Virus record (IMG/VR): IMGVR_UViG_3300036793_000060
Coordinates: 13,090-77,089 of that record
From: a virus
Lineage: Duplodnaviria; Caudoviricetes
Length of the DNA: 64,000 nt
Direction: 5' to 3' (one strand)
Both the position numbers and the translations under genes were made by a program. The notes under the pieces are model-generated. The model was not told the origin of the DNA and did no database searches. It saw only the letters and a program-made list of their open reading frames with translations. The stretch's first letter is position 1. Every line of letters starts with the position of its first letter. This document shows positions 1-64,000 of the stretch, piece by piece.

Positions 1-1485
1 GTACTGCAGCAGAACCTGCCAGGCATCCGGCCGCTCTGGCACAAGACCGAGGACTCGCTGACGCTCGGGCACCTGGACGACTCGATGAAGCTGGCTGGCC
101 TGAAGGAGCGGGCCGAGATAGAGGTCGACCCGACCGCCGCGAGGGGCCAGGCAGACCTCCAGGCGGGCATGAGGGCGAACCGGTGGACGTGGGGCACCGT
201 CCCCGCCACGTGGGCGCCTTACTGGTGCTACGGCGCGCTCGACCCCGTGCTGGCGGCGCACCTGTGGATGACGCTCGGGCCGCGCGTGCTGCCCAGGTAC
301 CGGGAGGCCTACGACCTGGAGCGGGCGGTCATCCGGATCTGCGCGGGGATGATGGACCGGGGGATGATGGTCGACCTGCCCTTCATCCGGGAGAAGATCG
401 CCGACATCGAGCGGTTCACCGCGCAGGCCCTGCCGTGGCTGCGAGAGAACTTCGGCATCGAGACGGTCAACAGCGGGCCGCAGGTGATGCGGGGCCTGAA
501 CAGCGCCGGGATCCAGACGGTGGTGCTCACCGAGGAGGGCAACCCCTCGATATCCAAGGAGGCGCTTGGCTTCTACGCGGGCGCCTACCCCGAGCACGCG
601 GCGCTGATCAACACCATCCGGCTGTGCCGCAAGGCGGGCGACCTGACCGGGAAGTACCTGGGCAAGTTCCTGGCCATGCAAGACGACGGGATCATGCACT
701 ACTCGATCTGGCCATGCCGAGCGCGCACATCGCGGATGAGCGTAACCGACCCGCCGATGCAGACCTACGACCGCGACGAGCCGGTAGTCCGTGGCGCGTA
801 CATCCCGAGGCCCGGCCACGTGCTGGCGCCCATCGACGCCGACCAGTTCGAGATGCGGCTCACCGCGCACTTCAGCGGCGACGCCCAGCTGATCGCTGAC
901 TTCCTGGAGGCCGAGCGGAACGGCCAGTCGTTCTTCGTCCTCGCCAGCGGGAGAATCTACGGGGAGCAGGTCTCCAAGAAGGACCCCCGGTACAACTACA
1001 CGAAGAACTCCAGCTACGCGCAGGTGTACGGGGCGTCGCTCCGCAAGGCGGCGGCCACGGCGGGCGTGCCCGAGGCGCAGATGGGCGAGGCCTACTACGG
1101 CTTCCAGCGGCGCTATCCGGGGGTGCCACGGCTCATGCAGCGGCTGATCTACGCCGCGAAGAGGCGGGGAGGCCGGCCATACGCCGACATCATCGACGGG
1201 CGGCGGCTCTGGGTGCCGAGGGGCCACGAGTACGCGATCCTCAACACTGAGGTCCAGGGAGGCCAGGCGGTGCTGATGAAGCGCAAGCTCGTCGAGCTGG
1301 ACGCGGCCGGGTTCGGCGAGTTCATGGACCTGACCATTCACGACGAGATCCTCTTCGAGTTCCCCGAGAAGGAGGCGGAGAGAATGCTGGCCCAGGCTAC
1401 GGAGCTGCTTACCGACCGCACGTCGTTGGCAGTTCCCATTACCTGGAGCGGGACAATTCTTAGGGAGAGATGGCGCAAAACATGA
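1..1485 (+). CDS. polA: Family A DNA polymerase, 5'-truncated by the window edge
   Basis: Frame is open from base 1. Motif A DADQFEMR, motif B KNSSYAQVYG, motif C IHDEILFE, plus RARTSRMSVTDPPMQT (TGRLSS-like). Confidence 0.95.
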   Translation, partial: VLQQNLPGIRPLWHKTEDSLTLGHLDDSMKLAGLKERAEIEVDPTAARGQADLQAGMRANRWTWGTVPATWAPYWCYGALDPVLAAHLWMTLGPRVLPRYREAYDLERAVIRICAGMMDRGMMVDLPFIREKIADIERFTAQALPWLRENFGIETVNSGPQVMRGLNSAGIQTVVLTEEGNPSISKEALGFYAGAYPEHAALINTIRLCRKAGDLTGKYLGKFLAMQDDGIMHYSIWPCRARTSRMSVTDPPMQTYDRDEPVVRGAYIPRPGHVLAPIDADQFEMRLTAHFSGDAQLIADFLEAERNGQSFFVLASGRIYGEQVSKKDPRYNYTKNSSYAQVYGASLRKAAATAGVPEAQMGEAYYGFQRRYPGVPRLMQRLIYAAKRRGGRPYADIIDGRRLWVPRGHEYAILNTEVQGGQAVLMKRKLVELDAAGFGEFMDLTIHDEILFEFPEKEAERMLAQATELLTDRTSLAVPITWSGTILRERWRKT

Positions 1486-2216
1486 GCAGCCTTGACGAGA
1501 GCAAGGAGCAGGTAGCCAGCGAGTTCGAGGAAAGGCTGGCTGATTACGAGGGCGCGGCCATTTCCGCGCCGGTACTGCGGCAGGTACTGCGGGACATGCT
1601 GAACCGCGCGGTGATAATCCCTGCCGCTGCAGCCCTGAAGCTGCAGGAGGAGGCCCTTGCCCAGCGAAGGGCGAAGGACCAGGCCTACTCCGAGCGGAAT
1701 GCGCTGGTCGCGGTAATGACCAAGGTCTGGCCGTCGCACCTGCTCGATCACCCTCGCAATCTCCCGGACTATGACCCGGAGTACCCGGTGGCTGTGTGCG
1801 TGCACATCCCCGAGGCGGGACAGCAGGGCTGGCATGTCCACCGGGATGAGCTGCACCTGTTCAGCCACCTGAAGGGCCTGGACATCCCGTCCTGCCCCGG
1901 CTGGCAGCCCTACAGCACGCAGGAAAAGTACCAGCGCCTGGGGCAGCTTCCGGTGCTCCGCAGGGACGCCGTCAGGACCGCGCTGAGGGAGTCATCGGGC
2001 AGTGACTTCCACGTGAGGGCCGACCTCTGGGACAGGGGCGACCTCGGCTGCAAGTGGGTGAAGTCCGACGCGTTCGGGCGCCCGGTGGCTACGCTGCGGC
2101 GCATCGGCTGGCTCGACCAGAAGGGCCGCGTGTACGTTCACGCGCCCGGAGTTACAGGGTTCGACGGGGGTAGCCTGACCCCGCTGCTCATCGACGTGCG
2201 AGAGGACGGACACTGA
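1482..2216 (+). CDS. Hypothetical protein with a WDGH-like phage domain
   Basis: ATGA overlap with the polymerase stop. AYSERNALVA...GQQGWHV...WQPYSTQEKYQRL resembles the YxER...GQxSWH...WDGHTTxEKYxRL pattern. Confidence 0.7.
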   Translation: MSSLDESKEQVASEFEERLADYEGAAISAPVLRQVLRDMLNRAVIIPAAAALKLQEEALAQRRAKDQAYSERNALVAVMTKVWPSHLLDHPRNLPDYDPEYPVAVCVHIPEAGQQGWHVHRDELHLFSHLKGLDIPSCPGWQPYSTQEKYQRLGQLPVLRRDAVRTALRESSGSDFHVRADLWDRGDLGCKWVKSDAFGRPVATLRRIGWLDQKGRVYVHAPGVTGFDGGSLTPLLIDVREDGH

Positions 2217-2314
2217 TGCGGAGCTTCTCCAACGGGGCGGGGGCGGACAACCGCGACCCTGACTGCCCCGAGGTAGCTGACCAGCAGCACCAGCTGGCAC
2301 CCGGCAGGATCTGA
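2216..2314 (+). CDS. Possible 32-aa ORF
   Basis: TGATG overlap with the upstream stop; no recognisable motif. Confidence 0.3.
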   Translation: MRSFSNGAGADNRDPDCPEVADQQHQLAPGRI

Positions 2315-2317
2315 GGA

Positions 2318-2343
2318 GGAACACCGGCCTGCCGGGCAGCGTT
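2318..2343 (+). promoter_or_regulatory. ECF-sigma-type promoter GGAAC-N18-GTT
   Basis: GGAAC accggcctgccgggcagc GTTATCC; one of seven similar sites. Confidence 0.7.
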
Positions 2344-2380
2344 ATCCGGAGTGCGTGAAGCCAGGAAAGGGAGCAGGGAG

Positions 2381-2506
2381 ATGTCAGTACGGATCGGGTT
2401 CTCGGTGGGGATCTGGCCGTTCCGCATCTGGATCGGCAAGACCTTCTACAAGAGGAAGAGGCGCAGCCGTGGGGCTTATCAGGCCAGGCGGAGGCAGCGG
2501 CCCTAA
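2381..2506 (+). CDS. 41-aa very basic protein (MSVRIGFSVGIWPFRIWIGKTFYKRKRRSRG...)
   Basis: AGGGAG RBS before the ATG, directly downstream of the promoter. Not in the supplied ORF track. Confidence 0.6.
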   Translation: MSVRIGFSVGIWPFRIWIGKTFYKRKRRSRGAYQARRRQRP

Positions 2507-2590
2507 CGGGTCGCCCGGCAGCAGTGACAGGGGCGGGTCCGGGCAGGGTGCCAACGGGCCGCACAGCAAGCCGCCTACCGGCCGCCCGAA

Positions 2591-2785
2591 GTGAGCCTCA
2601 GGCGGCCAGCGGGCCGGGCGGGCACGCACCCGTCCGGCCCTGCGGGCACCCGCCCTCAGCGGGTGCTGACGATCGAGCGGGGACCATGCGGGTGCGCCAC
2701 GTGCGAGTGCACGTGCCTGACGCTTGCTTGGGTCTGCCCGTGCTGCAAGGCAGGGAGGCACGACGGGACATGCTCACCCCAGTGA
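2591..2785 (+). CDS. Possible small Cys-rich protein
   Basis: CGCATCECTC...CPCCK cluster; fills the gap before the resolvase. Confidence 0.35.
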   Translation: MSLRRPAGRAGTHPSGPAGTRPQRVLTIERGPCGCATCECTCLTLAWVCPCCKAGRHDGTCSPQ

Positions 2786-3252
2786 CTACGTGGGTCGACC
2801 CCGGAGGCATGACGGGGGTCGCCACCTACTACAGGGACACCGGCCAGATGTGCGCGTTCGAGTGCGCGCAGATGGACGCCAGCGCGATGGTCTGGTCGCT
2901 GTGCGCGGCTCACCGCGACTCCCTCGCCATCGGCTGGGAGAAATTCACCATCACGGGAAACACGGCCAAGTTCACCAGGGCGGGGAGCAATGCCGCGATA
3001 GAGGTCATCGGGGTCTGCCGGTGGGCCGCGCACGCATGGTCGTGCACAGTGCTGCCAGCGGCCCAGCAGCACACGCCGGACGCCGCTGACCAGCACCTGC
3101 TGAAGTCGCTCGGCTGGTGGGTGCCCGGCAAGGATGACGCGCAAAGCGCTGCGGCGCATCTCGTAAGGTGGATGCTGCGCAGTAACCAGGCGCCGCCCGT
3201 GGTGGCGGCTGCCGTGCAGATGGCACAGGGATCAGGGAGACAGGGAACATGA
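2770..3252 (+). CDS. RuvC-like Holliday junction resolvase (actinophage type)
   Basis: WVDPGGMTG, WEKF, IEVIG and GKDDAQSAAAHL match the DPGxxTG/ExF/DA pattern. Start re-chosen at ATG 2770. Confidence 0.75.
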   Translation: MLTPVTTWVDPGGMTGVATYYRDTGQMCAFECAQMDASAMVWSLCAAHRDSLAIGWEKFTITGNTAKFTRAGSNAAIEVIGVCRWAAHAWSCTVLPAAQQHTPDAADQHLLKSLGWWVPGKDDAQSAAAHLVRWMLRSNQAPPVVAAAVQMAQGSGRQGT

Positions 3253-3701
3253 CCGCGAGAAGGGTCACGCAGATACGCACGGTCGCGCAGCGCAAGGCGG
3301 CCAAGATGGCGAGCATCAGTGACGGGCAGCTCATCTGCCTGTCGATGCACCGCCACGACTTCCCGAGCGACACGCTCTCGCCGAGGGACACCAAGCTCCC
3401 CAAGGGCATGGAGGCGAGGCTGGAGCGCCAGGGGAGCTACCAGATCACCGACACGTGCAGGCGGTGCGGCAAGAAGCGCACGTTCGACACGCCGACCGGG
3501 GACCTGTTCGGCCAGCGGGCCGGCTACAAGTACGAGAGGCCGGACGACCACGTCGTGTTCTCCCGCGATGAGTGCGAGGAGCTTGGCATCTCACCGTCCG
3601 CTGACGCGGCTGTCGAGAGGTTCCACCGGATCGCGCCGCTGATCCAGCGCACCGCGCAACCGGTGACCGAAGTGAAGTTCAAGGGGGCAGGCGCGTCATG
3701 A
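3249..3701 (+). CDS. Hypothetical protein with a putative Zn site (C..H..H...CRRC)
   Basis: ATGA overlaps at both ends; coding-like codon bias. Confidence 0.75.
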   Translation: MTARRVTQIRTVAQRKAAKMASISDGQLICLSMHRHDFPSDTLSPRDTKLPKGMEARLERQGSYQITDTCRRCGKKRTFDTPTGDLFGQRAGYKYERPDDHVVFSRDECEELGISPSADAAVERFHRIAPLIQRTAQPVTEVKFKGAGAS

Positions 3702-4084
3702 AGGGCATCATCGCCTACGACGACCTCGACGCGGCCGAGGGCAAGCGCACCATCGCCAGCGAGACCGTGCCGCTGTCCCTCGACGGGCAGGATGTCGAGG
3801 TCGACCTGTCAGAGGAGCACGCCAGCGCCCTGCGGGAGTTCCTGCACCCGTACCTGGTGGCGGGCGGCGCGTTCACGTCCAAGGCGTCATCCGGTGCGGG
3901 GGGCAAGTGGACCGAGCGCCGCGACTACCTGAAGCTGTACCGGCGGTGGGCGGCGAAGAACGGCGTTCACTACATCTCAGAGGGCGGCAGCTACTACTAC
4001 AGCAAGGACGGCATAGCCCAGTTCGACGCCTGGCTCGCAACAAGCCGCCAGCAGCTGGCGCCCATTCCGGAGGTAGGCGAGTGA
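3698..4084 (+). CDS. lsr2: Lsr2-like nucleoid-associated protein with an atypical C-terminus
   Basis: DDLD...ETVPLSLDGQDVEVDLSEEHASALREFLHPY matches the Lsr2 dimerisation domain. RRWAAKNG matches the REWARxNG helix. Confidence 0.85.
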   Translation: MKGIIAYDDLDAAEGKRTIASETVPLSLDGQDVEVDLSEEHASALREFLHPYLVAGGAFTSKASSGAGGKWTERRDYLKLYRRWAAKNGVHYISEGGSYYYSKDGIAQFDAWLATSRQQLAPIPEVGE

Positions 4085-4482
4085 CCGAGATCAGCGGCAC
4101 GCCCGACCCGTACGAGGGCGACCCCGTCTTCGAGGGCCTGGTCCCTGCCGTCAGCCCGGCCAGGGCGCTGGTGATCGCGGTCGAGCAGAAGCTGGCGGAC
4201 ACCTACGGGGCCTTCTGGCGGAATAGGCTGCCGGACGACCTGAAGCTGTACATGCACCCGTCGGTGCGCAGGGAGCTGTGGAAGGACGCGTCCTTCATGA
4301 GCTTCGAGGCCTTCCGGAACGGCGGCGACATCGAGGCGGTGTTCTACGTCCCGGTGCACGTCACCATCGACGGGCTGATGCCCGGCCAGTGGAAGCTGGC
4401 GATCATCACCGAGAACGTGCTGCTCGGCGGTACGCTGCTGCCTCCGGACGAGAGGGGCACGGGTGGCCTGGGCAGCAGCTGA
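4081..4482 (+). CDS. Hypothetical protein
   Basis: GTGA overlap; strong GC3 bias. Confidence 0.7.
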   Translation: MTEISGTPDPYEGDPVFEGLVPAVSPARALVIAVEQKLADTYGAFWRNRLPDDLKLYMHPSVRRELWKDASFMSFEAFRNGGDIEAVFYVPVHVTIDGLMPGQWKLAIITENVLLGGTLLPPDERGTGGLGSS

Positions 4483-6310
4483 CCTGGACAGCACGCCGGG
4501 CCAGGTCATCCTGGCCATCGGCTGCTCGCGGGCAGAATACGGTTTGTGCGAGCAGATCCCCGGCTGCAACTTCAGCAAGAAGGACTCGCTCTGGCGCGTC
4601 CCGCTGACCTGGCCAGCCTGGGTCTGCTTCCGCACCATCTGGGCGCAGCAGCACATCGTCATCTCGCCAGCCCTTCAGGAGTTCGAGCGCCAGGAGTGGG
4701 AGGTCATCAAGGACCGGTACCGGTGGCGCTCGGTGCTCAGCGAGACCGACCAGGGCATCGCGCTGCACCTCGATGAGCTGGATGAGCACTCGCCTGGGTT
4801 CGCGCTGCTCCCCTTCCAGCGAGGCGGGGCGCAGTGGCTGGACCTGGCCGGCCGGGCGATCCTGGAGGACCCGCAGGGCAACGGCAAGACTCCCCAGGTC
4901 ATCCGGGCACTGCAGATGCAGAGGCACCACGCGGGACGCGTCGGGTGGCAGGCGCTGGTCATCGCCACCCCCGCCGCGTGCCGGAACTGGAAGCGCGAGT
5001 TCGCCCGGTGGGCGCCGGAGATGGACGTGCAGGTCGTGTCGGGCACCGCGACCGCAAGGCGCAAGGCACTGGCCGCCGGGGACGCGAGCGTGTACGTCCT
5101 GCCGTGGCCCGACGTCCGGCTGCACACCCGGCTGGCGAACTACCCCGGCCAGGCGTTCGTCCGGTGCGACGCCCACGGCGGGTCGACCGGCAAGACGCCG
5201 GCCCAGTGCGAGGTGCACCCCAAGGAGCTGAACGCGATGACGTTCGACGTCGTCGTGGCCGATGAGGCGCACAGGATGAAGGACGCCAGGTCCAAGCAGA
5301 CGCGGGCAGCCTGGTACCTGGCCCACAGTGCCAGGTGCTTCTGGCCGGTGACAGGCACCCCGGTAGCCGACCACGTCGGCGACGTGTGGCCGGTCCTGCA
5401 CGGCATCAGCGAGGTGGCGTTCCCGTCCAAGTCGCGCTACCTGGACCTGTTCGCTCGCAAGGAGTATGCCTGGCACGGGGGCACGGAGATCCTCGGGCTG
5501 CGGCCGGACAATGAGCAGGCCTTCCACGCGATCGTGCAGCCGTACGTGCGCCGGATCCCCAAGGAGATCGGCCGCGCCCAGCTGGGCAGCGTGTACAAGG
5601 GCCGGCTGGAGCCAGCGTTCCGCTATCCCGAGATGGCCCCCGCGCAGCGCAAGTCCTACGACCAGATGCGCAAGGTGGCCCTGGCCGAGCTGGAGTCGAC
5701 CACTGTCGTCCCGGAGAACACCATCGTGGCGTTCACCCGGCTGTGCCAGATGGCCGCCAGCGCCATCGAGGCCTACGACGGGGAGGACAGGGACGGGTTC
5801 ACCACCCAGCGAATCAGGATGGTGGCGCCGTCGCACAAGGCGGCCGACCTGCTCGACTTCCTCGCCGACGAGGACGAGTCCGAGCAGTTCGTCGTCTACA
5901 TGAACAGCCCTCAGCTGCTGGCGATCTGCGAGGCGAAGCTGGCCGACGCGAAGATCAAGTACGACAAGGTCGCCGGGGGAATGGCGGAATGGCAGCAGGA
6001 TGAGTCCGTGCAGTCATTCCAGCGCGGCGACTCGCGCGTCTGCCTGATCACGCGGGCTGGCATGGAGTCAATTACGCTGACAGCCGCCAGCACCATCTTG
6101 TTCCTGCAGCCGAACCCGTCATTCCTGCAGACGGACCAGGCGATCGGCCGAATTGACAGGATCGGCCAGGAGTACCCGGTTCGGGTCATCTACTCGCTGA
6201 CGCCGAATACGGTGGAGGAAAGGCTGTTCCAGCTGTCGCAGGAAAAGCAGGAGAGGGCCGATGAGGTCACACGGGACGCGGACCTGATGCGCTGGATGCT
6301 GACGCCGTGA
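4463..6310 (+). CDS. SNF2-family helicase/translocase
   Basis: LLPFQRGG (Q motif), EDPQGNGKT (Walker A), VVADEAH (DEAH), VTGTP, QAIGRIDRIGQ (motif VI). Confidence 0.93.
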   Translation: MAWAAADLDSTPGQVILAIGCSRAEYGLCEQIPGCNFSKKDSLWRVPLTWPAWVCFRTIWAQQHIVISPALQEFERQEWEVIKDRYRWRSVLSETDQGIALHLDELDEHSPGFALLPFQRGGAQWLDLAGRAILEDPQGNGKTPQVIRALQMQRHHAGRVGWQALVIATPAACRNWKREFARWAPEMDVQVVSGTATARRKALAAGDASVYVLPWPDVRLHTRLANYPGQAFVRCDAHGGSTGKTPAQCEVHPKELNAMTFDVVVADEAHRMKDARSKQTRAAWYLAHSARCFWPVTGTPVADHVGDVWPVLHGISEVAFPSKSRYLDLFARKEYAWHGGTEILGLRPDNEQAFHAIVQPYVRRIPKEIGRAQLGSVYKGRLEPAFRYPEMAPAQRKSYDQMRKVALAELESTTVVPENTIVAFTRLCQMAASAIEAYDGEDRDGFTTQRIRMVAPSHKAADLLDFLADEDESEQFVVYMNSPQLLAICEAKLADAKIKYDKVAGGMAEWQQDESVQSFQRGDSRVCLITRAGMESITLTAASTILFLQPNPSFLQTDQAIGRIDRIGQEYPVRVIYSLTPNTVEERLFQLSQEKQERADEVTRDADLMRWMLTP

Positions 6311-6428
6311 GGGATTACTGGGGCTGGCTACGCGAGAATCCTTATCATATGACCTCATTCATCATCAACGTCGCCGGGCTGTGCTGCGCTGTATCTGCTA
6401 TCTGCCTGCTGATCGCCGGAGGCTGACC

Positions 6429-6728
6429 GTGAAGGCAAGAGGATGGGCTATCCAGTACAAGTTCCCGCTCCCTTATGACATCATCGTGACGAACGACGTC
6501 GGCGAGCACGTGATCGTGAATGTCCAGTCAATCGAGGTGCCTTTCGATACCGAGGCGTCGGCACTGGGCGCAGCCGACGACGGACTTCCGAGGGTTATCG
6601 CCAAGAACCAGGTCGTGGAGGGGGAGGTAATCACCGATGATAGCGATCAGCAATTCAGAGATCGCGCTGTGGAAGCGGTGCCGCCGTCAGTGGTACCTAA
6701 GGTATTACCTTGGCATGCGGCTGGCTGA
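6429..6728 (+). CDS. Possible hypothetical protein, 3' end overlapping the nuclease gene
   Basis: Coding-like codons from GTG 6429; start uncertain; ~90-nt overlap with the next gene. Confidence 0.45.
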   Translation: MKARGWAIQYKFPLPYDIIVTNDVGEHVIVNVQSIEVPFDTEASALGAADDGLPRVIAKNQVVEGEVITDDSDQQFRDRAVEAVPPSVVPKVLPWHAAG

Positions 6729-7641
6729 CGAGAACGCCACCGGCCCGATGCAGCAGGGCACGCGCATCCACACTGCCCTGGAGGCCCAGTACGGGTACGG
6801 CGTCCCGGCCCACAAGGCGCTGGCCACGATCTACGACCACGCCGAGGCCCGGTGGCCCGAGCCGGCCGACGTCGCCGCGCTGCGGGCCGAGCGCGAGACG
6901 TCGCTGATCATGGTCAGCGGCTACCTGGAGTGGGTAGACGAGACCGGCGCCGACGCGAATCTCCGGGTGGTGGCGACCGAGCGTGACATCAGGGTGCCGA
7001 TGCCAGGCATGCCGGAGGTGCTGCTGCGGGCCAAGCTGGACCAGGTGGTGCTGGACGAGCAGTCAGGAATGCTGTCGTTCCTTGACCACAAGACGTCGGC
7101 CAGCTTCGAGAAGCACGAGCACCTGGTGCTCGACCCGCAGTTCCGCCACTACGCGCTCATCCAGCGGCTGGCGCGGCCAGCCGGCGCTCCGCAGGTCTAC
7201 GGCGGGATCATGAACACGCTGCGCCGGGTCAAGCGCAGCTCGGCCAGCAAGCCGCCCTACTACCAGCGGGATGCCGTCCGGTTCAACGACGAGGCGATCG
7301 AGGCCACGCTGATGTCCGTGCGCGGCGCGGTCATGGAGATCGTCATGGCGCGCAGCGGGTTCGACGAGATCCGCGAGGCCGGCAACGTGCTGGAGTCCGT
7401 GAACGCGGCACAGCGGCTGATCACCTACCCCAACCCGCGAGTTCGCGACTGCAGCTGGGACTGCCCGTTCACGTCGCTGTGCCCGATGATGGACGACGGC
7501 AGCGACTGGGTGGGCGCCCTGATCGCCAGCGGCCGGTACGCCCAGGGCGACCCGTACGGGTACTACGGGGACTCACTGCTCCCGCTGGTCCTGGCGGCGG
7601 GTAAGGTGGGCGGCACGGAACAGGGAGAGGGCAACGGATGA
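6637..7641 (+). CDS. PD-(D/E)xK RecB/Cas4-like exonuclease
   Basis: ISNSE...KRCRRQW, GTRIHTALE, E...KLD...LDHKT, QxxHY, C-terminal CSWDCPFTSLC. Confidence 0.9.
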   Translation: MIAISNSEIALWKRCRRQWYLRYYLGMRLADENATGPMQQGTRIHTALEAQYGYGVPAHKALATIYDHAEARWPEPADVAALRAERETSLIMVSGYLEWVDETGADANLRVVATERDIRVPMPGMPEVLLRAKLDQVVLDEQSGMLSFLDHKTSASFEKHEHLVLDPQFRHYALIQRLARPAGAPQVYGGIMNTLRRVKRSSASKPPYYQRDAVRFNDEAIEATLMSVRGAVMEIVMARSGFDEIREAGNVLESVNAAQRLITYPNPRVRDCSWDCPFTSLCPMMDDGSDWVGALIASGRYAQGDPYGYYGDSLLPLVLAAGKVGGTEQGEGNG

Positions 7642-8393
7642 GGCCTCAGGGGCTGTCGTTCCTGATACACGCCAACGCGAAGGCAGGCAAGTCAACGCTG
7701 TGCGACAGCGGGCCGCAGCCACGGCTGATACTCGACGTCGAGGGCACGGCGGTCTGGACGCCGTCCAGGAAGACGGAGTGGGATCCGATGCGGACGCCGC
7801 CACCCCAGCTGGGGCAGCGGGTTACTGCCGGGTACGGCCAGCCGTCGGTCAACCCTGACTGGGAGTCCTGCCTGGTCATGGTGCGCGACATGTCCACCAT
7901 CACCTCGGCCTACAAGGTGCTGTCGAGCGGTCAGCACCCGTTCGCCAGCCTGTCGTTCGACTCGATCACCGAGGGCCAGCAGAGGATGATTGACAAGCTG
8001 GTCGGCACCAAGAAGATGGAGTACGACCACTGGGGGTCGATACTCCGGCAGATCAGCTCGATGACCAGGCAGTTCCGCGACCTGACCACGCACCCCACCA
8101 GGCCGCTGTGGTCGGTGGCGTTCGTGGCCGGCACGCACTGGGACAAGACGACCAGCAAGTGGCGACCGCTGGTGCAAGGGCAGTCCCAGGACTTCCTGCC
8201 GTACTACGTCGACATCGAGGGGTACCTCGGTGCGTCGCCGGGCGGGTCGAGAGACCTGCTCATCGGCCCTCACCCCCGCTTCGAGACAGGCGAGCGGGTA
8301 GCGGGCCGGCTCCCTTACTCGATGCAGATCGGGTACCGGGGCAGCCAGGGTTACACACTTGAGGGCATGGTCCGCCAGGTTCTCGCAGCCTAA
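7638..8393 (+). CDS. AAA-family ATPase (Sak4/AAA_24-like recombination protein)
   Basis: HANAKAGKST Walker A, ILDVEG, FDSITE; sits between the nuclease and the SSB-like gene. Confidence 0.85.
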   Translation: MRPQGLSFLIHANAKAGKSTLCDSGPQPRLILDVEGTAVWTPSRKTEWDPMRTPPPQLGQRVTAGYGQPSVNPDWESCLVMVRDMSTITSAYKVLSSGQHPFASLSFDSITEGQQRMIDKLVGTKKMEYDHWGSILRQISSMTRQFRDLTTHPTRPLWSVAFVAGTHWDKTTSKWRPLVQGQSQDFLPYYVDIEGYLGASPGGSRDLLIGPHPRFETGERVAGRLPYSMQIGYRGSQGYTLEGMVRQVLAA

Positions 8394-8415
8394 GCCGGGA
8401 AGGAAAGGCACGCAC

Positions 8416-9429
8416 GTGAGCAGCATGTACGACTACAGCGCACTCTGGGGCCAGGCGGACATGACCGCCGGGCAGCTCCTGGAGGCAGGCGACTATGACC
8501 TGGTGGTCGAGGACGCCGAGTGGGGGTCGACCAAGAGCGGGGACAAGGGTGCCTGGACGATCAAGTTCCGGGTCACCACCGGCCCGCACGCGGGCGCCTC
8601 GCTGACGCACACCATGAGCGTCTCGCCGACCAGGAACGACGGTGACCCCAACAACGCGGGCCTGGGCATCATGTTCCGCGAGCTGGGCGCGCTCGGCATT
8701 CCCGTGCCGCCCAACCAGCCCTTCTGGGCGCTCGGGTGGAACGAGCAGAACGTCGCGCAGGCGATGAAGGGCCGGCCGTGCCTCGCGCACATCATCCAGA
8801 ACGAGTGGGAGAACGGCACCAACAACAAGGTGCGCAAGATCCGCGACCCTCGCCCCGGTGCCCCGACCGACTGGCCGCGCAGCCAGGGCCAGCCGCAGCA
8901 GGCCCAGCAGCCGCAGCAGCAGGGCTGGGGACAGCCTCCGCAGCAGCAGGGCCAGTTCGCCCCGCAGCAGCCGCAGCAGCCGCAGCAGCCGCAGCAAGGC
9001 CCCTACGGGCAGCCGAACGCCCCGTGGAACCCGATGGCCCAGGGACAGCCGCAGCAGCCTCCCGCGCAGCCTCAGCAGCCCTGGCAGGGCCAGCCGCAGC
9101 AGCAGCAGCCGGTACAGCAGCCGGGCTTCGCGCCCGGCCAGGGCGGCGCCGGGGAGTTCACCCCGCAGGGACAGTCCCAGCAGCCCTGGCAGCAGGCCCA
9201 GCCACAGCAGCCGGCGCAGCCCGGCTACGGCACGCCTCCCGGCCCGCAGCCAGGCCAGCCCTCGCCGTGGAACCAGCAGGCACCGCCGCAGCAGCCCGGC
9301 TACGGCCAGCAGCAGCCCCCGCAGGGGCCGCAGGGGTACCCGCCCCAGCAGCCCCAGCAGGCACAGAACGGGCAGGGTCCTGGCCAGCCACCCCAGGCTG
9401 GCCCGGCCATGCCTCCCTGGGCGCAGTGA
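8416..9429 (+). CDS. DUF669-like ssDNA-binding protein with a long Pro/Gln-rich tail
   Basis: LLEAGDYDLVVEDAEWGSTKSGDKG..IKFRVTTGPHAG N-domain, then ~180 aa of QQP-rich low complexity. RBS AGGAAAGG. Confidence 0.8.
   Translation: MSSMYDYSALWGQADMTAGQLLEAGDYDLVVEDAEWGSTKSGDKGAWTIKFRVTTGPHAGASLTHTMSVSPTRNDGDPNNAGLGIMFRELGALGIPVPPNQPFWALGWNEQNVAQAMKGRPCLAHIIQNEWENGTNNKVRKIRDPRPGAPTDWPRSQGQPQQAQQPQQQGWGQPPQQQGQFAPQQPQQPQQPQQGPYGQPNAPWNPMAQGQPQQPPAQPQQPWQGQPQQQQPVQQPGFAPGQGGAGEFTPQGQSQQPWQQAQPQQPAQPGYGTPPGPQPGQPSPWNQQAPPQQPGYGQQQPPQGPQGYPPQQPQQAQNGQGPGQPPQAGPAMPPWAQ
8880..9420 (+). repeat. Low-complexity CAG/CCG-rich coding repeat (QQP units)
   Basis: Many cagcagccgcag units visible in the sequence. 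Confidence 0.85.
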
Positions 9430-9548
9430 CGGAATACCCGGATCCCGCGCTGCGCTTACAGGGCCGTCTCGTACCCTCCTGGCCGAGGGGCGGGGCGCGT
9501 GGCTCGCCCCCTCTCCGTCACGTGCTTCAGGGGAGGGGGCGGGAGCCG

Positions 9549-9574
9549 GGAATGAAAAGTACCGGCCAGGCGTT
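9549..9574 (+). promoter_or_regulatory. ECF-sigma-type promoter GGAAT-N18-GTT
   Basis: GGAAT gaaaagtaccggccaggc GTTAGAC. Confidence 0.75.
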
Positions 9575-9584
9575 AGACGGAGTA

Positions 9585-9678
9585 CAACAGCAGAACAGGG
9601 TCTCACCGCAAGGTAGGCGGGGGCAGTAAGGTTTCGACCTGAAGCCGCCGAGACGCGACTTGGCCCGTTCTGCTGCTG
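9585..9678 (+). ncRNA. Structured three-way-junction RNA (leader or sRNA) of unknown class
   Basis: Closing stem caacagcagaac/gttctgctgctg; inner gtctc/gagac; hairpin acc-GCAA-ggt; arm ggc-AGUA-aggu-UUCG-accu-GAA-gcc. Confidence 0.7.
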
Positions 9679-9719
9679 CAGAGGTAAGTGAGAGTCACTA
9701 CCAAGGAGAAGGCAAGGAA

Positions 9720-10973
9720 ATGGCACCACAGCTCATCGCCCGCAACGCGAGCGCGCAAGATCTGGTCGCCCTGCTCAACACGCAGAAGGCCGAGAAGCTC
9801 GACCTGGTCGTCCCGGCCGCCAACGTGTGGTCGAAGGACGGCAAGATCGTCGTCAAGAACGCCGAGCCGCAGATCACCGATGAGGGCGTCTCGACGGTCA
9901 ACGGCACCTACCGGCCGACCGAGGTCTTCGATGAGGGCCTGGCCAGCAAGCTGGAGATCCCGAGCAAGTACGTGCAGCGGCTTCGCGCCGACCGGCCCGA
10001 CCTGCTCGACGCCAACGTCAACGGCCTCCTTCACGGGCGGGCGCTGTTCGGCAAGGACGGCACGAGGACCGAGATATACCCGGCCGACACCCGAGCGTTC
10101 CTGCTCCGGCTGTTCCGGGGAGACGGCGGCGAGGGCGTTGCCCGCGCGATGCTGTCTGACCGGTACTCGCTCGGCATGGACAACCTGGACATGCTCACGG
10201 CGGTCATGAAGGGCGTGCAGGACGCGGGCGTGAACGTCATCACCCGCGTGTCCGACCTGTCCGAGCGCCGGATGCGGGTGCGGTTCGAGGCGCCCGACGT
10301 CTACACCCAGGCCCCTGGCCTGCTCGACGGCTACCGGTCCCCGTTCGACGGGGGCGGCGCGGTGCGCCGGGCCGGCAGCTTCAACGAGCTGCGCCAGCAG
10401 TACGGGCAGCACCACATCTTCAGCGAGAAGGACGCGCCGATCGCGTTCATCGGGTTCGACTTCACCAACTCCGAGACCGGCTCCGGGGCCTACACCCTGA
10501 CTCCCGTGATCGAGATGGTGCGGTGCACGAACGGCTGGGTGATGCGGAGGGAGGGCCTGCGCAAGGTCCACCTGGGATCCAAGCTGGAGGCCGGCAACGT
10601 CACCCCCAGCCTGGACACGCTCCGCAAGGCCGGCACGCTGGTCGCGGCCGAGACACGGGACGCGATCAAGCAGTGGCTGACCCAGGGGTACCTGGAGCAG
10701 CTGATCGCCAGCCTGACCGAGAAGGCGGCCACCCCGATCGCCAGCCCCGCGAACACGGTTCCGGCGGTCACCAAGAGCCTCGGCTTCACCTCCGAGGAGC
10801 AGGACGGCATCCTGGACCTGTTCATCAAGTCCGGCCAGCCCACCGCTGGCGGCGTCGCCCAGGCAATCAGCGCCTACGCCCAGATCGTCGAGGACCCCGA
10901 CCGGGCCTACGACATCGAGCTGAAGGCAGTCGACGGCCTCGATGAGGCCGCGCGGATCGGTGCCCGCGCCTAA
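9720..10973 (+). CDS. DUF932/DUF945-like phage protein
   Basis: RAMLSDRY..MDNLD, FDFTNSETGSGA, RCTNGWV, HLG pattern. RBS AAGGA before ATG 9720. Confidence 0.75.
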   Translation: MAPQLIARNASAQDLVALLNTQKAEKLDLVVPAANVWSKDGKIVVKNAEPQITDEGVSTVNGTYRPTEVFDEGLASKLEIPSKYVQRLRADRPDLLDANVNGLLHGRALFGKDGTRTEIYPADTRAFLLRLFRGDGGEGVARAMLSDRYSLGMDNLDMLTAVMKGVQDAGVNVITRVSDLSERRMRVRFEAPDVYTQAPGLLDGYRSPFDGGGAVRRAGSFNELRQQYGQHHIFSEKDAPIAFIGFDFTNSETGSGAYTLTPVIEMVRCTNGWVMRREGLRKVHLGSKLEAGNVTPSLDTLRKAGTLVAAETRDAIKQWLTQGYLEQLIASLTEKAATPIASPANTVPAVTKSLGFTSEEQDGILDLFIKSGQPTAGGVAQAISAYAQIVEDPDRAYDIELKAVDGLDEAARIGARA

Positions 10974-10990
10974 GCGCACCGCCAATGAGC

Positions 10991-11032
10991 GCAGCCCGTT
11001 CGGGATTCCCCCCTCCCGAGCGGGCTGCTTTC
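10991..11032 (+). terminator. Intrinsic terminator
   Basis: gcagcccgttcggga / tcccgagcgggctgc stem followed by TTT. Confidence 0.75.
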
Positions 11033-11039
11033 CATCTCG

Positions 11040-11065
11040 GGAACAAGAAGTACCGGCCAGCCGTT
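11040..11065 (+). promoter_or_regulatory. ECF-sigma-type promoter GGAAC-N18-GTT
   Basis: GGAAC aagaagtaccggccagcc GTTATAC, nearly identical to the 9549 site. Confidence 0.75.
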
Positions 11066-11102
11066 ATACTGGCTGAGGGACCGAGAGACGGCCCCGAGGG
11101 AG

Positions 11103-11579
11103 ATGGCTATGAGCAGGCAGTTCGACAAGATCGAGGTCGACGCCGAGTACCGGAGCACCGCGCGCACCAGCCCGGAGTTCACGCTCCGCAGGCACCGGTC
11201 CTTCGGGGGCGTGTACGACGCGCCCGAGGTCGGCCTCGGCACCCTGGACGACCTGAGGGCGCTGGACGAGAAGATCGCGTACGTCCTGCGGCCGACGGCC
11301 GAGCAGGTCTACGAGTCGACCCTGGACAACCTGTTCGACGGGGAGTCCGAGGGCGACGTGGAGGCGCCGACGGGCTGGTTCGCCCTGGTGAACTGGCCGA
11401 ACGGCTGCACGTACGTGGTCACGCATGATCACCTGGGGTTCTCGCACATGCGCGCGAGCGATGACCCGCAGCGCAACACGATCAGCACGGCGCCGACAAA
11501 GGCGCAGCTGACCAAGGTGTACCAGGGCCTGTGCGATGAGTTCAGCGCGTGGGCCGACCTTCCCGAGGAGGAAGTGTGA
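11103..11579 (+). CDS. Hypothetical protein
   Basis: RBS GAGGGAG; coding bias. Confidence 0.75.
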   Translation: MAMSRQFDKIEVDAEYRSTARTSPEFTLRRHRSFGGVYDAPEVGLGTLDDLRALDEKIAYVLRPTAEQVYESTLDNLFDGESEGDVEAPTGWFALVNWPNGCTYVVTHDHLGFSHMRASDDPQRNTISTAPTKAQLTKVYQGLCDEFSAWADLPEEEV

Positions 11580-11839
11580 CCAGGACAGAGGGAACAGGGG
11601 ACGCGGACCAGGAGCGCCGGGCCATGATCGAGGCCGGTGAGCCGGCCAGCGACCTGGACCACGCGAGGGCCCTTGGCCAGCAGACGTGGGACACCGGCCA
11701 GCTGGCCAGTGACTTCGACGTCCTGCAGTTCGCGGCGCCGTTCGTGATCGCCCGGCGCAAGCTGGACGGCAAGGTGGGGAGCCTGGAGTTCACCCACCAC
11801 CCGCGCGTTTACTTCGGATGGCGGGAGCACCAGGAGTGA
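11576..11839 (+). CDS. Conserved small phage protein (WDT..L..DFDVL.FAAPFV..RRK.DG..GSLEF.H.PR.YF)
   Basis: GTGA overlap; recognisable conserved pattern of unknown function. Confidence 0.75.
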   Translation: MTRTEGTGDADQERRAMIEAGEPASDLDHARALGQQTWDTGQLASDFDVLQFAAPFVIARRKLDGKVGSLEFTHHPRVYFGWREHQE

Positions 11840-12246
11840 ACAGGGACAAGGCGATAACGCTGATCAACGGGACGACCTTCAAGCCGGGCTGGCGGTTCAC
11901 CGCCGGCCCAGGCGACACGTACACCGAGGTCGAGGTGACATATCACGTCGACACGATGGACACGTCGCTGCCGGACGCGATGGGCCGCTACGAGGTGCCC
12001 AAGCTGCTGGAGTCGGAGGTCACCTTCGACGTCAGCCGCCTGGCCGAGGGCGAAGTCCTCTACCGGCTGCTGCTCATGGCGGCAGAGCTGGACTCCCACG
12101 AGAATCGCGAGTTCCTGCGGGTCCGCGACGAGAACGGCAACTGGATGGCCCCCTTCCACCCCCACACGGGGATCGGGGAGGCGTCCTTCGAGGCGGCTAA
12201 GGAGCTGGCAGCCCGCGAGGAATACGCGCGGCTGGCACGTCGTTGA
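11836..12246 (+). CDS. Hypothetical protein
   Basis: GTGA overlap; coding bias. Confidence 0.7.
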   Translation: MNRDKAITLINGTTFKPGWRFTAGPGDTYTEVEVTYHVDTMDTSLPDAMGRYEVPKLLESEVTFDVSRLAEGEVLYRLLLMAAELDSHENREFLRVRDENGNWMAPFHPHTGIGEASFEAAKELAAREEYARLARR

Positions 12247-12287
12247 CATTGGCGCAGGGCCAGGGCGGCACTGCGAGGGAGAAGATC

Positions 12288-12761
12288 ATGAGGTTTCAGC
12301 TTCACGGCCACAAGGGCGGCCTGCCCGTCGAGGTGGAGTCCGGCCGGCTGGCAAGCGCAATCATTGAGTTCCAGCTGGAGCACAACCAGCGAGTCACCAG
12401 CGCATGGGCGCTCAGCGATCAGCGCAGGCAGTGGGAGTCCGCAGACGGCCTCCTGGAGGAGTTCCGCCAGTTCGACGGGAGCGTGAACGGCGGGCAGATC
12501 TTCGTCGAGCCGAACACGCCCGGCAACGGGCACCCTGTGCTGGCTGACTGGGTGGCCTGGTGGAAGGGCGACATCGCCGGCTACATCATCGACGCCCGCA
12601 ACTGGGAGAGGCCCGCCAGCTACGACTCCCCCGAGAGCGAGGACGAGACCCCGTTCGAGGCGTGGGACACGGGCCGTGGCCCGGACGCGTTCCTCGGCGA
12701 GTACCACTCGGTGCGCGGCGCGGCGACCGTGGTCGTCGCCCGGAGGATCCGCAGGGCGTAG
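12288..12761 (+). CDS. Hypothetical protein
   Basis: RBS GAGGGAG before ATG 12288; coding bias. Confidence 0.7.
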   Translation: MRFQLHGHKGGLPVEVESGRLASAIIEFQLEHNQRVTSAWALSDQRRQWESADGLLEEFRQFDGSVNGGQIFVEPNTPGNGHPVLADWVAWWKGDIAGYIIDARNWERPASYDSPESEDETPFEAWDTGRGPDAFLGEYHSVRGAATVVVARRIRRA

Positions 12762-12770
12762 GGCACCCTG

Positions 12771-12806
12771 AGCAGGCCGGGGAATAACCCCCGGCCTGCT
12801 GGTGTT
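12771..12806 (+). promoter_or_regulatory. ECF-type promoter GGAAT-N18-GTT (12781-12806) inside a perfect 12-bp inverted repeat (12771-12800)
   Basis: agcaggccgggg aataac ccccggcctgct, followed by ggtGTTATAC. Confidence 0.75.
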
Positions 12807-12851
12807 ATACGAGCTGAACCGGTCAGGGAGACCGGAGAGGGAGACCGGGCA

Positions 12852-13034
12852 ATGAACGACGACTACGACCTGACAGGCGCACTGATCGGACTCGATGAGG
12901 GCACGCTGGACGAGGACGCGGAGATCGCGCTTTTCCAGTACCTGATCGACAGCGGCCTGGCGTGGAAGCTCCAGGGCCGGATCGGTCGCCAGGCGGCGGA
13001 CATGATCGAGGCCGGGCTGGTGGCAGTCCGATGA
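12852..13034 (+). CDS. Conserved 60-aa phage protein (LFQYLIDSGLAWKLQGRIGR)
   Basis: Recognisable widespread phage pattern (G.AW.LQG.YGR). Confidence 0.8.
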   Translation: MNDDYDLTGALIGLDEGTLDEDAEIALFQYLIDSGLAWKLQGRIGRQAADMIEAGLVAVR

Positions 13035-13285
13035 GCGTGCGGAACTTCTGGATCGAGACGCAGGTAGACGGCCACGGCGGGATCCCCGCCACTGGCCCCA
13101 AGGCAGCCGACGGCGGGTTCACGTCCAAGTTCTGGATCCGCAAGGGCGGCGAGCATGCGGCAGTCCTCCGGCTGGAGGGCATGACCACGCACAACGGAGA
13201 CGTTGAGCTGTACGTGATCCCGTCCGAGGGCACTGAGATCGAGCGCCTGGACCACGGCGGGTTCGTGATCCGCAGCAAGCGCTAG
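13031..13285 (+). CDS. Small phage protein (RNFWIETQVDG...GPKAADGG)
   Basis: ATGA overlap; coding bias. Confidence 0.75.
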   Translation: MSVRNFWIETQVDGHGGIPATGPKAADGGFTSKFWIRKGGEHAAVLRLEGMTTHNGDVELYVIPSEGTEIERLDHGGFVIRSKR

Positions 13286-13396
13286 ACAACTGAGCAGCAG
13301 TGCCTCGCAACGAGCGACAGCCAGCCGACGCGAGAGGCGCGGATGAAGGGGGTAGGGGCCTGATCAGCCCCGGATCCTGGATCGCGGCGCCGGCAA

Positions 13397-13505
13397 GGGC
13401 GTGCAACTGCGCCGCTGACGTGCTGTAGACCCCAGTACGTTGGCGGCCAGGGACAGGAACCCGCGTGGTCAGCGGGGGCTGGTTCAATTCCAGCCGCGCC
13501 CACCA
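13397..13505 (+). ncRNA. tRNA-like RNA: acceptor stem, T-arm and ACCA, no D-arm, long central helix
   Basis: GGGCGTG/CGCGCCC 7-bp acceptor stem; GCTGG-TTCAATT-CCAGC T-arm; A-CCA end at 13502-13505; 15-bp helix 13411-13447. Confidence 0.7.
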
Positions 13506-13544
13506 GCCCCGCAGGGAGCGGGGTGCAGGTGATCGGAGAAGATC

Positions 13545-14006
13545 ATGGCGGTTGACAAGAGGGACATCGAGCACAGGCTCACGCAGCAGGTGCACGCCAG
13601 GAACATCAGGGCGTGGCGCCGGGCGCTGTGGGCCAGCTGGATGGGCGACGGGTACGAGGTCACCCCGTTCGGCGGCGAGTCCCTGGTCCTGAAGCCAGCG
13701 GAGGCCTACGCGCTCCTGGCAGGCATCGAGAGCGCGGTCGCGGCCGAGAAGTCGCGGCAGGATGCCGAGGCCAGGGCCAGGGCCGAGCTTGACGCCGAGC
13801 AGGCGGGCAAGCGCGCGGCCGAGGCCGACGCTGAGAACCTTGCCGTCGAGACGACAGGGTGCCCTACCTGCAAGGCCGAGCCTGGCCAGCGGTGCACCCG
13901 CGAGCAGGCCGACCCGACCCCGTACGCGGCTCACCCGCACGCTCCCCGGCTGGCAGAGGCCGGGGTCAGGGTCAGGCAGGCCAGGGAGGAAGTGTTCGGA
14001 CGATGA
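13545..14006 (+). CDS. Hypothetical protein with a CPxCxAxPGxRC zinc finger
   Basis: RBS GGAG; CPTCKAEPGQRC...H..R. Confidence 0.75.
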   Translation: MAVDKRDIEHRLTQQVHARNIRAWRRALWASWMGDGYEVTPFGGESLVLKPAEAYALLAGIESAVAAEKSRQDAEARARAELDAEQAGKRAAEADAENLAVETTGCPTCKAEPGQRCTREQADPTPYAAHPHAPRLAEAGVRVRQAREEVFGR

Positions 14007-14404
14007 TCACCAGGAGCGAGGCCAGGGCGGACGCGCTGAAGCTGGAGTGCCCGTTCTGCCAGGCGAAGCCCGGCAGCAGGTGCCGCCAGCTCACGTCGCA
14101 CCTGGCCGGGCAGATGTGGTCGGACAAGCCGGCCCGCGACGCGCACGTGCAGCGAATGATGCTCGTGCCCGAGTGGGCGGCCCGAGAGAACGAGAGGAAG
14201 CACGCTGATGTGGCACCAGTGGGATCTTCGGCTAGCAGGTTACGCAGCGCTGGCGATGGTGGTCCTGTGGGGCATCGCGTTCGGCGTGCTGTACGCAGTC
14301 GATGCGGCGGCAACGGTGTCCGTCTGGCCGGTTTTCCCGGCAGGCTGGCTCGTGACGTCCGTGGCATCCTATGTTCGCCTGAGGTGGCGATGAGTGATGT
14401 GTGA
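14003..14404 (+). CDS. Second CPxCxAxPGxRC zinc-finger protein; the frame runs through the next gene
   Basis: ATGA overlap; CPFCQAKPGSRC...H..R. The C-terminal half looks like an alternative-frame read of 14208-14393. Confidence 0.55.
   Translation: MITRSEARADALKLECPFCQAKPGSRCRQLTSHLAGQMWSDKPARDAHVQRMMLVPEWAARENERKHADVAPVGSSASRLRSAGDGGPVGHRVRRAVRSRCGGNGVRLAGFPGRLARDVRGILCSPEVAMSDV
14208..14393 (+). CDS. Small two-TM membrane protein
   Basis: Two hydrophobic segments. Confidence 0.6.
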   Translation: MWHQWDLRLAGYAALAMVVLWGIAFGVLYAVDAAATVSVWPVFPAGWLVTSVASYVRLRWR

Positions 14405-14633
14405 AGACCAGGACCGCAGGATCGCGGACAGCGCGCTGTTCCTGCAGACTAGCTGGTACCTGCCGATGGAGGCCGAGCAGCGGACACACGAGGTGACGTT
14501 GCTGCTCCGCGACTGGTACGGCAGCGGCAAGCCGGGCACGATCACGGCGTTCGCGCAGGACCGCCAGCCCAGCGGCGAGGACTGGAAGACAGCCCCGTGC
14601 CGCGTGCAGCGATTGTTCTTCGAGCCGGAGTAA
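14394..14633 (+). CDS. Hypothetical protein
   Basis: Abuts the previous stop; RBS GAGGTGG. Confidence 0.6.
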   Translation: MMCEDQDRRIADSALFLQTSWYLPMEAEQRTHEVTLLLRDWYGSGKPGTITAFAQDRQPSGEDWKTAPCRVQRLFFEPE

Positions 14634-14652
14634 CCGCAGCTCGGGAAAGCAT

Positions 14653-14689
14653 GAAGCCCCCAGGGAGTGCTGATCCTCCTGGGGGCTTC
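14653..14689. terminator. Hairpin at the convergence of the two transcription directions
   Basis: gaagcccccagg...cctgggggcttc inverted repeat. Confidence 0.7.
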
Positions 14690-14722
14690 CTGCTGTCGAC
14701 AGTTCCCCAACTATGACGGCAG

Positions 14723-14983
14723 CTACACTACCGGCCTGCAGCCTGTCATCGGGTCCGCGCCCGGATCCGGGCCGGGAGCCTCCGGCGGCTCGGCCTTCGC
14801 CTTCTCCCTGGCGAACCGCCAGGTGCCGCGCGGGTCGAGCAGGTCAATCACGTGGTCCACGGAGACGTCCGCAGAGCCGCCACGGGACCTTCCCATGGAC
14901 TGGTAGCCCTCCAGCCGGCTGCGGACCCTCAGCAGTGTCTCCTCGGCGCTCTCGCCGCCGCTCCTGCGCCGTCCCAGCGGCAT
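14723..14983 (-). CDS. Hypothetical 86-aa protein, last gene of the late operon
   Basis: ATG 14983 just after the endolysin stop, with RBS GGAG; start re-chosen. Confidence 0.6.
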   Translation of the reverse strand: MPLGRRRSGGESAEETLLRVRSRLEGYQSMGRSRGGSADVSVDHVIDLLDPRGTWRFAREKAKAEPPEAPGPDPGADPMTGCRPVV

Positions 14984-14985
14984 GG

Positions 14986-15579
14986 CTACCCGCGCTCCTT
15001 GACGTACGTCCCCAGGGTCGCCAGCGCCGCGTCCGCCGCCGCCGCCGTGACGGCCGGCGGCTTGACGATCGCCGGGGCCTGGGGCAGCCAGATGTTCGGG
15101 TTGTAGATCAGCGACTCGTCCCAGTTGCCGCCGGTCTGCTTGGCGCCCTTCCACTGGCAGGCCACGATGCCGTCCCCGCCCTGGTGGGGGTACTCCTTGC
15201 CGCTGAGCGTGGCGATCCAGAGGCCGTAGTGCTTGCCCCTCACCAGGCCTCGCGCGCTGCACGCGGTGACCACGGCGTCTAGCGTCGACCCGTTGCAGTA
15301 GATGACGGGCAGGCCCGTGTGCAGGACATGCCAGCTCTCCACCCACAGGGCCGCCTTGGCGGGCGTGGCGTCGCCTGTCTCGACGTCGATGATCCCCGCG
15401 ATGTTGGCGTTGTCCCCCGTGACGTCGATGCGCCCCAGCCCGTACCTGGTCGGCGAGAACCTCGCGTGCACCGCGTCCAGCGACACCGCGTACAGCCCGT
15501 TGCAGTAAGTGAACGCGACCTGCACCGACGTCGGTATGTCGGCCAGGGTGATGCTGTCTCCGCCGGTCCTGACTGCCAT
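14986..15579 (-). CDS. Endolysin, GH25-like muramidase
   Basis: IDVETGD (DxE), PVIYC, LWIA and ACQW patterns; follows the tail genes. Confidence 0.7.
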   Translation of the reverse strand: MAVRTGGDSITLADIPTSVQVAFTYCNGLYAVSLDAVHARFSPTRYGLGRIDVTGDNANIAGIIDVETGDATPAKAALWVESWHVLHTGLPVIYCNGSTLDAVVTACSARGLVRGKHYGLWIATLSGKEYPHQGGDGIVACQWKGAKQTGGNWDESLIYNPNIWLPQAPAIVKPPAVTAAAADAALATLGTYVKERG

Positions 15580-15618
15580 GCTCGTCTCCTTCTGCCTGCC
15601 CCTGCGGCCAGGCTACCG

Positions 15619-17316
15619 TCACGAGTCCAGCGGGTAGCGGGACTGGAAGGACATCGCGGCCCCCACAGTCAGCGCGCCGTACACCTTGATGGTTCCCGAC
15701 CCGTCCACCTGGGCATAGTGCGAGACCCCCGTGAACGGGCTGGCACCTGTCTCCACGACGATGAGCGGCTCTGTCCGCGCGGGGAAGTACCCGGATGGCA
15801 CTGCCCCGAGCGTGGCCGGGTTCGCCGGGGCGACTGACGTGGTCACCCTGCCCCTGATCGCCACGGTGTTGTCCGGCATCAGGCAGACTGAGAGTTCCTC
15901 GCCCGAGACGTTGGTGAAGTTGCCCGTGTTAATCGAGCAGTTGGTGAACGAGTCCGTGGTGATGACCGTCGGCCTGGTCAGGGTGCCATCCGAGGACGTG
16001 ACGTTCCCGCGCATCTGGTTGGTCAGCGACGTGATTGACCCGCCCGACGTGCCCACCTGGTAGGACATGGCGCTGATGCTCGACGACCAGCCTGACTGGC
16101 TGGTGTTCGCCCAGACGTTGACGGCCAGCAGGTCGTTCTGCACCGCGAAGTACGTGGCGCCGATGTTCGCGTAGGTGGTGAACCCGGACAGGGCCTCGTT
16201 CCCGAAGGGGTCGGTCACGGACGCCAGCCCTGGCACGACCGACGCCGAGAGGCTGTTCACGCCTGGTACGCCGTTGTAGTAGAACGCTCCCTGAGAGTTA
16301 GTGATCCAGTCAATGCCGAAGATCGTCGGGCTGAACAGGCTGGCGCCCTGGAGCACGGGCACGGACACCACCATGGTGACCGAGCCGCCCGCTATCGTCG
16401 ACACGCGGAAGTACGCGCCAGTCGCGCCGGCCGGGACGGTCACCACGCCTGACACGGTGTACGTGCCCGCGCCGCCGGCGGCCAGGGACATGTACACCGC
16501 GCCGCCGTCGGTCTGCAGCGTCACGTAGATCGTGCACGCGATGTTGACCTGCACCGTCGCGCTGACGTAGTACTGCTCGCCCGGTGACACCCACACGGGC
16601 GGGGTGGCCGACGAGAGCAGCACGAGCTGCGCGCCGCCGGAGGAAGGCTCGCACGTCGCAGTACCGCCGCCGAACGCCCACGTCCCGGTGTTCTGCGCGT
16701 CAGCAGCCCGGCTGGCGTTCAGTGCGGCCTGCGTGAACTGCGGATCCGGGATCATGTTCAGGCCGAAGCTGTTGGCCGCGACGTGCTGGGCGCCGACAGC
16801 CTGCGTGAGCGCGCTTGAGTAGAGGCCCGGCCCGCTGGTGGTGCCTGTCTCGTTGACGGCCACCAGGCAGCAGTAATAGGTCGCCTGGGCCGTCAGCCCG
16901 GTCACGTTGATGCTCCCCGACGACGGCATCACGCCGACCAGCGTGGCCGAGCCGGGGGTGAACCCAGGCGTCATCGAGACGTGCACCTGGACCATGGCGA
17001 AGTCGGAAAGAGGGGTCGACCCGTCCTGCATGTTGCCGTCCCAGGTGATCATCAGCCCGAGGGACGTGGCGACGAGGAGCGGGATGCTGGGAGGGAGCGG
17101 GGTGCTGGCGGGGTCGCTCGATACCGACGTGTACGTGCCGTCCGGCTGGAGTCCCAGTGACAGCACCTGGTTGCCGCTGCCGTCGTTGATGACCAGCGCG
17201 CCGTTCTCGATGGCGGCGTTGCCGATGTTGTTGACCCGCTGGTTGCGCTCCAGCTGCGCGATCTTCGCCTGCATGGACGCGATCTCCTGGAGCAGCCCTC
17301 CGAGGCTGGCCGTCAC
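15619..17316 (-). CDS. Tail fibre / receptor-binding protein (FnIII-like and carbohydrate-binding-like regions)
   Basis: N-terminal coil IAQLERNQR; YYCCLVAVNETG..SG FnIII-like segment; GTGA overlap at 17316. Confidence 0.7.
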   Translation of the reverse strand: MTASLGGLLQEIASMQAKIAQLERNQRVNNIGNAAIENGALVINDGSGNQVLSLGLQPDGTYTSVSSDPASTPLPPSIPLLVATSLGLMITWDGNMQDGSTPLSDFAMVQVHVSMTPGFTPGSATLVGVMPSSGSINVTGLTAQATYYCCLVAVNETGTTSGPGLYSSALTQAVGAQHVAANSFGLNMIPDPQFTQAALNASRAADAQNTGTWAFGGGTATCEPSSGGAQLVLLSSATPPVWVSPGEQYYVSATVQVNIACTIYVTLQTDGGAVYMSLAAGGAGTYTVSGVVTVPAGATGAYFRVSTIAGGSVTMVVSVPVLQGASLFSPTIFGIDWITNSQGAFYYNGVPGVNSLSASVVPGLASVTDPFGNEALSGFTTYANIGATYFAVQNDLLAVNVWANTSQSGWSSSISAMSYQVGTSGGSITSLTNQMRGNVTSSDGTLTRPTVITTDSFTNCSINTGNFTNVSGEELSVCLMPDNTVAIRGRVTTSVAPANPATLGAVPSGYFPARTEPLIVVETGASPFTGVSHYAQVDGSGTIKVYGALTVGAAMSFQSRYPLDS

Positions 17317-19298
17317 AGCGTCCCTCCCTGCCCTGTCTCGGCGATGTAGGTGAACGAGTCGGACCTGGCCATGGTGAGCGTCATCAGGTTGGTGGTCGGG
17401 TCCTGTGTTATCGACGTGATCCGCGACCAGATGAGGGCATTCCGCCAGCTGGTGCAGAGGATCACCGGGATGTCGTCGCCGACGAAGAACGAGCCGAACG
17501 GGGCGTTCGGGTGGTTCTTGACGGTGATCTGCGTGACGGTGTCGATGTTGTGCCTGGCCAGCAGCTGCTTGCGGGCCATGACCGTGATCCGGGCCGTGGT
17601 GGTGGCCCCCGCGTTCGTGTAGATGTACGGCCGGTGCAGCCGGCCGGAGTCCTCGCTGACGTCGGCGCGAACCGTGGTGGTCCCGGACCCGTACCCGAGG
17701 CCGATGACCCGGTCTGCGTACGCGGACCCGTCGCGGGTGGTCGTGGCCGGGGAGACGATGTTCTCTCCCTCGGCGAACCGCAGCTCCGACCGGCGGGCGC
17801 CTAGCCGTGGCACGCCAGTCGTCCAGGTGTGCGTGACCGCCGTCTTGGCTGGGTCGGCCCACTTGTGGACCTCGCGCCAGTCGAAGACCGCCTCCTGGCG
17901 TATCTGCTCGATCTCCTGGCCGATGTCGGTGGAGTTGTACCAGTACAGGGAGAACGGGTTGGGTGGCACCACCTGCGTGACCACTGCCCCGGTGACGTAC
18001 CTGCTCGACACTCCCTTCAGCCTTGTCGTCAGGTTCGCGATGTGGCCGACCATGGACGCGATCGTGTACGTGGTCCCCTCGTTGCCCACGCGGATGACCA
18101 TGCCCTGCTGGAACTGGTCGGGGTGGCTGATCCACAGCTGGTGGCTGCCCGTTGCCGACGGCTGCCCGAGCCGGTCTGTGACCGGGATGCTGGGCAGCTG
18201 CGCGCCGAGCAGGACCCCGGTGTTCTTAGGGTCGACGACCATTCCTATGTTCGAGTACTGGGACTGCACCCACTGCCACAGGTACCTGATGACGGTCATC
18301 GCCTCGCGGAACGTGACCGTGTAGTTGGCGCCCTCGTACGTGATGCCCGCCGGGTACCCGGCGAAGCCGGTGAACGTCATCTGCCACGACGGGCCGGTGA
18401 TGCCGCTGCTGGTGAGGATCCCGCCCCACTTGAGCTGGCCGTCCTGCTCCAGGTAGCAGGCGTCCCGCCACTCCGCCAGCAGGGGGTTGCCTGTGGGGTC
18501 CATCATGTCCGGGCGAGGGGGCGACAGCGTGCAGGTGAACGAGTCGGCCGCGTTCAGGTTCCAGGTGACCGACGGCTGGGTGATGCCCTGCACGTTGCGG
18601 TGCAGCCACTGGCCGGTGACCAGGTTCTGCACGTGCATGACCGGCATTACCTGCTTCACGAACACGGCGGGCGATGGCGCCGTGGACAGCGGCGCCTGGA
18701 AGGTGACATTGACCTGCGTCGTCCAGATGCTGTTGCTCAGCGCGTCCGGGCCGACCATGGCGATGGCGTAGACGGCCGAGGCCGGCGGGTTGGCCGCGTA
18801 CGGCAGCTGCACCCATGTGGACGGCGGGACGGTGAACGTCGCCGTGGACGTCGAGATGGTGCCGTGGCTGGCGTTCTGCCAGGTGAAGCCGATGGTCGCC
18901 AGCCCTGAGAGCGAGTACACCCAGCAGGTCATCAGGGGGCTGGTGACAGGTATCAGCGTGAACGGGATGCTGCCCTCGATGAACCCGAGGGCTATGCCGT
19001 TGTTGGTGAACTGGGCCGCGTACTGCTGGGGGCACCCGGACGGCGGCGACCCGCTGACCGCGAAGAACCCATTGACCACCGTCCACCCGGTGCTGAGTCC
19101 CCCGGCGAAGCTCGGATTGGCGTTGACCGGGGCGCCCTGAGCCGGGATCCAGGGCTGCACGAACCGGGTGACGCGCAGCGACTCGGACGCGGCGCTGAAG
19201 TCCCTGCCAGACGGCAGGGCGGTCAGGGACTGGGTGACCTGCAGCCCAGACGGGTAGTCGGTCGCGCCCGCGCTGTCGCGGAGGGTGATGGCGACCAT
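17313..19298 (-). CDS. Minor tail protein (hub/Tal-like, ReqiPepy6 gp37-like C-half)
   Basis: WNLNAADSFTCTL, LKWGGIL, FAEGENI and F.VGDDI patterns; ATG/TGA overlap at 19298. Confidence 0.75.
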   Translation of the reverse strand: MVAITLRDSAGATDYPSGLQVTQSLTALPSGRDFSAASESLRVTRFVQPWIPAQGAPVNANPSFAGGLSTGWTVVNGFFAVSGSPPSGCPQQYAAQFTNNGIALGFIEGSIPFTLIPVTSPLMTCWVYSLSGLATIGFTWQNASHGTISTSTATFTVPPSTWVQLPYAANPPASAVYAIAMVGPDALSNSIWTTQVNVTFQAPLSTAPSPAVFVKQVMPVMHVQNLVTGQWLHRNVQGITQPSVTWNLNAADSFTCTLSPPRPDMMDPTGNPLLAEWRDACYLEQDGQLKWGGILTSSGITGPSWQMTFTGFAGYPAGITYEGANYTVTFREAMTVIRYLWQWVQSQYSNIGMVVDPKNTGVLLGAQLPSIPVTDRLGQPSATGSHQLWISHPDQFQQGMVIRVGNEGTTYTIASMVGHIANLTTRLKGVSSRYVTGAVVTQVVPPNPFSLYWYNSTDIGQEIEQIRQEAVFDWREVHKWADPAKTAVTHTWTTGVPRLGARRSELRFAEGENIVSPATTTRDGSAYADRVIGLGYGSGTTTVRADVSEDSGRLHRPYIYTNAGATTTARITVMARKQLLARHNIDTVTQITVKNHPNAPFGSFFVGDDIPVILCTSWRNALIWSRITSITQDPTTNLMTLTMARSDSFTYIAETGQGGTL

Positions 19299-21496
19299 CA
19301 GTAGGCGGTGAGCTGCCCGATGAACCTGACCGGCACCTCGGTGCCGCCGGTCAGCTTGGACCACACGTCGTAGGTGACCCCCGCCGTCAGGGTCGTCACC
19401 CCTCCGGTAGGCCCGACCAGGAACTGGGCGATGTTGCCTGTGCCGAGCGTCGAGTCGTCCAGCCACGCCCCGGTGTACCAGGTGACCGGCTCCGCCGGCT
19501 GGCGGATGTTTCCGCTGGACACGGGCAGCGCGACCTGCGGCGTCAGCTCCGCCTCCCCTGTAGTCTGCCCGGTCGGGTCATAGCTGGTGCTGCCCAGCCT
19601 GCCTGACCACAGCACGTTGACGTCCTCCAGCGATAGCGCCGCAACTGGCTCGAAGTTCATCAGTATCGCGATCCTGTCACCTTGTAGGGCGATTGGCACT
19701 GCACTCCATCTCGGCGGCCCTGCCACGGCTCCCAGCCGTGGGGGCATGTCTGCTGCCTGCCACCGTCCTGCCTGCGCCACGGTGGTCCACCGTGGGGGCA
19801 GTGCGGCTGCCTGCCAGCGGGGTGGTGCCGGCGTCGCCCAGTACATCGGCTGCGGACCCGTTGGCGCAGGTACTCCAAGTATTACGTCTGCCGCGCCCGC
19901 CACGTCACCCCAGGCGGCCGAGACTGCCTGTGACGTGCCGTCTGCCGCGCCCGCCAGCTCCGCCAGCCCGACCCCGATCGCGGGCACAGCTGCCGCGTCA
20001 GCGGCCCCGGCCACGTCTGAGGGAGCGACCGACGCCGATACGGACAGGTGCTCCGCCGCGCCTGCCACGTCGGGCACCGGCAGGCTGGCAGCGACCGCAG
20101 GGGAGTCGGCCGCGCCCGCCACGTCGGCTGCCGATGATGTCACGGCCTCCGAGATCTTGTCGGCCGCGCCTGCGACGTCAGCGCCGGACGCTGTCACTGC
20201 CTCCGTGACCGCGTCGGCCGCGCCCGCTGCGTCGGGCAGGGACGGTGTGCCCGCGCCGGACACCGCGAGGGCGTCCGATGCCCCGGCGACGTCGGCTGCG
20301 CCGGACGTGACCGCCTCCGACAGCGCCTCTGCGGCGCCCGCCACGTCGGGCAGCGCCGCGCCGACCGAGTGCGCGAGCACGTCGGCAGCGCCCGCCACGT
20401 CGGCTGCCCCGGCCGTGGCCGACACGCTGGCGGCGTCGGCGGCCCCGGCGACGTCGGCGAGCGGGCCTGCCTCCGCCTCGGCCGGCGCCCCCTCAACGGC
20501 GGCGCCCACGTCGGACAGGGTGATCGGCACGCCGGACGCGGCGCTCTCCACTGCGCCCGCGACGTCTGCGAGGGGAAGGGCCGCCGACGCGGCTGCTGCC
20601 TCGGTGGCTGCCCCCGTGTCGGCCAGGGCTGCGGTCGCGGCTGCCTGGCTGGATTCCTGCGCCCCGGCCACGTCCGCCAGCGGCGCCAGGACGGCCTGTG
20701 AGCCGCTGTCGGCCGCGCCGGCAGAATCACCCAGGGACAGCGTGACCGTGTCCGGCAGGCCCTCCACTGCCCCGGCCACGTCCCCTTGCGTGACTGCGGC
20801 GGAAACCTGCTGCGCGAGCGGGTCCGTATCCTCGGCCGCCGCGACGTCGGACAGCGTGATGAGCGTGGGCGCGGTGCTGGCCGCCGGGGGCACCTGCTGC
20901 TGGACCCGGTGGTGCCTGCGGCGGAACCTCAGGCTGCCGGGCTGCTCGGGCGAGGGTGGTGGAGCGGATCCGAACGTGACCTCGGCGTCGAGCAGCCAGT
21001 TCAGGCTCTGGCCGTTGTACGTCGCGGGGAATGCCACTGCGCCTGTGTTGAACGGCGCATTGTTGTTAGCCGGCGTAGCCTGCGGGGCTGTGATGTTCCC
21101 GTCAGCGCTGACCGACGGGAACCACGCGGCGGGGGTGCTGCCCGTGAACAGGTACGCCTGGCTGGTGAGCGTCCCCGCCGTGTAGTAGAACGCCATGTAC
21201 CCGGCTCCGCCGGGCAGCGCTGTCGGGGTGACGGCGGCACGCACCCACCCGGACCCGGCGGCCCCCGACCATGACGGCGATGCGTTCGTGACCAGCAGCG
21301 CGGATCCGGTGTACGCGTAGCAGCCGACCTGGCTGGGGAGGCTGGTTGACCCTGAGGGGGAGTAGAACCAGATCGCCTGGAGGGTTCCGGCCTGCGCCAC
21401 GGTGAAGTACAGGCCGTACAGGGTGTTCGACTCGGTGGTGGTCGTGTACCCGGTGACGCCGGTCGGGCTGGCCTGCGCCCAGATGGTGGTGGCCAC
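19298..21496 (-). CDS. Virion protein: DUF4082-like N-domain, ~18-aa DVAGAAD repeats, C-terminal beta domain
   Basis: GLYFTVAQAGTLQAIWFYSP; repeated xxDVAGAA[DE]; PPRW repeats. Confidence 0.75.
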   Translation of the reverse strand: MATTIWAQASPTGVTGYTTTTESNTLYGLYFTVAQAGTLQAIWFYSPSGSTSLPSQVGCYAYTGSALLVTNASPSWSGAAGSGWVRAAVTPTALPGGAGYMAFYYTAGTLTSQAYLFTGSTPAAWFPSVSADGNITAPQATPANNNAPFNTGAVAFPATYNGQSLNWLLDAEVTFGSAPPPSPEQPGSLRFRRRHHRVQQQVPPAASTAPTLITLSDVAAAEDTDPLAQQVSAAVTQGDVAGAVEGLPDTVTLSLGDSAGAADSGSQAVLAPLADVAGAQESSQAAATAALADTGAATEAAAASAALPLADVAGAVESAASGVPITLSDVGAAVEGAPAEAEAGPLADVAGAADAASVSATAGAADVAGAADVLAHSVGAALPDVAGAAEALSEAVTSGAADVAGASDALAVSGAGTPSLPDAAGAADAVTEAVTASGADVAGAADKISEAVTSSAADVAGAADSPAVAASLPVPDVAGAAEHLSVSASVAPSDVAGAADAAAVPAIGVGLAELAGAADGTSQAVSAAWGDVAGAADVILGVPAPTGPQPMYWATPAPPRWQAAALPPRWTTVAQAGRWQAADMPPRLGAVAGPPRWSAVPIALQGDRIAILMNFEPVAALSLEDVNVLWSGRLGSTSYDPTGQTTGEAELTPQVALPVSSGNIRQPAEPVTWYTGAWLDDSTLGTGNIAQFLVGPTGGVTTLTAGVTYDVWSKLTGGTEVPVRFIGQLTAY
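19880..20860 (-). repeat. Degenerate coding tandem repeat (about 17 DVAGAAD units, ~54-nt period)
   Basis: Recurrent gccgcgcccgccacgtc on the + strand. Confidence 0.8.
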
Positions 21497-21513
21497 CAGT
21501 CACGCTCCCGGCG

Positions 21514-22095
21514 TCAGTTCTCCAGGTAGATTTTCAGCCCTTGCAGGCTGATCGAGTTGGACGCGCTCGACGTGCCGCAGGCAGCGGACAGCCACAGGTA
21601 GTAGCTAGTGGCCCCCGTGGTGTCCAGGGTCGAGTTGACGCTGGAGGTGCCGGTCGCCGGGATGGTGCCCCCTGCCGGGAATGCCAGCCCTCCTATGGCC
21701 CCCATCGCAGAGATTGACGACGTGGCCGCTCCTGCTGCGATAGACCTCAGGATCGCGTCAGTGTCCAGCTGCCACCAGGCAGTAGTCACCGTGGACCCGG
21801 CGGTCATGGCATTCGATGACCCGAGTAGCAGCCCTCCGGCAGACCATGTCGTGGCTGACGAGAGCAGCCGGATCGACAGTGTGAACGTCGGAGTGGCGGT
21901 CGAGCTGACACTTCCGTACGCCTTTACCTTCAGGGCAGACGACAGGTTTCCCAGCTTGCTGAAGAACGTCGCCGGAATCTGGGGAACCGGGTAGCCGCCC
22001 ATCAGGCTGGCCTCGGTAGTGAAGGTAGACAGGGCCGTCCCGGCGGCGCTGTACGAGTAGTACAGCTCCGGCTGGGTCAGCGTGTAGCCGCTCAC
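21514..22095 (-). CDS. Virion structural protein
   Basis: Ser/Thr/Gly-rich beta-type composition; located in the tail cluster. Confidence 0.7.
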   Translation of the reverse strand: MSGYTLTQPELYYSYSAAGTALSTFTTEASLMGGYPVPQIPATFFSKLGNLSSALKVKAYGSVSSTATPTFTLSIRLLSSATTWSAGGLLLGSSNAMTAGSTVTTAWWQLDTDAILRSIAAGAATSSISAMGAIGGLAFPAGGTIPATGTSSVNSTLDTTGATSYYLWLSAACGTSSASNSISLQGLKIYLEN

Positions 22096-22096
22096 G

Positions 22097-22738
22097 CTAG
22101 ACGACCGTGTTCGCGGCGCTCGGGTACCCGAACTGGATCGTCTCTGTGGCGGTCCACGTCTGGCCGGCGACCTTGGTGCCCTGGTTGGAGATGCCGTGGT
22201 TGAAGAAGATCGTGGTGCCGCCCAGCCCGTTGAGCTGCACGCCGTCGGCGGTGTAGTTGTCGGTGCCGAACTCGGCCCAGGCGAAGTTGGCCACCGCCGT
22301 GCCGAACGTCGCGGTGAACGTCAGCGTGGGGGGCGAGCTGGTGGTGGCGATGGCCGGAGCGCCGGAGACCAGCTTGTAGTAGGAGGTCGTCGAGGAGACC
22401 CCCGTGTCGCCGCCCAGCCAGGTGTCCGCGTAGGTGGCCGCCGTGTTGACCGTGCCGACGCCGATCCGCCCGGCCGTGCCGCTGAACTTGGTGGTGATCG
22501 ATGTGCCCGCGACGCCGCCGAGCAGGGCGATCCAGCCGTTCTTGACCACCAGGTTGCAGTCGTGGTCGGTGAAGTCGCTGTACGGGCGCACGCCAAGCCG
22601 CTCGAACGTGGCTGCCCCGATGGTGACAGCGCGGGGAAGCCTGCTGCCGCTGGTCAGCCTGCGGTACGCCCAGCGGGTCTGGTCCTCATCCCACTTCTGG
22701 ACCCGGAAGTCGGTCTTGACGATCGCGCTATCCCACAA
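22097..22738 (-). CDS. Virion structural protein (ANFAWAEFG motif)
   Basis: TTG start after AGGAGG; ATFGTAVANFAWAEFG...KVAGQTW pattern of tail proteins. Confidence 0.7.
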   Translation of the reverse strand: MWDSAIVKTDFRVQKWDEDQTRWAYRRLTSGSRLPRAVTIGAATFERLGVRPYSDFTDHDCNLVVKNGWIALLGGVAGTSITTKFSGTAGRIGVGTVNTAATYADTWLGGDTGVSSTTSYYKLVSGAPAIATTSSPPTLTFTATFGTAVANFAWAEFGTDNYTADGVQLNGLGGTTIFFNHGISNQGTKVAGQTWTATETIQFGYPSAANTVV

Positions 22739-22752
22739 TTGTTTTCGCCCTC

Positions 22753-23727
22753 CTAGGACGTGACCGCCTTCTGGTAGAACTCGATGTCCACCTTGAAGAC
22801 CGAACCCTCGGTTACCTCGATTATGCCCGTGTTGGTGCCGTCGGTGGTCTGCGCGAGCTGCAGTGTCTGCGTCGTGCCGCGCAGCGCGGTCGAGACGGTG
22901 GCGTCGGCCGATCCTGAGATGGTGCAGGGCAGGAACGTGGTGGCCGACGTGATCGAGGCGAGCGTGGACGTGAACGTCTGGTTGGGCGCGGACACCGAGG
23001 CGCCGAACACCGGGTACACGTTGCCGCGAGCGTGGGCATTGCCCCCGGCGATGTACACGCACCCCTCCAGCACCCAGCTGATCTTGACGCCGGTACCCCA
23101 GGCGGGAACCGGTACCTGCCAGGTTGCCAGGGCAGGCCAGGCTGTTGGGGATGTCCCGACCGTCCAGCTCACTGGGCTGGCTGCGCCAGAGGCCTGCAGC
23201 AGGGTCCGCTGCCTCTTGGGATTCGCCAGCACCCGGAGGTCGACGATGTAGCTCTGCTGCACGTTGGTAGTCGACGCGGGCATGTTGACCAGGCAGAGCG
23301 GGATGGCGGTGACCCCGCCGGGCGGCCAGGTGGCCGAGCTGGACACGCCGGAGATGACGCGGGGAAAGATCGTCTGCGCTGCGGGGGAGCCGCCCCACGG
23401 GGAGCCGGAGAACGTCGGGTCCTCCACCCGGACGACCACCATGTCTGTGCGCGGAGAGCCGGACGTGGCCGCGATCGTGACGGACGTGTCGATGCCCACG
23501 TTGTATCCGTAGTAGGCGCCCTGGTTGGCGATCTCCACCCCGTCAATGATGCACTCGCCGCCGCTGATGCTCACGATGTTGTTGGTGCCGGTGGCCGTGC
23601 AGATCATGTCGAGCGGGTTGGTGATGCCGCCGGGGCTGGCCAGCGACAGCGCCTCGGCCATCTGCCGCCACAGCTGGCTGCTGGTGTTGCCGCCGTCGAT
23701 CTGGTACGTGAGCGCGCTGAATGTCAT
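22753..23727 (-). CDS. Minor tail protein
   Basis: RTDMVVVRVEDP...AIPLCLVNMPA...IVDLR pattern typical of actinophage baseplate proteins. Confidence 0.75.
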   Translation of the reverse strand: MTFSALTYQIDGGNTSSQLWRQMAEALSLASPGGITNPLDMICTATGTNNIVSISGGECIIDGVEIANQGAYYGYNVGIDTSVTIAATSGSPRTDMVVVRVEDPTFSGSPWGGSPAAQTIFPRVISGVSSSATWPPGGVTAIPLCLVNMPASTTNVQQSYIVDLRVLANPKRQRTLLQASGAASPVSWTVGTSPTAWPALATWQVPVPAWGTGVKISWVLEGCVYIAGGNAHARGNVYPVFGASVSAPNQTFTSTLASITSATTFLPCTISGSADATVSTALRGTTQTLQLAQTTDGTNTGIIEVTEGSVFKVDIEFYQKAVTS

Positions 23728-23729
23728 GG

Positions 23730-24644
23730 CTAGTAGCTTCCTCCGAGCGACTGCGTCGCGTTGTACCAGGCGATGGTGGCCGACGCGATCCCGCTGCGCG
23801 AGGGGGTGCCGGACAGCTGCACGGTGGTCGTGCCCGGCCACAGCTGCATGCCGATCAGTGGCGTGCCCGTCATGCCTCCTGCGGCCGACGCCGCGCCGAT
23901 CATGAACGTCCTGGCCCACGGCCTGGTGTCGACCACTAGGGACTGCCCGCTGGCGAGGCTGCCGTTGTACCCGGTGAACACGGGCGTGCCGGTGAACGTC
24001 ACCTGCGGGTTGGTGACCGGCCCGCTGATCGTGATCACCGGCCAGGTGGGCACCGTGCCGCCGATGGTGATCCTCGCGATGTCCCCGAGGTACGCGGGCT
24101 GCATCACGCCGGGCGGCTTGAAGGGCGCCGGGAATGCCAGGTTAGGGATCATCTGCAGCTGGATGACGTTCTGGATGTCCTCGTAGACGTTGTTGTCCGC
24201 GCACTGGAACTGAGCCGTCCAGGGCATCAGGCCCTGGAATACCTGCCCGTAGCCTGGGGTGATGGCCCGGCCCCGCCCGTAGACGCGGCGCACGACGGCC
24301 GAGCCTGGGTAGTACAGCCGCAGGATCTGGTACCGGTTGTCTGCCAGGCGGATCACCGGGTCATTCCAGGCTGCGGAGAGCGCGTCGAAGGCATCCATCG
24401 CGTACGCCCCGGTAGCGGGCGTAGTCATGGCCTGCCCGGTCTGCGTGATGACCGCGCCTGCCTGCGTGTCGACGCCGAACAGCACGCCGTCGTGGCCGAC
24501 CACCGACTGGTCCTGGACGACCATGGTGCCCGGAGAGTAGGCCGTGTTCACGACCTGGATGCTGGAGGCGCCCCGGCCGTAGGTGAGCGCGTTGCTCCCG
24601 TCGTCGCGGGTGAGCTGGTACTGGCCCGAGGAGAGGCTAGGCAT
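23730..24644 (-). CDS. Distal tail protein (Dit-like)
   Basis: Directly follows the tape measure gene; RRVYGRGR, FQCAD, WPVITISGPVTNP. Confidence 0.75.
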   Translation of the reverse strand: MPSLSSGQYQLTRDDGSNALTYGRGASSIQVVNTAYSPGTMVVQDQSVVGHDGVLFGVDTQAGAVITQTGQAMTTPATGAYAMDAFDALSAAWNDPVIRLADNRYQILRLYYPGSAVVRRVYGRGRAITPGYGQVFQGLMPWTAQFQCADNNVYEDIQNVIQLQMIPNLAFPAPFKPPGVMQPAYLGDIARITIGGTVPTWPVITISGPVTNPQVTFTGTPVFTGYNGSLASGQSLVVDTRPWARTFMIGAASAAGGMTGTPLIGMQLWPGTTTVQLSGTPSRSGIASATIAWYNATQSLGGSY

Positions 24645-27600
24645 TGGCCAGGTACCCGCTCATCTTCGCCGCGTGCAGCCGGTACTCCAGCTCGTTGAGC
24701 GCCTTGTTCAGGCTCATGTTGTCCGGCTGCATGATGTTGATCGTGTCAGCGATCTTGCTGCTCCCCCAGCCGGGCTGCGAGGGCGCGGTGCCGCCCATCG
24801 GGGACACCCACTCCGGCCCGCGCTCGCCGAACATGTACCGATCGCCCGACTTCAGGCCGGTGCCGAGCACAGGCTCGTAGATCGGGCCGCCGTCCCCGTA
24901 CCAGTGCATCGACTGCTCATGTGCCCAGGCGGCACCAGGGTTGCCATAGCGACTTCTGATGTAGTTGAGCATGGCAATGATCTGGCCGGGGATGGTGGTC
25001 GGGTTGCCGCCCCACGTGTAGTACTCGCTAGGCCCGAGGATGAACTGCGCCAGCCCGTAGGCGCCCGAGCCGGGGTTCTGCGCGGTCGGGTTGAAGCCTG
25101 CCTCGGCCATCTCGACGTCGTAGAGGGCATTCCACTGGCCGCCCGTCCACCCGTAGCCTGCGGCCATCGTCCGCATGATGCCCTCGATGACGGCCTGGCT
25201 GGCGCTCAGGCCGCCCGCAGGGGGTCCTGGGAGGCCGATGGCGGACTTGGCGGCGGCGGCCACGCTGGCGGCTGCCTTGGCGGCTACGTGCTTGGCCTGT
25301 GTCATGCCGATGCCGATGCCGTTCATGATGTGCATGCCGGCGTCGATGGCCCACTGGGGCGGGGAGTGGATCCCCAGCGCGTGCAGGATGGCCGTGGGCA
25401 GCCCCTTGAAGAAGTTGTATACGTCGGTCCATATCCCCTTGATGCCGTTGTACAGGCCTATGAGGATATTCCGGCCGCCCTGTGTCAGCCAGTTAGCGGA
25501 CCCGGTGAACGTGCGGACGATGGACCCGTATATCCCGTGGAAGAAGTTGAATATCGTCGTCCACGTGGCCTTGGTGTCGTTATAGACGGTCCCCCAGATC
25601 TGGTGCCAGTGCTGGTACAGCTCAATGGCTCCGAGGGCGATCAGTCCAGCCGGTCCCAGCAATGGCAGCAGGAACTTCCCGAACCCGTGCCATATGAAGT
25701 TCCAGGCGTCCGAGGCCGCCCCCTTGATGAATCCCCATATCTGCTTCCAGTGCTGCCAGACCTCAATGACGCCAAGGGCGATCCAGCCCACCGGCCCGAG
25801 CAGCGGCAGCAGGTACTTGCCGAACCCGTCCCAGATGAAGTGCCAGGCGTCCTCGGCGATCCGCTTGATGAACGCCCAGATAGTGCTCCAGTGCTTGTAC
25901 ACCTCGAATACGGCTACCCCGAGGGCGACAAGGGCAAGGATAATGACACCGATCGGGTTGGCGTCCAGGGCGATGTTGAGGATTGCCTGCGCTATCGCCC
26001 ACAGCTTCACCGCCGCGACGATTGCGAGGATGGCGCCGACTATTCCTGTCAGTACATTCGGGGGAATGGCGTTAATGATGGCCGACAGCGCGTCTGCGAC
26101 CCCGGTTATCGCCCCGACCAGCGCAATGGTGAACAGCTTCGCGAACGTGAGCAGCAGCGGGAGCACCACGGGCAGGATCTGCGCGATTGACTTCAGCACC
26201 TCCGTGGCCAGCTGGGTCAGCGGGGGAAGCAGCACCTCGATCGCCGACACCAGCCCGCCGATGAGGATCCCCGACAGCTGGGAGATGAACTGGATGACCG
26301 GCGGCAGGATGGGAGTCAGCCCCTTGACCAGCGCGTCGATCAGCTTGGCCAGGGGCTTGACCAGCCCCTCGATCGCGTCGCCGAGGATGGCGAACGTGCC
26401 TGTGTTCTCCAGCACGGTGAACACGCCGGAGATCGCCTTGGCGAACACTGTCAGCGACGGGGCGATAGCCTCCAGGAGCTGTGCCAGCGCCCCGAACGCG
26501 GCGACCAGGTCACCGAGGATGGCTCCCGCGAGCGACGCCAGCACCCTGCCGATGAGCGTCAGGAACGGCAGGAGGGACTTGATGACCGCCGCGAGCTGGA
26601 CGAACACGGGAGCCAGGGCAGCGGCGAAGATGGCGGCCAGCTTGCCGATGATGGGCAGCAGCGCGCCGACCACGTCGAACAGCGCCTTGAAGATGGTGCT
26701 GCTCGCCTTGATGACCGGCACGAACGCGGAGAACAGCCCGCTCAGGTCATGCCCTAGCGTGCCCAGCACCTGCGCAAGCACGGTGATCGCCGGGTTGGCG
26801 ACCTTCAGCAGGGCGATGATCCCTGGCAGCGCCTGCTTGACGAACTGGCCGAGTCCGTCCAGGAGGATCTTCAGCAGGGGGGCGACGGTGGAGAATCCGG
26901 ACCCGAGCGCAGGGAGGACGTCCTTGACGATGTCGCCCAGCCCGGCGATCAGCGGACCCGCCAGCACCAGCGCGCTCTTGAAGAACGTGTTCACCGTCGG
27001 CGTCAGCCCGTTGAGGAGGCTGGCCACCTGCTGGAGCACCTTCGCCATCGGCGCGGTCATCCCGGCGGTCATGTTCTGCCAGGCGTTCTGGATGCTGGTG
27101 ATTGAGTGCAGGATGGCCTGCTGAGGGCCTGTGAGCGCCGCGATCTGCTGGTTGACCCCCTGCATCTGCTGGAGGGCTGCTGTCCGCGCAGCGGGCGTTG
27201 TGGCCGACTGCAGGGCCGTCTTCGCTGCAGACTGCGCCTGGAGGATCGGGCTTATGGGCTTGATCGCGCTCATCCCGCCGAGCGCCAGCGCGCCGATGCC
27301 GGCCCCGCCCACGCCGAGCACCCCGAGGCCTGCCAGCAGCGGGCCTAGCCCACCGAGCACCGACCCGCCGAGTCCGACGATGCCTGATGTCTTCAGGCCC
27401 ATGCCGAGGATGCCCGGCCCGATCCCGCCGAGCAGGTTGCTGAAGAAGCCCCCGCCGCTGCTCCCCGGCTTCCCGCCGCTGCTCCCGCCTCCGCCGCTGC
27501 TCCCGCCGCCCATCCCCAGCAGGCCGCGCATCGAGGTCGCGCGCTTCCCGCCGATGCCGAACAGGCCGCTCAGCCAGCCCCCGCCCTGGCGGTTGACCTC

Positions 27601-28086
27601 GTTGGTGGCTGCCGTGTTGGCGCTGTCGGCTGCCTCCTTGCCCGCTGCCCTGGCCTTGGCCTTGATGTCCGCGTCGTCGAACCCGAGCACGTCGTCGACT
27701 ACGGTCTTCTGGGCGGGCGGCTTGACTCCGCCAGCCCCTCCTGGGGCGCTGACCAGCTTGCCCAGCGCGCCCTGCGAGCCGGACTGCAGGGCCGTGGGCG
27801 CCCCGGTGACCGGGTGCGGGGAGAACAGCGAGTTGAGCGTGCCCAGGACGCTGCCCTGCGGGGAGGACCGCAGCCGCATGGCCGCCTCGCGCGAGAGCTG
27901 GTTGTCCAGCTGGGCGAACATCCTGCTGGCACGGCCGAACGCGGCGTGGTCGAACGCGGCGGTGATCTTGACCTCGTGCCGGGCGCCAGTGAACCGCCGG
28001 ACGCGGGCCTCGGCCTTGTCCATGTCCCTGTCGAACTGGTCCAGCCGGACGGTGAGCCGTGCCTCGATCGCACCCGCGTCGTACAC
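24637..28086 (-). CDS. Tape measure protein with a C-terminal lytic transglycosylase domain
   Basis: Long Ala/Leu/Gly helical repeats, ANPIG and W-repeat region; EAGFNPTAQNPGSGAYGLAQF...YIRSRYG SLT motif; SD AGGAGG. Confidence 0.93.
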   Translation of the reverse strand: MYDAGAIEARLTVRLDQFDRDMDKAEARVRRFTGARHEVKITAAFDHAAFGRASRMFAQLDNQLSREAAMRLRSSPQGSVLGTLNSLFSPHPVTGAPTALQSGSQGALGKLVSAPGGAGGVKPPAQKTVVDDVLGFDDADIKAKARAAGKEAADSANTAATNEVNRQGGGWLSGLFGIGGKRATSMRGLLGMGGGSSGGGGSSGGKPGSSGGGFFSNLLGGIGPGILGMGLKTSGIVGLGGSVLGGLGPLLAGLGVLGVGGAGIGALALGGMSAIKPISPILQAQSAAKTALQSATTPAARTAALQQMQGVNQQIAALTGPQQAILHSITSIQNAWQNMTAGMTAPMAKVLQQVASLLNGLTPTVNTFFKSALVLAGPLIAGLGDIVKDVLPALGSGFSTVAPLLKILLDGLGQFVKQALPGIIALLKVANPAITVLAQVLGTLGHDLSGLFSAFVPVIKASSTIFKALFDVVGALLPIIGKLAAIFAAALAPVFVQLAAVIKSLLPFLTLIGRVLASLAGAILGDLVAAFGALAQLLEAIAPSLTVFAKAISGVFTVLENTGTFAILGDAIEGLVKPLAKLIDALVKGLTPILPPVIQFISQLSGILIGGLVSAIEVLLPPLTQLATEVLKSIAQILPVVLPLLLTFAKLFTIALVGAITGVADALSAIINAIPPNVLTGIVGAILAIVAAVKLWAIAQAILNIALDANPIGVIILALVALGVAVFEVYKHWSTIWAFIKRIAEDAWHFIWDGFGKYLLPLLGPVGWIALGVIEVWQHWKQIWGFIKGAASDAWNFIWHGFGKFLLPLLGPAGLIALGAIELYQHWHQIWGTVYNDTKATWTTIFNFFHGIYGSIVRTFTGSANWLTQGGRNILIGLYNGIKGIWTDVYNFFKGLPTAILHALGIHSPPQWAIDAGMHIMNGIGIGMTQAKHVAAKAAASVAAAAKSAIGLPGPPAGGLSASQAVIEGIMRTMAAGYGWTGGQWNALYDVEMAEAGFNPTAQNPGSGAYGLAQFILGPSEYYTWGGNPTTIPGQIIAMLNYIRSRYGNPGAAWAHEQSMHWYGDGGPIYEPVLGTGLKSGDRYMFGERGPEWVSPMGGTAPSQPGWGSSKIADTINIMQPDNMSLNKALNELEYRLHAAKMSGYLANA

Positions 28087-28099
28087 GGCTCACCTCCTC

Positions 28100-28421
28100 T
28101 AACGCTGCTGCGGCTGGCTTGCGCCCCGTCGCCCTGTCCAGGTCTTCCTTCATCTTCGCAAGGTCGATGACGTCCACGCCAGCGTCCACGTTGCTGCGGA
28201 TCGTCGGTCCCTGCGGGGCCTTCTCCTCCTGGAGGGTGAACGGCACGTCCTCATCGGCCACCATCCCCTCGATGTACGTCTTCTGGATATCCCAGCTGAG
28301 GGTGTCCCACTCTGAGGCACTGATCTGCAGGTACTTGCGGACGACATACAGGATTACCCGACGGCTCAGCGCTTCCGGCTGCTCGCTGGCTGCGCTCCAC
28401 CGCCGGTCGCGGCTTCCGGGG
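28100..28421 (-). CDS. Tail assembly chaperone -1 frame extension (G-T type)
   Basis: The -1 frame reads GSRDRRW...VILYVVRKYLQ..EWDTLSW with no start codon of its own. Candidate shift site CCCGGAA near 28414-28421. The frame has an in-frame TTA at 28102-28100 and no nearby stop. Confidence 0.6.
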
Positions 28422-28785
28422 ACATCACCTGCTCCTGCAGCCAGACGTAGAAGATGTTCCGGTGTCGTGGCGGCAGCGCCAGGATCTGCTCCCTGCTCGG
28501 GAACCCGGAGCACAGGTCGGCCATTACCTCAGCCATCTTCTGGTTCATCGAGACCATCACCTCGACGTCCAGCTCGCCCATCGCGTCCATGATCGCCGCA
28601 GGGTCACTGGCGTCGATGTCCTGCGGGATCTGGTCGCGTACCTCCTTGGTCAGCGCCTTGTAGTCGTTGAGGAACTTGTTGATCTGGTCGTCATTCGGCT
28701 CCTTGATGGTGCCGTGCACGCTGACGAACGGCTCGAACGTGAAGTCGAGCGCATCGACGACCGATGCTGCGTTGAACTGCGGCAA
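28366..28785 (-). CDS. Tail assembly chaperone (G)
   Basis: Lies between the tail tube and tape measure genes; acidic; GTIKEP...LCSGFPS. Confidence 0.85.
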   Translation of the reverse strand: MPQFNAASVVDALDFTFEPFVSVHGTIKEPNDDQINKFLNDYKALTKEVRDQIPQDIDASDPAAIMDAMGELDVEVMVSMNQKMAEVMADLCSGFPSREQILALPPRHRNIFYVWLQEQVMSPEAATGGGAQPASSRKR

Positions 28786-28866
28786 TGTGACTCCTCGCGC
28801 CCGGTGCTGCCCGGTTGGAGCCGCCAGCCCCGCACCGGGCGGGCGGGACTGGCGGCGTTCTCGGCA

Positions 28867-29484
28867 CTACGAGGTGGCGACCGCCGTCAGGTCGGTCCAG
28901 GTGATGGCGTTGAAGGGGCAGATGACCGACAGCGTCAGCGGGTACAGGCGCTGCTGCGCCGCCCTGCGGAACGCGGTCTGGACCTGCCCGGCGCTGACCA
29001 TGACCGGGACGTACAGGACGCGGGCGAAGCCCAGCTGGTTCTTGCCGACCAGCGCGACGGACAGCGTCGAGAAGTTGGTCGACAAGGTCAGCACCTGCTT
29101 GCCGGGCTGGCCTGCCCCGGCCGCCGTGGTGGCGATCGAGCCGCCGTTGCCCCACGTGGTGTTGATGTTGACCAGCGTCTCCTCAGACAGGTTGCAGGTG
29201 ACCTGGAGGTCTGCCGTGGAGATCGCGACGCCGACGGGGGTCGGCTGCTCCTCGATCATGATGTTCTGCGTGGTCGGGTTGAAGGTGAGCGTGACGCCCG
29301 CCTCGGTCGACCCGACGTAGCTCCAGCCAAGGCCTAGCCAGGAGGACCCGATGCCCAGCGACGCGTCGCCGGGGACGGTGGCCCCGACGCCGGGCGAGGG
29401 GTTGGGCGCGGTGAACGCGATTGCCATGCCGTACAGCACGTTGAGGACGTTGTACGCAGGCGGGGTGTACGGCAGCGTTGGCAA
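28867..29484 (-). CDS. Major tail (tube) protein
   Basis: WSYVGSTEAGVTLTF, LSEETL; position before the chaperone. Confidence 0.85.
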   Translation of the reverse strand: MPTLPYTPPAYNVLNVLYGMAIAFTAPNPSPGVGATVPGDASLGIGSSWLGLGWSYVGSTEAGVTLTFNPTTQNIMIEEQPTPVGVAISTADLQVTCNLSEETLVNINTTWGNGGSIATTAAGAGQPGKQVLTLSTNFSTLSVALVGKNQLGFARVLYVPVMVSAGQVQTAFRRAAQQRLYPLTLSVICPFNAITWTDLTAVATS

Positions 29485-29488
29485 CTGC

Positions 29489-29821
29489 TCATCCTTCCTC
29501 GGTCAGCGTCACGCCAGCCTCGCTGGCGGACTGCATGAGGCCGGGCACCGCAGAGGCGGGTACCTCGGTGGGGTCCGTCCCGACGGTTACCCCGCCGTAG
29601 GTGAAGCTCTCGTGCGGCGGCTGGACGCTCAGCGTCACGGTGCCCGAGCGCAGGTGCGGGGGCAGCCCAGGCGGGTCCAGGGCGTCCGCCTGGGCGCGCA
29701 GCCTGGCTGCCTGGCTGGCAGGGTTCTCGGCCATCACAGCCGCGTCCTCGGCCGACACGGAGCCGTACGCGGGCAGCTCCGCGTCCGGGGGCGGCGTCGC
29801 GTCGTCTTCTGGTGTCGTCAT
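29489..29821 (-). CDS. Hypothetical virion-associated protein
   Basis: RBS GAGAGG; acidic. Confidence 0.65.
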   Translation of the reverse strand: MTTPEDDATPPPDAELPAYGSVSAEDAAVMAENPASQAARLRAQADALDPPGLPPHLRSGTVTLSVQPPHESFTYGGVTVGTDPTEVPASAVPGLMQSASEAGVTLTEEG

Positions 29822-29834
29822 GCCTGTGATCCTC

Positions 29835-30305
29835 TCACGCCTGGATGACCTGGTACGCGCGCACGGCCAGCGTGGTGGTGGTCGTGAAGTCGACGCACAC
29901 GGACCCCTGCGCGGCAGCGGCCACGGCGCCGCCGACCGGCGACCCGAAGTTCGCATTGACGTTCGAGATGTTGTACGTGTTCATGTTCCACGGCCCCAGC
30001 CAGCCGCTGGAGCTGGCGGTGATCGTGAACTGCTGCGTGGTGTGCGGGAGAACCTGGCCTGTCGTGCCGACTGTCTGCCCGATCAGCACCTCGGAGATCC
30101 CGCCGGCCGTCGCGCCGCACCAGTAGACGAGGATGATCAGCCCGTTGTTGGGGATCATCACGCCGTTGTTGCTGCCCCAGGCGGTGAACGTCCCGCCTGG
30201 GCTGCCTGTGTCGTACCCCGGAGTGGCCGGCGGCAGGGCGGGGAACGCGGTTCCCCCGGCTCCCGCGTTGAAGCTGACCGGGCTTATCGCAACTCTTCCC
30301 GCCAT
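29835..30305 (-). CDS. Virion structural protein
   Basis: RBS GGAG; Gly/Thr-rich. Confidence 0.7.
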   Translation of the reverse strand: MAGRVAISPVSFNAGAGGTAFPALPPATPGYDTGSPGGTFTAWGSNNGVMIPNNGLIILVYWCGATAGGISEVLIGQTVGTTGQVLPHTTQQFTITASSSGWLGPWNMNTYNISNVNANFGSPVGGAVAAAAQGSVCVDFTTTTTLAVRAYQVIQA

Positions 30306-30309
30306 GTTC

Positions 30310-30741
30310 TCAGGCTCCTGTCTGACTGGTGAGCAGGTACGTGCACGTGTACTCGAACCTGCGGTCAGCCGGGTCGAGAGGGAGCGGGGCCGGTGGTGCA
30401 CCACTGCGCGTCGCCAACTGGATGCTAACGCCATCGACCGTGATCGGGTAGCTCGCCGTGAGGATCAGCCAGTCCAGCTGCTGCATCGCCAGCTCCGGGG
30501 CGAGCGTGTCATCGGACGGGCCGCGCAGCCTCACCTGGAATCCCCAGCTGTCCAGGCCGGCCTCCTCGGTGACGTAGCCGGGGCCAGTGGTGGGCGTCAG
30601 GAACACCGCCTGGTCGGGTGACGCGAGGATCTCCGGCCCTGGGTACAGCGGGTAGCCGCTCTCCTGGGTGACGTTCCACCCGAGCGCGGTGATGAAGTCG
30701 GCCAGCAGCTGCGTCTTGGCCACGGTGGGCAGCGGCATCAC
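30310..30741 (-). CDS. Tail terminator-like protein
   Basis: GFQVRLRGP...RRFEYTCTY pattern and position. Confidence 0.7.
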   Translation of the reverse strand: MMPLPTVAKTQLLADFITALGWNVTQESGYPLYPGPEILASPDQAVFLTPTTGPGYVTEEAGLDSWGFQVRLRGPSDDTLAPELAMQQLDWLILTASYPITVDGVSIQLATRSGAPPAPLPLDPADRRFEYTCTYLLTSQTGA

Positions 30742-31289
30742 AGCCTCCCGCGCGGCGGGTGCGGCTCGTTCTTGCCTGGGATGACCATGATCTTGCCGTG
30801 CCTGAAGAAGTAGACGGTCAGCCCGGCCGCCAGCCTCGCGCGCATGATCGCACGGCTCTTGGCCCGCAGCTCCTGCTTAGTGAGCCGCTGGACCTTAGGC
30901 TCGCGGTCGCGGGTGACCCGGCCGCTGTCAGCCTCTCCGCTGCCGCCCGTCAGCAGGCGGGGGTGGCCTGACTTGTGCAGGTCACCCCACTCGCGCGGCG
31001 CGTGGATCTCCACCTGGTCGCTCAGGTGCTCCGCGCTGCGCCACAGCGCGTCCTCGCCGCCGTCCCGCAGGACTTCCCGCGCGTACGCGCGCAGGTAGTC
31101 GGCGTAGTTCTCGTGCAGCGGCCCCTCCAGGTACTTGGCCCGGCCGCCGCGCGGGTGGTGCAGGTCCAGGCGCTCGTGCTGGTAGTGGGCGTACGCCTGG
31201 TCGACGACGACGGACGCGGTAATCCGGCCCTCGCGGCTGTGCACGAGGTCGCGCAGCTCGCTGATCCTGTCGGAGAACGTCGTCGCCAC
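30738..31289 (-). CDS. Head-tail/tail completion protein (HK97 gp10-like)
   Basis: YAHYQHE...AKYLEGP pattern. Confidence 0.65.
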   Translation of the reverse strand: MATTFSDRISELRDLVHSREGRITASVVVDQAYAHYQHERLDLHHPRGGRAKYLEGPLHENYADYLRAYAREVLRDGGEDALWRSAEHLSDQVEIHAPREWGDLHKSGHPRLLTGGSGEADSGRVTRDREPKVQRLTKQELRAKSRAIMRARLAAGLTVYFFRHGKIMVIPGKNEPHPPRGRL

Positions 31290-31293
31290 GCGG

Positions 31294-31833
31294 TCACCCC
31301 TGGTAGATGGCACCGCCGGACAGCGAGTCGTCGCCGCGCGGGGTCCACATGCCGTAGGGGGTGTCGGAGGTCAGGTAGCCGGTGAACTGGTCGATCCGCG
31401 TGTTGGAGTCATTGCCGTTGAAGATCGGCGGGATGCGGTTGATGACCGTCCCCGTCTCGGAGTTGATCCCGCCGGCCGCCGCCGGGTCGAGCCTGATCTT
31501 GCCGTCGCGCACGTCGTTGAGCAGCGTCATGGCGTCCTTGTACGCCAGGTAGACCGGGTGGGTGGCCGGGAACTCCTTGTTCTTCAGGTAGATCCTGGTC
31601 GCGTAGAACGCCGCCAGGTCAAGGGTGAGCGGCTGGAAGACGTCCGGCGGCACGGCCTGCGGCACGGAGCTGTCCATGATCGAGCCGAAGTAGACAGACA
31701 CGCGGGTGCTGGCTGCGGTCAGCGCCTGCGTGAGCTGCTGGTCGGTGAGCTTGGCCGCCGTGCCTTGTCCGTCGTCGGTGCTCTGCACCCAGCTCCGCAG
31801 GTCAGCGATGCTCGCGTAGAGAGTTACCGTCAC
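31294..31833 (-). CDS. Head-tail adaptor (Mu gp36/DUF1320-like)
   Basis: YASIADL...LAAFYA...YKDAMTLLNDVRDGKIRL. Confidence 0.8.
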   Translation of the reverse strand: MTVTLYASIADLRSWVQSTDDGQGTAAKLTDQQLTQALTAASTRVSVYFGSIMDSSVPQAVPPDVFQPLTLDLAAFYATRIYLKNKEFPATHPVYLAYKDAMTLLNDVRDGKIRLDPAAAGGINSETGTVINRIPPIFNGNDSNTRIDQFTGYLTSDTPYGMWTPRGDDSLSGGAIYQG

Positions 31834-32015
31834 GGAACCGCCCCCGCCAGCACCCAGGAGGCGAAGCCCCCGAAGCCGAAGGCCCAGGCCGACAGGCCGG
31901 TCAGGACCCCGCCGGCCGCGAGGGCGGCGATGACGAACAGGAAGCAGGCCACGAACAGCAGGACCCGGCTGAAGGTGATGGCGTATGCGCTCGCCACGGG
32001 CTGGACTGGTGTCAT
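31830..32015 (-). CDS. Small two-TM membrane protein inside the head genes
   Basis: Hydrophobic segments; GTGA overlap. Confidence 0.65.
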   Translation of the reverse strand: MTPVQPVASAYAITFSRVLLFVACFLFVIAALAAGGVLTGLSAWAFGFGGFASWVLAGAVP

Positions 32016-32036
32016 GGTCTCACCTACTTCCCCGGA

Positions 32037-32306
32037 TTACTGCGGGTAGGCGTACGGCATCCCGCTGGTGCCCGTCGGCCCGTTGATGCCCGTGTTCTCC
32101 ATGAACGCCCCGACCGACGCGCCGCCGCTGTCGTACTTCTGCTGCGTGGTCAGCCCGGTGATGTACCCGGTGAGCGCCGTCGCCAGCGCCGACCCCACCG
32201 GGACGTCGATAAGGGTGCCACGCTGGATGAAGTTGTTTGGCACGCCATCGTAGGTGAACGTGCCCGCCTGAATGTCCTTGGTGACTACCTGTCCGTTAGC
32301 TGCCAT
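32037..32306 (-). CDS. Small putative head-decoration protein
   Basis: RBS GGAG; RGTLIDVPVGSAL motif shared with neighbours. Confidence 0.6.
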   Translation of the reverse strand: MAANGQVVTKDIQAGTFTYDGVPNNFIQRGTLIDVPVGSALATALTGYITGLTTQQKYDSGGASVGAFMENTGINGPTGTSGMPYAYPQ

Positions 32307-32311
32307 GTCTC

Positions 32312-32521
32312 CTAGTCTCCCAGGTCTGCGTGATCCGCGCTCGCCGCGTCCCCTGCCTGGCTGCCTGCCAGAGGCATCAGGTTGGCCGCCCCTCCGTAGG
32401 CCGTGTACAGCGCAGAGCCGGGCACCAGGCTCACGACCGTCCTGGCCACGACGAACATGACCTCCCCGCCCCAGGTGACGTCTGTGTCGGCCTGGACGAC
32501 GTAGGGCTGGGAGGCGGCCAC
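32312..32521 (-). CDS. Small putative head-decoration protein
   Basis: RTVVSLVPGSALY motif shared with neighbours. Confidence 0.6.
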   Translation of the reverse strand: MAASQPYVVQADTDVTWGGEVMFVVARTVVSLVPGSALYTAYGGAANLMPLAGSQAGDAASADHADLGD

Positions 32522-32524
32522 CGG

Positions 32525-33130
32525 CTAGTTCGACGCCCCGGTGGCCAGTCCCGTCTGGCCGGCCTGCGCGTGCTGGGCGTACGGGAGCACGGTGAGCGGG
32601 CTGTACCCGGCGGCCTCGGCCAGCGTGTTCATGCCGGGGTAGTAGCCGGGCGTGTAGCCCTCGTCGAGGGGGTTCGTCCAGGCCCAGGTGGGCGCGGCGC
32701 TGTAGATCAGCTCGATGGAGCAGCCGGGCGGGACGGGCACGCTGTTCGGCGACGACAGGGTACCTGCCAGCCCGGCCACGATCGGCGTCCATGTCCAGGT
32801 GGGCGCGACGCTGTACGTGATGGCGATGGTGCCGCCGGCCGGGACGACCGCTGTCACGCCTGTCGCGGTGAACTGGCTGGACCCGTTGACTGTCACAGCC
32901 GTGACAGTGCCGCCGGTCACGGCCACGGCCACCGGGTACTGGCTGGTGTTGGTTGCCGGGACAGTGGTGGCAGGCACCGCAGGGGTCGCCTGCACCGGGA
33001 CCGGGTTGGTGCCGAACAGGGTCAGGATCCCCGTCACGGTGCCGCCGGTCACGGTGACGCTGACGTTCTGCCCGGTCTGGTTCGCCTGAGCGACCGTGGT
33101 AGCCGGGACGCTGGGCGTGGGTACGGCCAT
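32525..33130 (-). CDS. Virion protein with an internal duplication (V.VTGGTVT; YS.APTW.W)
   Basis: RBS GGAGG; two-fold internal repeat. Confidence 0.7.
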   Translation of the reverse strand: MAVPTPSVPATTVAQANQTGQNVSVTVTGGTVTGILTLFGTNPVPVQATPAVPATTVPATNTSQYPVAVAVTGGTVTAVTVNGSSQFTATGVTAVVPAGGTIAITYSVAPTWTWTPIVAGLAGTLSSPNSVPVPPGCSIELIYSAAPTWAWTNPLDEGYTPGYYPGMNTLAEAAGYSPLTVLPYAQHAQAGQTGLATGASN

Positions 33131-33139
33131 CGGAGCCTC

Positions 33140-33436
33140 CTAGTTGCTCAGGGCCGCGCGGCCCACCGAGTCGTTCAGGGTGGCCGCGCGGATGACGCCG
33201 GCCGTGTTCAGCGCTGAGTACAGTGCGCTGGGGGTTCCTGAGTCGAGCATGATCGACATGCCCTTCTGCAGAGAGACGGGGAACGCGCTCTCAACCTGCC
33301 CGGTGGCTAGCGCAGCGTTGCCGTAGCCTGCTGCGCCGCCGGTAGCCACCTCGCCTGCCACGGGTGCAGCTGCTGTGCCCGGAGTGATCGTGTACGCCTG
33401 GGTCATCACAAAGACGTTCAGTGAGATCGCGCCCAT
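33140..33436 (-). CDS. Small putative decoration protein
   Basis: RBS GGAGGG; KGMSIMLDSGTPSALY motif. Confidence 0.65.
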   Translation of the reverse strand: MGAISLNVFVMTQAYTITPGTAAAPVAGEVATGGAAGYGNAALATGQVESAFPVSLQKGMSIMLDSGTPSALYSALNTAGVIRAATLNDSVGRAALSN

Positions 33437-33446
33437 GTGCCCTCCA

Positions 33447-33869
33447 TCAGTACGGGGTCTGCAGGATCGACTCTACGGACGCGAAGGTCGGCGCCGCCAC
33501 CGCGACGGTGACGGCCTTGCCGCTGGCGTGGCTGTTGTCCAGGCCGGAGATCGGGACGCTGGTACCAGTCGCGGTGCCGTTGACAACGACGATCTCGCTC
33601 AGTGCGGCGTCGTTGATGAACAGGACTGACCCGATCAGGGAGAACTGGGTGCCGCCGCTGGCGAACGACAGGGCGGTGCTCGTGCCCGCCGTCAGCGCGC
33701 CGCTGGTGCTCAGCGGGTTGCTGCCGGCCCCGAACGTCAGCTGGTACTCACAGCCGCCGCACCGGTACGAAAGGGGCGTGATCGACTCGAACACGCGGTT
33801 GGACGTCCGGCATCGCGGGCACGTCGCAGTGACCCTCGTAGGCGTGATCGTGCCCGCGATCCACGGCAT
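33447..33869 (-). CDS. Zn-ribbon (CPRC...CGGC) plus beta-rich protein
   Basis: Two CxxC pairs. Confidence 0.7.
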   Translation of the reverse strand: MPWIAGTITPTRVTATCPRCRTSNRVFESITPLSYRCGGCEYQLTFGAGSNPLSTSGALTAGTSTALSFASGGTQFSLIGSVLFINDAALSEIVVVNGTATGTSVPISGLDNSHASGKAVTVAVAAPTFASVESILQTPY

Positions 33870-33877
33870 CTCGGCTC

Positions 33878-34480
33878 CTAGTTCTTGCCTGGCGGCATCG
33901 GCGGCATCTGCGCCCTGGCGCGGTCAACCAGCTCCTGGTCGACCCCGGCGACCGCCTCCCGAGCGGCTGAGCGCGTGGGGGGCAGGTCGATGGCGTCGGC
34001 CTGCGGCACCTGCTCGGTGCCGGGCGCGGCGGGCGTCGCCTCGGGGATGGCGACCTGCTGCACGAAGCTGGATCCGGCGGGGTCGGCTCGCGCGTGCACG
34101 GGCGGCCCGAACTGCCTGCCCGACACGAGCCGTGGCAGCAGGAAAGGCTGCTCGGCCTTGCTCTCCGGCCCGTTCACCTTCTGGATGACGGGGATCTGCC
34201 TGCCGTCCCTGTCCGGGTCGGCGCGCATGAACAGCCGCGCCTCCTCGTCGGTCAGCCAGACAGTCTCCCCCCGGCGCACCAGGTCGACCTGCCGGTCCTT
34301 GGCGTCCACCAGCGAGTTGGTGCGCCGTGGCACTGACAGGTTGATCAGCGCGACGTACTCCTCGCCGATCCTGATGGCGGGCGCGTGCGGAGACTGCAGC
34401 AGCGACGCGCGGGTCAGCAGCTCGGTGAGGGTGCGCTGCTCAGCGGCGGTCAGCGGCTTGGTGGCCGTACCGTTCGGCAT
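33878..34480 (-). CDS. Hypothetical protein following the capsid gene
   Basis: ATG/TGA overlap at 34480; coding bias. Confidence 0.7.
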   Translation of the reverse strand: MPNGTATKPLTAAEQRTLTELLTRASLLQSPHAPAIRIGEEYVALINLSVPRRTNSLVDAKDRQVDLVRRGETVWLTDEEARLFMRADPDRDGRQIPVIQKVNGPESKAEQPFLLPRLVSGRQFGPPVHARADPAGSSFVQQVAIPEATPAAPGTEQVPQADAIDLPPTRSAAREAVAGVDQELVDRARAQMPPMPPGKN

Positions 34481-34707
34481 CAGGGCGCCGTCCTGTAGTC
34501 GTGGTCGCCCGGCCGCAGGGAGACCGGGGTCTCCTCGCTGTCGCGCACCAGCTCCTTGGACGCGCCCGTGGTGATGGACGCCCGGTGCACTGAGTGCCCG
34601 GCGTGAAGGAGCTTGTCCACGAACTCCTTCAGCTGCACGTCGGCGTCCCTCGGATCCCCGTTGTCGTGGACCCCGTGGCCGCTGACGTGCATGGTCCAGT
34701 TGCCCAT
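34480..34707 (-). CDS. Hypothetical 75-aa protein
   Basis: Abuts the capsid stop; coding bias. Confidence 0.7.
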   Translation of the reverse strand: MGNWTMHVSGHGVHDNGDPRDADVQLKEFVDKLLHAGHSVHRASITTGASKELVRDSEETPVSLRPGDHDYRTAP

Positions 34708-34710
34708 GCC

Positions 34711-35622
34711 TCACACTCCAGACAGCAGGCACATCGCCAGCGGCTGGTCAAGGCCGATGGCAGCTGCCCGCTGGGTGTCGGAGCGCCAGGTCTTGCGCGG
34801 CTCGTCGCGGTAGAGAGGCCCGGCCAGGAAGGGCAGCTCGTCCGCGTAGAAGCCAGCGCGCTGGCGCTGCATGACGATGGCGTTGCCGACGGGGACCTGG
34901 CGGGACACCAGGACGTCCAGGTTGAAGATCTTCTGCGGGAGGACGCCCGTGTACTGCAGGTTCTCGCTGGCGATGTCGCCGATGTAGGGCGCCGCGAACG
35001 TGCTCGACTGGAGCAGCGTGTTCTTGGTGCCGTGGTTGATGATGAGCGTGTCCGCCTCGAAGCCGAGCCACTGGGTGACCCCGTTCGGCGAGACGATGTT
35101 GGCGTTCTCCACCAGGTAGCAGGCCTGCGCGAGGTCCGCTCGGGTGGTCGCTGACGCGGTGCTCCAGGCGTTCGCCACGGCGAGCGTCTGGATCGAGGCG
35201 TTGGCGACGGTGGCCGAGTAGAACGCGGTGTTCCAGCTGTAGACCATCGTGTTCTTGACCTGCAGCAGCTGGCGTGTCACCGGGTCGATGGCCTGCCTGC
35301 GGCGCATCTCGTCGGAGACGGTGATCGCCATCGCCCGCTCGTGGCTGAAGACCACGCGGGGCGTGCCGATCGAGGTCGGCATGACCGGGACCTCGCCGAA
35401 CTCTGCCCTGATCTCGGGGAAGTCGTCCGCGTACAGCGGGGTGGACTCCGAGTACCTGACAGCGCCGCTTGGTGCCGCGCCTCCCATGCGGAGCACGGAG
35501 TCCATGATGAACTCGTTCTCCGTGATGTCCAAGATGAGCGCGGGAATGACCAGGGGGTCCTTCAGCAGCTCATTGACGGTTACTCTCGGAGCGTCCGAGT
35601 AGCCCCTAGCGCCCGTAGGCAT
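34711..35622 (-). CDS. Major capsid protein (HK97 fold, gpE-like family)
   Basis: EIRAEFGEVPV, ITVSDEMRRR, follows the protease and decoration genes; RBS GAGAGGGAG. Confidence 0.9.
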   Translation of the reverse strand: MPTGARGYSDAPRVTVNELLKDPLVIPALILDITENEFIMDSVLRMGGAAPSGAVRYSESTPLYADDFPEIRAEFGEVPVMPTSIGTPRVVFSHERAMAITVSDEMRRRQAIDPVTRQLLQVKNTMVYSWNTAFYSATVANASIQTLAVANAWSTASATTRADLAQACYLVENANIVSPNGVTQWLGFEADTLIINHGTKNTLLQSSTFAAPYIGDIASENLQYTGVLPQKIFNLDVLVSRQVPVGNAIVMQRQRAGFYADELPFLAGPLYRDEPRKTWRSDTQRAAAIGLDQPLAMCLLSGV

Positions 35623-35641
35623 GGTTCACTCCCTCTCTTGC

Positions 35642-36148
35642 CTAGAAGATCCGCGCACGGCCGAGGAAGTAAGACGCGCTTCCCTGCCCGCCGATCTGCT
35701 GCGTGAGCATCCCGGCCGCGACGCCTCCGGGGTGGGTGCACATCCCGACGACCTGGTCAGCAGCCGGGCCTGCGCCCGACGTGATGACGGTGCCGTTGTT
35801 GCCGCCGCCGATCTTGATCTTGGTGCCCTCGATGACGGCGCCCGCGTACCACACCCAGATGTCCACGTCACCGTAGTACACCGGGATGTAGTCCTGCAGC
35901 ACGGAGATGTCGATCGCCGGCTGGCCGTAGGCGTTGGCTGCCGCCGTCTGCGAGGAGACGACGTTGCCGTCTGCCCCCGCGACGCCGAGCACGTTCACGC
36001 TGGCCGACAGGGCGAGGGTGACCGTCAGGTCGGTGGTGCCCGCCGTCAGCGTGTTGGGCTGAACCAGCTGGCCGCCGTAGATCAGCGTGGCCACCTGCTT
36101 GTTCATCGGGCCGCAGCCCGACTTGTAGTGCGGAATGACCGCCGACAT
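35642..36148 (-). CDS. Capsid decoration/cement protein (DUF2190-like)
   Basis: VLGVAGAD pattern; lies between scaffold and capsid genes. Confidence 0.7.
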   Translation of the reverse strand: MSAVIPHYKSGCGPMNKQVATLIYGGQLVQPNTLTAGTTDLTVTLALSASVNVLGVAGADGNVVSSQTAAANAYGQPAIDISVLQDYIPVYYGDVDIWVWYAGAVIEGTKIKIGGGNNGTVITSGAGPAADQVVGMCTHPGGVAAGMLTQQIGGQGSASYFLGRARIF

Positions 36149-36171
36149 GTGTCAGTCTTCCCTTCCCCGGC

Positions 36172-37329
36172 CTACAGGCCGACCTGTGTGCGGTACCTCG
36201 ACTTCAGCTCACTGCGAGCCTGCTCGGCGGTAGCCGTGTTGTCCGGCTCGTCCATCGGCGTGCCAAGCTCAGGACCCAGGTCCAGCAGCCGGGCAGCGTT
36301 GGAGTACTCCGTCAGCACCCGACGCATCACCAGGCCCGCGTCCACGCCCTGCCCGCCGGCCAGCTCGACGACGTGCCCCGTGCCCTCCAGCAGCGGCCGG
36401 GCCATGTCCACGATGTACGGGGGCACCCCGGCGTCGGCGAGCTTCCTGGCCTCCAGCTTGAACGCGTCCTGATCCATCTTGCGCTGCACGATTCCCAGCT
36501 GCCTCTGCGTCTCCGCCAGCTCGATGGCGGCGGGATCCCAGCCGCCGGACAGCTGCGCGGGCTGCCTCTGCTCGGCCTCGAACTCCTCCTGCATCGCCTG
36601 CAGCGACTCATCGTCGACCTGGGCGATGACCTCCGCCAGCTCCTCATCGGTGAGCAGCCTGTCATCACCGTCCCCGGCGTCGCCCGTGACGTTGTTCATC
36701 AGCGCCTCGAACGCCGAGTCGTCCAAGTCGAGCAGCCTGTCCAGCCGCGCCTGCTGCCTGGCGTCCAGTCCTGGCACTGTCTCATTCCCTTCCGAGGAGC
36801 TGTAGGTAGAAGCGGAGAGGTCGAGCACCTGCTCGACGGTGGTGTTCGACATCTCGACCGCTTCCCACGGCCCCAGGTCGGGGATGCGCGGGTCAAGCGT
36901 GCCGAGCACGTGCTGGATGGCGGCCGGGTAGCTCTTGCCGTCGCTGCGCGCGTAGTTCTCCACGATCCGCGCGGACACGCCGAGCCTGGGGTTCTCCTTC
37001 AGCAGCCGCTCGCCGCTGGGCGTGGGAACCATGCCGATGTACAGCCCGTCGTCGCGCACGTCGAAGTCGATGACCTCGCCCCGGAACCGCTCGGGGTCGT
37101 TGGTGTGCGTGTTCTTGGCGTCCGCGATCTGGAAGGGCACCTGGTCGTACGCCCTGTCGGCGAAGGACTTGGCGAGGTCTTGCAGGTAGTCACGGGTGAA
37201 CTTCAGCGTGCGGCCCATGTACTCGACGTCGTCAATGGGCAGCACCCGCTTCCACCAGACCCGCCCGCTGCCATGGACGGCGGGCTTCTGGCTGTCGAAC
37301 GGGGTGAGGACGGCTACCTGGGGCTTCAC
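36172..37329 (-). CDS. Mu gpI-type prohead protease/scaffold
   Basis: NTH...RGEV...DGLY...LGVSARI...HVLGTLDPRIPDLGPW, followed by an acidic coiled scaffold region. Confidence 0.85.
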   Translation of the reverse strand: MKPQVAVLTPFDSQKPAVHGSGRVWWKRVLPIDDVEYMGRTLKFTRDYLQDLAKSFADRAYDQVPFQIADAKNTHTNDPERFRGEVIDFDVRDDGLYIGMVPTPSGERLLKENPRLGVSARIVENYARSDGKSYPAAIQHVLGTLDPRIPDLGPWEAVEMSNTTVEQVLDLSASTYSSSEGNETVPGLDARQQARLDRLLDLDDSAFEALMNNVTGDAGDGDDRLLTDEELAEVIAQVDDESLQAMQEEFEAEQRQPAQLSGGWDPAAIELAETQRQLGIVQRKMDQDAFKLEARKLADAGVPPYIVDMARPLLEGTGHVVELAGGQGVDAGLVMRRVLTEYSNAARLLDLGPELGTPMDEPDNTATAEQARSELKSRYRTQVGL

Positions 37330-38336
37330 GAGCCACCGCCGCCGAACGAGCCGGGCTTGGTGTTCTGCGCACGCCTGGCCATCGCCATCGCCTGCGCGGG
37401 GGACAGCTTCCTGGCGATCAGCTTCTTGTAGATCGCCTGGCCGCGCGGGTTCAGCCCGTTGCCGTCGGAGCTGCCGCCGCCGCTGCTGCTGTCGTCGCCG
37501 TCGTCGGTGCTGCCTGCGAACGACCGGACGTTGGTGACGCCCAGCTGGGACAGCAGGTCAGGCTGCGGGGGAGGCCCCTGCAGCGCCATGGCAGGAGGCC
37601 GGGCCGGGTCAAGCGCGGAGCGGTTCCACGTGCCGACCAGCTCCTGCAGCGCCCCGCGCTGGTGGGTGTGCGGGGAAAGCTCTGTGCCGTCGATCAGCGA
37701 CCGCCAGGCCCCGTCGTCGCCCCTGCCCAGCTCTCCGATGTACTCCCCGCCCATCCGGTGTCGGATGACAGCCGTTCCGCCCTGCCCCCTGGTGACGATG
37801 AGGTCACCTGGGTCGCGGACGGGGATGCGCGGCCTGCCGTTGGCCATCAGGACCACGCCGCCGGGCGTGCGCTGCGTCTCGTTGGACAGGCCGGCCCCGC
37901 CGGGTCCTGTCGTCACGGTCACCTGACGTGGCCTGAAGCCAGACCGGGCGGCGTAGTCGCCGCGCGCCGGGGTCTGCAGGTCCGAGGGGGATGCCGGGTC
38001 GCTCGTGTCAGCCGTCCCGCCGCTGACCTGGAAGTCCGCGTTATCCGACCGGTACCCGCAGTTCGGGCACTGGAGCTTGCCCATCGAGGGCATGTCGTCA
38101 ATGTCGTTGTCGCCGTCGTCGGCCAGGCGGAGCACCTGGCCTTCCCAGCCGATGTTCGAGTGGACGTGTGACCCGCCGTGTCGTGACAACCTAGCCATTC
38201 CCTTCCGGCCGTACTTCTTGCGGCCGATCCACGCGGCAAGGGCGCCGGGGTTATGCGCACCGCGAGCAGCCAGGGACGCCGACAGTGCCTTGAAGTTAGC
38301 CCCGCTCCCTGGTGGTGCTCCTGCGGCAGTTGGCAC
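37326..38336 (-). CDS. Head-region protein with ALAAWIGRKKYG motif and Zn ribbon
   Basis: GTG start after GGAGGAG; NPGALAAWIGRKKYG; CPNCG. Confidence 0.75.
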   Translation of the reverse strand: MPTAAGAPPGSGANFKALSASLAARGAHNPGALAAWIGRKKYGRKGMARLSRHGGSHVHSNIGWEGQVLRLADDGDNDIDDMPSMGKLQCPNCGYRSDNADFQVSGGTADTSDPASPSDLQTPARGDYAARSGFRPRQVTVTTGPGGAGLSNETQRTPGGVVLMANGRPRIPVRDPGDLIVTRGQGGTAVIRHRMGGEYIGELGRGDDGAWRSLIDGTELSPHTHQRGALQELVGTWNRSALDPARPPAMALQGPPPQPDLLSQLGVTNVRSFAGSTDDGDDSSSGGGSSDGNGLNPRGQAIYKKLIARKLSPAQAMAMARRAQNTKPGSFGGGGS

Positions 38337-38403
38337 GGATTCTCCTCCAGGTAAGGCCATTGATCGACATAGTACGCTCATCTGCCTGCCTGGCTACTGA
38401 CGA

Positions 38404-41400
38404 TCAGTATCCGGCAGCAGACATTACCTCTCGGGTAAGGCTTGCAGCGCTCATCGCGTCCAGTCCAGCCCCGACCATCTGCCTCGCCAGCTCGGAGCGG
38501 ACCATCCTCACAAGGGCGGGCGTAGCGGCCGGCGTGGCATGCTGCACGGTCTTCTGCGACTTCTTGCGCATCCTCGCCATGCCGTAGACAGCGTCCGCCA
38601 GGGCTGGGCCGGCCGCGCCGACGGTGGCCGCCACGGCTGGGACCACCACGCCCATCATGTCCGGTACCTCGCCGTGCAAGCCGGTGAAGTACGCCCCTAT
38701 CCCGATTACCCCGCCGATCGCGACGCTCATCGCCGTGGTCAGCGCCGACCGCATGCTGTGCCGGGCCTCGTCCTTCGCCTCGATGGCAGCCTGCGACTCC
38801 TCAGCCGCCCTGGCCCGCTTCTCCTCGGCCAGCTCGCGGCCTCGCACGGTGTGCAGCTCGCGTTCTGTCTTCAGGGCGCGCTGAAACTGCTGGCGCTGAG
38901 TGCTCTCCAGCGCGGACATCCTGTCGTGCATGTCGGACATGACCTGCGCCTGTGCCCGCAGCAGGTCACCCAGGTCAGCCCTGACCGGGTCATCGACGCC
39001 GAGCTTGTCCGCCAGCTTGAATGCCGCGTCGTTCATCAGCCTGGTGTGCAGGTCCATGGCCTCGCCTGATGCCCGCCAGCCGCCGGGGGAGTGGCCTGCC
39101 AGGCGCATCTGCTCGACGGCGCCCTTCACGCTGGTGACCTTGCCCGCCGCGACCGCCTTCTGGGCGCGCAGCTCCATCCGCTTCTCGCCCGTCGTCCTCA
39201 CCGGGGTGGCCCTCGGCCGGGGGGTCGCTGCCATGGTCCGCGCCTTGCGCGCACTGCGGACCTGCATCAGCGTCGCGGCTGTCCCCGCAGGGGTGCGGCG
39301 GGGCAGCGGCTCGCCGGGCGCGCTTCCGGCCTTCACCCACCGCCCGTGCGGGCCGCGCAGCTGGCCGGGGTTGAAGTGGTGGAGCACGCCTAGCTCGACG
39401 GCTTGCGCTGCAATCCCTTGCGGATGGCCGTCGCTAGCTTGTCCGCCTCCGCCAGCCTCTCTTCCTCCGTCAGGTCCCAGTAGTCGTCCGGTATAGCCAC
39501 GTGGACCTTGCGAGGGCCAGGCGAGCTGGTGGTCTGTGATGTGCCCGCCACCGCTGCCTCCTGTACTGATCGTCTCGAACGTGTTGAGGTCGAAGATGCC
39601 CACCTGGTCCCGCTCCTTTCCCAGCCGCTCGGCTGTCGCGCGGTCTGGGACGTTCTGCGAGGGGTCGAGCCACAGCTTGCCGTCTTCCACCCATCCACCA
39701 AGGTACATGTCGTGCCCCTTGAAGGACTCCTTCTCCTTCACCAGCAGGTCGTCGATGGCGTGCCGCAGCTTCACCTGGTCATCGAGGATCTCCGCCGGGT
39801 ACCGGTGCGTGTGGCCCTCCAGCGCGACCATGAACCCGCCCGGCGGCGATTCCCCTGTGCGAGGGGATACCGAGAACCCCTCGCGGTTCTTGCTCATCGT
39901 CTCCTCGGCCTCGCGGGCGCCGGGGAACCGCGACCACCGGCCGCGCGAGTCCCGTGGCTGGAGCGGGTCGAAGTGCAGGCCCAGCTCGATCACCTGGTCA
40001 TACACGGAGTTGCTCAGGATTCCCGCCTGGTTAAGCTCGCCCGGCCATAGCGCCTTCTGGCCCTCCTTGACGATCTTCCACCGGGGCGCGCGGTACTCCG
40101 CCAGGGTGGTCCCCCTGGTGACCTGCCCCTCGGGCTTCACCTCGTAGACCCAGCCCTTCGGGCCGCCCTCCGGCTTCCCTGCGTCGAACCACTTCCTCTT
40201 CGCGGCGTCTGTCGCGTAGCCGTGCGCCTCGCGCAGGTTGGTGGTCGTCGCCTGCGTGCCGTGCATGTCGAAACCCCAGCTCTTGTCATGCCCTGGCTCG
40301 ATGTAGTCACCGACGCCGAGCTTCGCCCCTGAGCCGTGGTAGAACGTGGTCTCCGAGACCCACTTGCCGAGCGGGTCGCGTGGCTCGTGATCGTCGAATC
40401 CCAGCTCGATTGCCTGGCCCCAGATGCCTGCCAGCGCCGTGGTGCCGTGCTGGACGTCCAGGTTGTGCGCGGCGGCGTAGGAGTCCCAGTTGTCCCAGAA
40501 GTTGGCCACCGAGGTCGCCCTGCCCTTGGCTGACTTCCACGGCGTGCCCTTCTGCGCTGCCTGGATGAGCAGCTGGTCCTCCGCGTTGTTGACCCGCTGC
40601 TGGCGCTGCCAGGTGATCGCCTGCAGCTGGTGCGGGGATACGTCCTCGCCCTCAGATCGCAGCTGCTCAGCGGCCTGCCGGTACATGTCGGCGATGTGCG
40701 CGTAGCCCTGCGGGGAGTCAACGGGGGCCTGGTCCTCCTTGACCTTGCCGTCCACGTCGTCCTTGAGCAGCCGCTTGCCGGCCGCCACCGACAGGGCGTG
40801 CCGGTCGATGACCACCTCGCCGTCGCTCTCGCCGGGCAGGTCACCGCCGTTGCGGATGAGCCGGTAGAACGCCCTGGTCTTGGGCGAGGGGAAGGCGGCG
40901 TCGCCGGTCTTCCCGTCCATGATCGCCTGGGCTGTGTCCTTGATCCGCCCGGTGACGCCGATGCCCTTGTCGACGGGGTGGCCCAGCTCGATGCTGCGCG
41001 CCGCGTTCATCATGTTGACCGGCCACGCGGTCTGGGGCGAGAAGACGCTCAGCAGCGCGGCGCCCTTGTCCGCGTCCCCGCTGCCGAGCATCCGCCCGAG
41101 CAGGTGCGCGTCCGAGTACCAGCGCTTGCCTGTCTCGCGCTCGTCCGGCGTCGAGTCGTGATAGGCATCGACGATGTTCTTCGCCGACATCTGGTGCTTC
41201 GCGAAGAACGGGTGGTCAGCCGGGTCGCTGATTACGCTGCCGTCCTTGCGCCGCCTGATCAGCCGGTCATGGTCGGGCACCTTGTAGTCCGTGCCCGGCG
41301 TGTCCCAGTGCGGGTCCTCAGACTCCCTGGTGCTTGCGTCCCGCGTCCACTCCCCGTGGCGGTTACGGTGCTCAAGGGGGTCGAACCGCCAGCCCAGCTC

Positions 41401-42279
41401 GGTGACGGCCGGGGGCGGCGGCGCCTGGATCATGGCCAGCTCGATGGTGTGCGCGGTGTCGTCTCGGGCCAACACCTGGTACCTGCTGCCCCGTGGCAGC
41501 ACCCACTCTCCCAGGTCGCCTTCGCCCGGCATGACGTGCTGGCCGACCTTCGCGTGCACGATCACGTGGTACGGGGTGCCCGTGTGCTTGCGTGCCTCGG
41601 GATCGAGCACCGACGGGATCTGCGACCTGAACCGGGCGAACTGGTCAGCCCACTCAGACGACACGCTGGTGGACGTGTAGTTCGGGTCGGTGAACTGCGC
41701 GCCCGGCTTCATCTTCTCCGACAGTGCCGGGGTCATCGCGATGCCCCGGTGAAAGTCCGTGTCCTCGGCCAGCGAGTGCCTGGACTCCGCGCTGTCCAGC
41801 TTGTTAATGGCATCCTTGACGACAAGCTCGTCCTTTATGCTCCCCCGGAGCAGTGACTTGTCACCGCGCAGCAGCCCGGCGATTAGCGCATTGTCGCCGG
41901 GCGCTACGTAGTCCTCTATTGCCGTCTTCTCATTGGGTGTGTACTCACGCCCGGTTAGCTCGCTGTCCAGGTGCGGCGGCGCTGGCTGGAATCCGAAGTA
42001 CTTAGGCGGGATGGTGCCGCGCGGGTCGAGGAACCTGCCCGTGCTGTCGCTTGCCTCGTAGGGGAAGTCGACGGTCTTCCCGCCCTTGAACCGCACCGTG
42101 GCCTTGTGCTCGTCCTCGAACACGTCCGTAACCTGGCCCCTGCCGTAGTCCGGGTGCTGTACTCGGCGTCCGACCGGTGCCATCCCTGACAGGCTCCCGA
42201 CGATCCACCGCCCGTGCGACCCTCGAAGCTCGTGCTCCCAGGCAGCCAGGTCGAGCTGCTCGGATATCTGCGCGGTCAT
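38404..42279 (-). CDS. ~1291-aa polyvalent virion cargo protein (SH3-like, VIP2-type ART, DUF7178/HhH-like, Arr-type ART, SAM-lyase-like, coil plus TM)
   Basis: FHRG/YTSTS/GEWVLPRG; KRWY..SPQTAW..KTRAFY..IDRHA..QAITW; FYHGS...VYEVKPEG; GGW..LWLD..LG...DQVGIFDL. Start re-chosen at ATG 42279. Confidence 0.85.
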   Translation of the reverse strand: MTAQISEQLDLAAWEHELRGSHGRWIVGSLSGMAPVGRRVQHPDYGRGQVTDVFEDEHKATVRFKGGKTVDFPYEASDSTGRFLDPRGTIPPKYFGFQPAPPHLDSELTGREYTPNEKTAIEDYVAPGDNALIAGLLRGDKSLLRGSIKDELVVKDAINKLDSAESRHSLAEDTDFHRGIAMTPALSEKMKPGAQFTDPNYTSTSVSSEWADQFARFRSQIPSVLDPEARKHTGTPYHVIVHAKVGQHVMPGEGDLGEWVLPRGSRYQVLARDDTAHTIELAMIQAPPPPAVTELGWRFDPLEHRNRHGEWTRDASTRESEDPHWDTPGTDYKVPDHDRLIRRRKDGSVISDPADHPFFAKHQMSAKNIVDAYHDSTPDERETGKRWYSDAHLLGRMLGSGDADKGAALLSVFSPQTAWPVNMMNAARSIELGHPVDKGIGVTGRIKDTAQAIMDGKTGDAAFPSPKTRAFYRLIRNGGDLPGESDGEVVIDRHALSVAAGKRLLKDDVDGKVKEDQAPVDSPQGYAHIADMYRQAAEQLRSEGEDVSPHQLQAITWQRQQRVNNAEDQLLIQAAQKGTPWKSAKGRATSVANFWDNWDSYAAAHNLDVQHGTTALAGIWGQAIELGFDDHEPRDPLGKWVSETTFYHGSGAKLGVGDYIEPGHDKSWGFDMHGTQATTTNLREAHGYATDAAKRKWFDAGKPEGGPKGWVYEVKPEGQVTRGTTLAEYRAPRWKIVKEGQKALWPGELNQAGILSNSVYDQVIELGLHFDPLQPRDSRGRWSRFPGAREAEETMSKNREGFSVSPRTGESPPGGFMVALEGHTHRYPAEILDDQVKLRHAIDDLLVKEKESFKGHDMYLGGWVEDGKLWLDPSQNVPDRATAERLGKERDQVGIFDLNTFETISTGGSGGGHITDHQLAWPSQGPRGYTGRLLGPDGGREAGGGGQASDGHPQGIAAQAVELGVLHHFNPGQLRGPHGRWVKAGSAPGEPLPRRTPAGTAATLMQVRSARKARTMAATPRPRATPVRTTGEKRMELRAQKAVAAGKVTSVKGAVEQMRLAGHSPGGWRASGEAMDLHTRLMNDAAFKLADKLGVDDPVRADLGDLLRAQAQVMSDMHDRMSALESTQRQQFQRALKTERELHTVRGRELAEEKRARAAEESQAAIEAKDEARHSMRSALTTAMSVAIGGVIGIGAYFTGLHGEVPDMMGVVVPAVAATVGAAGPALADAVYGMARMRKKSQKTVQHATPAATPALVRMVRSELARQMVGAGLDAMSAASLTREVMSAAGY

Positions 42280-42539
42280 GAGAAGTCCAGGTCGCTCTCG
42301 CCCCAGGTGAACCGGGGCGCGTGCTGCTCGGTCGTCACCTCGGGCTGGCCTACGGTTCCCTTCAGCCTGGCCAGCATGGTGCCCGCGTCCTGGACCTGCA
42401 TGAGGGCCTTGCCGTCGGGCAGCGTCTGGGCCAGGGCGCCGACCTGCCTGATTGCCTCGTCCACCCGGCCTGCCGGGTCTTCCCACGCCCAGCTGGCGAT
42501 GTCCGCCGCCTGCTGCCCCTCGGGGGTGAGCTGGATCAT
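42276..42539 (-). CDS. Hypothetical 87-aa protein
   Basis: ATGA overlaps at both ends. Confidence 0.7.
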   Translation of the reverse strand: MIQLTPEGQQAADIASWAWEDPAGRVDEAIRQVGALAQTLPDGKALMQVQDAGTMLARLKGTVGQPEVTTEQHAPRFTWGESDLDFS

Positions 42540-44683
42540 GGCCTCGCCGCCTCTGGGTGCCTCTGTATGGCCAGTGCGTACGCCTGCGCTGCCTGCAGCG
42601 CGCGGTCGTACGCATCGCTCATCTGTACCACGGCATCCCCGCCGATCTTCGGATTCGGGCCTATCTCTCGGAGCGCGGCCTTCGTGATAGACGGGTCAGG
42701 GACGTCATTGCCTGTCGCAAGCATGGCGACCTGCGTGGCCATGGCCCACCGCTTGCCTGCCGGCCCCTGCCGGTTGATCTCGTCGGAGACCGCCCGGATG
42801 CCCTCCGGCCCGTTGCCCCTCGCGTCGGCCACCAGCCTGGCCCACTGGTAGGCGGCTGCCGTCTGCTGCGGGTAGTGACCCCACGCGTCGCCGTTCATGA
42901 TGCGGTCGGGATTCTGCAGGCGCTCCGCGTACTCGCTCAGGGTGGCGTGCTTCTGGCTGCCCAGGGCCTTCCACTCGCCGATCATCTTCCTCAGCCTGTC
43001 GGCGTCCCCGGAGAACTCCGGCCAGCCGGAGTGCTGGAGCTTGGACAGGTGCGACAGCGCATTGACGTCGTCGTGGTACACCGCGATGTACATCCGCACG
43101 TCGCCCAGTGACCGCGCGATCTCCAGGGCCTGCGCCTGGCCGTGCGGGAGCGACGAGTCCGCCAGCCTCCTCTGGATGTCGCCGATCGCCTTCTTGATCT
43201 CGCCCAGCTTGGCCAGCGCCTCCGGGTTGTCGACCGGGGCGCCGTTCTCGTCTACTGCGGTAATCGGCGTGGGACGGCCTCCCACGCCCATCGCATCGAA
43301 GAACTCCGGGGCGTGGAATATGGCCCCCAGCTCGGTATTGCCCTCCTCGATCGCCGCATTAGTCGGGTCCTGGTAGGCGGACATGTGCGCCTTGTAGCTC
43401 TCCGGCGCCTTGGGAATGGCGCTCACGCCCTTTGCTGACAGCCGCCATTCCTCGGGCTTCACTGTAATTACGCCCGCGTAGTTCTTCTCCGTCCGCTGCT
43501 CACGGTGCTCCAGGTACCCGCTGTCCGACAGGCTGGCGAGGGTGATGTCACTGGCGTCGGACAGCCCGTGCTCGGCTTGCAGCTCGGCCAGCGAGTGATA
43601 TGAGCCTTCCGGGCCGTCCCGGTACGTGAACGAGTCCATGTGGTCGAACGCCAGCAGGGCGTCGGACTGCCTCTGCGTGACGCCGGGAACCGTCCGGTCT
43701 GTGCTGCCGGGGAGCGTCCCGTGGATCAGCTCGTGCAGCTGGATCATGAGTGCCTCGGGGTGCTTGACCTCGCCGTCGGACTCCATGTCCTCGCGCACCT
43801 GGGCGGCGATCACGTCGGAGACGCGCATCCGCCCGTCCCAGTCCAGGTCAGCCTCCAGGTACGGGTTGCCCGAGGCGGCGAAGACTCCTAGCTGGCCGTT
43901 CCACGCGCTGTGCTCCCTGCCGCCGAGCAGGCCGGGCGCCCTGCCGCTGAGCAGGCCGGGCACGATCTTGGCTGCCTTGTCCGCCCACTTCAGCGCGTAC
44001 TCCTGGTCAGTGCCCTTCTGGACGACGTCGCCCTGCATCATGTTCACCCGGTGGATCAGCGACCTCAGTCGCTTCTCCTGGTTCAGGTCCCGCTTGTCGT
44101 GGGCCAGGTCAGCGGCCAGGCCTATGAAGTGCGCAGCCTTACCCCTGTAGTTCGTGTTCGGGTCGGACGCCTCCAGCACGCGCGCCGCCCAGCGCAGCCG
44201 CTCGCCGATGTCGTCGTTGCCCATGTCCTCGGCGCCCTTGGCCTCCTTGAGGATCTGGTTGCGCAGGTCGGCGTCGGTGGAGAACTTCTCCGGCTTGGGC
44301 GTGGTGTCCTTGCGGGATTCCCTCGTGATCTCGTCAATCATCGACTTCAGCGTCTCCGGGCTGCCCATCCCGCTCGCGCTGGGCTTCTCGGTGATCAGCT
44401 TGATGGCCGTCCGCAGGTGCTTCTTCGCGTCCAGCGGCTTGCCGTCCTGCAGCGCCCGGTCAGCGTCTCCCATGATCTGGCTGAAGATCGGCCACGCCCC
44501 CGGCTCACCGCCGAGCATCTGCAGCCTCTTGCTGACGCTGGAGTAGTCGGGGCCGCCGGATCCCCCGCTCCTGGCCCACTCACCGTTCTTCCCGCGCAGC
44601 TCGTGCATCCAGGCGGTCTCCCACCCCGCCAGGTCCAGCTGCTCGCTGATCAGCCCAGCGTGGCCAGTTCGATCGCCGTCCAC
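42536..44683 (-). CDS. Cargo protein with a zincin-like metallopeptidase motif
   Basis: QLHELIHG (HExxH) and downstream IEEGNTE; N-terminal QLDLA..ELRGKNGEW; RBS GGGAGG. Confidence 0.8.
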   Translation of the reverse strand: MDGDRTGHAGLISEQLDLAGWETAWMHELRGKNGEWARSGGSGGPDYSSVSKRLQMLGGEPGAWPIFSQIMGDADRALQDGKPLDAKKHLRTAIKLITEKPSASGMGSPETLKSMIDEITRESRKDTTPKPEKFSTDADLRNQILKEAKGAEDMGNDDIGERLRWAARVLEASDPNTNYRGKAAHFIGLAADLAHDKRDLNQEKRLRSLIHRVNMMQGDVVQKGTDQEYALKWADKAAKIVPGLLSGRAPGLLGGREHSAWNGQLGVFAASGNPYLEADLDWDGRMRVSDVIAAQVREDMESDGEVKHPEALMIQLHELIHGTLPGSTDRTVPGVTQRQSDALLAFDHMDSFTYRDGPEGSYHSLAELQAEHGLSDASDITLASLSDSGYLEHREQRTEKNYAGVITVKPEEWRLSAKGVSAIPKAPESYKAHMSAYQDPTNAAIEEGNTELGAIFHAPEFFDAMGVGGRPTPITAVDENGAPVDNPEALAKLGEIKKAIGDIQRRLADSSLPHGQAQALEIARSLGDVRMYIAVYHDDVNALSHLSKLQHSGWPEFSGDADRLRKMIGEWKALGSQKHATLSEYAERLQNPDRIMNGDAWGHYPQQTAAAYQWARLVADARGNGPEGIRAVSDEINRQGPAGKRWAMATQVAMLATGNDVPDPSITKAALREIGPNPKIGGDAVVQMSDAYDRALQAAQAYALAIQRHPEAARP

Positions 44684-45432
44684 GTGTCCTCCCAGCTCAG
44701 CCTCGCGTTCCGCCGCCTGTTCGCCGCCTGCTGGGCGATCAGCCTCCGCCGCGACTCGCCGGACGCGTACGCCTGGGCCTGCGCGGTTCGCCTCAGCGAC
44801 TCGGCGTTGTCGGCCGGGTTGCGGGCCAGCCCCTCGTTCATGGGCAGCTTCCGCAGCTTGTCGGCCGCCGCCGACAGCCGGTCGGAGTACTCCGGGCGCA
44901 TCCGCCGCTCAGTGGCCGAGTCTGCCTTCAGCGTCCCGGCGTGCACGCGCGCCAGGGACGGCTGGCCTCGCTCGATCATGGTGGCCGCGCGCCGGAGCGT
45001 CCTGGCCGTCTCGGACTCGGGGACCTTGTCCGGTGACGTGCCGCCGGCCCGCTGCATGTCGTGGAAGCTGGCGCCGCCGCCGTGCGTCTTGAGCAGGTTG
45101 TAGTTCTCCACCTGCCTGCGGTCGGCCTCCGCCGCCAGCGCCCTCAGCTCCTTCGCGTGCTCGGGCGACCCCGCGCTGGCGGGCATCGCCTTGTGCGCGA
45201 GGGCGCCGCGCGAACCCTCGCTGGACCGCGCCACGCCGACGGACTTCTCGCCGAACCCGCGCCTTCGCAGCGAGTTGCCCCGCAGGTCGACGCCATGCCG
45301 GCCGCCGGGCGGGACAGACGGCAGGCCTGGGCCGCCGACGTACCGCCAGCCGTGCACGTACCCCTTAGGCCCGGCCAGCTCGACCGCGCCAGCCCCCAGG
45401 ACTGCGAGCAGGATGGCCTCATCGATGTTCAC
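44650..45432 (-). CDS. Basic head-region protein
   Basis: VELAGPKGYVHGW at the N-terminus; AIELA at the C-terminus. Confidence 0.75.
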   Translation of the reverse strand: MNIDEAILLAVLGAGAVELAGPKGYVHGWRYVGGPGLPSVPPGGRHGVDLRGNSLRRRGFGEKSVGVARSSEGSRGALAHKAMPASAGSPEHAKELRALAAEADRRQVENYNLLKTHGGGASFHDMQRAGGTSPDKVPESETARTLRRAATMIERGQPSLARVHAGTLKADSATERRMRPEYSDRLSAAADKLRKLPMNEGLARNPADNAESLRRTAQAQAYASGESRRRLIAQQAANRRRNARLSWEDTWTAIELATLG

Positions 45433-47528
45433 TTGAGCCTCGCAGCCTGCGCGGTCAGCTGTGCCGCCTGCGCCTGTAGCTGGGATATCTGCGTGTTAAG
45501 CGTGGCTATGCCCGCCCTGAGCTGGGCCGCGCTCGCGGGCGGCCTGGCTGCCGTTGCCGTCGTCTTCTTCGCTGCCGTGGTGGTGGCCGTAGTCGTCTTC
45601 GCTGCCGTGGTGGTGGCTGCCGGGGCGTTGGACGCCGTGGTCGATGCCTTCGCGGTCGTCTTGGACCCCGCCTGGCCGGTTGTCACCTTGCCGCTCGCGC
45701 TGGCCAGGGCCTTCATCATCGCGTTGCGCTGGGCGATCAGCGTGTTCGCCCTGGCCCGGTCGTTCCTGGCCTGAGACAGCATCGCCGACCTCTTCTGCGC
45801 CACGACCTTCAGGTGCGACAGGTGGGCCATGTGCTTCTGGTGCGCGGTGGGCTGCTTGCCCTTGGCCTGCTGGCCCTTCTGCGCCTGCTGGCCGCCGCTG
45901 CCGTACTGGCCGAGCACGTTGCGCGAGTCCTTGGCCGATCCTGCCGCCGTGCCTGTCAGCTCGATTGCCGCGCATACGTCGTCCCACGTTGCATTAGCGT
46001 GTGCATGCGCTCTTGCCTCCGCGACCTTCTCCAGGGCAAGGCTCCCGGCCGCCGCCGCGCGCACCTCGGGGTGGACGTGGCCGCCGCCGCGCTCCCACTT
46101 GCGCAGCGCTGCCCAGGCGATCGGGTAGGCCTTCCCCGGCGGCATCCCCCTCTTCTCGATCAGGGCCTTGACCACCTGCTGGAAGTACGGGGAGTGCATG
46201 TTCCCCTTGACGTTGTACAAGCCTGGCCCGCCGGGCTTGCCGCGCGGGGCAGGGGTCGCCGCCAGCCTCGCGGTGTCCGCTGACAGGTCCAGGGCTGCCC
46301 GCTCGGCATCACCCCAGCTCGTCGACACGCCAGGCAGGCTGCGCGTGCGCTGGTCGGCCATCATCGGCCCGTAGGCCCGTGAGACCTTGCCCCACTGCGC
46401 CTGCAGATCCTTGTGCGCCTTAGTTACGCTGGCTGCCGCGCGAGGGTCGCGGGCCTGAAGGTCACTCAGCATGCGCAGCTTGGACGGGGGCCGGTAGTTG
46501 CCCACGATCGTGCGGTCCAGCAGCTCACGCCGCGCGGCCTCCTGCGCCTGCGGATCAACGTTAGCGGGGACGGACGTGTGGAAGCCCGCGTCATTCTCCA
46601 GGTCGTCATTGGACTTGCCGTGGGCGGCTGACAGCGTGGTCGCGTCAGGCTCGAACCCCAGCGCTGCCTCCTCCTTGTGCACGTACGATGTGTCATTGAC
46701 GGGGGCAGAGCGGACCTGGCCGGCCATCCTGCGCAGCGCGCTGGCGTCGCCTGGGCTGCGCGCCCGGTCTGCATTGCCGTCGATCTCATCGGCCGCCTCA
46801 TGGACCCGGCCCGCCATCACAAGGGCGGGCGCACTGGCCCGGTAGCCGGGCACGCGGTCCACCTTGTGCCGGGCGTACGCCTTCTCGATTGCATCGGCCG
46901 CCCCCGCCCGGTCCCACTCCCCGCGTGCGTTGCGACGCTCCAGGGGGTTGAACAGCGACAAGTCGATGGCACGGCCACCGCTCCTGGACGCTGCCACCTG
47001 CCTCGTGGCCGGCCCGGTGACCTTCTGCGGCATCGCCACGCTGGCGTCCGGGCCTCCGGTGGGCAGCGCCCGTGCCCCGCCCGGCTGCTGGCCCGTGGGC
47101 ACAGCCGCGAGGGGCGACGTCGGCGTGCCCTGCTCGGGGAAGTCAGACGCGCGGGGCAGCGAGTTGTTGTGGTCCTCGTCGTCGGCGATGTCCTTGACCA
47201 GCAGCAGGTGCCTGTGCACGGCGTCCATGTTCAGCTTGGCCCGGTGGTAGTCCGCGTCGCTGGTGATGCCGTGCCTGTACAGGGACTGCGGCGCGGCATT
47301 GCCGATCGCCGCCGTCAGGTGCCTCTGGGCGGCCTGAGTGGCGCCGCGCTCCAGGGCGCTGGCCGCGTCCCTCAGGTGCTGGTGCATGCCCATCTCAGGG
47401 TGGTCGTCCTTGAGCCTGCCCGCGAGCTGGCGCATGCTGCCCGCCGTCTCCCTGCGCCGGCTGGCTACCGGCCGGTAGGCCGTGGCCCTGCTCGCCGGGG
47501 GCCGGTACGATCCCGCCTTACCTGCCAC
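45429..47528 (-). CDS. Modular head-region protein (~699 aa)
   Basis: IDLSLFNPLERRNARGEW; YFQQVVKALIEKRG..AIAWAALRKW domain; Thr/Ala/Lys-rich tail. GTG start after GGAGG. Confidence 0.75.
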   Translation of the reverse strand: MAGKAGSYRPPASRATAYRPVASRRRETAGSMRQLAGRLKDDHPEMGMHQHLRDAASALERGATQAAQRHLTAAIGNAAPQSLYRHGITSDADYHRAKLNMDAVHRHLLLVKDIADDEDHNNSLPRASDFPEQGTPTSPLAAVPTGQQPGGARALPTGGPDASVAMPQKVTGPATRQVAASRSGGRAIDLSLFNPLERRNARGEWDRAGAADAIEKAYARHKVDRVPGYRASAPALVMAGRVHEAADEIDGNADRARSPGDASALRRMAGQVRSAPVNDTSYVHKEEAALGFEPDATTLSAAHGKSNDDLENDAGFHTSVPANVDPQAQEAARRELLDRTIVGNYRPPSKLRMLSDLQARDPRAAASVTKAHKDLQAQWGKVSRAYGPMMADQRTRSLPGVSTSWGDAERAALDLSADTARLAATPAPRGKPGGPGLYNVKGNMHSPYFQQVVKALIEKRGMPPGKAYPIAWAALRKWERGGGHVHPEVRAAAAGSLALEKVAEARAHAHANATWDDVCAAIELTGTAAGSAKDSRNVLGQYGSGGQQAQKGQQAKGKQPTAHQKHMAHLSHLKVVAQKRSAMLSQARNDRARANTLIAQRNAMMKALASASGKVTTGQAGSKTTAKASTTASNAPAATTTAAKTTTATTTAAKKTTATAARPPASAAQLRAGIATLNTQISQLQAQAAQLTAQAARLK

Positions 47529-48177
47529 TGGGTAGCATCCTTCCTCCCGGCCATGGCCGCCCTGGGTAGCACCTGCAGTGCGGGTGCACCCCTCCGGGGA
47601 ACCCGATGGACGGCATGCTCGTGACGTTGAAGTTCCGGCCGTTGGCCGCCCGGCACTCAGCTGACGTGTGCTTGTCAAGGACAGTGTGCCACCCCAGCAG
47701 CAGCCCGTACGTGGACGCGGCTGTGTCGGCCATCGCGGCTGCCTGCCTGCGCTGCCAGATGGCCGTCATGTGCTGGCCGAAGAACCTCCGCTCGCGGGTC
47801 ACCGACTCCGCCAGCGCCTGGGTGAGAGGGATCCCGTGGCTGCGGGCGGCGATGATGTCGGCGGTGATCCTGCGCGTCGCCATGACCGCGAACTGAGCGC
47901 GCCGCAGCAGGTTCAGCCTGGCCACCTGCGCGCTGGCTGGCCCGCTGATCCCGTGCGCGTCGGGCGGCATGCCCATCACCACGTCCAGGGCCGCCCTGAG
48001 CGCAAGCCCCTCGCTCCTCGCCTGCAGCCAGGCTGGCGTCGCGGTGATGATGGCTGCGGCTGCGGCCACGGTGACCTCGGTCGCCAGCACCGAGGCGATC
48101 ACGACGGCCAGTGGCATGACGGGAGGAGCCTGCCCCGCCGCCGGGGGCTGCGACTGGGGCGGCGCCGGGGTGGTCAT
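47518..48177 (-). CDS. MuF-like head morphogenesis protein
   Basis: GWHTVLDKHTSAECRAANG...PGGVHPHCRC. Confidence 0.85.
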   Translation of the reverse strand: MTTPAPPQSQPPAAGQAPPVMPLAVVIASVLATEVTVAAAAAIITATPAWLQARSEGLALRAALDVVMGMPPDAHGISGPASAQVARLNLLRRAQFAVMATRRITADIIAARSHGIPLTQALAESVTRERRFFGQHMTAIWQRRQAAAMADTAASTYGLLLGWHTVLDKHTSAECRAANGRNFNVTSMPSIGFPGGVHPHCRCYPGRPWPGGRMLPSGR

Positions 48178-48494
48178 TTCCTGTAGCGCTGCGTGCGCCA
48201 TATCGCGATGCAGCGCCAGAGGATGCTCACCGGGATGAGCCAGATGGCCACCGTGTCAATCCACAGGAATGCGTAGGCGTCCGGGTTAAGCCCGATAACA
48301 CGGTGCAGGAAAGGCCCGAGAAGGGCCAGTGCCACGGTGGCGTCAAAGAATATGACATTCCACCCGAACTCATTCTTCCACCATGGCCAGTAGCCGATCT
48401 TGGGAATGCCGATGGCGGGAAACAGTACCGAGAGGATAAACGCGACGATGACCCCGTTCTCAATGAGGTCAACCAGCAGGTGCTCCGTTACCAC
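48174..48494 (-). CDS. Holin-like three-TM membrane protein
   Basis: Three hydrophobic segments; WWKNEFGWN motif. Confidence 0.65.
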   Translation of the reverse strand: MVTEHLLVDLIENGVIVAFILSVLFPAIGIPKIGYWPWWKNEFGWNVIFFDATVALALLGPFLHRVIGLNPDAYAFLWIDTVAIWLIPVSILWRCIAIWRTQRYRK

Positions 48495-48678
48495 TATTCC
48501 CCTCCCTGCGCTCGCGGACCAGGTCGCTCACCATGCCTGCGACGTGGTTCTGCTCGATCATCTCATGGAATGTCCGCCGCAGCGGCTCAGTCTCCGCCAG
48601 CCTCTTCTCCGACAGCTCCCGCTCCGCGCGGGCAGCTGCTACCCCTCCCCTCATGTGCCTCCTCCAGAACCATTTCAC
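48469..48678 (-). CDS. Small coiled protein typical of actinophage lysis cassettes
   Basis: ...QNHVAGMV motif; sits between two membrane genes. Confidence 0.6.
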   Translation of the reverse strand: MKWFWRRHMRGGVAAARAERELSEKRLAETEPLRRTFHEMIEQNHVAGMVSDLVRERREGNSGNGAPAG

Positions 48679-48923
48679 TGGCTAATCTCCTTACGGAGTC
48701 CGGTCATCACTTCCCTGACGACGTGTGCCGTCTGGACATTGATGTCCGATCGGGTGCGCTCATCGTGCAGCGCCTGCGTCAGGTCCGCGATCTGCTTGTC
48801 CTTGGCATCCATCGCGCCCTTGGTGTTAAGCCAGCCGGTGACGATGAGCGCCAGGACGATGACGAGCACACTGGCCGCGCCCACGCCCCCGTCGAACAAG
48901 GCCACGACATCTGTGACTCCCAC
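48675..48923 (-). CDS. Holin-like single-TM plus coiled-coil protein
   Basis: N-terminal TM followed by an amphipathic coil. Confidence 0.65.
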   Translation of the reverse strand: MGVTDVVALFDGGVGAASVLVIVLALIVTGWLNTKGAMDAKDKQIADLTQALHDERTRSDINVQTAHVVREVMTGLRKEISQ

Positions 48924-48954
48924 GCCTGCGAACCTCCCCTGGATGTCAGGATCA

Positions 48955-50616
48955 TCACCCCCCTAGCTTGCCGGTAGGCGAGTTCATCGAGGGCTTGGAC
49001 GGGGGCCGTGGCGGGCCTGCGGGCGCCTGCTGCACGCGCGGCTGGCCGGCCTGCCCCGGCGTGCCCCCTGCGCGCTGCCCTGGCGCCGGGGGAGGCCGAA
49101 GCCCTCCGTTCTGCGCCCCGGCCTGCTGGGCGATGCCGAACGCGGCGCTGGTCATGCCCTGCATGGCGCCCAGGCTGCCCGCTGCCTCCGGCGGCATGCC
49201 GGGCGGCGGGTTCCCCGCCAGCTGCTCGGCGCGCTGGTTGGCGGTCGAGGACAGCGCCTCGTGCACCGCGTCCACGTCCAGCTGCAGGATCGAGGCCATC
49301 CGCTCGCAGATCATGTCGAACACGGGCAGCGGGATGTGCATGGCGGGCGCCGCGTTCAGCTGGCCGAACAGGGTCATGATCGCCTGCGCCTGCTCATCCT
49401 CCAGCGGGCCGAACTTGAACGTGGGGAAGACGGCCTTGCTGCCGAAGTTGAGCAGGATCAGCGGCCGGATCACGTCGTAGGCGATCGACTCGGAGATCTC
49501 CGTGGCGATTGCCTGCCTGGACTGCAGGAAGAAGCTGGACTGGTCCTGGGACAGGGCGAAGCTGCCCTTCCCGCCGGTAGCGCTGCCGGTCAGGGCGAGG
49601 AACCCTGCCAGGATGCTGTGCGTCTGCCAGCTCTCCAGCCAGGCCATCGCCTCGGAGAAGAACTTGCCGCCGTCGCCGCTGCCCTCCAGCACCTCGAATG
49701 TCTTGGCGTTGTCGCTCGGGCGCTCCAGGCCGACCACGCCGCTGGACTTCAGCGAGGCGATGTCGCTCGCCTTGGCGTTGGCCTCGTTCTGGTCGTTGCC
49801 GTAGACGATGGTGCGCGGCAGGGCCTGGTTCTCCAGGAAGTGGTACCAGAGGTACAGGAGCTTCATCTTGGTCTGGTAGCACCAGTAGCAGACCTCAAGC
49901 TCGGACACGCCGGTCATCGGCTCGCGGTACTTGCCGTGGGTGTAGATGTAGCTGCGCATCCGTGGGATGTCGACGTAGCCGGGGACCTTCTGCTTGCGCT
50001 GCACCATCAGGTTGCCGCCGAACAGCCACACCTGCTGGCGGAACCCGTTCGGCTCGCCGCTGCGGTCGTTGTAGCGGGCCTGGCAGGTCGCCGGGGGCCG
50101 GTAGGCGATCTTGTCGTAGATGACCTTGCCGTCGCTGTCGCGGATCTTGAACGTCTTCTCGAAGAAGGACCGCCGGAAAATCTGGGCCGACGTGACCTGG
50201 CCTATCAGCTCGGACATCGGGGTCTTCATGCCGCCCTCGGAGTCCGGCGTCATCAGGACGCTGTTCGCCAGCTTGGCCTCGCCGCTGTCCCCCTTGCCCC
50301 CGGTTATCGACCTGTCTGCCTGCCTGATCGGGAGGGTGAGTGCCTGCGCCAGCGCTGCGGAGATGCCGTCGCGGGAGAACATGACCTTCATGTCCCTCGC
50401 GCCCCACTCGCCTTAAACCGTAGTCAAAGACATCACCTTCCCCATAGTACGCAAACAACCTCTGACCCCAGTCAAATTGGGTAATTGCGTGCCGATCTCC
50501 GGACCAAGCAGCGAGCGCCTACCTCCGCCCGCAGACTTGCTCCCCTTTGGGGGAAGATCAGGAAACTCAACTACATTCTCTAGTCCAGCTACCTTCTTCT
50601 TGGATGAATCAACCAC
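48955..50616 (-). CDS. Portal protein (Mu gp29/DUF935-like), predicted 548 aa after two translational bypasses
   Basis: Main frame: LTLPI, YTHG...GVSEL, P....Y, GSFALSQDQSSFF. The 5' part is split into 50616-50485, 50476-50417 and 50409 onward by 8- and 7-nt TTA-containing gaps. Confidence 0.85.
50410..50419 (-). other. Candidate bypass site 2: GGU (take-off), UUA, A, GGC (landing); 7 nt skipped
   Basis: Minus strand reads gac tac GGT TTA A GGC gag tgg. Confidence 0.75.
50477..50487 (-). other. Candidate bypass site 1: CAA (take-off), UUA, CC, CAA (landing); 8 nt skipped
   Basis: Minus strand reads ggc acg CAA TTA CC CAA ttt gac tgg. Confidence 0.75.
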
Positions 50617-50683
50617 AGTGGCATCACCTCCCTTGCTTTCGGGCGGCGTATGCCGCTGAGGACTTGCTGCTCATCATGCCCGC

Positions 50684-52342
50684 TCAGCGGTAAGGATGCA
50701 CGACCGCTCGCCCAGACGGGCGTGCTGACTCGTCGTCGTCGGCCGGCTGGGGGGCGAACCCGTCGGGCGTCCAGTCGCCGCCCGCGACGTTGTAGGCGCC
50801 TCCGTGCGCGGTCACCAGGCGCCTGCTGGCCTGCGCCTCCTTGCTCGGCTCGGTGGGCGAGAACCCGAGCGAGCCGCCCGCCGCGTCCAGGATCGCCGAG
50901 TCGGAGTCAGTGGCCCACTTGCGGGGCCGTGCGGCCTCCTGCGGGACGCTGGACAGGTACAGGAACTTCTGCAGCGCCCAGACCATCGAGTCCATCCTGT
51001 CCGGGGACCGCTCGCCCTCAGCCCCGGTGAACGTCTTCATCTGGTCCTCAAGCTCGATCATGCCCTCGGAGTCCAGCTCGCCCTGCCTGTCGCGGCGCTC
51101 CATCTTGCAGTGCCGGACCTTCATCCGCTGGTACAGCGCGGCCACCGGCTCAGCGCGGGTGCGCTTGTTCTGGCTGGCCCATACCTCCTCGATCACCGGC
51201 ACGTGGCCGGGCGGCACCAGCCCGTCTGCCTGCAGCTCCTTGATGACCTGCCGGAACATGGAGATCATCCACTGCCCGCCGTGGTTGCGCTCGACCACGA
51301 TCCGCGCCTGCCACTGCACGGCCTTCAGCACTACCCTGCGCCCGAACTGCGGCGGAGACTCCTGGCCGCCCCAGTTCTCGGCCACGTACACCGTGTCGTC
51401 GCCGCCGAACCCCAGCCCGGCGATCGTGTAGGCCTGCTCGTCGGAGGTCTCGGTGCCGTCGGAGGGGTCGACGCCGATCACCGCGTTGCGCAGCCACGGC
51501 TCGCCGTCCGGCCCGCTGATCGCCGGGACCTGGATGGACTCCAGCAGCTCAAGCGTCCACATCGCGTTGGGGACGTCGTCGAGCAGGACGCCCTCAAGCT
51601 CCTGCCGCTCAAGCCGGGTTCCCCTGCTCGCGCCGATGACCGTCCGGTAGAACGCGTCGGACAGGTTGTCCCGGTTGTCGACGGTGCGCAGCCGGCGCGA
51701 GATGACCCCGCCGTGCTCCTCCTCGTTGCGCAGCAGGGACCGGAACAGCCGGGCGGCCGGCCTGGCTGCCTTGGGCGTGGCCGTCGCGATGATCACAGAC
51801 ACGCCATGGCGCACCGCGTACCGCAGCGACTCATTCCAGGTGGTCTCCCACTTCTCCCACAGGCCGATCTCGTCGCACCAGGCAGCCTTCAGGTTGCGGC
51901 CCTGGATCCGCAGGCCTCCCTCAGCGGCCGAGTCGATGTAGACGACGATGCCGCTGTGCAGGATCACCTGGCCGTAGGTGCGCCACGCGTTCCGAACCGT
52001 CTTGGACGTGTGCGCCTTGACCTCCTTCATCGAGGTCCCCAGCGCCCTCAGCAGGCCGGACTCGCCCTCGACGCACTTGGTCCAGGCGTCGGCGTAGGTG
52101 GGCGCCACGATGCCGTACTCACCCTCGCCGTCGGTGTCGCCCTGGATGATCTCGGCCAGGTCTTGCGCGCCGGCCCGCGTCTTCCCGGACCCGCGCCCGC
52201 CGGACAGCAGCAGGACCCGCCAGCTGCCGTCCATCGGGGGCAGCAGCTGGTCGGGCCTGGCGTCCTGCCGCCAGCGGACGCGCGGGTCTCCTGCGGGCTT
52301 CTCGAACCGTGCCTGCACCATGCCGAGGACCGCGAGGTCCAC
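50684..52342 (-). CDS. terL: Terminase large subunit
   Basis: LSGGRGSGKTRAG Walker A, AWCDEIG Walker B, TATPK, IGVDPS, SPDRMDSMVWA. Confidence 0.95.
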   Translation of the reverse strand: MDLAVLGMVQARFEKPAGDPRVRWRQDARPDQLLPPMDGSWRVLLLSGGRGSGKTRAGAQDLAEIIQGDTDGEGEYGIVAPTYADAWTKCVEGESGLLRALGTSMKEVKAHTSKTVRNAWRTYGQVILHSGIVVYIDSAAEGGLRIQGRNLKAAWCDEIGLWEKWETTWNESLRYAVRHGVSVIIATATPKAARPAARLFRSLLRNEEEHGGVISRRLRTVDNRDNLSDAFYRTVIGASRGTRLERQELEGVLLDDVPNAMWTLELLESIQVPAISGPDGEPWLRNAVIGVDPSDGTETSDEQAYTIAGLGFGGDDTVYVAENWGGQESPPQFGRRVVLKAVQWQARIVVERNHGGQWMISMFRQVIKELQADGLVPPGHVPVIEEVWASQNKRTRAEPVAALYQRMKVRHCKMERRDRQGELDSEGMIELEDQMKTFTGAEGERSPDRMDSMVWALQKFLYLSSVPQEAARPRKWATDSDSAILDAAGGSLGFSPTEPSKEAQASRRLVTAHGGAYNVAGGDWTPDGFAPQPADDDESARPSGRAVVHPYR

Positions 52343-52352
52343 GGCGTGCGGG

Positions 52353-52646
52353 CTAGCCGTAGATGGCACGCCAGTGCTCGCGGACGTCTTCCTTCGCGTC
52401 ATCCCACTCGGGCAGCTCCTCGCCCCGGACGGACACGTAGCCCGCGTGCTGGGCGTACCGCTGGTAGCCGCCCTTCGCCATCGCCTCACGGTGCTCGGGG
52501 TGCTGCGCCAGCAGCCTGCCCAGCTCATTCCAGAAGCTGGCCACGTGGCCCCTGTCCTCGGTGACCAGGTTCGTGACGGGTCCGTAGGTCGTCCTGACCG
52601 TGACCTGGTCCTTCGCCGTGCCCTCCCAGCTCGCGCTGAGCGTCAT
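52353..52646 (-). CDS. Hypothetical protein
   Basis: RBS GGAGG before ATG 52646. Confidence 0.65.
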   Translation of the reverse strand: MTLSASWEGTAKDQVTVRTTYGPVTNLVTEDRGHVASFWNELGRLLAQHPEHREAMAKGGYQRYAQHAGYVSVRGEELPEWDDAKEDVREHWRAIYG

Positions 52647-52704
52647 GACTTCCTCCGGGGGTCGTAGTGCTCGTACCTGTACTGCGCCGACGGGCGTGCG
52701 TGCG

Positions 52705-53460
52705 TCATGACGCGGCTCCCTGCTCCTTGACGATGTGCAGGCGCCGCCCCAGCGTCGCGCGGGCCGCCGCCTTGCCCTCAAGCCCGACGCCGCTGTCCTC
52801 CAGCGCGTCGTCGAGCGCACGCTCGATCATATCGGCGGTCTGCTGCCTGATCCCGGCAAGCCGGTCCTCGATCTTGAGCTTGGAGATGTCGACCAGGATC
52901 TTGCCGAACCGCTCCAGGGCGCGCTCGTAGAGCAGGATCTCCACCCTCAGCTGCTCGCCCGCCTTGCTGTGCGCGTACCTGATCTTGTTCTGAGACCAGA
53001 GCACCTGCACCGCCTCGCGCAGCAGCTCCTTGCCCGCCTTGATCTCCGCCGCCAGCGCCAGCAGCTCATCGAGGGGGTTGCCGATCGGGTCGGGGTGCAT
53101 GAGCTTCTCGCCGTGCGCGGTCATGATCGCCGCCAGCCGGTCGGCTGCCTGCCCCTCGACCAGGTTCATGGTCGCCGACTTCCGCCCGTCCCCGCCGCCG
53201 GCCATGCCGTGGGTGACGCACCGGGCGGGGTCGCTGCCCGCCACGGCCTTGTTGGAGCACCGGCCGTTGTGCCTGCACAGCCGCTCGCCGGTCAGCTCCT
53301 CGGCCTCGTCCAGCAGCTCGTCGGGGACATGCCGCAGGCAGGCGTCCAGGCCGTCGATCTCCCACTCCTGGCAGGGCTGGCCCAGCTTGGTTGGCTGCCC
53401 GCACCGGTTCGGCCCGGCCCAGTGCCCCTTGCCTGGGAAGACGCCCTTAGGAGGCGCCAT
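52705..53460 (-). CDS. terS: Terminase small subunit
   Basis: C...C..C.RH and C.THG Zn motifs plus helical ALLERALERFG region typical of actinophage TerS; upstream of terL. Confidence 0.75.
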   Translation of the reverse strand: MAPPKGVFPGKGHWAGPNRCGQPTKLGQPCQEWEIDGLDACLRHVPDELLDEAEELTGERLCRHNGRCSNKAVAGSDPARCVTHGMAGGGDGRKSATMNLVEGQAADRLAAIMTAHGEKLMHPDPIGNPLDELLALAAEIKAGKELLREAVQVLWSQNKIRYAHSKAGEQLRVEILLYERALERFGKILVDISKLKIEDRLAGIRQQTADMIERALDDALEDSGVGLEGKAAARATLGRRLHIVKEQGAAS

Positions 53461-53770
53461 CGTCGTCCCCGATCATGGCGATGATCGCCTGGTCACGGTC
53501 GGTCATCCAGGCCTGCGGCGGCGGGTCCTCCTCGATGACCAGCGACAGCGGCGGCAGCCCGTTGCGCTCGCGCCAGGCCGCGTGCTCGCGGTCGTGCATG
53601 GCCTTGCACTCAGCCGACCCCGGCACGTGCCCGGCGCGCATCTCCGCCCTGATGTACAGCTTCCTGACGATGTGCGGGCAGGTGGTCACCAGGTCCGGCT
53701 TGTGCGGGTAGCGGGTCCGCCTCTTGTGGCTGAACCCGACCAGCCGGCCGTGGGTGTGCAGTAGCTTCAC
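53447..53770 (-). CDS. Hypothetical protein
   Basis: GTGA overlap; RBS GGAGG. Confidence 0.6.
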   Translation of the reverse strand: MKLLHTHGRLVGFSHKRRTRYPHKPDLVTTCPHIVRKLYIRAEMRAGHVPGSAECKAMHDREHAAWRERNGLPPLSLVIEEDPPPQAWMTDRDQAIIAMIGDDDGAS

Positions 53771-54096
53771 CTGGCGTTTCCCTCCGTGTACTCCCTGTGC
53801 GCCTGGTGGATGTGCTCCAGGGTGATGACCGGGACATGGTGGTGCCGCCGGCACACGCGGAACTCCCCTCCGGCCATGTGGTGGATCCCGATGCGCGGGC
53901 AGCCGGGCGCGTGGCAGTTGTTGCGCTTGTACCAGCCGTAGAGTCCTGCGGCCAGTGCGCCCGCGACTGTCAGCTCGCCGATGTCGGAGCCGGAGCCGGA
54001 CAGGAAGTTGTACCAGTTCCACGTGCCGTAGGGAAGCCCGTTGTCGACCCCCAGCGTGTGGATGACCCAGTGCCAGATCATGTGTCCATTGTGCAT
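53767..54096 (-). CDS. Membrane protein with C-terminal Cys/His cluster (WYNFLSGSGSDIGE...CHAPGCPRIG.H)
   Basis: Recognisable conserved actinophage pattern. Confidence 0.7.
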   Translation of the reverse strand: MHNGHMIWHWVIHTLGVDNGLPYGTWNWYNFLSGSGSDIGELTVAGALAAGLYGWYKRNNCHAPGCPRIGIHHMAGGEFRVCRRHHHVPVITLEHIHQAHREYTEGNAR

Positions 54097-54272
54097 GCAG
54101 CGGGGGCCTGCGGCGCCTCACCCTCGGGGGCGAGGTGGTGGCGCCGCATGGCCGTCCGCCCTGCGAGGGCGCCTCACTTCCGACGGGTCGGCGCCCCTGC
54201 AGTCATCCAGCCGCCCGCGCCGCGCTGCTGGTGGGTGCCAGATATGCGCGCCTGCAACGGGCCTGGGACCTG

Positions 54273-54524
54273 TTAGGCCTCCACGGTACCTCGTGCTGCC
54301 CGCTCAATCCGCAGGCAGCGCAGGTACGCCTCAAGCGTGGCCTGGCCCTGCAGCGCGTCCAGCTCGGCGTCGAGGGCCGCGACCTCGCGGTGCCTGCGCC
54401 AGCCGGGGAACGCCGTGGTCCAGAACCCGCTGATGACCAGCAGCACGAGGACGAACAGCGCCACGCCGAGCAGCTGGGACCACAGGCCCGGCAGCGCCGA
54501 CGTCGTCGTCACGATCTCGTTCAT
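54273..54524 (-). CDS. Single-TM membrane protein
   Basis: RBS GGGAG; hydrophobic helix. Confidence 0.65.
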   Translation of the reverse strand: MNEIVTTTSALPGLWSQLLGVALFVLVLLVISGFWTTAFPGWRRHREVAALDAELDALQGQATLEAYLRCLRIERAARGTVEA

Positions 54525-54551
54525 TTCCGCTTCTCCCTATTCGCATAGGAC

Positions 54552-54577
54552 AACACGAAATGACACTGTGTTATTCC
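54552..54577 (-). promoter_or_regulatory. ECF-sigma-type promoter GGAAT-N18-GTT
   Basis: Minus strand: GGAAT aacacagtgtcatttcgt GTTGTCC. Confidence 0.7.
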
Positions 54578-54581
54578 TGGC

Positions 54582-55382
54582 TCACGGCTGGCAAACCCAG
54601 GCACTCCATGTGTTTCCCGAGGACTGGAACTTGGAGACGGCGTTCGCCGCGTTGACCACCGCGTCGTACAGGGACCGGCCGAAGTCGACTACCTGCCCGA
54701 GGATCTGGAACAGCCCGGTGGCGCCGCTCGGGTTGTAGGCCTGCGTGTTGTGCCCGCTCTCGCACATGCTGACCGCCTCAGCCCCTGGAACGGCCCAGGA
54801 CGGCCCTCCGGCGCACGTCCAGACCATGGCGACCTGCGCGTCCGTCAGGGTGCCCGAGGGGTCGTAGCAGCCGCTGGCGGGCGCTGCGGCGCCCTTCGCC
54901 GCTGGCGCGTGGGCGGGGGCCGCTGCGGTCACGGCGTGGCCGCCGTCGCCGCTGATGCTGTCGCTGTCGCTGTCCCCGCTGCTGGCCCGCACGGGCTGCC
55001 TGGCGACGTCCTGGACTGCTGGCCGGGACGCCCTGGCGGGCGCTGCCGGCGCGGCGAGGACGCTCGCGTCCGTGGCGCAGTGGACGGTGACCTTCTGGCC
55101 GGGGTAGATCAGGTTCGGGTCCGACCCGAGGGAGTGCCGTGACGCGCTGTAGATGCCGGTCCAGTCGGCCGCGCTGTGGCACTGGGCCTGCGCGATCGAG
55201 GAGAGAGTGTCCCCCGGCTTGACGGTGTAGTGAGCCAGCCCGGCGACCGCCGCGACCGCCGCGACGCCGCTCAGGACCGCTGCGGCCCGCTTCCCGCTGC
55301 TGCGGCCGGCGTAGCCGGTGCCCGTGACGTTCCTGTAAAAGCGGCTCGCACCTGCGAGGACCCGTTCAGCAAGCGTGGTCAT
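54582..55382 (-). CDS. Secreted LysM plus lytic transglycosylase (Rpf/SLT-like) protein
   Basis: Signal peptide; YTVKPGDTLSSIA...PNLIYPGQ LysM; CESG...ATGLFQ...WSAW lysozyme-fold motif. Confidence 0.88.
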   Translation of the reverse strand: MTTLAERVLAGASRFYRNVTGTGYAGRSSGKRAAAVLSGVAAVAAVAGLAHYTVKPGDTLSSIAQAQCHSAADWTGIYSASRHSLGSDPNLIYPGQKVTVHCATDASVLAAPAAPARASRPAVQDVARQPVRASSGDSDSDSISGDGGHAVTAAAPAHAPAAKGAAAPASGCYDPSGTLTDAQVAMVWTCAGGPSWAVPGAEAVSMCESGHNTQAYNPSGATGLFQILGQVVDFGRSLYDAVVNAANAVSKFQSSGNTWSAWVCQP

Positions 55383-55513
55383 TCCTGTATCCTTGCCCTT
55401 GGTTGATGAAAGCCGCTCTGGCGGGGGATCTTGCCAGGGAATTCCCGCCGTGACGGCTGCTCCGCCGACGATAACAGGCCGGACACGACTCTCGCCACTG
55501 AATCGTCAACGAA

Positions 55514-55553
55514 AAGGCCCCGGAACCGCCTGGTCAGCGGAATCCGGGGCCTT
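55514..55553 (-). terminator. Intrinsic terminator
   Basis: aaggccccgga/tccggggcctt stem followed by TTCGTT on the minus strand. Confidence 0.75.
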
Positions 55554-55561
55554 ATTCGCGC

Positions 55562-55654
55562 TTACGGGCAGCCAATCCAGGGCTGCTCCGCCAGCTCGGG
55601 CGCAGCAGGGCTGTAAGGCCCCTGCATCTGCGCGTTCTGGGTTCCCCTGGCCAT
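55562..55654 (-). CDS. 30-aa peptide MARGTQNAQMQGPYSPAAPELAEQPWIGCP
   Basis: Strong RBS GAGAGGAGGAG; stop followed by a terminator. Absent from the ORF track. Confidence 0.6.
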   Translation of the reverse strand: MARGTQNAQMQGPYSPAAPELAEQPWIGCP

Positions 55655-55709
55655 AGCTCCTCCTCTCAGCGGGGACAGGGTCATCTGGGTACTGCGCTGC
55701 CAGGGGAGG

Positions 55710-56375
55710 TTACTCCCTGGCCGTGGCGAGCCTCGTGGCCTCCTTCATGGCCTCCTCGACCGCGCGCTGGACCTCTGTGTCGAGGTTCCAGCTGCCGCCG
55801 GCCGGGGCAGTGCGCCGGACCTGGTCGCCGAAGAAGGCCGACCAGTCCCTGGCGCTCTGGGCCGCCGCGATGCGCAGGGCCTTGGCCTTCTCCGCGTCCT
55901 CTTTCGACATGGGCGGCAGCACCGCCATGCCGCCGTAGCCGTAGGACGCGCTGTACTGCGTGTCCTTGGTGCCGTCGTCCCACTCGACCATCGGCTTCCC
56001 GCTGCCCGCGTTCAGCCCGTAGACGACGCCGTGGCGGACGGAGCCGGACTGGCTCACCTCGGTGAACTCGACGTGCAGCCTGGCCCGGCGCTTGCGCGCG
56101 ATGACCTTGGCCCGGTTCAGCATGTCGTCCCAGTCCCTGGCCTGCACGCGGGTCTCGGGAGACCCGCGCAGCACGCCCTCGAACGTCCCGTGCCTGCTCA
56201 CCGTGGCGTCCCACTTCGTGCCGAACGCCTCGAACGCGCCGGCCGGGAACACCTGGATGGTGGCCGGGTCCAGCAGCCTGAGGGTTACCGTCCCGTGCTC
56301 GTCCGCAGGGCCTGCCTGCACGACGTACTGCCCCGGCTCCAGCTCGTCCGGGAACTCGTCGATCCTTGCCTTCAT
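55710..56375 (-). CDS. Hypothetical protein
   Basis: ATGA overlap; coding bias. Confidence 0.75.
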   Translation of the reverse strand: MKARIDEFPDELEPGQYVVQAGPADEHGTVTLRLLDPATIQVFPAGAFEAFGTKWDATVSRHGTFEGVLRGSPETRVQARDWDDMLNRAKVIARKRRARLHVEFTEVSQSGSVRHGVVYGLNAGSGKPMVEWDDGTKDTQYSASYGYGGMAVLPPMSKEDAEKAKALRIAAAQSARDWSAFFGDQVRRTAPAGGSWNLDTEVQRAVEEAMKEATRLATARE

Positions 56376-56836
56376 CGTGCCTGCTCTCCCTGCTCCAGTA
56401 GGATCCTCGCGCCGTCCAGCACGATGTTCGATATCGCGTGCACCGCGCTGTACTCGCGCTCCAGGTCTGCGGCGAGGCGGGCGATGGCCGTAGTGTCCTC
56501 AGTGCCGGCGTGCCCGGACGCCGCGACCTCGCCTGCCCGCCGCGACAGGTTCTCCGCGTGGGCTGACGCCGCTGCCAGGTCCCCGGCCATCTCCATGGCC
56601 TTGTCCCGCAGCTGGGCTGCCTGCCGCTTGGTGACGCGGCTGCGCCCGCCCGGCCAGGGCGTGACCTCGAAGCCCTCCGGCGTCTTGGCCACCATCACGC
56701 CGTGCTGCTCGTCGCCGACCTCGCCGAACTCGGCCGCCGCTATCAGCAGCCTGCGCGCCCTGCTCGGGTCGGCCGAGTACGGGCTGGCGGACAGCACGTC
56801 CACCGCGACCTCGCGCTCATAGCTGATCATCGTCAT
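56372..56836 (-). CDS. Hypothetical protein
   Basis: RBS GAGGGAG downstream of the promoter. Confidence 0.75.
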   Translation of the reverse strand: MTMISYEREVAVDVLSASPYSADPSRARRLLIAAAEFGEVGDEQHGVMVAKTPEGFEVTPWPGGRSRVTKRQAAQLRDKAMEMAGDLAAASAHAENLSRRAGEVAASGHAGTEDTTAIARLAADLEREYSAVHAISNIVLDGARILLEQGEQAR

Positions 56837-56875
56837 TCTCCCTCTGCCCGGCTCCCTGCCGGGCTGCTAGTGGAC

Positions 56876-56901
56876 TACACCGGTCGGCCGGTGATTATTC
56901 C
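56876..56901 (-). promoter_or_regulatory. ECF-type promoter variant GGAAT-N18-GTA with palindromic spacer
   Basis: Minus strand: GGAAT aatCACCGGccgaCCGGT GTAGTCC. Confidence 0.65.
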
Positions 56902-57161
56902 TCAGGCTCCGGCGTGCCTCCCAGCCAGCTGACCGCTGATGCGGCGAGCTGGGCCAGCTGCCTGCGGTCGAGCCGCAGGACAGGCTCCTCGGTGCGAGTG
57001 CCCTTGACCGGCGCCCAGTGCGTCCCGGTGGCGTTGGACACCTCGTCGATCGACACCCGCCAGACGATGAACTCATTGCCGTTGAACGGGTGCTCGATGC
57101 CCACGTCAGTGATCATCGGCCAGGTGCGCGTGCGCCGCTGGCTTGCCGTCTCGGTGGTCAT
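56895..57161 (-). CDS. Hypothetical protein
   Basis: RBS AGGA; coding bias. Confidence 0.65.
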   Translation of the reverse strand: MTTETASQRRTRTWPMITDVGIEHPFNGNEFIVWRVSIDEVSNATGTHWAPVKGTRTEEPVLRLDRRQLAQLAASAVSWLGGTPEPEE

Positions 57162-57167
57162 AGCGTC

Positions 57168-57464
57168 CTACCCCCTGTCCCGCACGAGCCGCTTCCACGC
57201 CTCGTACCGCTCGCGCCTGCGCCTCTCCCACTCGCCCGCAGGCCACATCAGGTCGCGGGCTGAGTCGGGGTCATCGTGGATGAGCCGGTTCAGCTCCAGG
57301 CTGGTCAGCCCCTCTGCCTGCGCGCCGTCCCAGATCAGCTCGGCAGATACCGCGCCGAGCAGGATCTGAGCCGCCGACTGCAGGAACCCGGCCATGGCCG
57401 CCGCGTCGTCGCACCTGCTGATGTTGCCCTTCTCGCGCTTCAGGGCCTCGGTGTACGCGCTCAT
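57168..57464 (-). CDS. Hypothetical protein
   Basis: ATGA overlap. Confidence 0.7.
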   Translation of the reverse strand: MSAYTEALKREKGNISRCDDAAAMAGFLQSAAQILLGAVSAELIWDGAQAEGLTSLELNRLIHDDPDSARDLMWPAGEWERRRRERYEAWKRLVRDRG

Positions 57465-58003
57465 AGCTGGCTCGCCCTCGCCTCGGCCAGGACGATGCGC
57501 GCGTCGACCAGCGCGTCCCTGTAGACGTCCGCCAGCAGGTCCCTGGTGGCCCTCACCTGCTCGATGTCGCTGGCCAGGCGCTCGGCGTCATCCCTGGTGA
57601 CGCCCTTGCGCCTCAGGGTGGCCGCCGTGCCCCGCAGGCCGGCTGTGGTGCCGGCCGCGTCGCGGACGGCGCTCTGCAGTGCCCCCGCGCTCTTGTCCAG
57701 GTTCTCGGTGGCCTCGCTGACCTTCACCATGATGAACGCCAGGTGAGCGGGCTTGCCGTCCCGCTGGCCCGCGTCCCGCCTCTTCCAGGCCGTCTCGGTC
57801 CTGTCGTGCAGCGACATGAACTCCGGGGTGACCACCGCGTAGGGGAACACCTGCCGGGCCTTGCGCTGCAGTCCGGTGCTGGAGCGGTACACCTGGCTGC
57901 CGTCTGGCATCGGCTCGCGGGTGACCTCGATGTCCTTGCCGTCATACTGCCAGTACCTGGCGCCGTGCTGCGTGCGCGCCTCCTGCCACTTGCTGTCGCT
58001 CAT
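57461..58003 (-). CDS. Hypothetical protein with C-terminal coiled coil
   Basis: ATGA overlap; start re-chosen at 58003. Confidence 0.7.
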   Translation of the reverse strand: MSDSKWQEARTQHGARYWQYDGKDIEVTREPMPDGSQVYRSSTGLQRKARQVFPYAVVTPEFMSLHDRTETAWKRRDAGQRDGKPAHLAFIMVKVSEATENLDKSAGALQSAVRDAAGTTAGLRGTAATLRRKGVTRDDAERLASDIEQVRATRDLLADVYRDALVDARIVLAEARASQL

Positions 58004-58575
58004 CGCCTGCCTGCCTTCTTGTCCTCCAGGAACTGCTCCCAGCTGCCCGCGCCGTGCGTGCGCAGGTACTCCTCGTACAGCGCGTCCCACTCCGGGGTGC
58101 CGTTCTTTGGCTCGGTGAACTTCGCCCTAGGACTCCCGGCCCGCTGCCAGGCGCCGAACGCGGCCTGCTTGGCGGCCTCGGCCCGCTGCCAGGCCTTGCG
58201 AGCCTGCTCCAGCAGCTCCAGCGCGTCATCGGCGCGGTCGCCTGCCTCCAGGTAGCGCGCGTACTCCGGCGCGTGCTGGCGGTAGTGCTCGCTGGCGTCG
58301 CTGTTACTGGCCAGGATCCGCCACCGATAGAGCCGGCCGCCGTAGTACAGCGTCAGCTCCCGGTCAGCCGCGATGGCGAAGACGGCGGCGTAGTTGTTGC
58401 CGTTCTCCCTGCGGACGTCGCGGGCGATGGCCAGCATCGCGCTGACCTCCTCGGAGTCGATCCCGAGGTCGCCCGACAGCGCCTCGACAGCCGGGCGCCT
58501 GAGCAGCCCGCCCTTCAGCTGGTCGTGCTCGTCGTACCCCAGCTTCCTGAAGCTCACGTAGTCCGTGTGGATCAT
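58000..58575 (-). CDS. Hypothetical protein
   Basis: ATGA overlap; RBS GGAGG. Confidence 0.7.
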   Translation of the reverse strand: MIHTDYVSFRKLGYDEHDQLKGGLLRRPAVEALSGDLGIDSEEVSAMLAIARDVRRENGNNYAAVFAIAADRELTLYYGGRLYRWRILASNSDASEHYRQHAPEYARYLEAGDRADDALELLEQARKAWQRAEAAKQAAFGAWQRAGSPRAKFTEPKNGTPEWDALYEEYLRTHGAGSWEQFLEDKKAGRR

Positions 58576-58826
58576 CGCGCGTCCTCCTGCCCGAAGATCG
58601 TGACGTCCAGGCCGTCTGCGGATGTGTTGAACAGGACGTGCTGGTCGCGGGGCCTGGTGCCGTGCATGATGCCGGCCTCGGTGTACCCCTCGTACCTCAC
58701 GTCCAGGGTGCCGTTGCCGCGCACCTGGAAGATCCCGTACTCGTCGGTTCGGCCGTTCCTGCCCGCAGCTCGGGCGATCCCGATCCGGCCGCTGAGCGCG
58801 TTCAGCGCGCTGACTGCGTACTCCAT
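58572..58826 (-). CDS. Hypothetical protein
   Basis: RBS GAGGGAGAAGGA downstream of the promoter. Confidence 0.7.
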   Translation of the reverse strand: MEYAVSALNALSGRIGIARAAGRNGRTDEYGIFQVRGNGTLDVRYEGYTEAGIMHGTRPRDQHVLFNTSADGLDVTIFGQEDAR

Positions 58827-58868
58827 GTCCTTCTCCCTCGGGGCACTCCCTGTGCCCTCGTGCTGTGT

Positions 58869-58894
58869 AACACCGGCCTGCCGGTGGCTATTCC
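58869..58894 (-). promoter_or_regulatory. ECF-sigma-type promoter GGAAT-N18-GTT with palindromic spacer
   Basis: Minus strand: GGAAT agcCACCGGcaggCCGGT GTTACAC. Confidence 0.75.
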
Positions 58895-59424
58895 GGCTGC
58901 CCCAGCTCCTCGATCAGCTGGCGGGCCGCGCCCAGCGCGTCGCTGAGGTTGTGGTTGTCCCTGGTCAGCCGCCCCAGCTCCTCGCCAAGCTGCCTGGCCT
59001 CGCCCCTGGCGTCGCTCAGCTCCTTCAGGACCGCCAGCATCTCCGTGGGCGGGAGCTGGTGCCAGGTGCCGCCGTCGCCCAGCTCCCACAGCTCGCCCGT
59101 GTCGGTCGTGCGGATCCGCTGGGGCGTGGTGACCATCCTCGCCTCGGTCGCCGAGATCGAGTCGCGCACGGTGCCCAGGTCCCTTGACATGCAGTAGTGG
59201 ACCGTGCCGGCGAAGATCCGGTCCTCGTACGTCAGCATGTCCCTGCGCAGCTGCTCCAGCTCCTCCCAGAGCGCCTGCACCGGGTTCTCGCCCAGTGCGA
59301 TCCGCAGGGCGCTGTAGGCCTGCTGTGCCTCGGCCAGGCCGTTGCCCTTCCACGTCCGCTCCAGCGCGTCGCTGGCCTCCCTCACCAGGCCTGCCTGCGC
59401 CTGCCGTGCCTTCTCCTCGTTCAT
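58888..59424 (-). CDS. Coiled-coil hypothetical protein
   Basis: RBS GGAGG; ATGA overlap. Confidence 0.7.
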   Translation of the reverse strand: MNEEKARQAQAGLVREASDALERTWKGNGLAEAQQAYSALRIALGENPVQALWEELEQLRRDMLTYEDRIFAGTVHYCMSRDLGTVRDSISATEARMVTTPQRIRTTDTGELWELGDGGTWHQLPPTEMLAVLKELSDARGEARQLGEELGRLTRDNHNLSDALGAARQLIEELGQPE

Positions 59425-59645
59425 GTCCCTGGCCTCCTGTGATGCGGGTACTGGTAGTAGTAGGCGGGCCGCCCCGACGCGGCGAGGCTGCCCACGTGCA
59501 TGTAGACGTCCGGGTCGCGGCCGGCGCCGCTCACCCCTGGCGGCATGGTCGGCGAGCACGTGATCTCACTGGGCATCCGCTTGCCGTCGGGCACCTCCAT
59601 GGTCGACCCGTCCTTAGGACCGCCGATCAGCTCGATGACCATCAC
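59421..59645 (-). CDS. Small protein (IELIGGPKDG motif)
   Basis: Common phage GGPxDG pattern. Confidence 0.65.
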   Translation of the reverse strand: MMVIELIGGPKDGSTMEVPDGKRMPSEITCSPTMPPGVSGAGRDPDVYMHVGSLAASGRPAYYYQYPHHRRPGT

Positions 59646-59677
59646 TGCTCCCTTGTCCCTGTGCCTACCCTGATGCT

Positions 59678-59980
59678 ATGACCTACCCGAGCATGCCAGT
59701 GCCGATGGTCGCCCTGGTGACGCTGTCCCGGTCGCTGTGGTCGGGCCGGCTGCCGAACGTGACCGCAGGGCAGCCGTTCTGGTGCCGCCATGACCAGGTG
59801 GCGCCGCTGGAGGACGCCGGCTACGCCCGCCCGTGGACGGACGCTGACCCGCCGATGCCGCCCGCCGAGCCGGACAACACGGTGCACGGCTCGGCGGGGT
59901 TCTCAGCGGGCACTACGAACGGGTCGCCAGGCCTGTCGCTGCTCACCCCGGACGCACCAGCGCCACGGCGCCAGAACTAG
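59678..59980 (+). CDS. Lone plus-strand gene, hypothetical
   Basis: Fills the gap between minus-strand genes; coding bias on the + strand. Confidence 0.55.
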   Translation: MTYPSMPVPMVALVTLSRSLWSGRLPNVTAGQPFWCRHDQVAPLEDAGYARPWTDADPPMPPAEPDNTVHGSAGFSAGTTNGSPGLSLLTPDAPAPRRQN

Positions 59981-60161
59981 CGACGATGCTGGCCGCCATC
60001 CGCGCCTCCTGCTCGCGGATGAGCTGGGCGTACGACTTCTGGTGCTGGCAGGTGCATCGGCGGCTGCCCGCCTTCTCCGTGCCGTTCAGGGCGCTGGACA
60101 TCTGCCTCGCCAGCTCCGGGCAGTTGGCGTGGTTGGTGTTGCGGCAGGGCTTGCAGATCAC
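59943..60161 (-). CDS. Small Cys/His Zn-binding protein
   Basis: CKPC...H..C...CTCQH. Confidence 0.65.
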   Translation of the reverse strand: MICKPCRNTNHANCPELARQMSSALNGTEKAGSRRCTCQHQKSYAQLIREQEARMAASIVASSGAVALVRPG

Positions 60162-60379
60162 GCTGACAGCGCCCAGTCATCCGCGAGGATGTCGGCCTGG
60201 CCGGGCACCCAGGGAACCCGGTCTCCGCCGTCTGCCTCGATGTACAGGTACGGGAGCGTCATCTTGCTGCTCTCGTCCGGCACCTGCAGCTGGATCCACG
60301 TGTGGACAGGGTGCTTCCACCCCTCGCGGAACAGCCGCCGGTTCCTTCGCAGGAAGATCAGGGCCTCACTGAAGTTCAC
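60158..60379 (-). CDS. DUF2829 / Tad2-like protein (candidate immune-signal sponge)
   Basis: MNFSEAL..L....RLFREGW...KMTLPYLY...VPWVPGQADILADDW. Confidence 0.85.
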   Translation of the reverse strand: MNFSEALIFLRRNRRLFREGWKHPVHTWIQLQVPDESSKMTLPYLYIEADGGDRVPWVPGQADILADDWALSA

Positions 60380-60383
60380 GGCG

Positions 60384-61064
60384 TCACCCGGCTGGCGTCA
60401 GCTGCACCAGGTGCAGCGTGGCGCTGATGAGGTTGTACGTGCCGGACCCCTGGTCGCTGTCGTAGCCGAACGCGTACAGCCGCAGCGTGACGGGGCTGCT
60501 CTCCGTGACGATGGTGCACCCGTTCAGGTACGCGTCGTGGCTGGTCCCGCCCTGGGTGTCGGCACTGACGTTGAGCAGGTCACCTGTGTAATTGCTGCTC
60601 TTTGCCTGGTCATACAGGAACAGCTGGGCCGACACGGACCCGCTGGCCGCAACGGGCTGCTCTGCCTTGCCGGAAAGGCACGCCTCGTACGTGCCCGCTG
60701 CCAGGTCATACGTGCTGCCCGCCTGCGTGGACAGGCTCACGAAGCTCCCGCCGGTCACTACAGCGAGCGCCGCCGTCGGGTCGACGAAGTCGTGCGATGC
60801 GATGGCCTGCACGCCGGACGGGCCTGCCTTGCCGGCCGGCCCCGTGGCGCCCGTTCCGCCGATCGAGACCGAGGTCGTGCCCGCCGGGCAGCTCCTGCTC
60901 GGCGATGACATCGGGGTGAACCCCGCGTGAATCGCCGGGTCGCAGCCGTACACCGTGCGGCTGACCGGGCCTGCGCTGGTGTCCGCTCGGGCAACGCCCG
61001 CCAGCGCCAGCACCACCGCCGCGATGGGAAACGCCACCAGCAGCAGGATCCTCTTCTTGCTCAT
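60384..61064 (-). CDS. Secreted protein with short collagen-like stretch and beta-sandwich C-domain
   Basis: Signal peptide MSKKRILLL...ARA; GATGPAGKAGPSG. Confidence 0.75.
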   Translation of the reverse strand: MSKKRILLLVAFPIAAVVLALAGVARADTSAGPVSRTVYGCDPAIHAGFTPMSSPSRSCPAGTTSVSIGGTGATGPAGKAGPSGVQAIASHDFVDPTAALAVVTGGSFVSLSTQAGSTYDLAAGTYEACLSGKAEQPVAASGSVSAQLFLYDQAKSSNYTGDLLNVSADTQGGTSHDAYLNGCTIVTESSPVTLRLYAFGYDSDQGSGTYNLISATLHLVQLTPAG

Positions 61065-61669
61065 CCTTTTTCTCCTGTCTTGTCTGACTTCTCGTCCAGG
61101 GCGCCGACGACCGCGACGCCCACCTGGGCAGCCGTGCCGCTGGCGACCAGCTCGCGCAGGCCTCCCAGGAGGCCCTGCACGAAGATCCTGTCCAGGCCGG
61201 GGTGCTCGCGGGCGAACCTCTCCACGAACTGCGCGACATGCTCGACGTGCAGGAACACGTCGTCGCCGATCCGCACGAGGGGGTTAACGCGCTGGGCAGA
61301 ACCTCCGGCGGGTGAAGTAGCAGTCCCAGCTGCAGTAGGGCCTGTAACCGGAGGTGCGGCCTCCGCTTCCGGCTGCGGCTCGGGAAGCGGGACGTCGACC
61401 GAGTACGGCGCCCGCTCCGTGCCCGGTCCTGACTTGTCCACGCTGATCCCGTCGGTGGCGGTTGCCTGGTCTGGTGCCTCGCTCATGATCTTCCGTACCT
61501 CCCGGTCGATGTCGTCCCAGTCGATGGCGCTGCACAGCATGCAGGTCCGCACCCAGTACAGCAGGTGCCCTGGCACGTGGTGACTGATCCAGGCGTGCTG
61601 CTCGCCGTAGGGGCAGGCGCTAAGGTCAGCCGCCTGGACGGCTGTCATCCGGATCCCCGCCCAGGTCAC
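61061..61669 (-). CDS. Hypothetical protein (C..H..H...C..C N-terminal Zn site)
   Basis: ATGA overlap with the downstream gene; coding bias. Confidence 0.7.
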   Translation of the reverse strand: MTWAGIRMTAVQAADLSACPYGEQHAWISHHVPGHLLYWVRTCMLCSAIDWDDIDREVRKIMSEAPDQATATDGISVDKSGPGTERAPYSVDVPLPEPQPEAEAAPPVTGPTAAGTATSPAGGSAQRVNPLVRIGDDVFLHVEHVAQFVERFAREHPGLDRIFVQGLLGGLRELVASGTAAQVGVAVVGALDEKSDKTGEKG

Positions 61670-62180
61670 GGATCAGGTCGTCGCTCGGGCGGGGGATGAC
61701 TACAGGGTCGCGCATGATCATGTCCACGGTGCGCAGCCCCTCGGCCATCCGGCGCGCGATGCCGCCGGCCGCCTTCATGGCGGCCTGCGCCCCGGCCTCC
61801 TGCTCGGTGATGTCCAGGTAGCTCCTGGCGATGTGCGCGCTCGCCGCGAACTGCGGGTCGGTAGCCATCGCACGTGCGGTATCCGGCACCTGCGACAGGC
61901 AGAACAGCAGGTACCTGCCTGCGGTCCCCTCGGGGATCGTCTCCTCAGGATGGGCTGCCTGCGTCATCCGGATCCCTGCCCAGGTCATGTAGCCGAGCCG
62001 CCTCCGCCTGCGGTACTCCTCGATGGTGGCCATGACCACCGACTTGCCTCCGCCCCGGCCCATCGAGCACAGGAACGCGGTCGGCGACTGGCCCTCGTCC
62101 CAGTCCAGGACGGCCTGCACGACCTGCTCCTGATGGGGGAACAGCTCGACCTCGGTCCCGTCGTCCGTCCAGCCCCTCAT
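61626..62180 (-). CDS. Hypothetical protein with an isolated Q-motif/Walker A fragment
   Basis: LFPHQEQVV...MGRGGGKS; ATGA overlap at 62180. Confidence 0.65.
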   Translation of the reverse strand: MRGWTDDGTEVELFPHQEQVVQAVLDWDEGQSPTAFLCSMGRGGGKSVVMATIEEYRRRRRLGYMTWAGIRMTQAAHPEETIPEGTAGRYLLFCLSQVPDTARAMATDPQFAASAHIARSYLDITEQEAGAQAAMKAAGGIARRMAEGLRTVDMIMRDPVVIPRPSDDLIRDLGGDPDDSRPGG

Positions 62181-62254
62181 CGCTTCACGCCCCGTACGGC
62201 GTAGGTGAAGCACACTATGGCGACGCAGGTCAGGATGGTGTCCTGCCAGTTCAT
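62177..62254 (-). CDS. 25-aa hydrophobic peptide
   Basis: ATGA overlaps; RBS GGAGG. Confidence 0.5.
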   Translation of the reverse strand: MNWQDTILTCVAIVCFTYAVRGVKR

Positions 62255-62367
62255 GAGTGCTTCCTCCGCATGTGCCTGCGGTACCTCGCCAGCCCGCGCG
62301 CTGCGATGCGCGCGCTCCAGCCGCAGTCCCAGTGCGCGCAGTAGATGCGCGTCCCGCCCGTCTTCAC
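62251..62367 (-). CDS. 38-aa C2H2-like zinc-finger peptide
   Basis: CAHWDC...HMRRKH; GTGA overlap. Confidence 0.55.
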   Translation of the reverse strand: MKTGGTRIYCAHWDCGWSARIAARGLARYRRHMRRKHS

Positions 62368-62720
62368 GATCCCTCTCCGTCTCCCTGGTGAACGGTCCTT
62401 GCCGCCGCGCCGTCGCGGAGGAAGCCCGCAAGCTCCCAGCACGGGATCTCCAGGCGCCTCGCCAGGGCGGCCTCTGCCTGCGCGCCGAGCGAGTCCCGCC
62501 AGCCGGGCATCAGCACGACGCCCTGCGCCACCAGGCAGATCCAGGTGGTGTCCATCGCGAGGTTCATCCTCAGCCCGTCCGGGCTGGAGTCGCCGATGTC
62601 GTGCTCGGCCGGGCACATCACGAAGTGCCCCAGCTCGCGCAGGGCGCCCGCAGCCTGCATGAACGCCGGGAAGTTGTCCTCCGGGTAGCCGCGCATAGGC
62701 CCGGCCAGGTAGATCCTCAT
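62364..62720 (-). CDS. DUF4406 / nucleoside 2-deoxyribosyltransferase-like protein
   Basis: IYLAGPMRG....NFPAF...PAE...LMPGWRDSLGAQAE. Confidence 0.85.
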   Translation of the reverse strand: MRIYLAGPMRGYPEDNFPAFMQAAGALRELGHFVMCPAEHDIGDSSPDGLRMNLAMDTTWICLVAQGVVLMPGWRDSLGAQAEAALARRLEIPCWELAGFLRDGAAARTVHQGDGEGS

Positions 62721-63028
62721 TCTCCCTCTCCTGCTCCCTGCGGCAGCCCGAGCGGCCCTTCGCCCTGCTGCTGCCCCTTCCAGTGCTCCTGCACAGCCGC
62801 CATGGCCGCCGCGTAGTCCGGCGCCTCGACGATGACCAGGTCAGCGTGGTGCATGATGCACGTCAGCCGCACGTCCGTCGTCAGGAACGCCGGGGGCATG
62901 TCCAGGACGGCCAGCTGGTGGGCGAACTCTGCCGTCAGCTCGCTGAAGCTCAGCCTCCGGCTGGCCGCGACACGGACAGTCCCGTCTGCCCTGGTACTGC
63001 CCGTGATCACGAAGTCCGGCCTGGTCAG
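62717..63028 (-). CDS. Hypothetical protein, start uncertain
   Basis: Coding bias from about 63028 down; no canonical start found. Confidence 0.45.
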   Translation of the reverse strand: MTRPDFVITGSTRADGTVRVAASRRLSFSELTAEFAHQLAVLDMPPAFLTTDVRLTCIMHHADLVIVEAPDYAAAMAAVQEHWKGQQQGEGPLGLPQGAGEGE

Positions 63029-63201
63029 GCCGAGGCTGACGCCGTTTCCTCCAGGCGCCTTGCCAGGTCTTCCGGCAGCTGCGCTGCCGGATCGCTCGAC
63101 GTACGTACCCAATCCTTGCAGTCCTCCCTCATGCTGTTCACCTCCTCCGTGCAGTCCTCGGTCAGCGGGGCGTCGTCCTCGGTGCAGTCCGGCGCGCTCA
63201 C
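63025..63201 (-). CDS. 58-aa acidic protein with repeated (E)DC[TK][ED] units
   Basis: GTGA overlap; VSAPDCTEDD...EDCTEE...EDCKD. Not in the ORF track. Confidence 0.5.
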   Translation of the reverse strand: MSAPDCTEDDAPLTEDCTEEVNSMREDCKDWVRTSSDPAAQLPEDLARRLEETASASA

Positions 63202-63479
63202 TGCGACTCGGCGTCATCGAGGGCCTGGATCCAGGTGAGCGTCACTGCTGCGGCCTGGACCAGCGCCGCGCGCAGCCTCTCCAGGCTGCCCGGCGTGCCG
63301 TGGTGCAGCTCGTTGACCTCCCTGGCCACCTCGCCTGCCTCCTCAGACAGGATCGCCAGCCTGCGCTCGCTGGTGGCGCTCGGGTAGTACAGCGAGTCGC
63401 TGCCGTGGTGCGCGTGCGCCCTGGCTGCCTCTGCCTGCACCTCCGCTAGGGCCATCTCGCCGATGATCAGGCGGCTCAC
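63198..63479 (-). CDS. MazG-like nucleotide pyrophosphohydrolase
   Basis: ILSEEAGEVARE...ALVQAAAV...W; GTGA overlap. Confidence 0.75.
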   Translation of the reverse strand: MSRLIIGEMALAEVQAEAARAHAHHGSDSLYYPSATSERRLAILSEEAGEVAREVNELHHGTPGSLERLRAALVQAAAVTLTWIQALDDAESQ

Positions 63480-63823
63480 TTCTGCCTCGCCTGCTGCCCG
63501 AACGCCATCGCCTCCATCGGGCCGGCCGGGACCAGCCCGCCCTTGCCCGGCGCGGCCATGCCTGCCAGGTGCGCCCAGCACAGCGGGGCGTTCATCGCCT
63601 GCCCGAGCAGCATGGTGACCCCGATCGCCACCGCGTCGCGCAGCTCGTGCTTGCCTGCCTCGTGGACCATCACCACCATGGCCTCAGCCTCGGCGACCGT
63701 CGCGTCCGTCCGGCCCTTCAGGGCCTCGTTGACCGCTCCCTTGAGCATCATCGTGCACACCAGGCACAGGCCCAGCGGTGAGTCGGGCATCGGCAGCCTC
63801 GACAGCTGCTGCTTGTGGACCAT
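63476..63823 (-). CDS. Hypothetical protein (CLVC...CWAH)
   Basis: Coding bias; Cys/His pairs. Confidence 0.65.
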   Translation of the reverse strand: MVHKQQLSRLPMPDSPLGLCLVCTMMLKGAVNEALKGRTDATVAEAEAMVVMVHEAGKHELRDAVAIGVTMLLGQAMNAPLCWAHLAGMAAPGKGGLVPAGPMEAMAFGQQARQK

Positions 63824-64000
63824 GATCCATCTCCCTTTCCCTCGCGGGGCAGCCCGGCGCCTGGCACATCCGGCCTCGCCCGCATCCGTCTCGCGTGTCC
63901 ATTATGGGGTACCACGCGGACCAGTGATGCCCGTCACTCATTCCTTCGCCTGCGGCCAGTCCCACGTGACCTTCGGCTTCTCCGTGACCCCGCTGGCTGC

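Follow-up and report, generated by a model that had tools for sequence, protein, structure and literature searches.

The full-length, 548-amino acid portal protein of an uncultured soil phage most probably arises from two successive short translational bypasses near the 5' end of its gene. The phage genome (IMG/VR record IMGVR_UViG_3300036793_000060; 77,089 bp; 68.4% GC) is complete and has direct terminal repeats, and the window that we analyzed is the stretch of 64,000 nucleotides between positions 13,090 and 77,089 of that record. As judged by comparison with the portal genes of related phages, the two inserts that interrupt the reading frame are shown to be real, the product obtained by skipping them corresponds to the conserved protein, and gap-bearing genes of the family are under selection and retain landing triplets competent for pairing with the take-off tRNA. 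The bypass reading is thus well supported on comparative, although not on biochemical, grounds.

Anatomy of the portal 5' end

The features of the portal locus are listed in Table 1. The original prediction described the portal 5' end as broken twice, at each break by an in-frame TTA directly after a codon that recurs 8 or 7 nt further on, and a reading of the minus strand shows this description to be accurate. Take-off and landing share the same codon at gap 1 (CAA and CAA) and use synonymous codons at gap 2 (GGT and GGC). Together, the two gaps amount to 15 nt, so the frame is restored beyond them, and a check of the net frames confirmed that skipping both joins the 5' segments to the main frame in a portal of 44 + 20 + 484 = 548 amino acids. 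When the gaps are not skipped, frame A from GTG 50616 reads ACG CAA TTA CCC AAT across the first break and, as had been anticipated for ribosomes that decode the first UUA, runs into TAA 50415-50413, giving a 67-codon ORF; this TAA lies inside gap 2 and stops ribosomes that decode gap 1 through. The VVEFPDL...EIGTQ stretch of segment 1 agrees with intact relatives, and segment 2 (FDW...FDYG) is readable only in the frame one base behind frame A. The main portal ORF, which extends from ATG 50391 to 48955 (478 amino acids), shares frame A with segment 1 and matches the Pfam Portal_Mu profile (PF06074; E 2.8e-32; profile positions 7-318), and segment 3 is 36% identical to the portal of Streptomyces phage LazerLemon.

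Table 1. Features of the portal locus, in coordinates of the window
Feature	Coordinates	Strand	Description
Large terminase gene	50684..52528	-	Uninterrupted, directly upstream of portal; Pfam Terminase_6N/6C
SD-like GGAGGTGA	50624..50631	-	10 nt 5' of portal GTG; putative ribosome binding site
Portal segment 1	50485..50616	-	GTG 50616; 44 codons, the last being take-off CAA 50487-50485
Gap 1, TTACCCAA (8 nt)	50484-50477	-	In-frame TTA 50484-50482; landing CAA 50479-50477; missing in intact relatives
Portal segment 2	50417..50476	-	20 codons, FDW...FDYG, the last being take-off GGT 50419-50417
Gap 2, TTAAGGC (7 nt)	50416-50410	-	In-frame TTA 50416-50414; landing GGC 50412-50410; missing in intact relatives
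Portal segment 3	48955..50409	-	484 codons and stop; Mu-type portal domain

The 478-amino acid ORF could itself encode the functional portal, translated from ATG 50391 and possibly reached by termination-reinitiation after the UAA at 50415-50413, in which case the 67-codon ORF and the shifted segment would be either a leader peptide or a decaying remnant. Three features would suit an internal start: GAGGGAC stands ahead of ATG 50391, the frame-A stop precedes this ATG by 22 nt, and the Portal_Mu match starts only at residue 4 of the shorter protein. However, the spacing of the Shine-Dalgarno (SD) sequence to this ATG is poor (~3 nt), and the relatives described below provide further evidence that makes a portal of 478 amino acids very unlikely.

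The skipped-gap sequence is uninterrupted in relatives

The relatives that we gathered comprised 63 IMG/VR loci (54-81% identity), 4 genome-bin loci (3 from Streptosporangiaceae and 1 labelled Mycobacterium), and 79 metagenome loci, which gave a non-redundant set of 107. In ~75 of the non-redundant relatives, the sequence ...FPDL...EIGTQFDWGQRLFAYYGEGDVFDYGEW..RDMK.MF.RDG... is unbroken in one frame, and the window portal minus both gaps reproduces this N-terminal stretch exactly. The original prediction had called for a check of whether the segment between the two gaps is contiguous with its flanks in homologues that lack them, and we found EIGTQ-FDW...FDYG-EW to be contiguous and nearly invariant in such relatives. 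In an alignment of 27 intact homologues (alignment A2), both the columns of the N-terminal motif and the spacing of the motif are invariant.

The motif that would be absent from a 478-amino acid portal ranks with the best-conserved parts of the protein. It is recognizable even in LazerLemon at 36% identity, where it falls within the ~55 N-terminal residues that the annotated portal has ahead of the point at which the ATG-started ORF of the window begins to align. Further, the shifted 20-codon segment 2 differs from its counterpart in the sister locus L003 by 12 synonymous and 0 non-synonymous substitutions, which argues against a decaying remnant. The structural searches added little: an AlphaFold2 model of the portal of the intact relative L007, built from a 27-sequence alignment, had a mean pLDDT of 50, with values below 50 at the N terminus, and was uninformative on the structure of the motif, and a profile search of solved structures with the portal returned weak portal matches alone (9c39_A, E 1e-3).

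Short gaps recur across the portal family

Using a purpose-written frameshift-aware protein-to-DNA alignment, we detected 49 distinct short gaps of 2-18 nt at 12 sites in ~32 of the 107 non-redundant relatives. The sites (a slash marking the gap) are EIGT/Q, Q/F, QF/D, AYY/G, DVF/D, FD/Y, DY/G, DYG/E, RD/M, AMF/R, and AFF/EK, together with one in a distant relative. An in-frame TTA heads 42 of the 49 gaps; the other 7, at AYY/G and FD/Y, are headed by TAG or TGA. The site of gap 2 of the window bears a different TTA gap in five relatives (L024, L117, L107, L148, and L144), and TTA gaps at AFF/EK, which lies inside the portal body and thus beyond rescue by an internal start of the kind that a 478-amino acid portal would use, are found in five (L070, L123, L124, L147, and L149).

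In each of the 47 gaps open to this test, the final triplet could pair with the tRNA of the take-off codon at a minimum of 2 of the 3 positions, compared with 26 of 188 control triplets shifted by 1-2 nt (Fisher 6e-31), and full pairing of the landing is possible in 14 of the 47 gaps compared with 0 of the 188 controls (3e-11). The combination of a TTA and a matching landing codon that was originally proposed for the window is a design found 49 times in the family, and its statistical support is strong. Going by the predicted pairing, the two sites of the window, with one exact and one synonymous match, are among the cleanest of the family.

We noted several further properties of the gaps. For take-off, the family often uses a codon that pairs more weakly (CAA, GGT, TAT, or GAT) where gap-free relatives have CAG, GGC, TAC, and GAC. 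In 31 of the 42 TTA-headed gaps, the TTA is followed by A or G, which makes a stop in the +1 frame. GC3 around the gaps is 0.76 versus 0.92 (p = 2e-10), a difference that is partly confounded by the lower overall GC of gap-bearing loci. After decoding of the UUA, a stop is met at a median of ~12 codons in the family and 23 codons on at site 1 of the window, and at site 2 none is met for 173 codons. The terminase genes, both in the window and in its relatives, were searched for comparable breaks, with none detected.

The family gaps also bear on whether the frame is restored by conventional frameshifting instead of hopping, with the ribosome shifting by −1 (or +2) in the neighborhood of site 1 and by +1 in that of site 2 (e.g. 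a Ty1-like event at UUA-AGG-C), which would yield a portal with extra or altered residues at the junctions. The net shifts required are indeed −1/+2 and +1, the UUA at site 2 is directly followed by AGG, another rare codon, and two family members require merely a +2 slip inside a T-run (TTT-TT-AGG). However, a ribosome shifting by +1 at the UUA of site 2 would meet UAA at once, a slippery heptamer is absent at site 1, and frameshifting would add residues to a motif whose spacing is invariant in the 27 intact homologues. Further, 4 of the 7 in-frame gaps of the family (11, 12, 15, and 18 nt) contain stop codons, as in TTA ACG TAG and TTA CCC GCG TGA, and these are not resolved by read-through or by a shift of 1 nt. 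Frameshifting also leaves the landing-triplet statistics unexplained, and, in the terminase gene of phage phiHau3, a stop placed in the +1 frame of the gap did not lower recoding (PMC10732093). We therefore give frameshifting little credence and regard hopping as the probable route at both sites.

TTA is otherwise avoided by the phage

We counted TTA codons over the whole 77,089-bp genome in the ORFs retained by a GC-frame filter: there are just 4, out of 19,403 codons in total, of which 1,618 encode leucine. Two of these four TTAs are in ORFs antisense to longer genes, one is upstream of a likely start, and the fourth is near the end of an 85-codon ORF within the first 13 kb, so that none lies convincingly within a genuine gene. 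TTA is essentially absent from the phage otherwise, and the TTA-headed gaps of the portal are for this reason beyond chance. The same avoidance is seen in the relatives, where 26,002 codons of the portal body contain a single in-frame TTA, and this one also heads a gap.

Two TTAs that we considered as further hops, at 38354 and 11064, were rejected, since both are intergenic and upstream of start codons. A GC3 frame-switch scan of the window for further TTA hops missed even the portal sites because the portal 5' region is rich in rare codons.

Gap-bearing portal genes are maintained

In a portal tree, the first four gap-bearing loci (the window, L024, L028, and L048) are scattered, each beside a gap-free sister, and the pairs L048/L050 and L028/L040 are 93-94% identical in nucleotide sequence and differ by inserts. 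At the other end of the scale, the same gap is kept in lineages that are only 71-81% identical in nucleotide sequence (L069/L108, L107/L117, L048/L120, and L124/L070), and, downstream of the gaps in these four pairs, dN/dS is 0.10-0.31 at a dS of 0.44-1.2. Identical gaps were also assembled from independent samples (L102/L103/L104 and L081/L082). The persistence of the gaps, the dN/dS values, and the independent assemblies together rule out pseudogenes and assembly errors as an account of the family.

The two gaps of the window itself come from one metagenome assembly, and they could in principle reflect mistakes made in sequencing or assembly, or mutations of recent date that left the genome defective. 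In the same vein, the family contains just two other frame-disrupting anomalies without a TTA head, L122 and L094, which may be errors. Yet errors do not give inserts of 8 and 7 nt that are each headed, in frame, by the rarest codon of the genome and end in a copy of the preceding codon; the family keeps the same design under purifying selection and in re-assemblies from independent samples; and the genome is otherwise complete, down to its terminal repeats. We thus consider it very unlikely that the inserts are an error specific to this contig.

A model for two successive hops

We infer the hop itself, and the slowness of UUA as its trigger, from the features described above, and propose the following sequence of events. 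At site 1, the ribosome would decode CAA 50487-50485, after which UUA, by far the rarest codon in the phage and presumably also in its actinomycete host, would enter the A site. With the A site empty, the peptidyl-tRNA-Gln would unpair, the mRNA would slide by 8 nt, and the tRNA would re-pair on the second CAA, so that decoding would restart at UUU. At site 2, twenty codons on, the peptidyl-tRNA-Gly would leave GGU, skip 7 nt, land on GGC, and restart at GAG. Exact hops would give the tryptic junction peptides SLLGPEIGTQFDWGQR and LFAYYGEGDVFDYGEWGAR. Failure at site 1, with the UUA read as leucine, would give a 67-amino acid peptide ending at the UAA in gap 2, and failure at site 2 alone would give an out-of-frame product of ~237 amino acids.

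The hop may serve to limit the output of portal, or it may couple that output to the level of charged tRNA-Leu(UAA) in the manner of bldA-type control; its regulatory role could be that of a sensor of tRNA-Leu(UAA) or just that of a throttle on portal output. The stronger form of the idea in the original prediction, in which portal would be made only under scarcity of Leu-tRNA(UAA) and two serial sites would sharpen this into a switch responding to host state, is at present speculative. The portal is present in 12 copies per virion, and a reduced output would be tolerable because just these 12 copies are needed. Against a designed switch, we note that read-through at site 2 proceeds without a nearby stop and is wasteful. 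Against re-pairing as the sole reason for the repeated codon, the repeat could partly reflect a duplication-like origin of the inserts. RNA folds around both sites were no better than those of shuffled sequence (z = 0.44, −1.1, and 0.33). G-rich SD-like stretches (GGAG and AAGGTGAT) are found 12-17 nt upstream of the sites, and these also code for conserved residues.

Discussion

Obligatory translational bypassing is among the rarest known departures from standard decoding, and to it the window contributes a clean double example from another essential gene and another phage lineage. The relatives amount to a natural mutagenesis series, in which 49 gaps of 2-18 nt at 12 sites combine TTA or stop triggers with perfect or 2-of-3 landings, and this series allows rules on take-off, on the length of the gap, and on landing to be derived and put to the test. 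There is also a consequence for annotation, as portals of this kind will be split or cut short by gene callers, the 67-amino acid and 478-amino acid ORFs here being an example.

The phage encodes a family A DNA polymerase, an SNF2 helicase, and a PD-(D/E)XK nuclease. We found no tyrosine or serine recombinase (integrase) in its genome, and the phage is for this reason probably virulent; tRNA genes were likewise sought in the genome, and none was found. Some relatives sit in Streptosporangiaceae MAG bins, which is weak evidence on the host.

It is possible, although we would stop short of calling it probable, that short hops triggered by UUA or stop codons are a common, heritable, and fast-evolving device in the packaging genes of soil actinophages, with cassettes of 2-18 nt gained or lost many times at a dozen sites in the portal family alone, and that, in a phage without lysogeny, the device acts as a tRNA-Leu(UAA) sensor or throttle that gates virion assembly to the right stage of the host. 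If the link to tRNA-Leu(UAA) is true, phages of actinomycetes would read the developmental state of the host via a single tRNA. A more speculative extension is that throttled output of portal and terminase might also delay immune detection; portal and terminase are the two proteins that Avs-type defences sense.

Several known systems resemble the one described here in part. Bacteriophage T4 gene 60, in which a gap of 50 nt is bypassed, is like site 2 of the window in its peptidyl-tRNA-Gly, its matched glycine take-off and landing codons, and its non-decoded A-site codon. It differs in the length of its gap, in the UAG in the A site, and in its requirement for a nascent-peptide signal and a take-off stem-loop, whereas the gaps of the window portal are of 8 and 7 nt, have the sense codon TTA as their candidate trigger, and are accompanied by no significant structure. 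Short-range tRNA hopping has reportedly been observed in E. coli at hungry or stop codons. Like the proposed hops of the window, these cover a few nucleotides, occur at a slow A-site codon, and rely on a triplet further downstream with which the P-site tRNA can pair, for which 2 of 3 positions can suffice, as in most of the family gaps; however, they are low-level events of reporters or decoding errors, whereas the hop in the window would be indispensable to an essential gene and has been kept in evolution. The byp elements said to interrupt mitochondrial genes of Magnusiomyces capitatus are like the portal family gaps in their many independent insertions per gene family, their matched codons, and the coming and going of inserts among relatives, but they are structured, span 27-55 nt, belong to the mitochondrion of a yeast, and do not depend on any one rare sense codon.

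The closest precedent is the terminase of phiHau3, which Smith et al. (2013) reportedly proposed to be made by bypassing of two 10-nt inserts headed by UUA. In our own reading of the phiHau3 genome (JX182369), the two sites are GGC-TTACTCCGGT-AAG and TCT-TTAACGGTCC-ACG, of 10 nt each, with GGT and TCC as the landings. The statement made with the original prediction that a single UUA bypass had been proposed for this terminase does not hold, as both the genome and the later literature give two gaps (JX182369; PMC10732093). Antonov et al. (2023) provided experimental support for the bypass at these two UUA gaps, including a junction peptide of the phiHau3 terminase found by mass spectrometry in E. 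coli, and described one UUA insert each in the terminases of the StrepC.1 and S. catenulae prophages (PMC10732093). Published UUA-triggered bypass thus comprises four sites in three terminase genes, a phenomenon that the authors call largely overlooked (PMC10732093), and one paper from 2025 raises a possible UUA bypass in the primase of Bxb1. The novelty originally claimed for a double bypass in a portal gene accordingly survives in one part only: a double UUA bypass had already been described for the phiHau3 terminase (PMC10732093), but its location in a portal appears unpublished, as a full-text literature search found no paper describing UUA gaps in a portal gene.

In both the phiHau3 terminase and the window portal, short inserts disrupt the frame, the take-off codon is followed at once by an in-frame UUA, take-off and landing codons are synonymous (GGC to GGT and TCT to TCC in phiHau3; CAA to CAA and GGT to GGC in the window), and the flanks are adjacent in homologues without the inserts. 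Both phages are also high-GC actinophages that shun TTA elsewhere, and in both the two sites follow one another within a single essential gene for DNA packaging. The differences are in the gene and its gaps (a terminase with 10-nt gaps in phiHau3; a portal with gaps of 8 and 7 nt in the window) and in the phage, phiHau3 being R4-like and temperate and the window phage being unrelated to it, with a Mu-type portal, a genome of 77 kb with terminal repeats, its own DNA polymerase, and no integrase. Because the genome is without an integrase, the logic of lysis and lysogeny advanced for phiHau3 is not directly transferable to this phage. Further, a 5' stem-loop and an internal Shine-Dalgarno sequence have been proposed as stimulators in phiHau3, whereas the window portal has no significant flanking stem-loop, and the portal family has far more gap variants than the phiHau3 type (49, including gaps headed by stop codons). 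Overall, we conclude that the comparative evidence gives good support to the window portal as a case of phiHau3-type UUA bypass in a new gene and a new phage lineage.

Sequence of the gaps and composition around them

The TTA-headed gaps, short inserts in the portal gene proposed to be skipped by a ribosome hop from a take-off codon to a landing triplet, form a set of 42 when the window and its relatives are taken together. As the next base 3' of the TTA, we found A in 18 and G in 13 (31 of 42), which gives the +1 frame a stop codon (UAA or UAG). Another ten gaps carry C at this position, and in nine of these the sequence reads TTACC. The take-off/landing pair seen most frequently among the gaps is TTC to GTC.

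The 5' end of the window portal gene is locally enriched in AT-ending rare codons, and its GC content is 52-58%, compared with 68% overall. The same trend is seen in gap-bearing relatives, although their lower overall GC is a partial confounder there. We also note a second low-GC patch (54-59%), which lies directly downstream of the portal gene and covers small ORFs. Further, in the first 13 kb of the window's own genome (L071), an 85-codon ORF contains an in-frame TTA followed by a stop eight codons later. In a putative tRNA-like region of the window, ARAGORN detected no tRNA, and the sole Rfam match was a sub-threshold one to tRNA-Sec (20.9 bits, E 0.1; gathering score 47).

Positions of features in the window, elsewhere in its genome and in related phages (L-numbers denote loci)
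Feature	Sequence	Position or site	Strand
Portal gene 5' end	window	50410-50620	minus
Second low-GC patch	window	48200-48500	
Putative tRNA-like region	window	13397-13501	plus
85-codon ORF	L071	start at genome position 2746	minus
Terminase interruption	L020	1165-1934	
Terminase interruption	L054	1143-1942	
Stop-headed gap	L107, L117, L144, L123, L139, L148	AYY|G	
Stop-headed gap	L134	FD|Y	

Terminase and portal genes of related phages

The terminase genes of two relatives are interrupted in the same frame by ~770 nt, near residue 500 of the window terminase, and this interruption may represent an intein or an inserted domain. In the window, 67 nt separate the terminase gene from the portal gene; in L007, L010, L013, L015, L017, L024, L048, and other relatives, ~1.5-2 kb of extra DNA lies in between.

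Two related portal genes contain 2-nt frame-disrupting anomalies that lack a TTA, reading CAG-TTTTT-GAC in L122 and GAG GCC TGA CCC in L094. Errors in homopolymers or in assembly could account for them, as could a slip of another kind. In other related portals, a stop codon (TAG or TGA) takes the place of TTA at the head of the gap, as in TAC-TAGTTAC-GGC. These stop-headed gaps resemble T4 gene 60 in that the take-off codon lies beside a stop, and they occur in the same gene family as the TTA-headed gaps.
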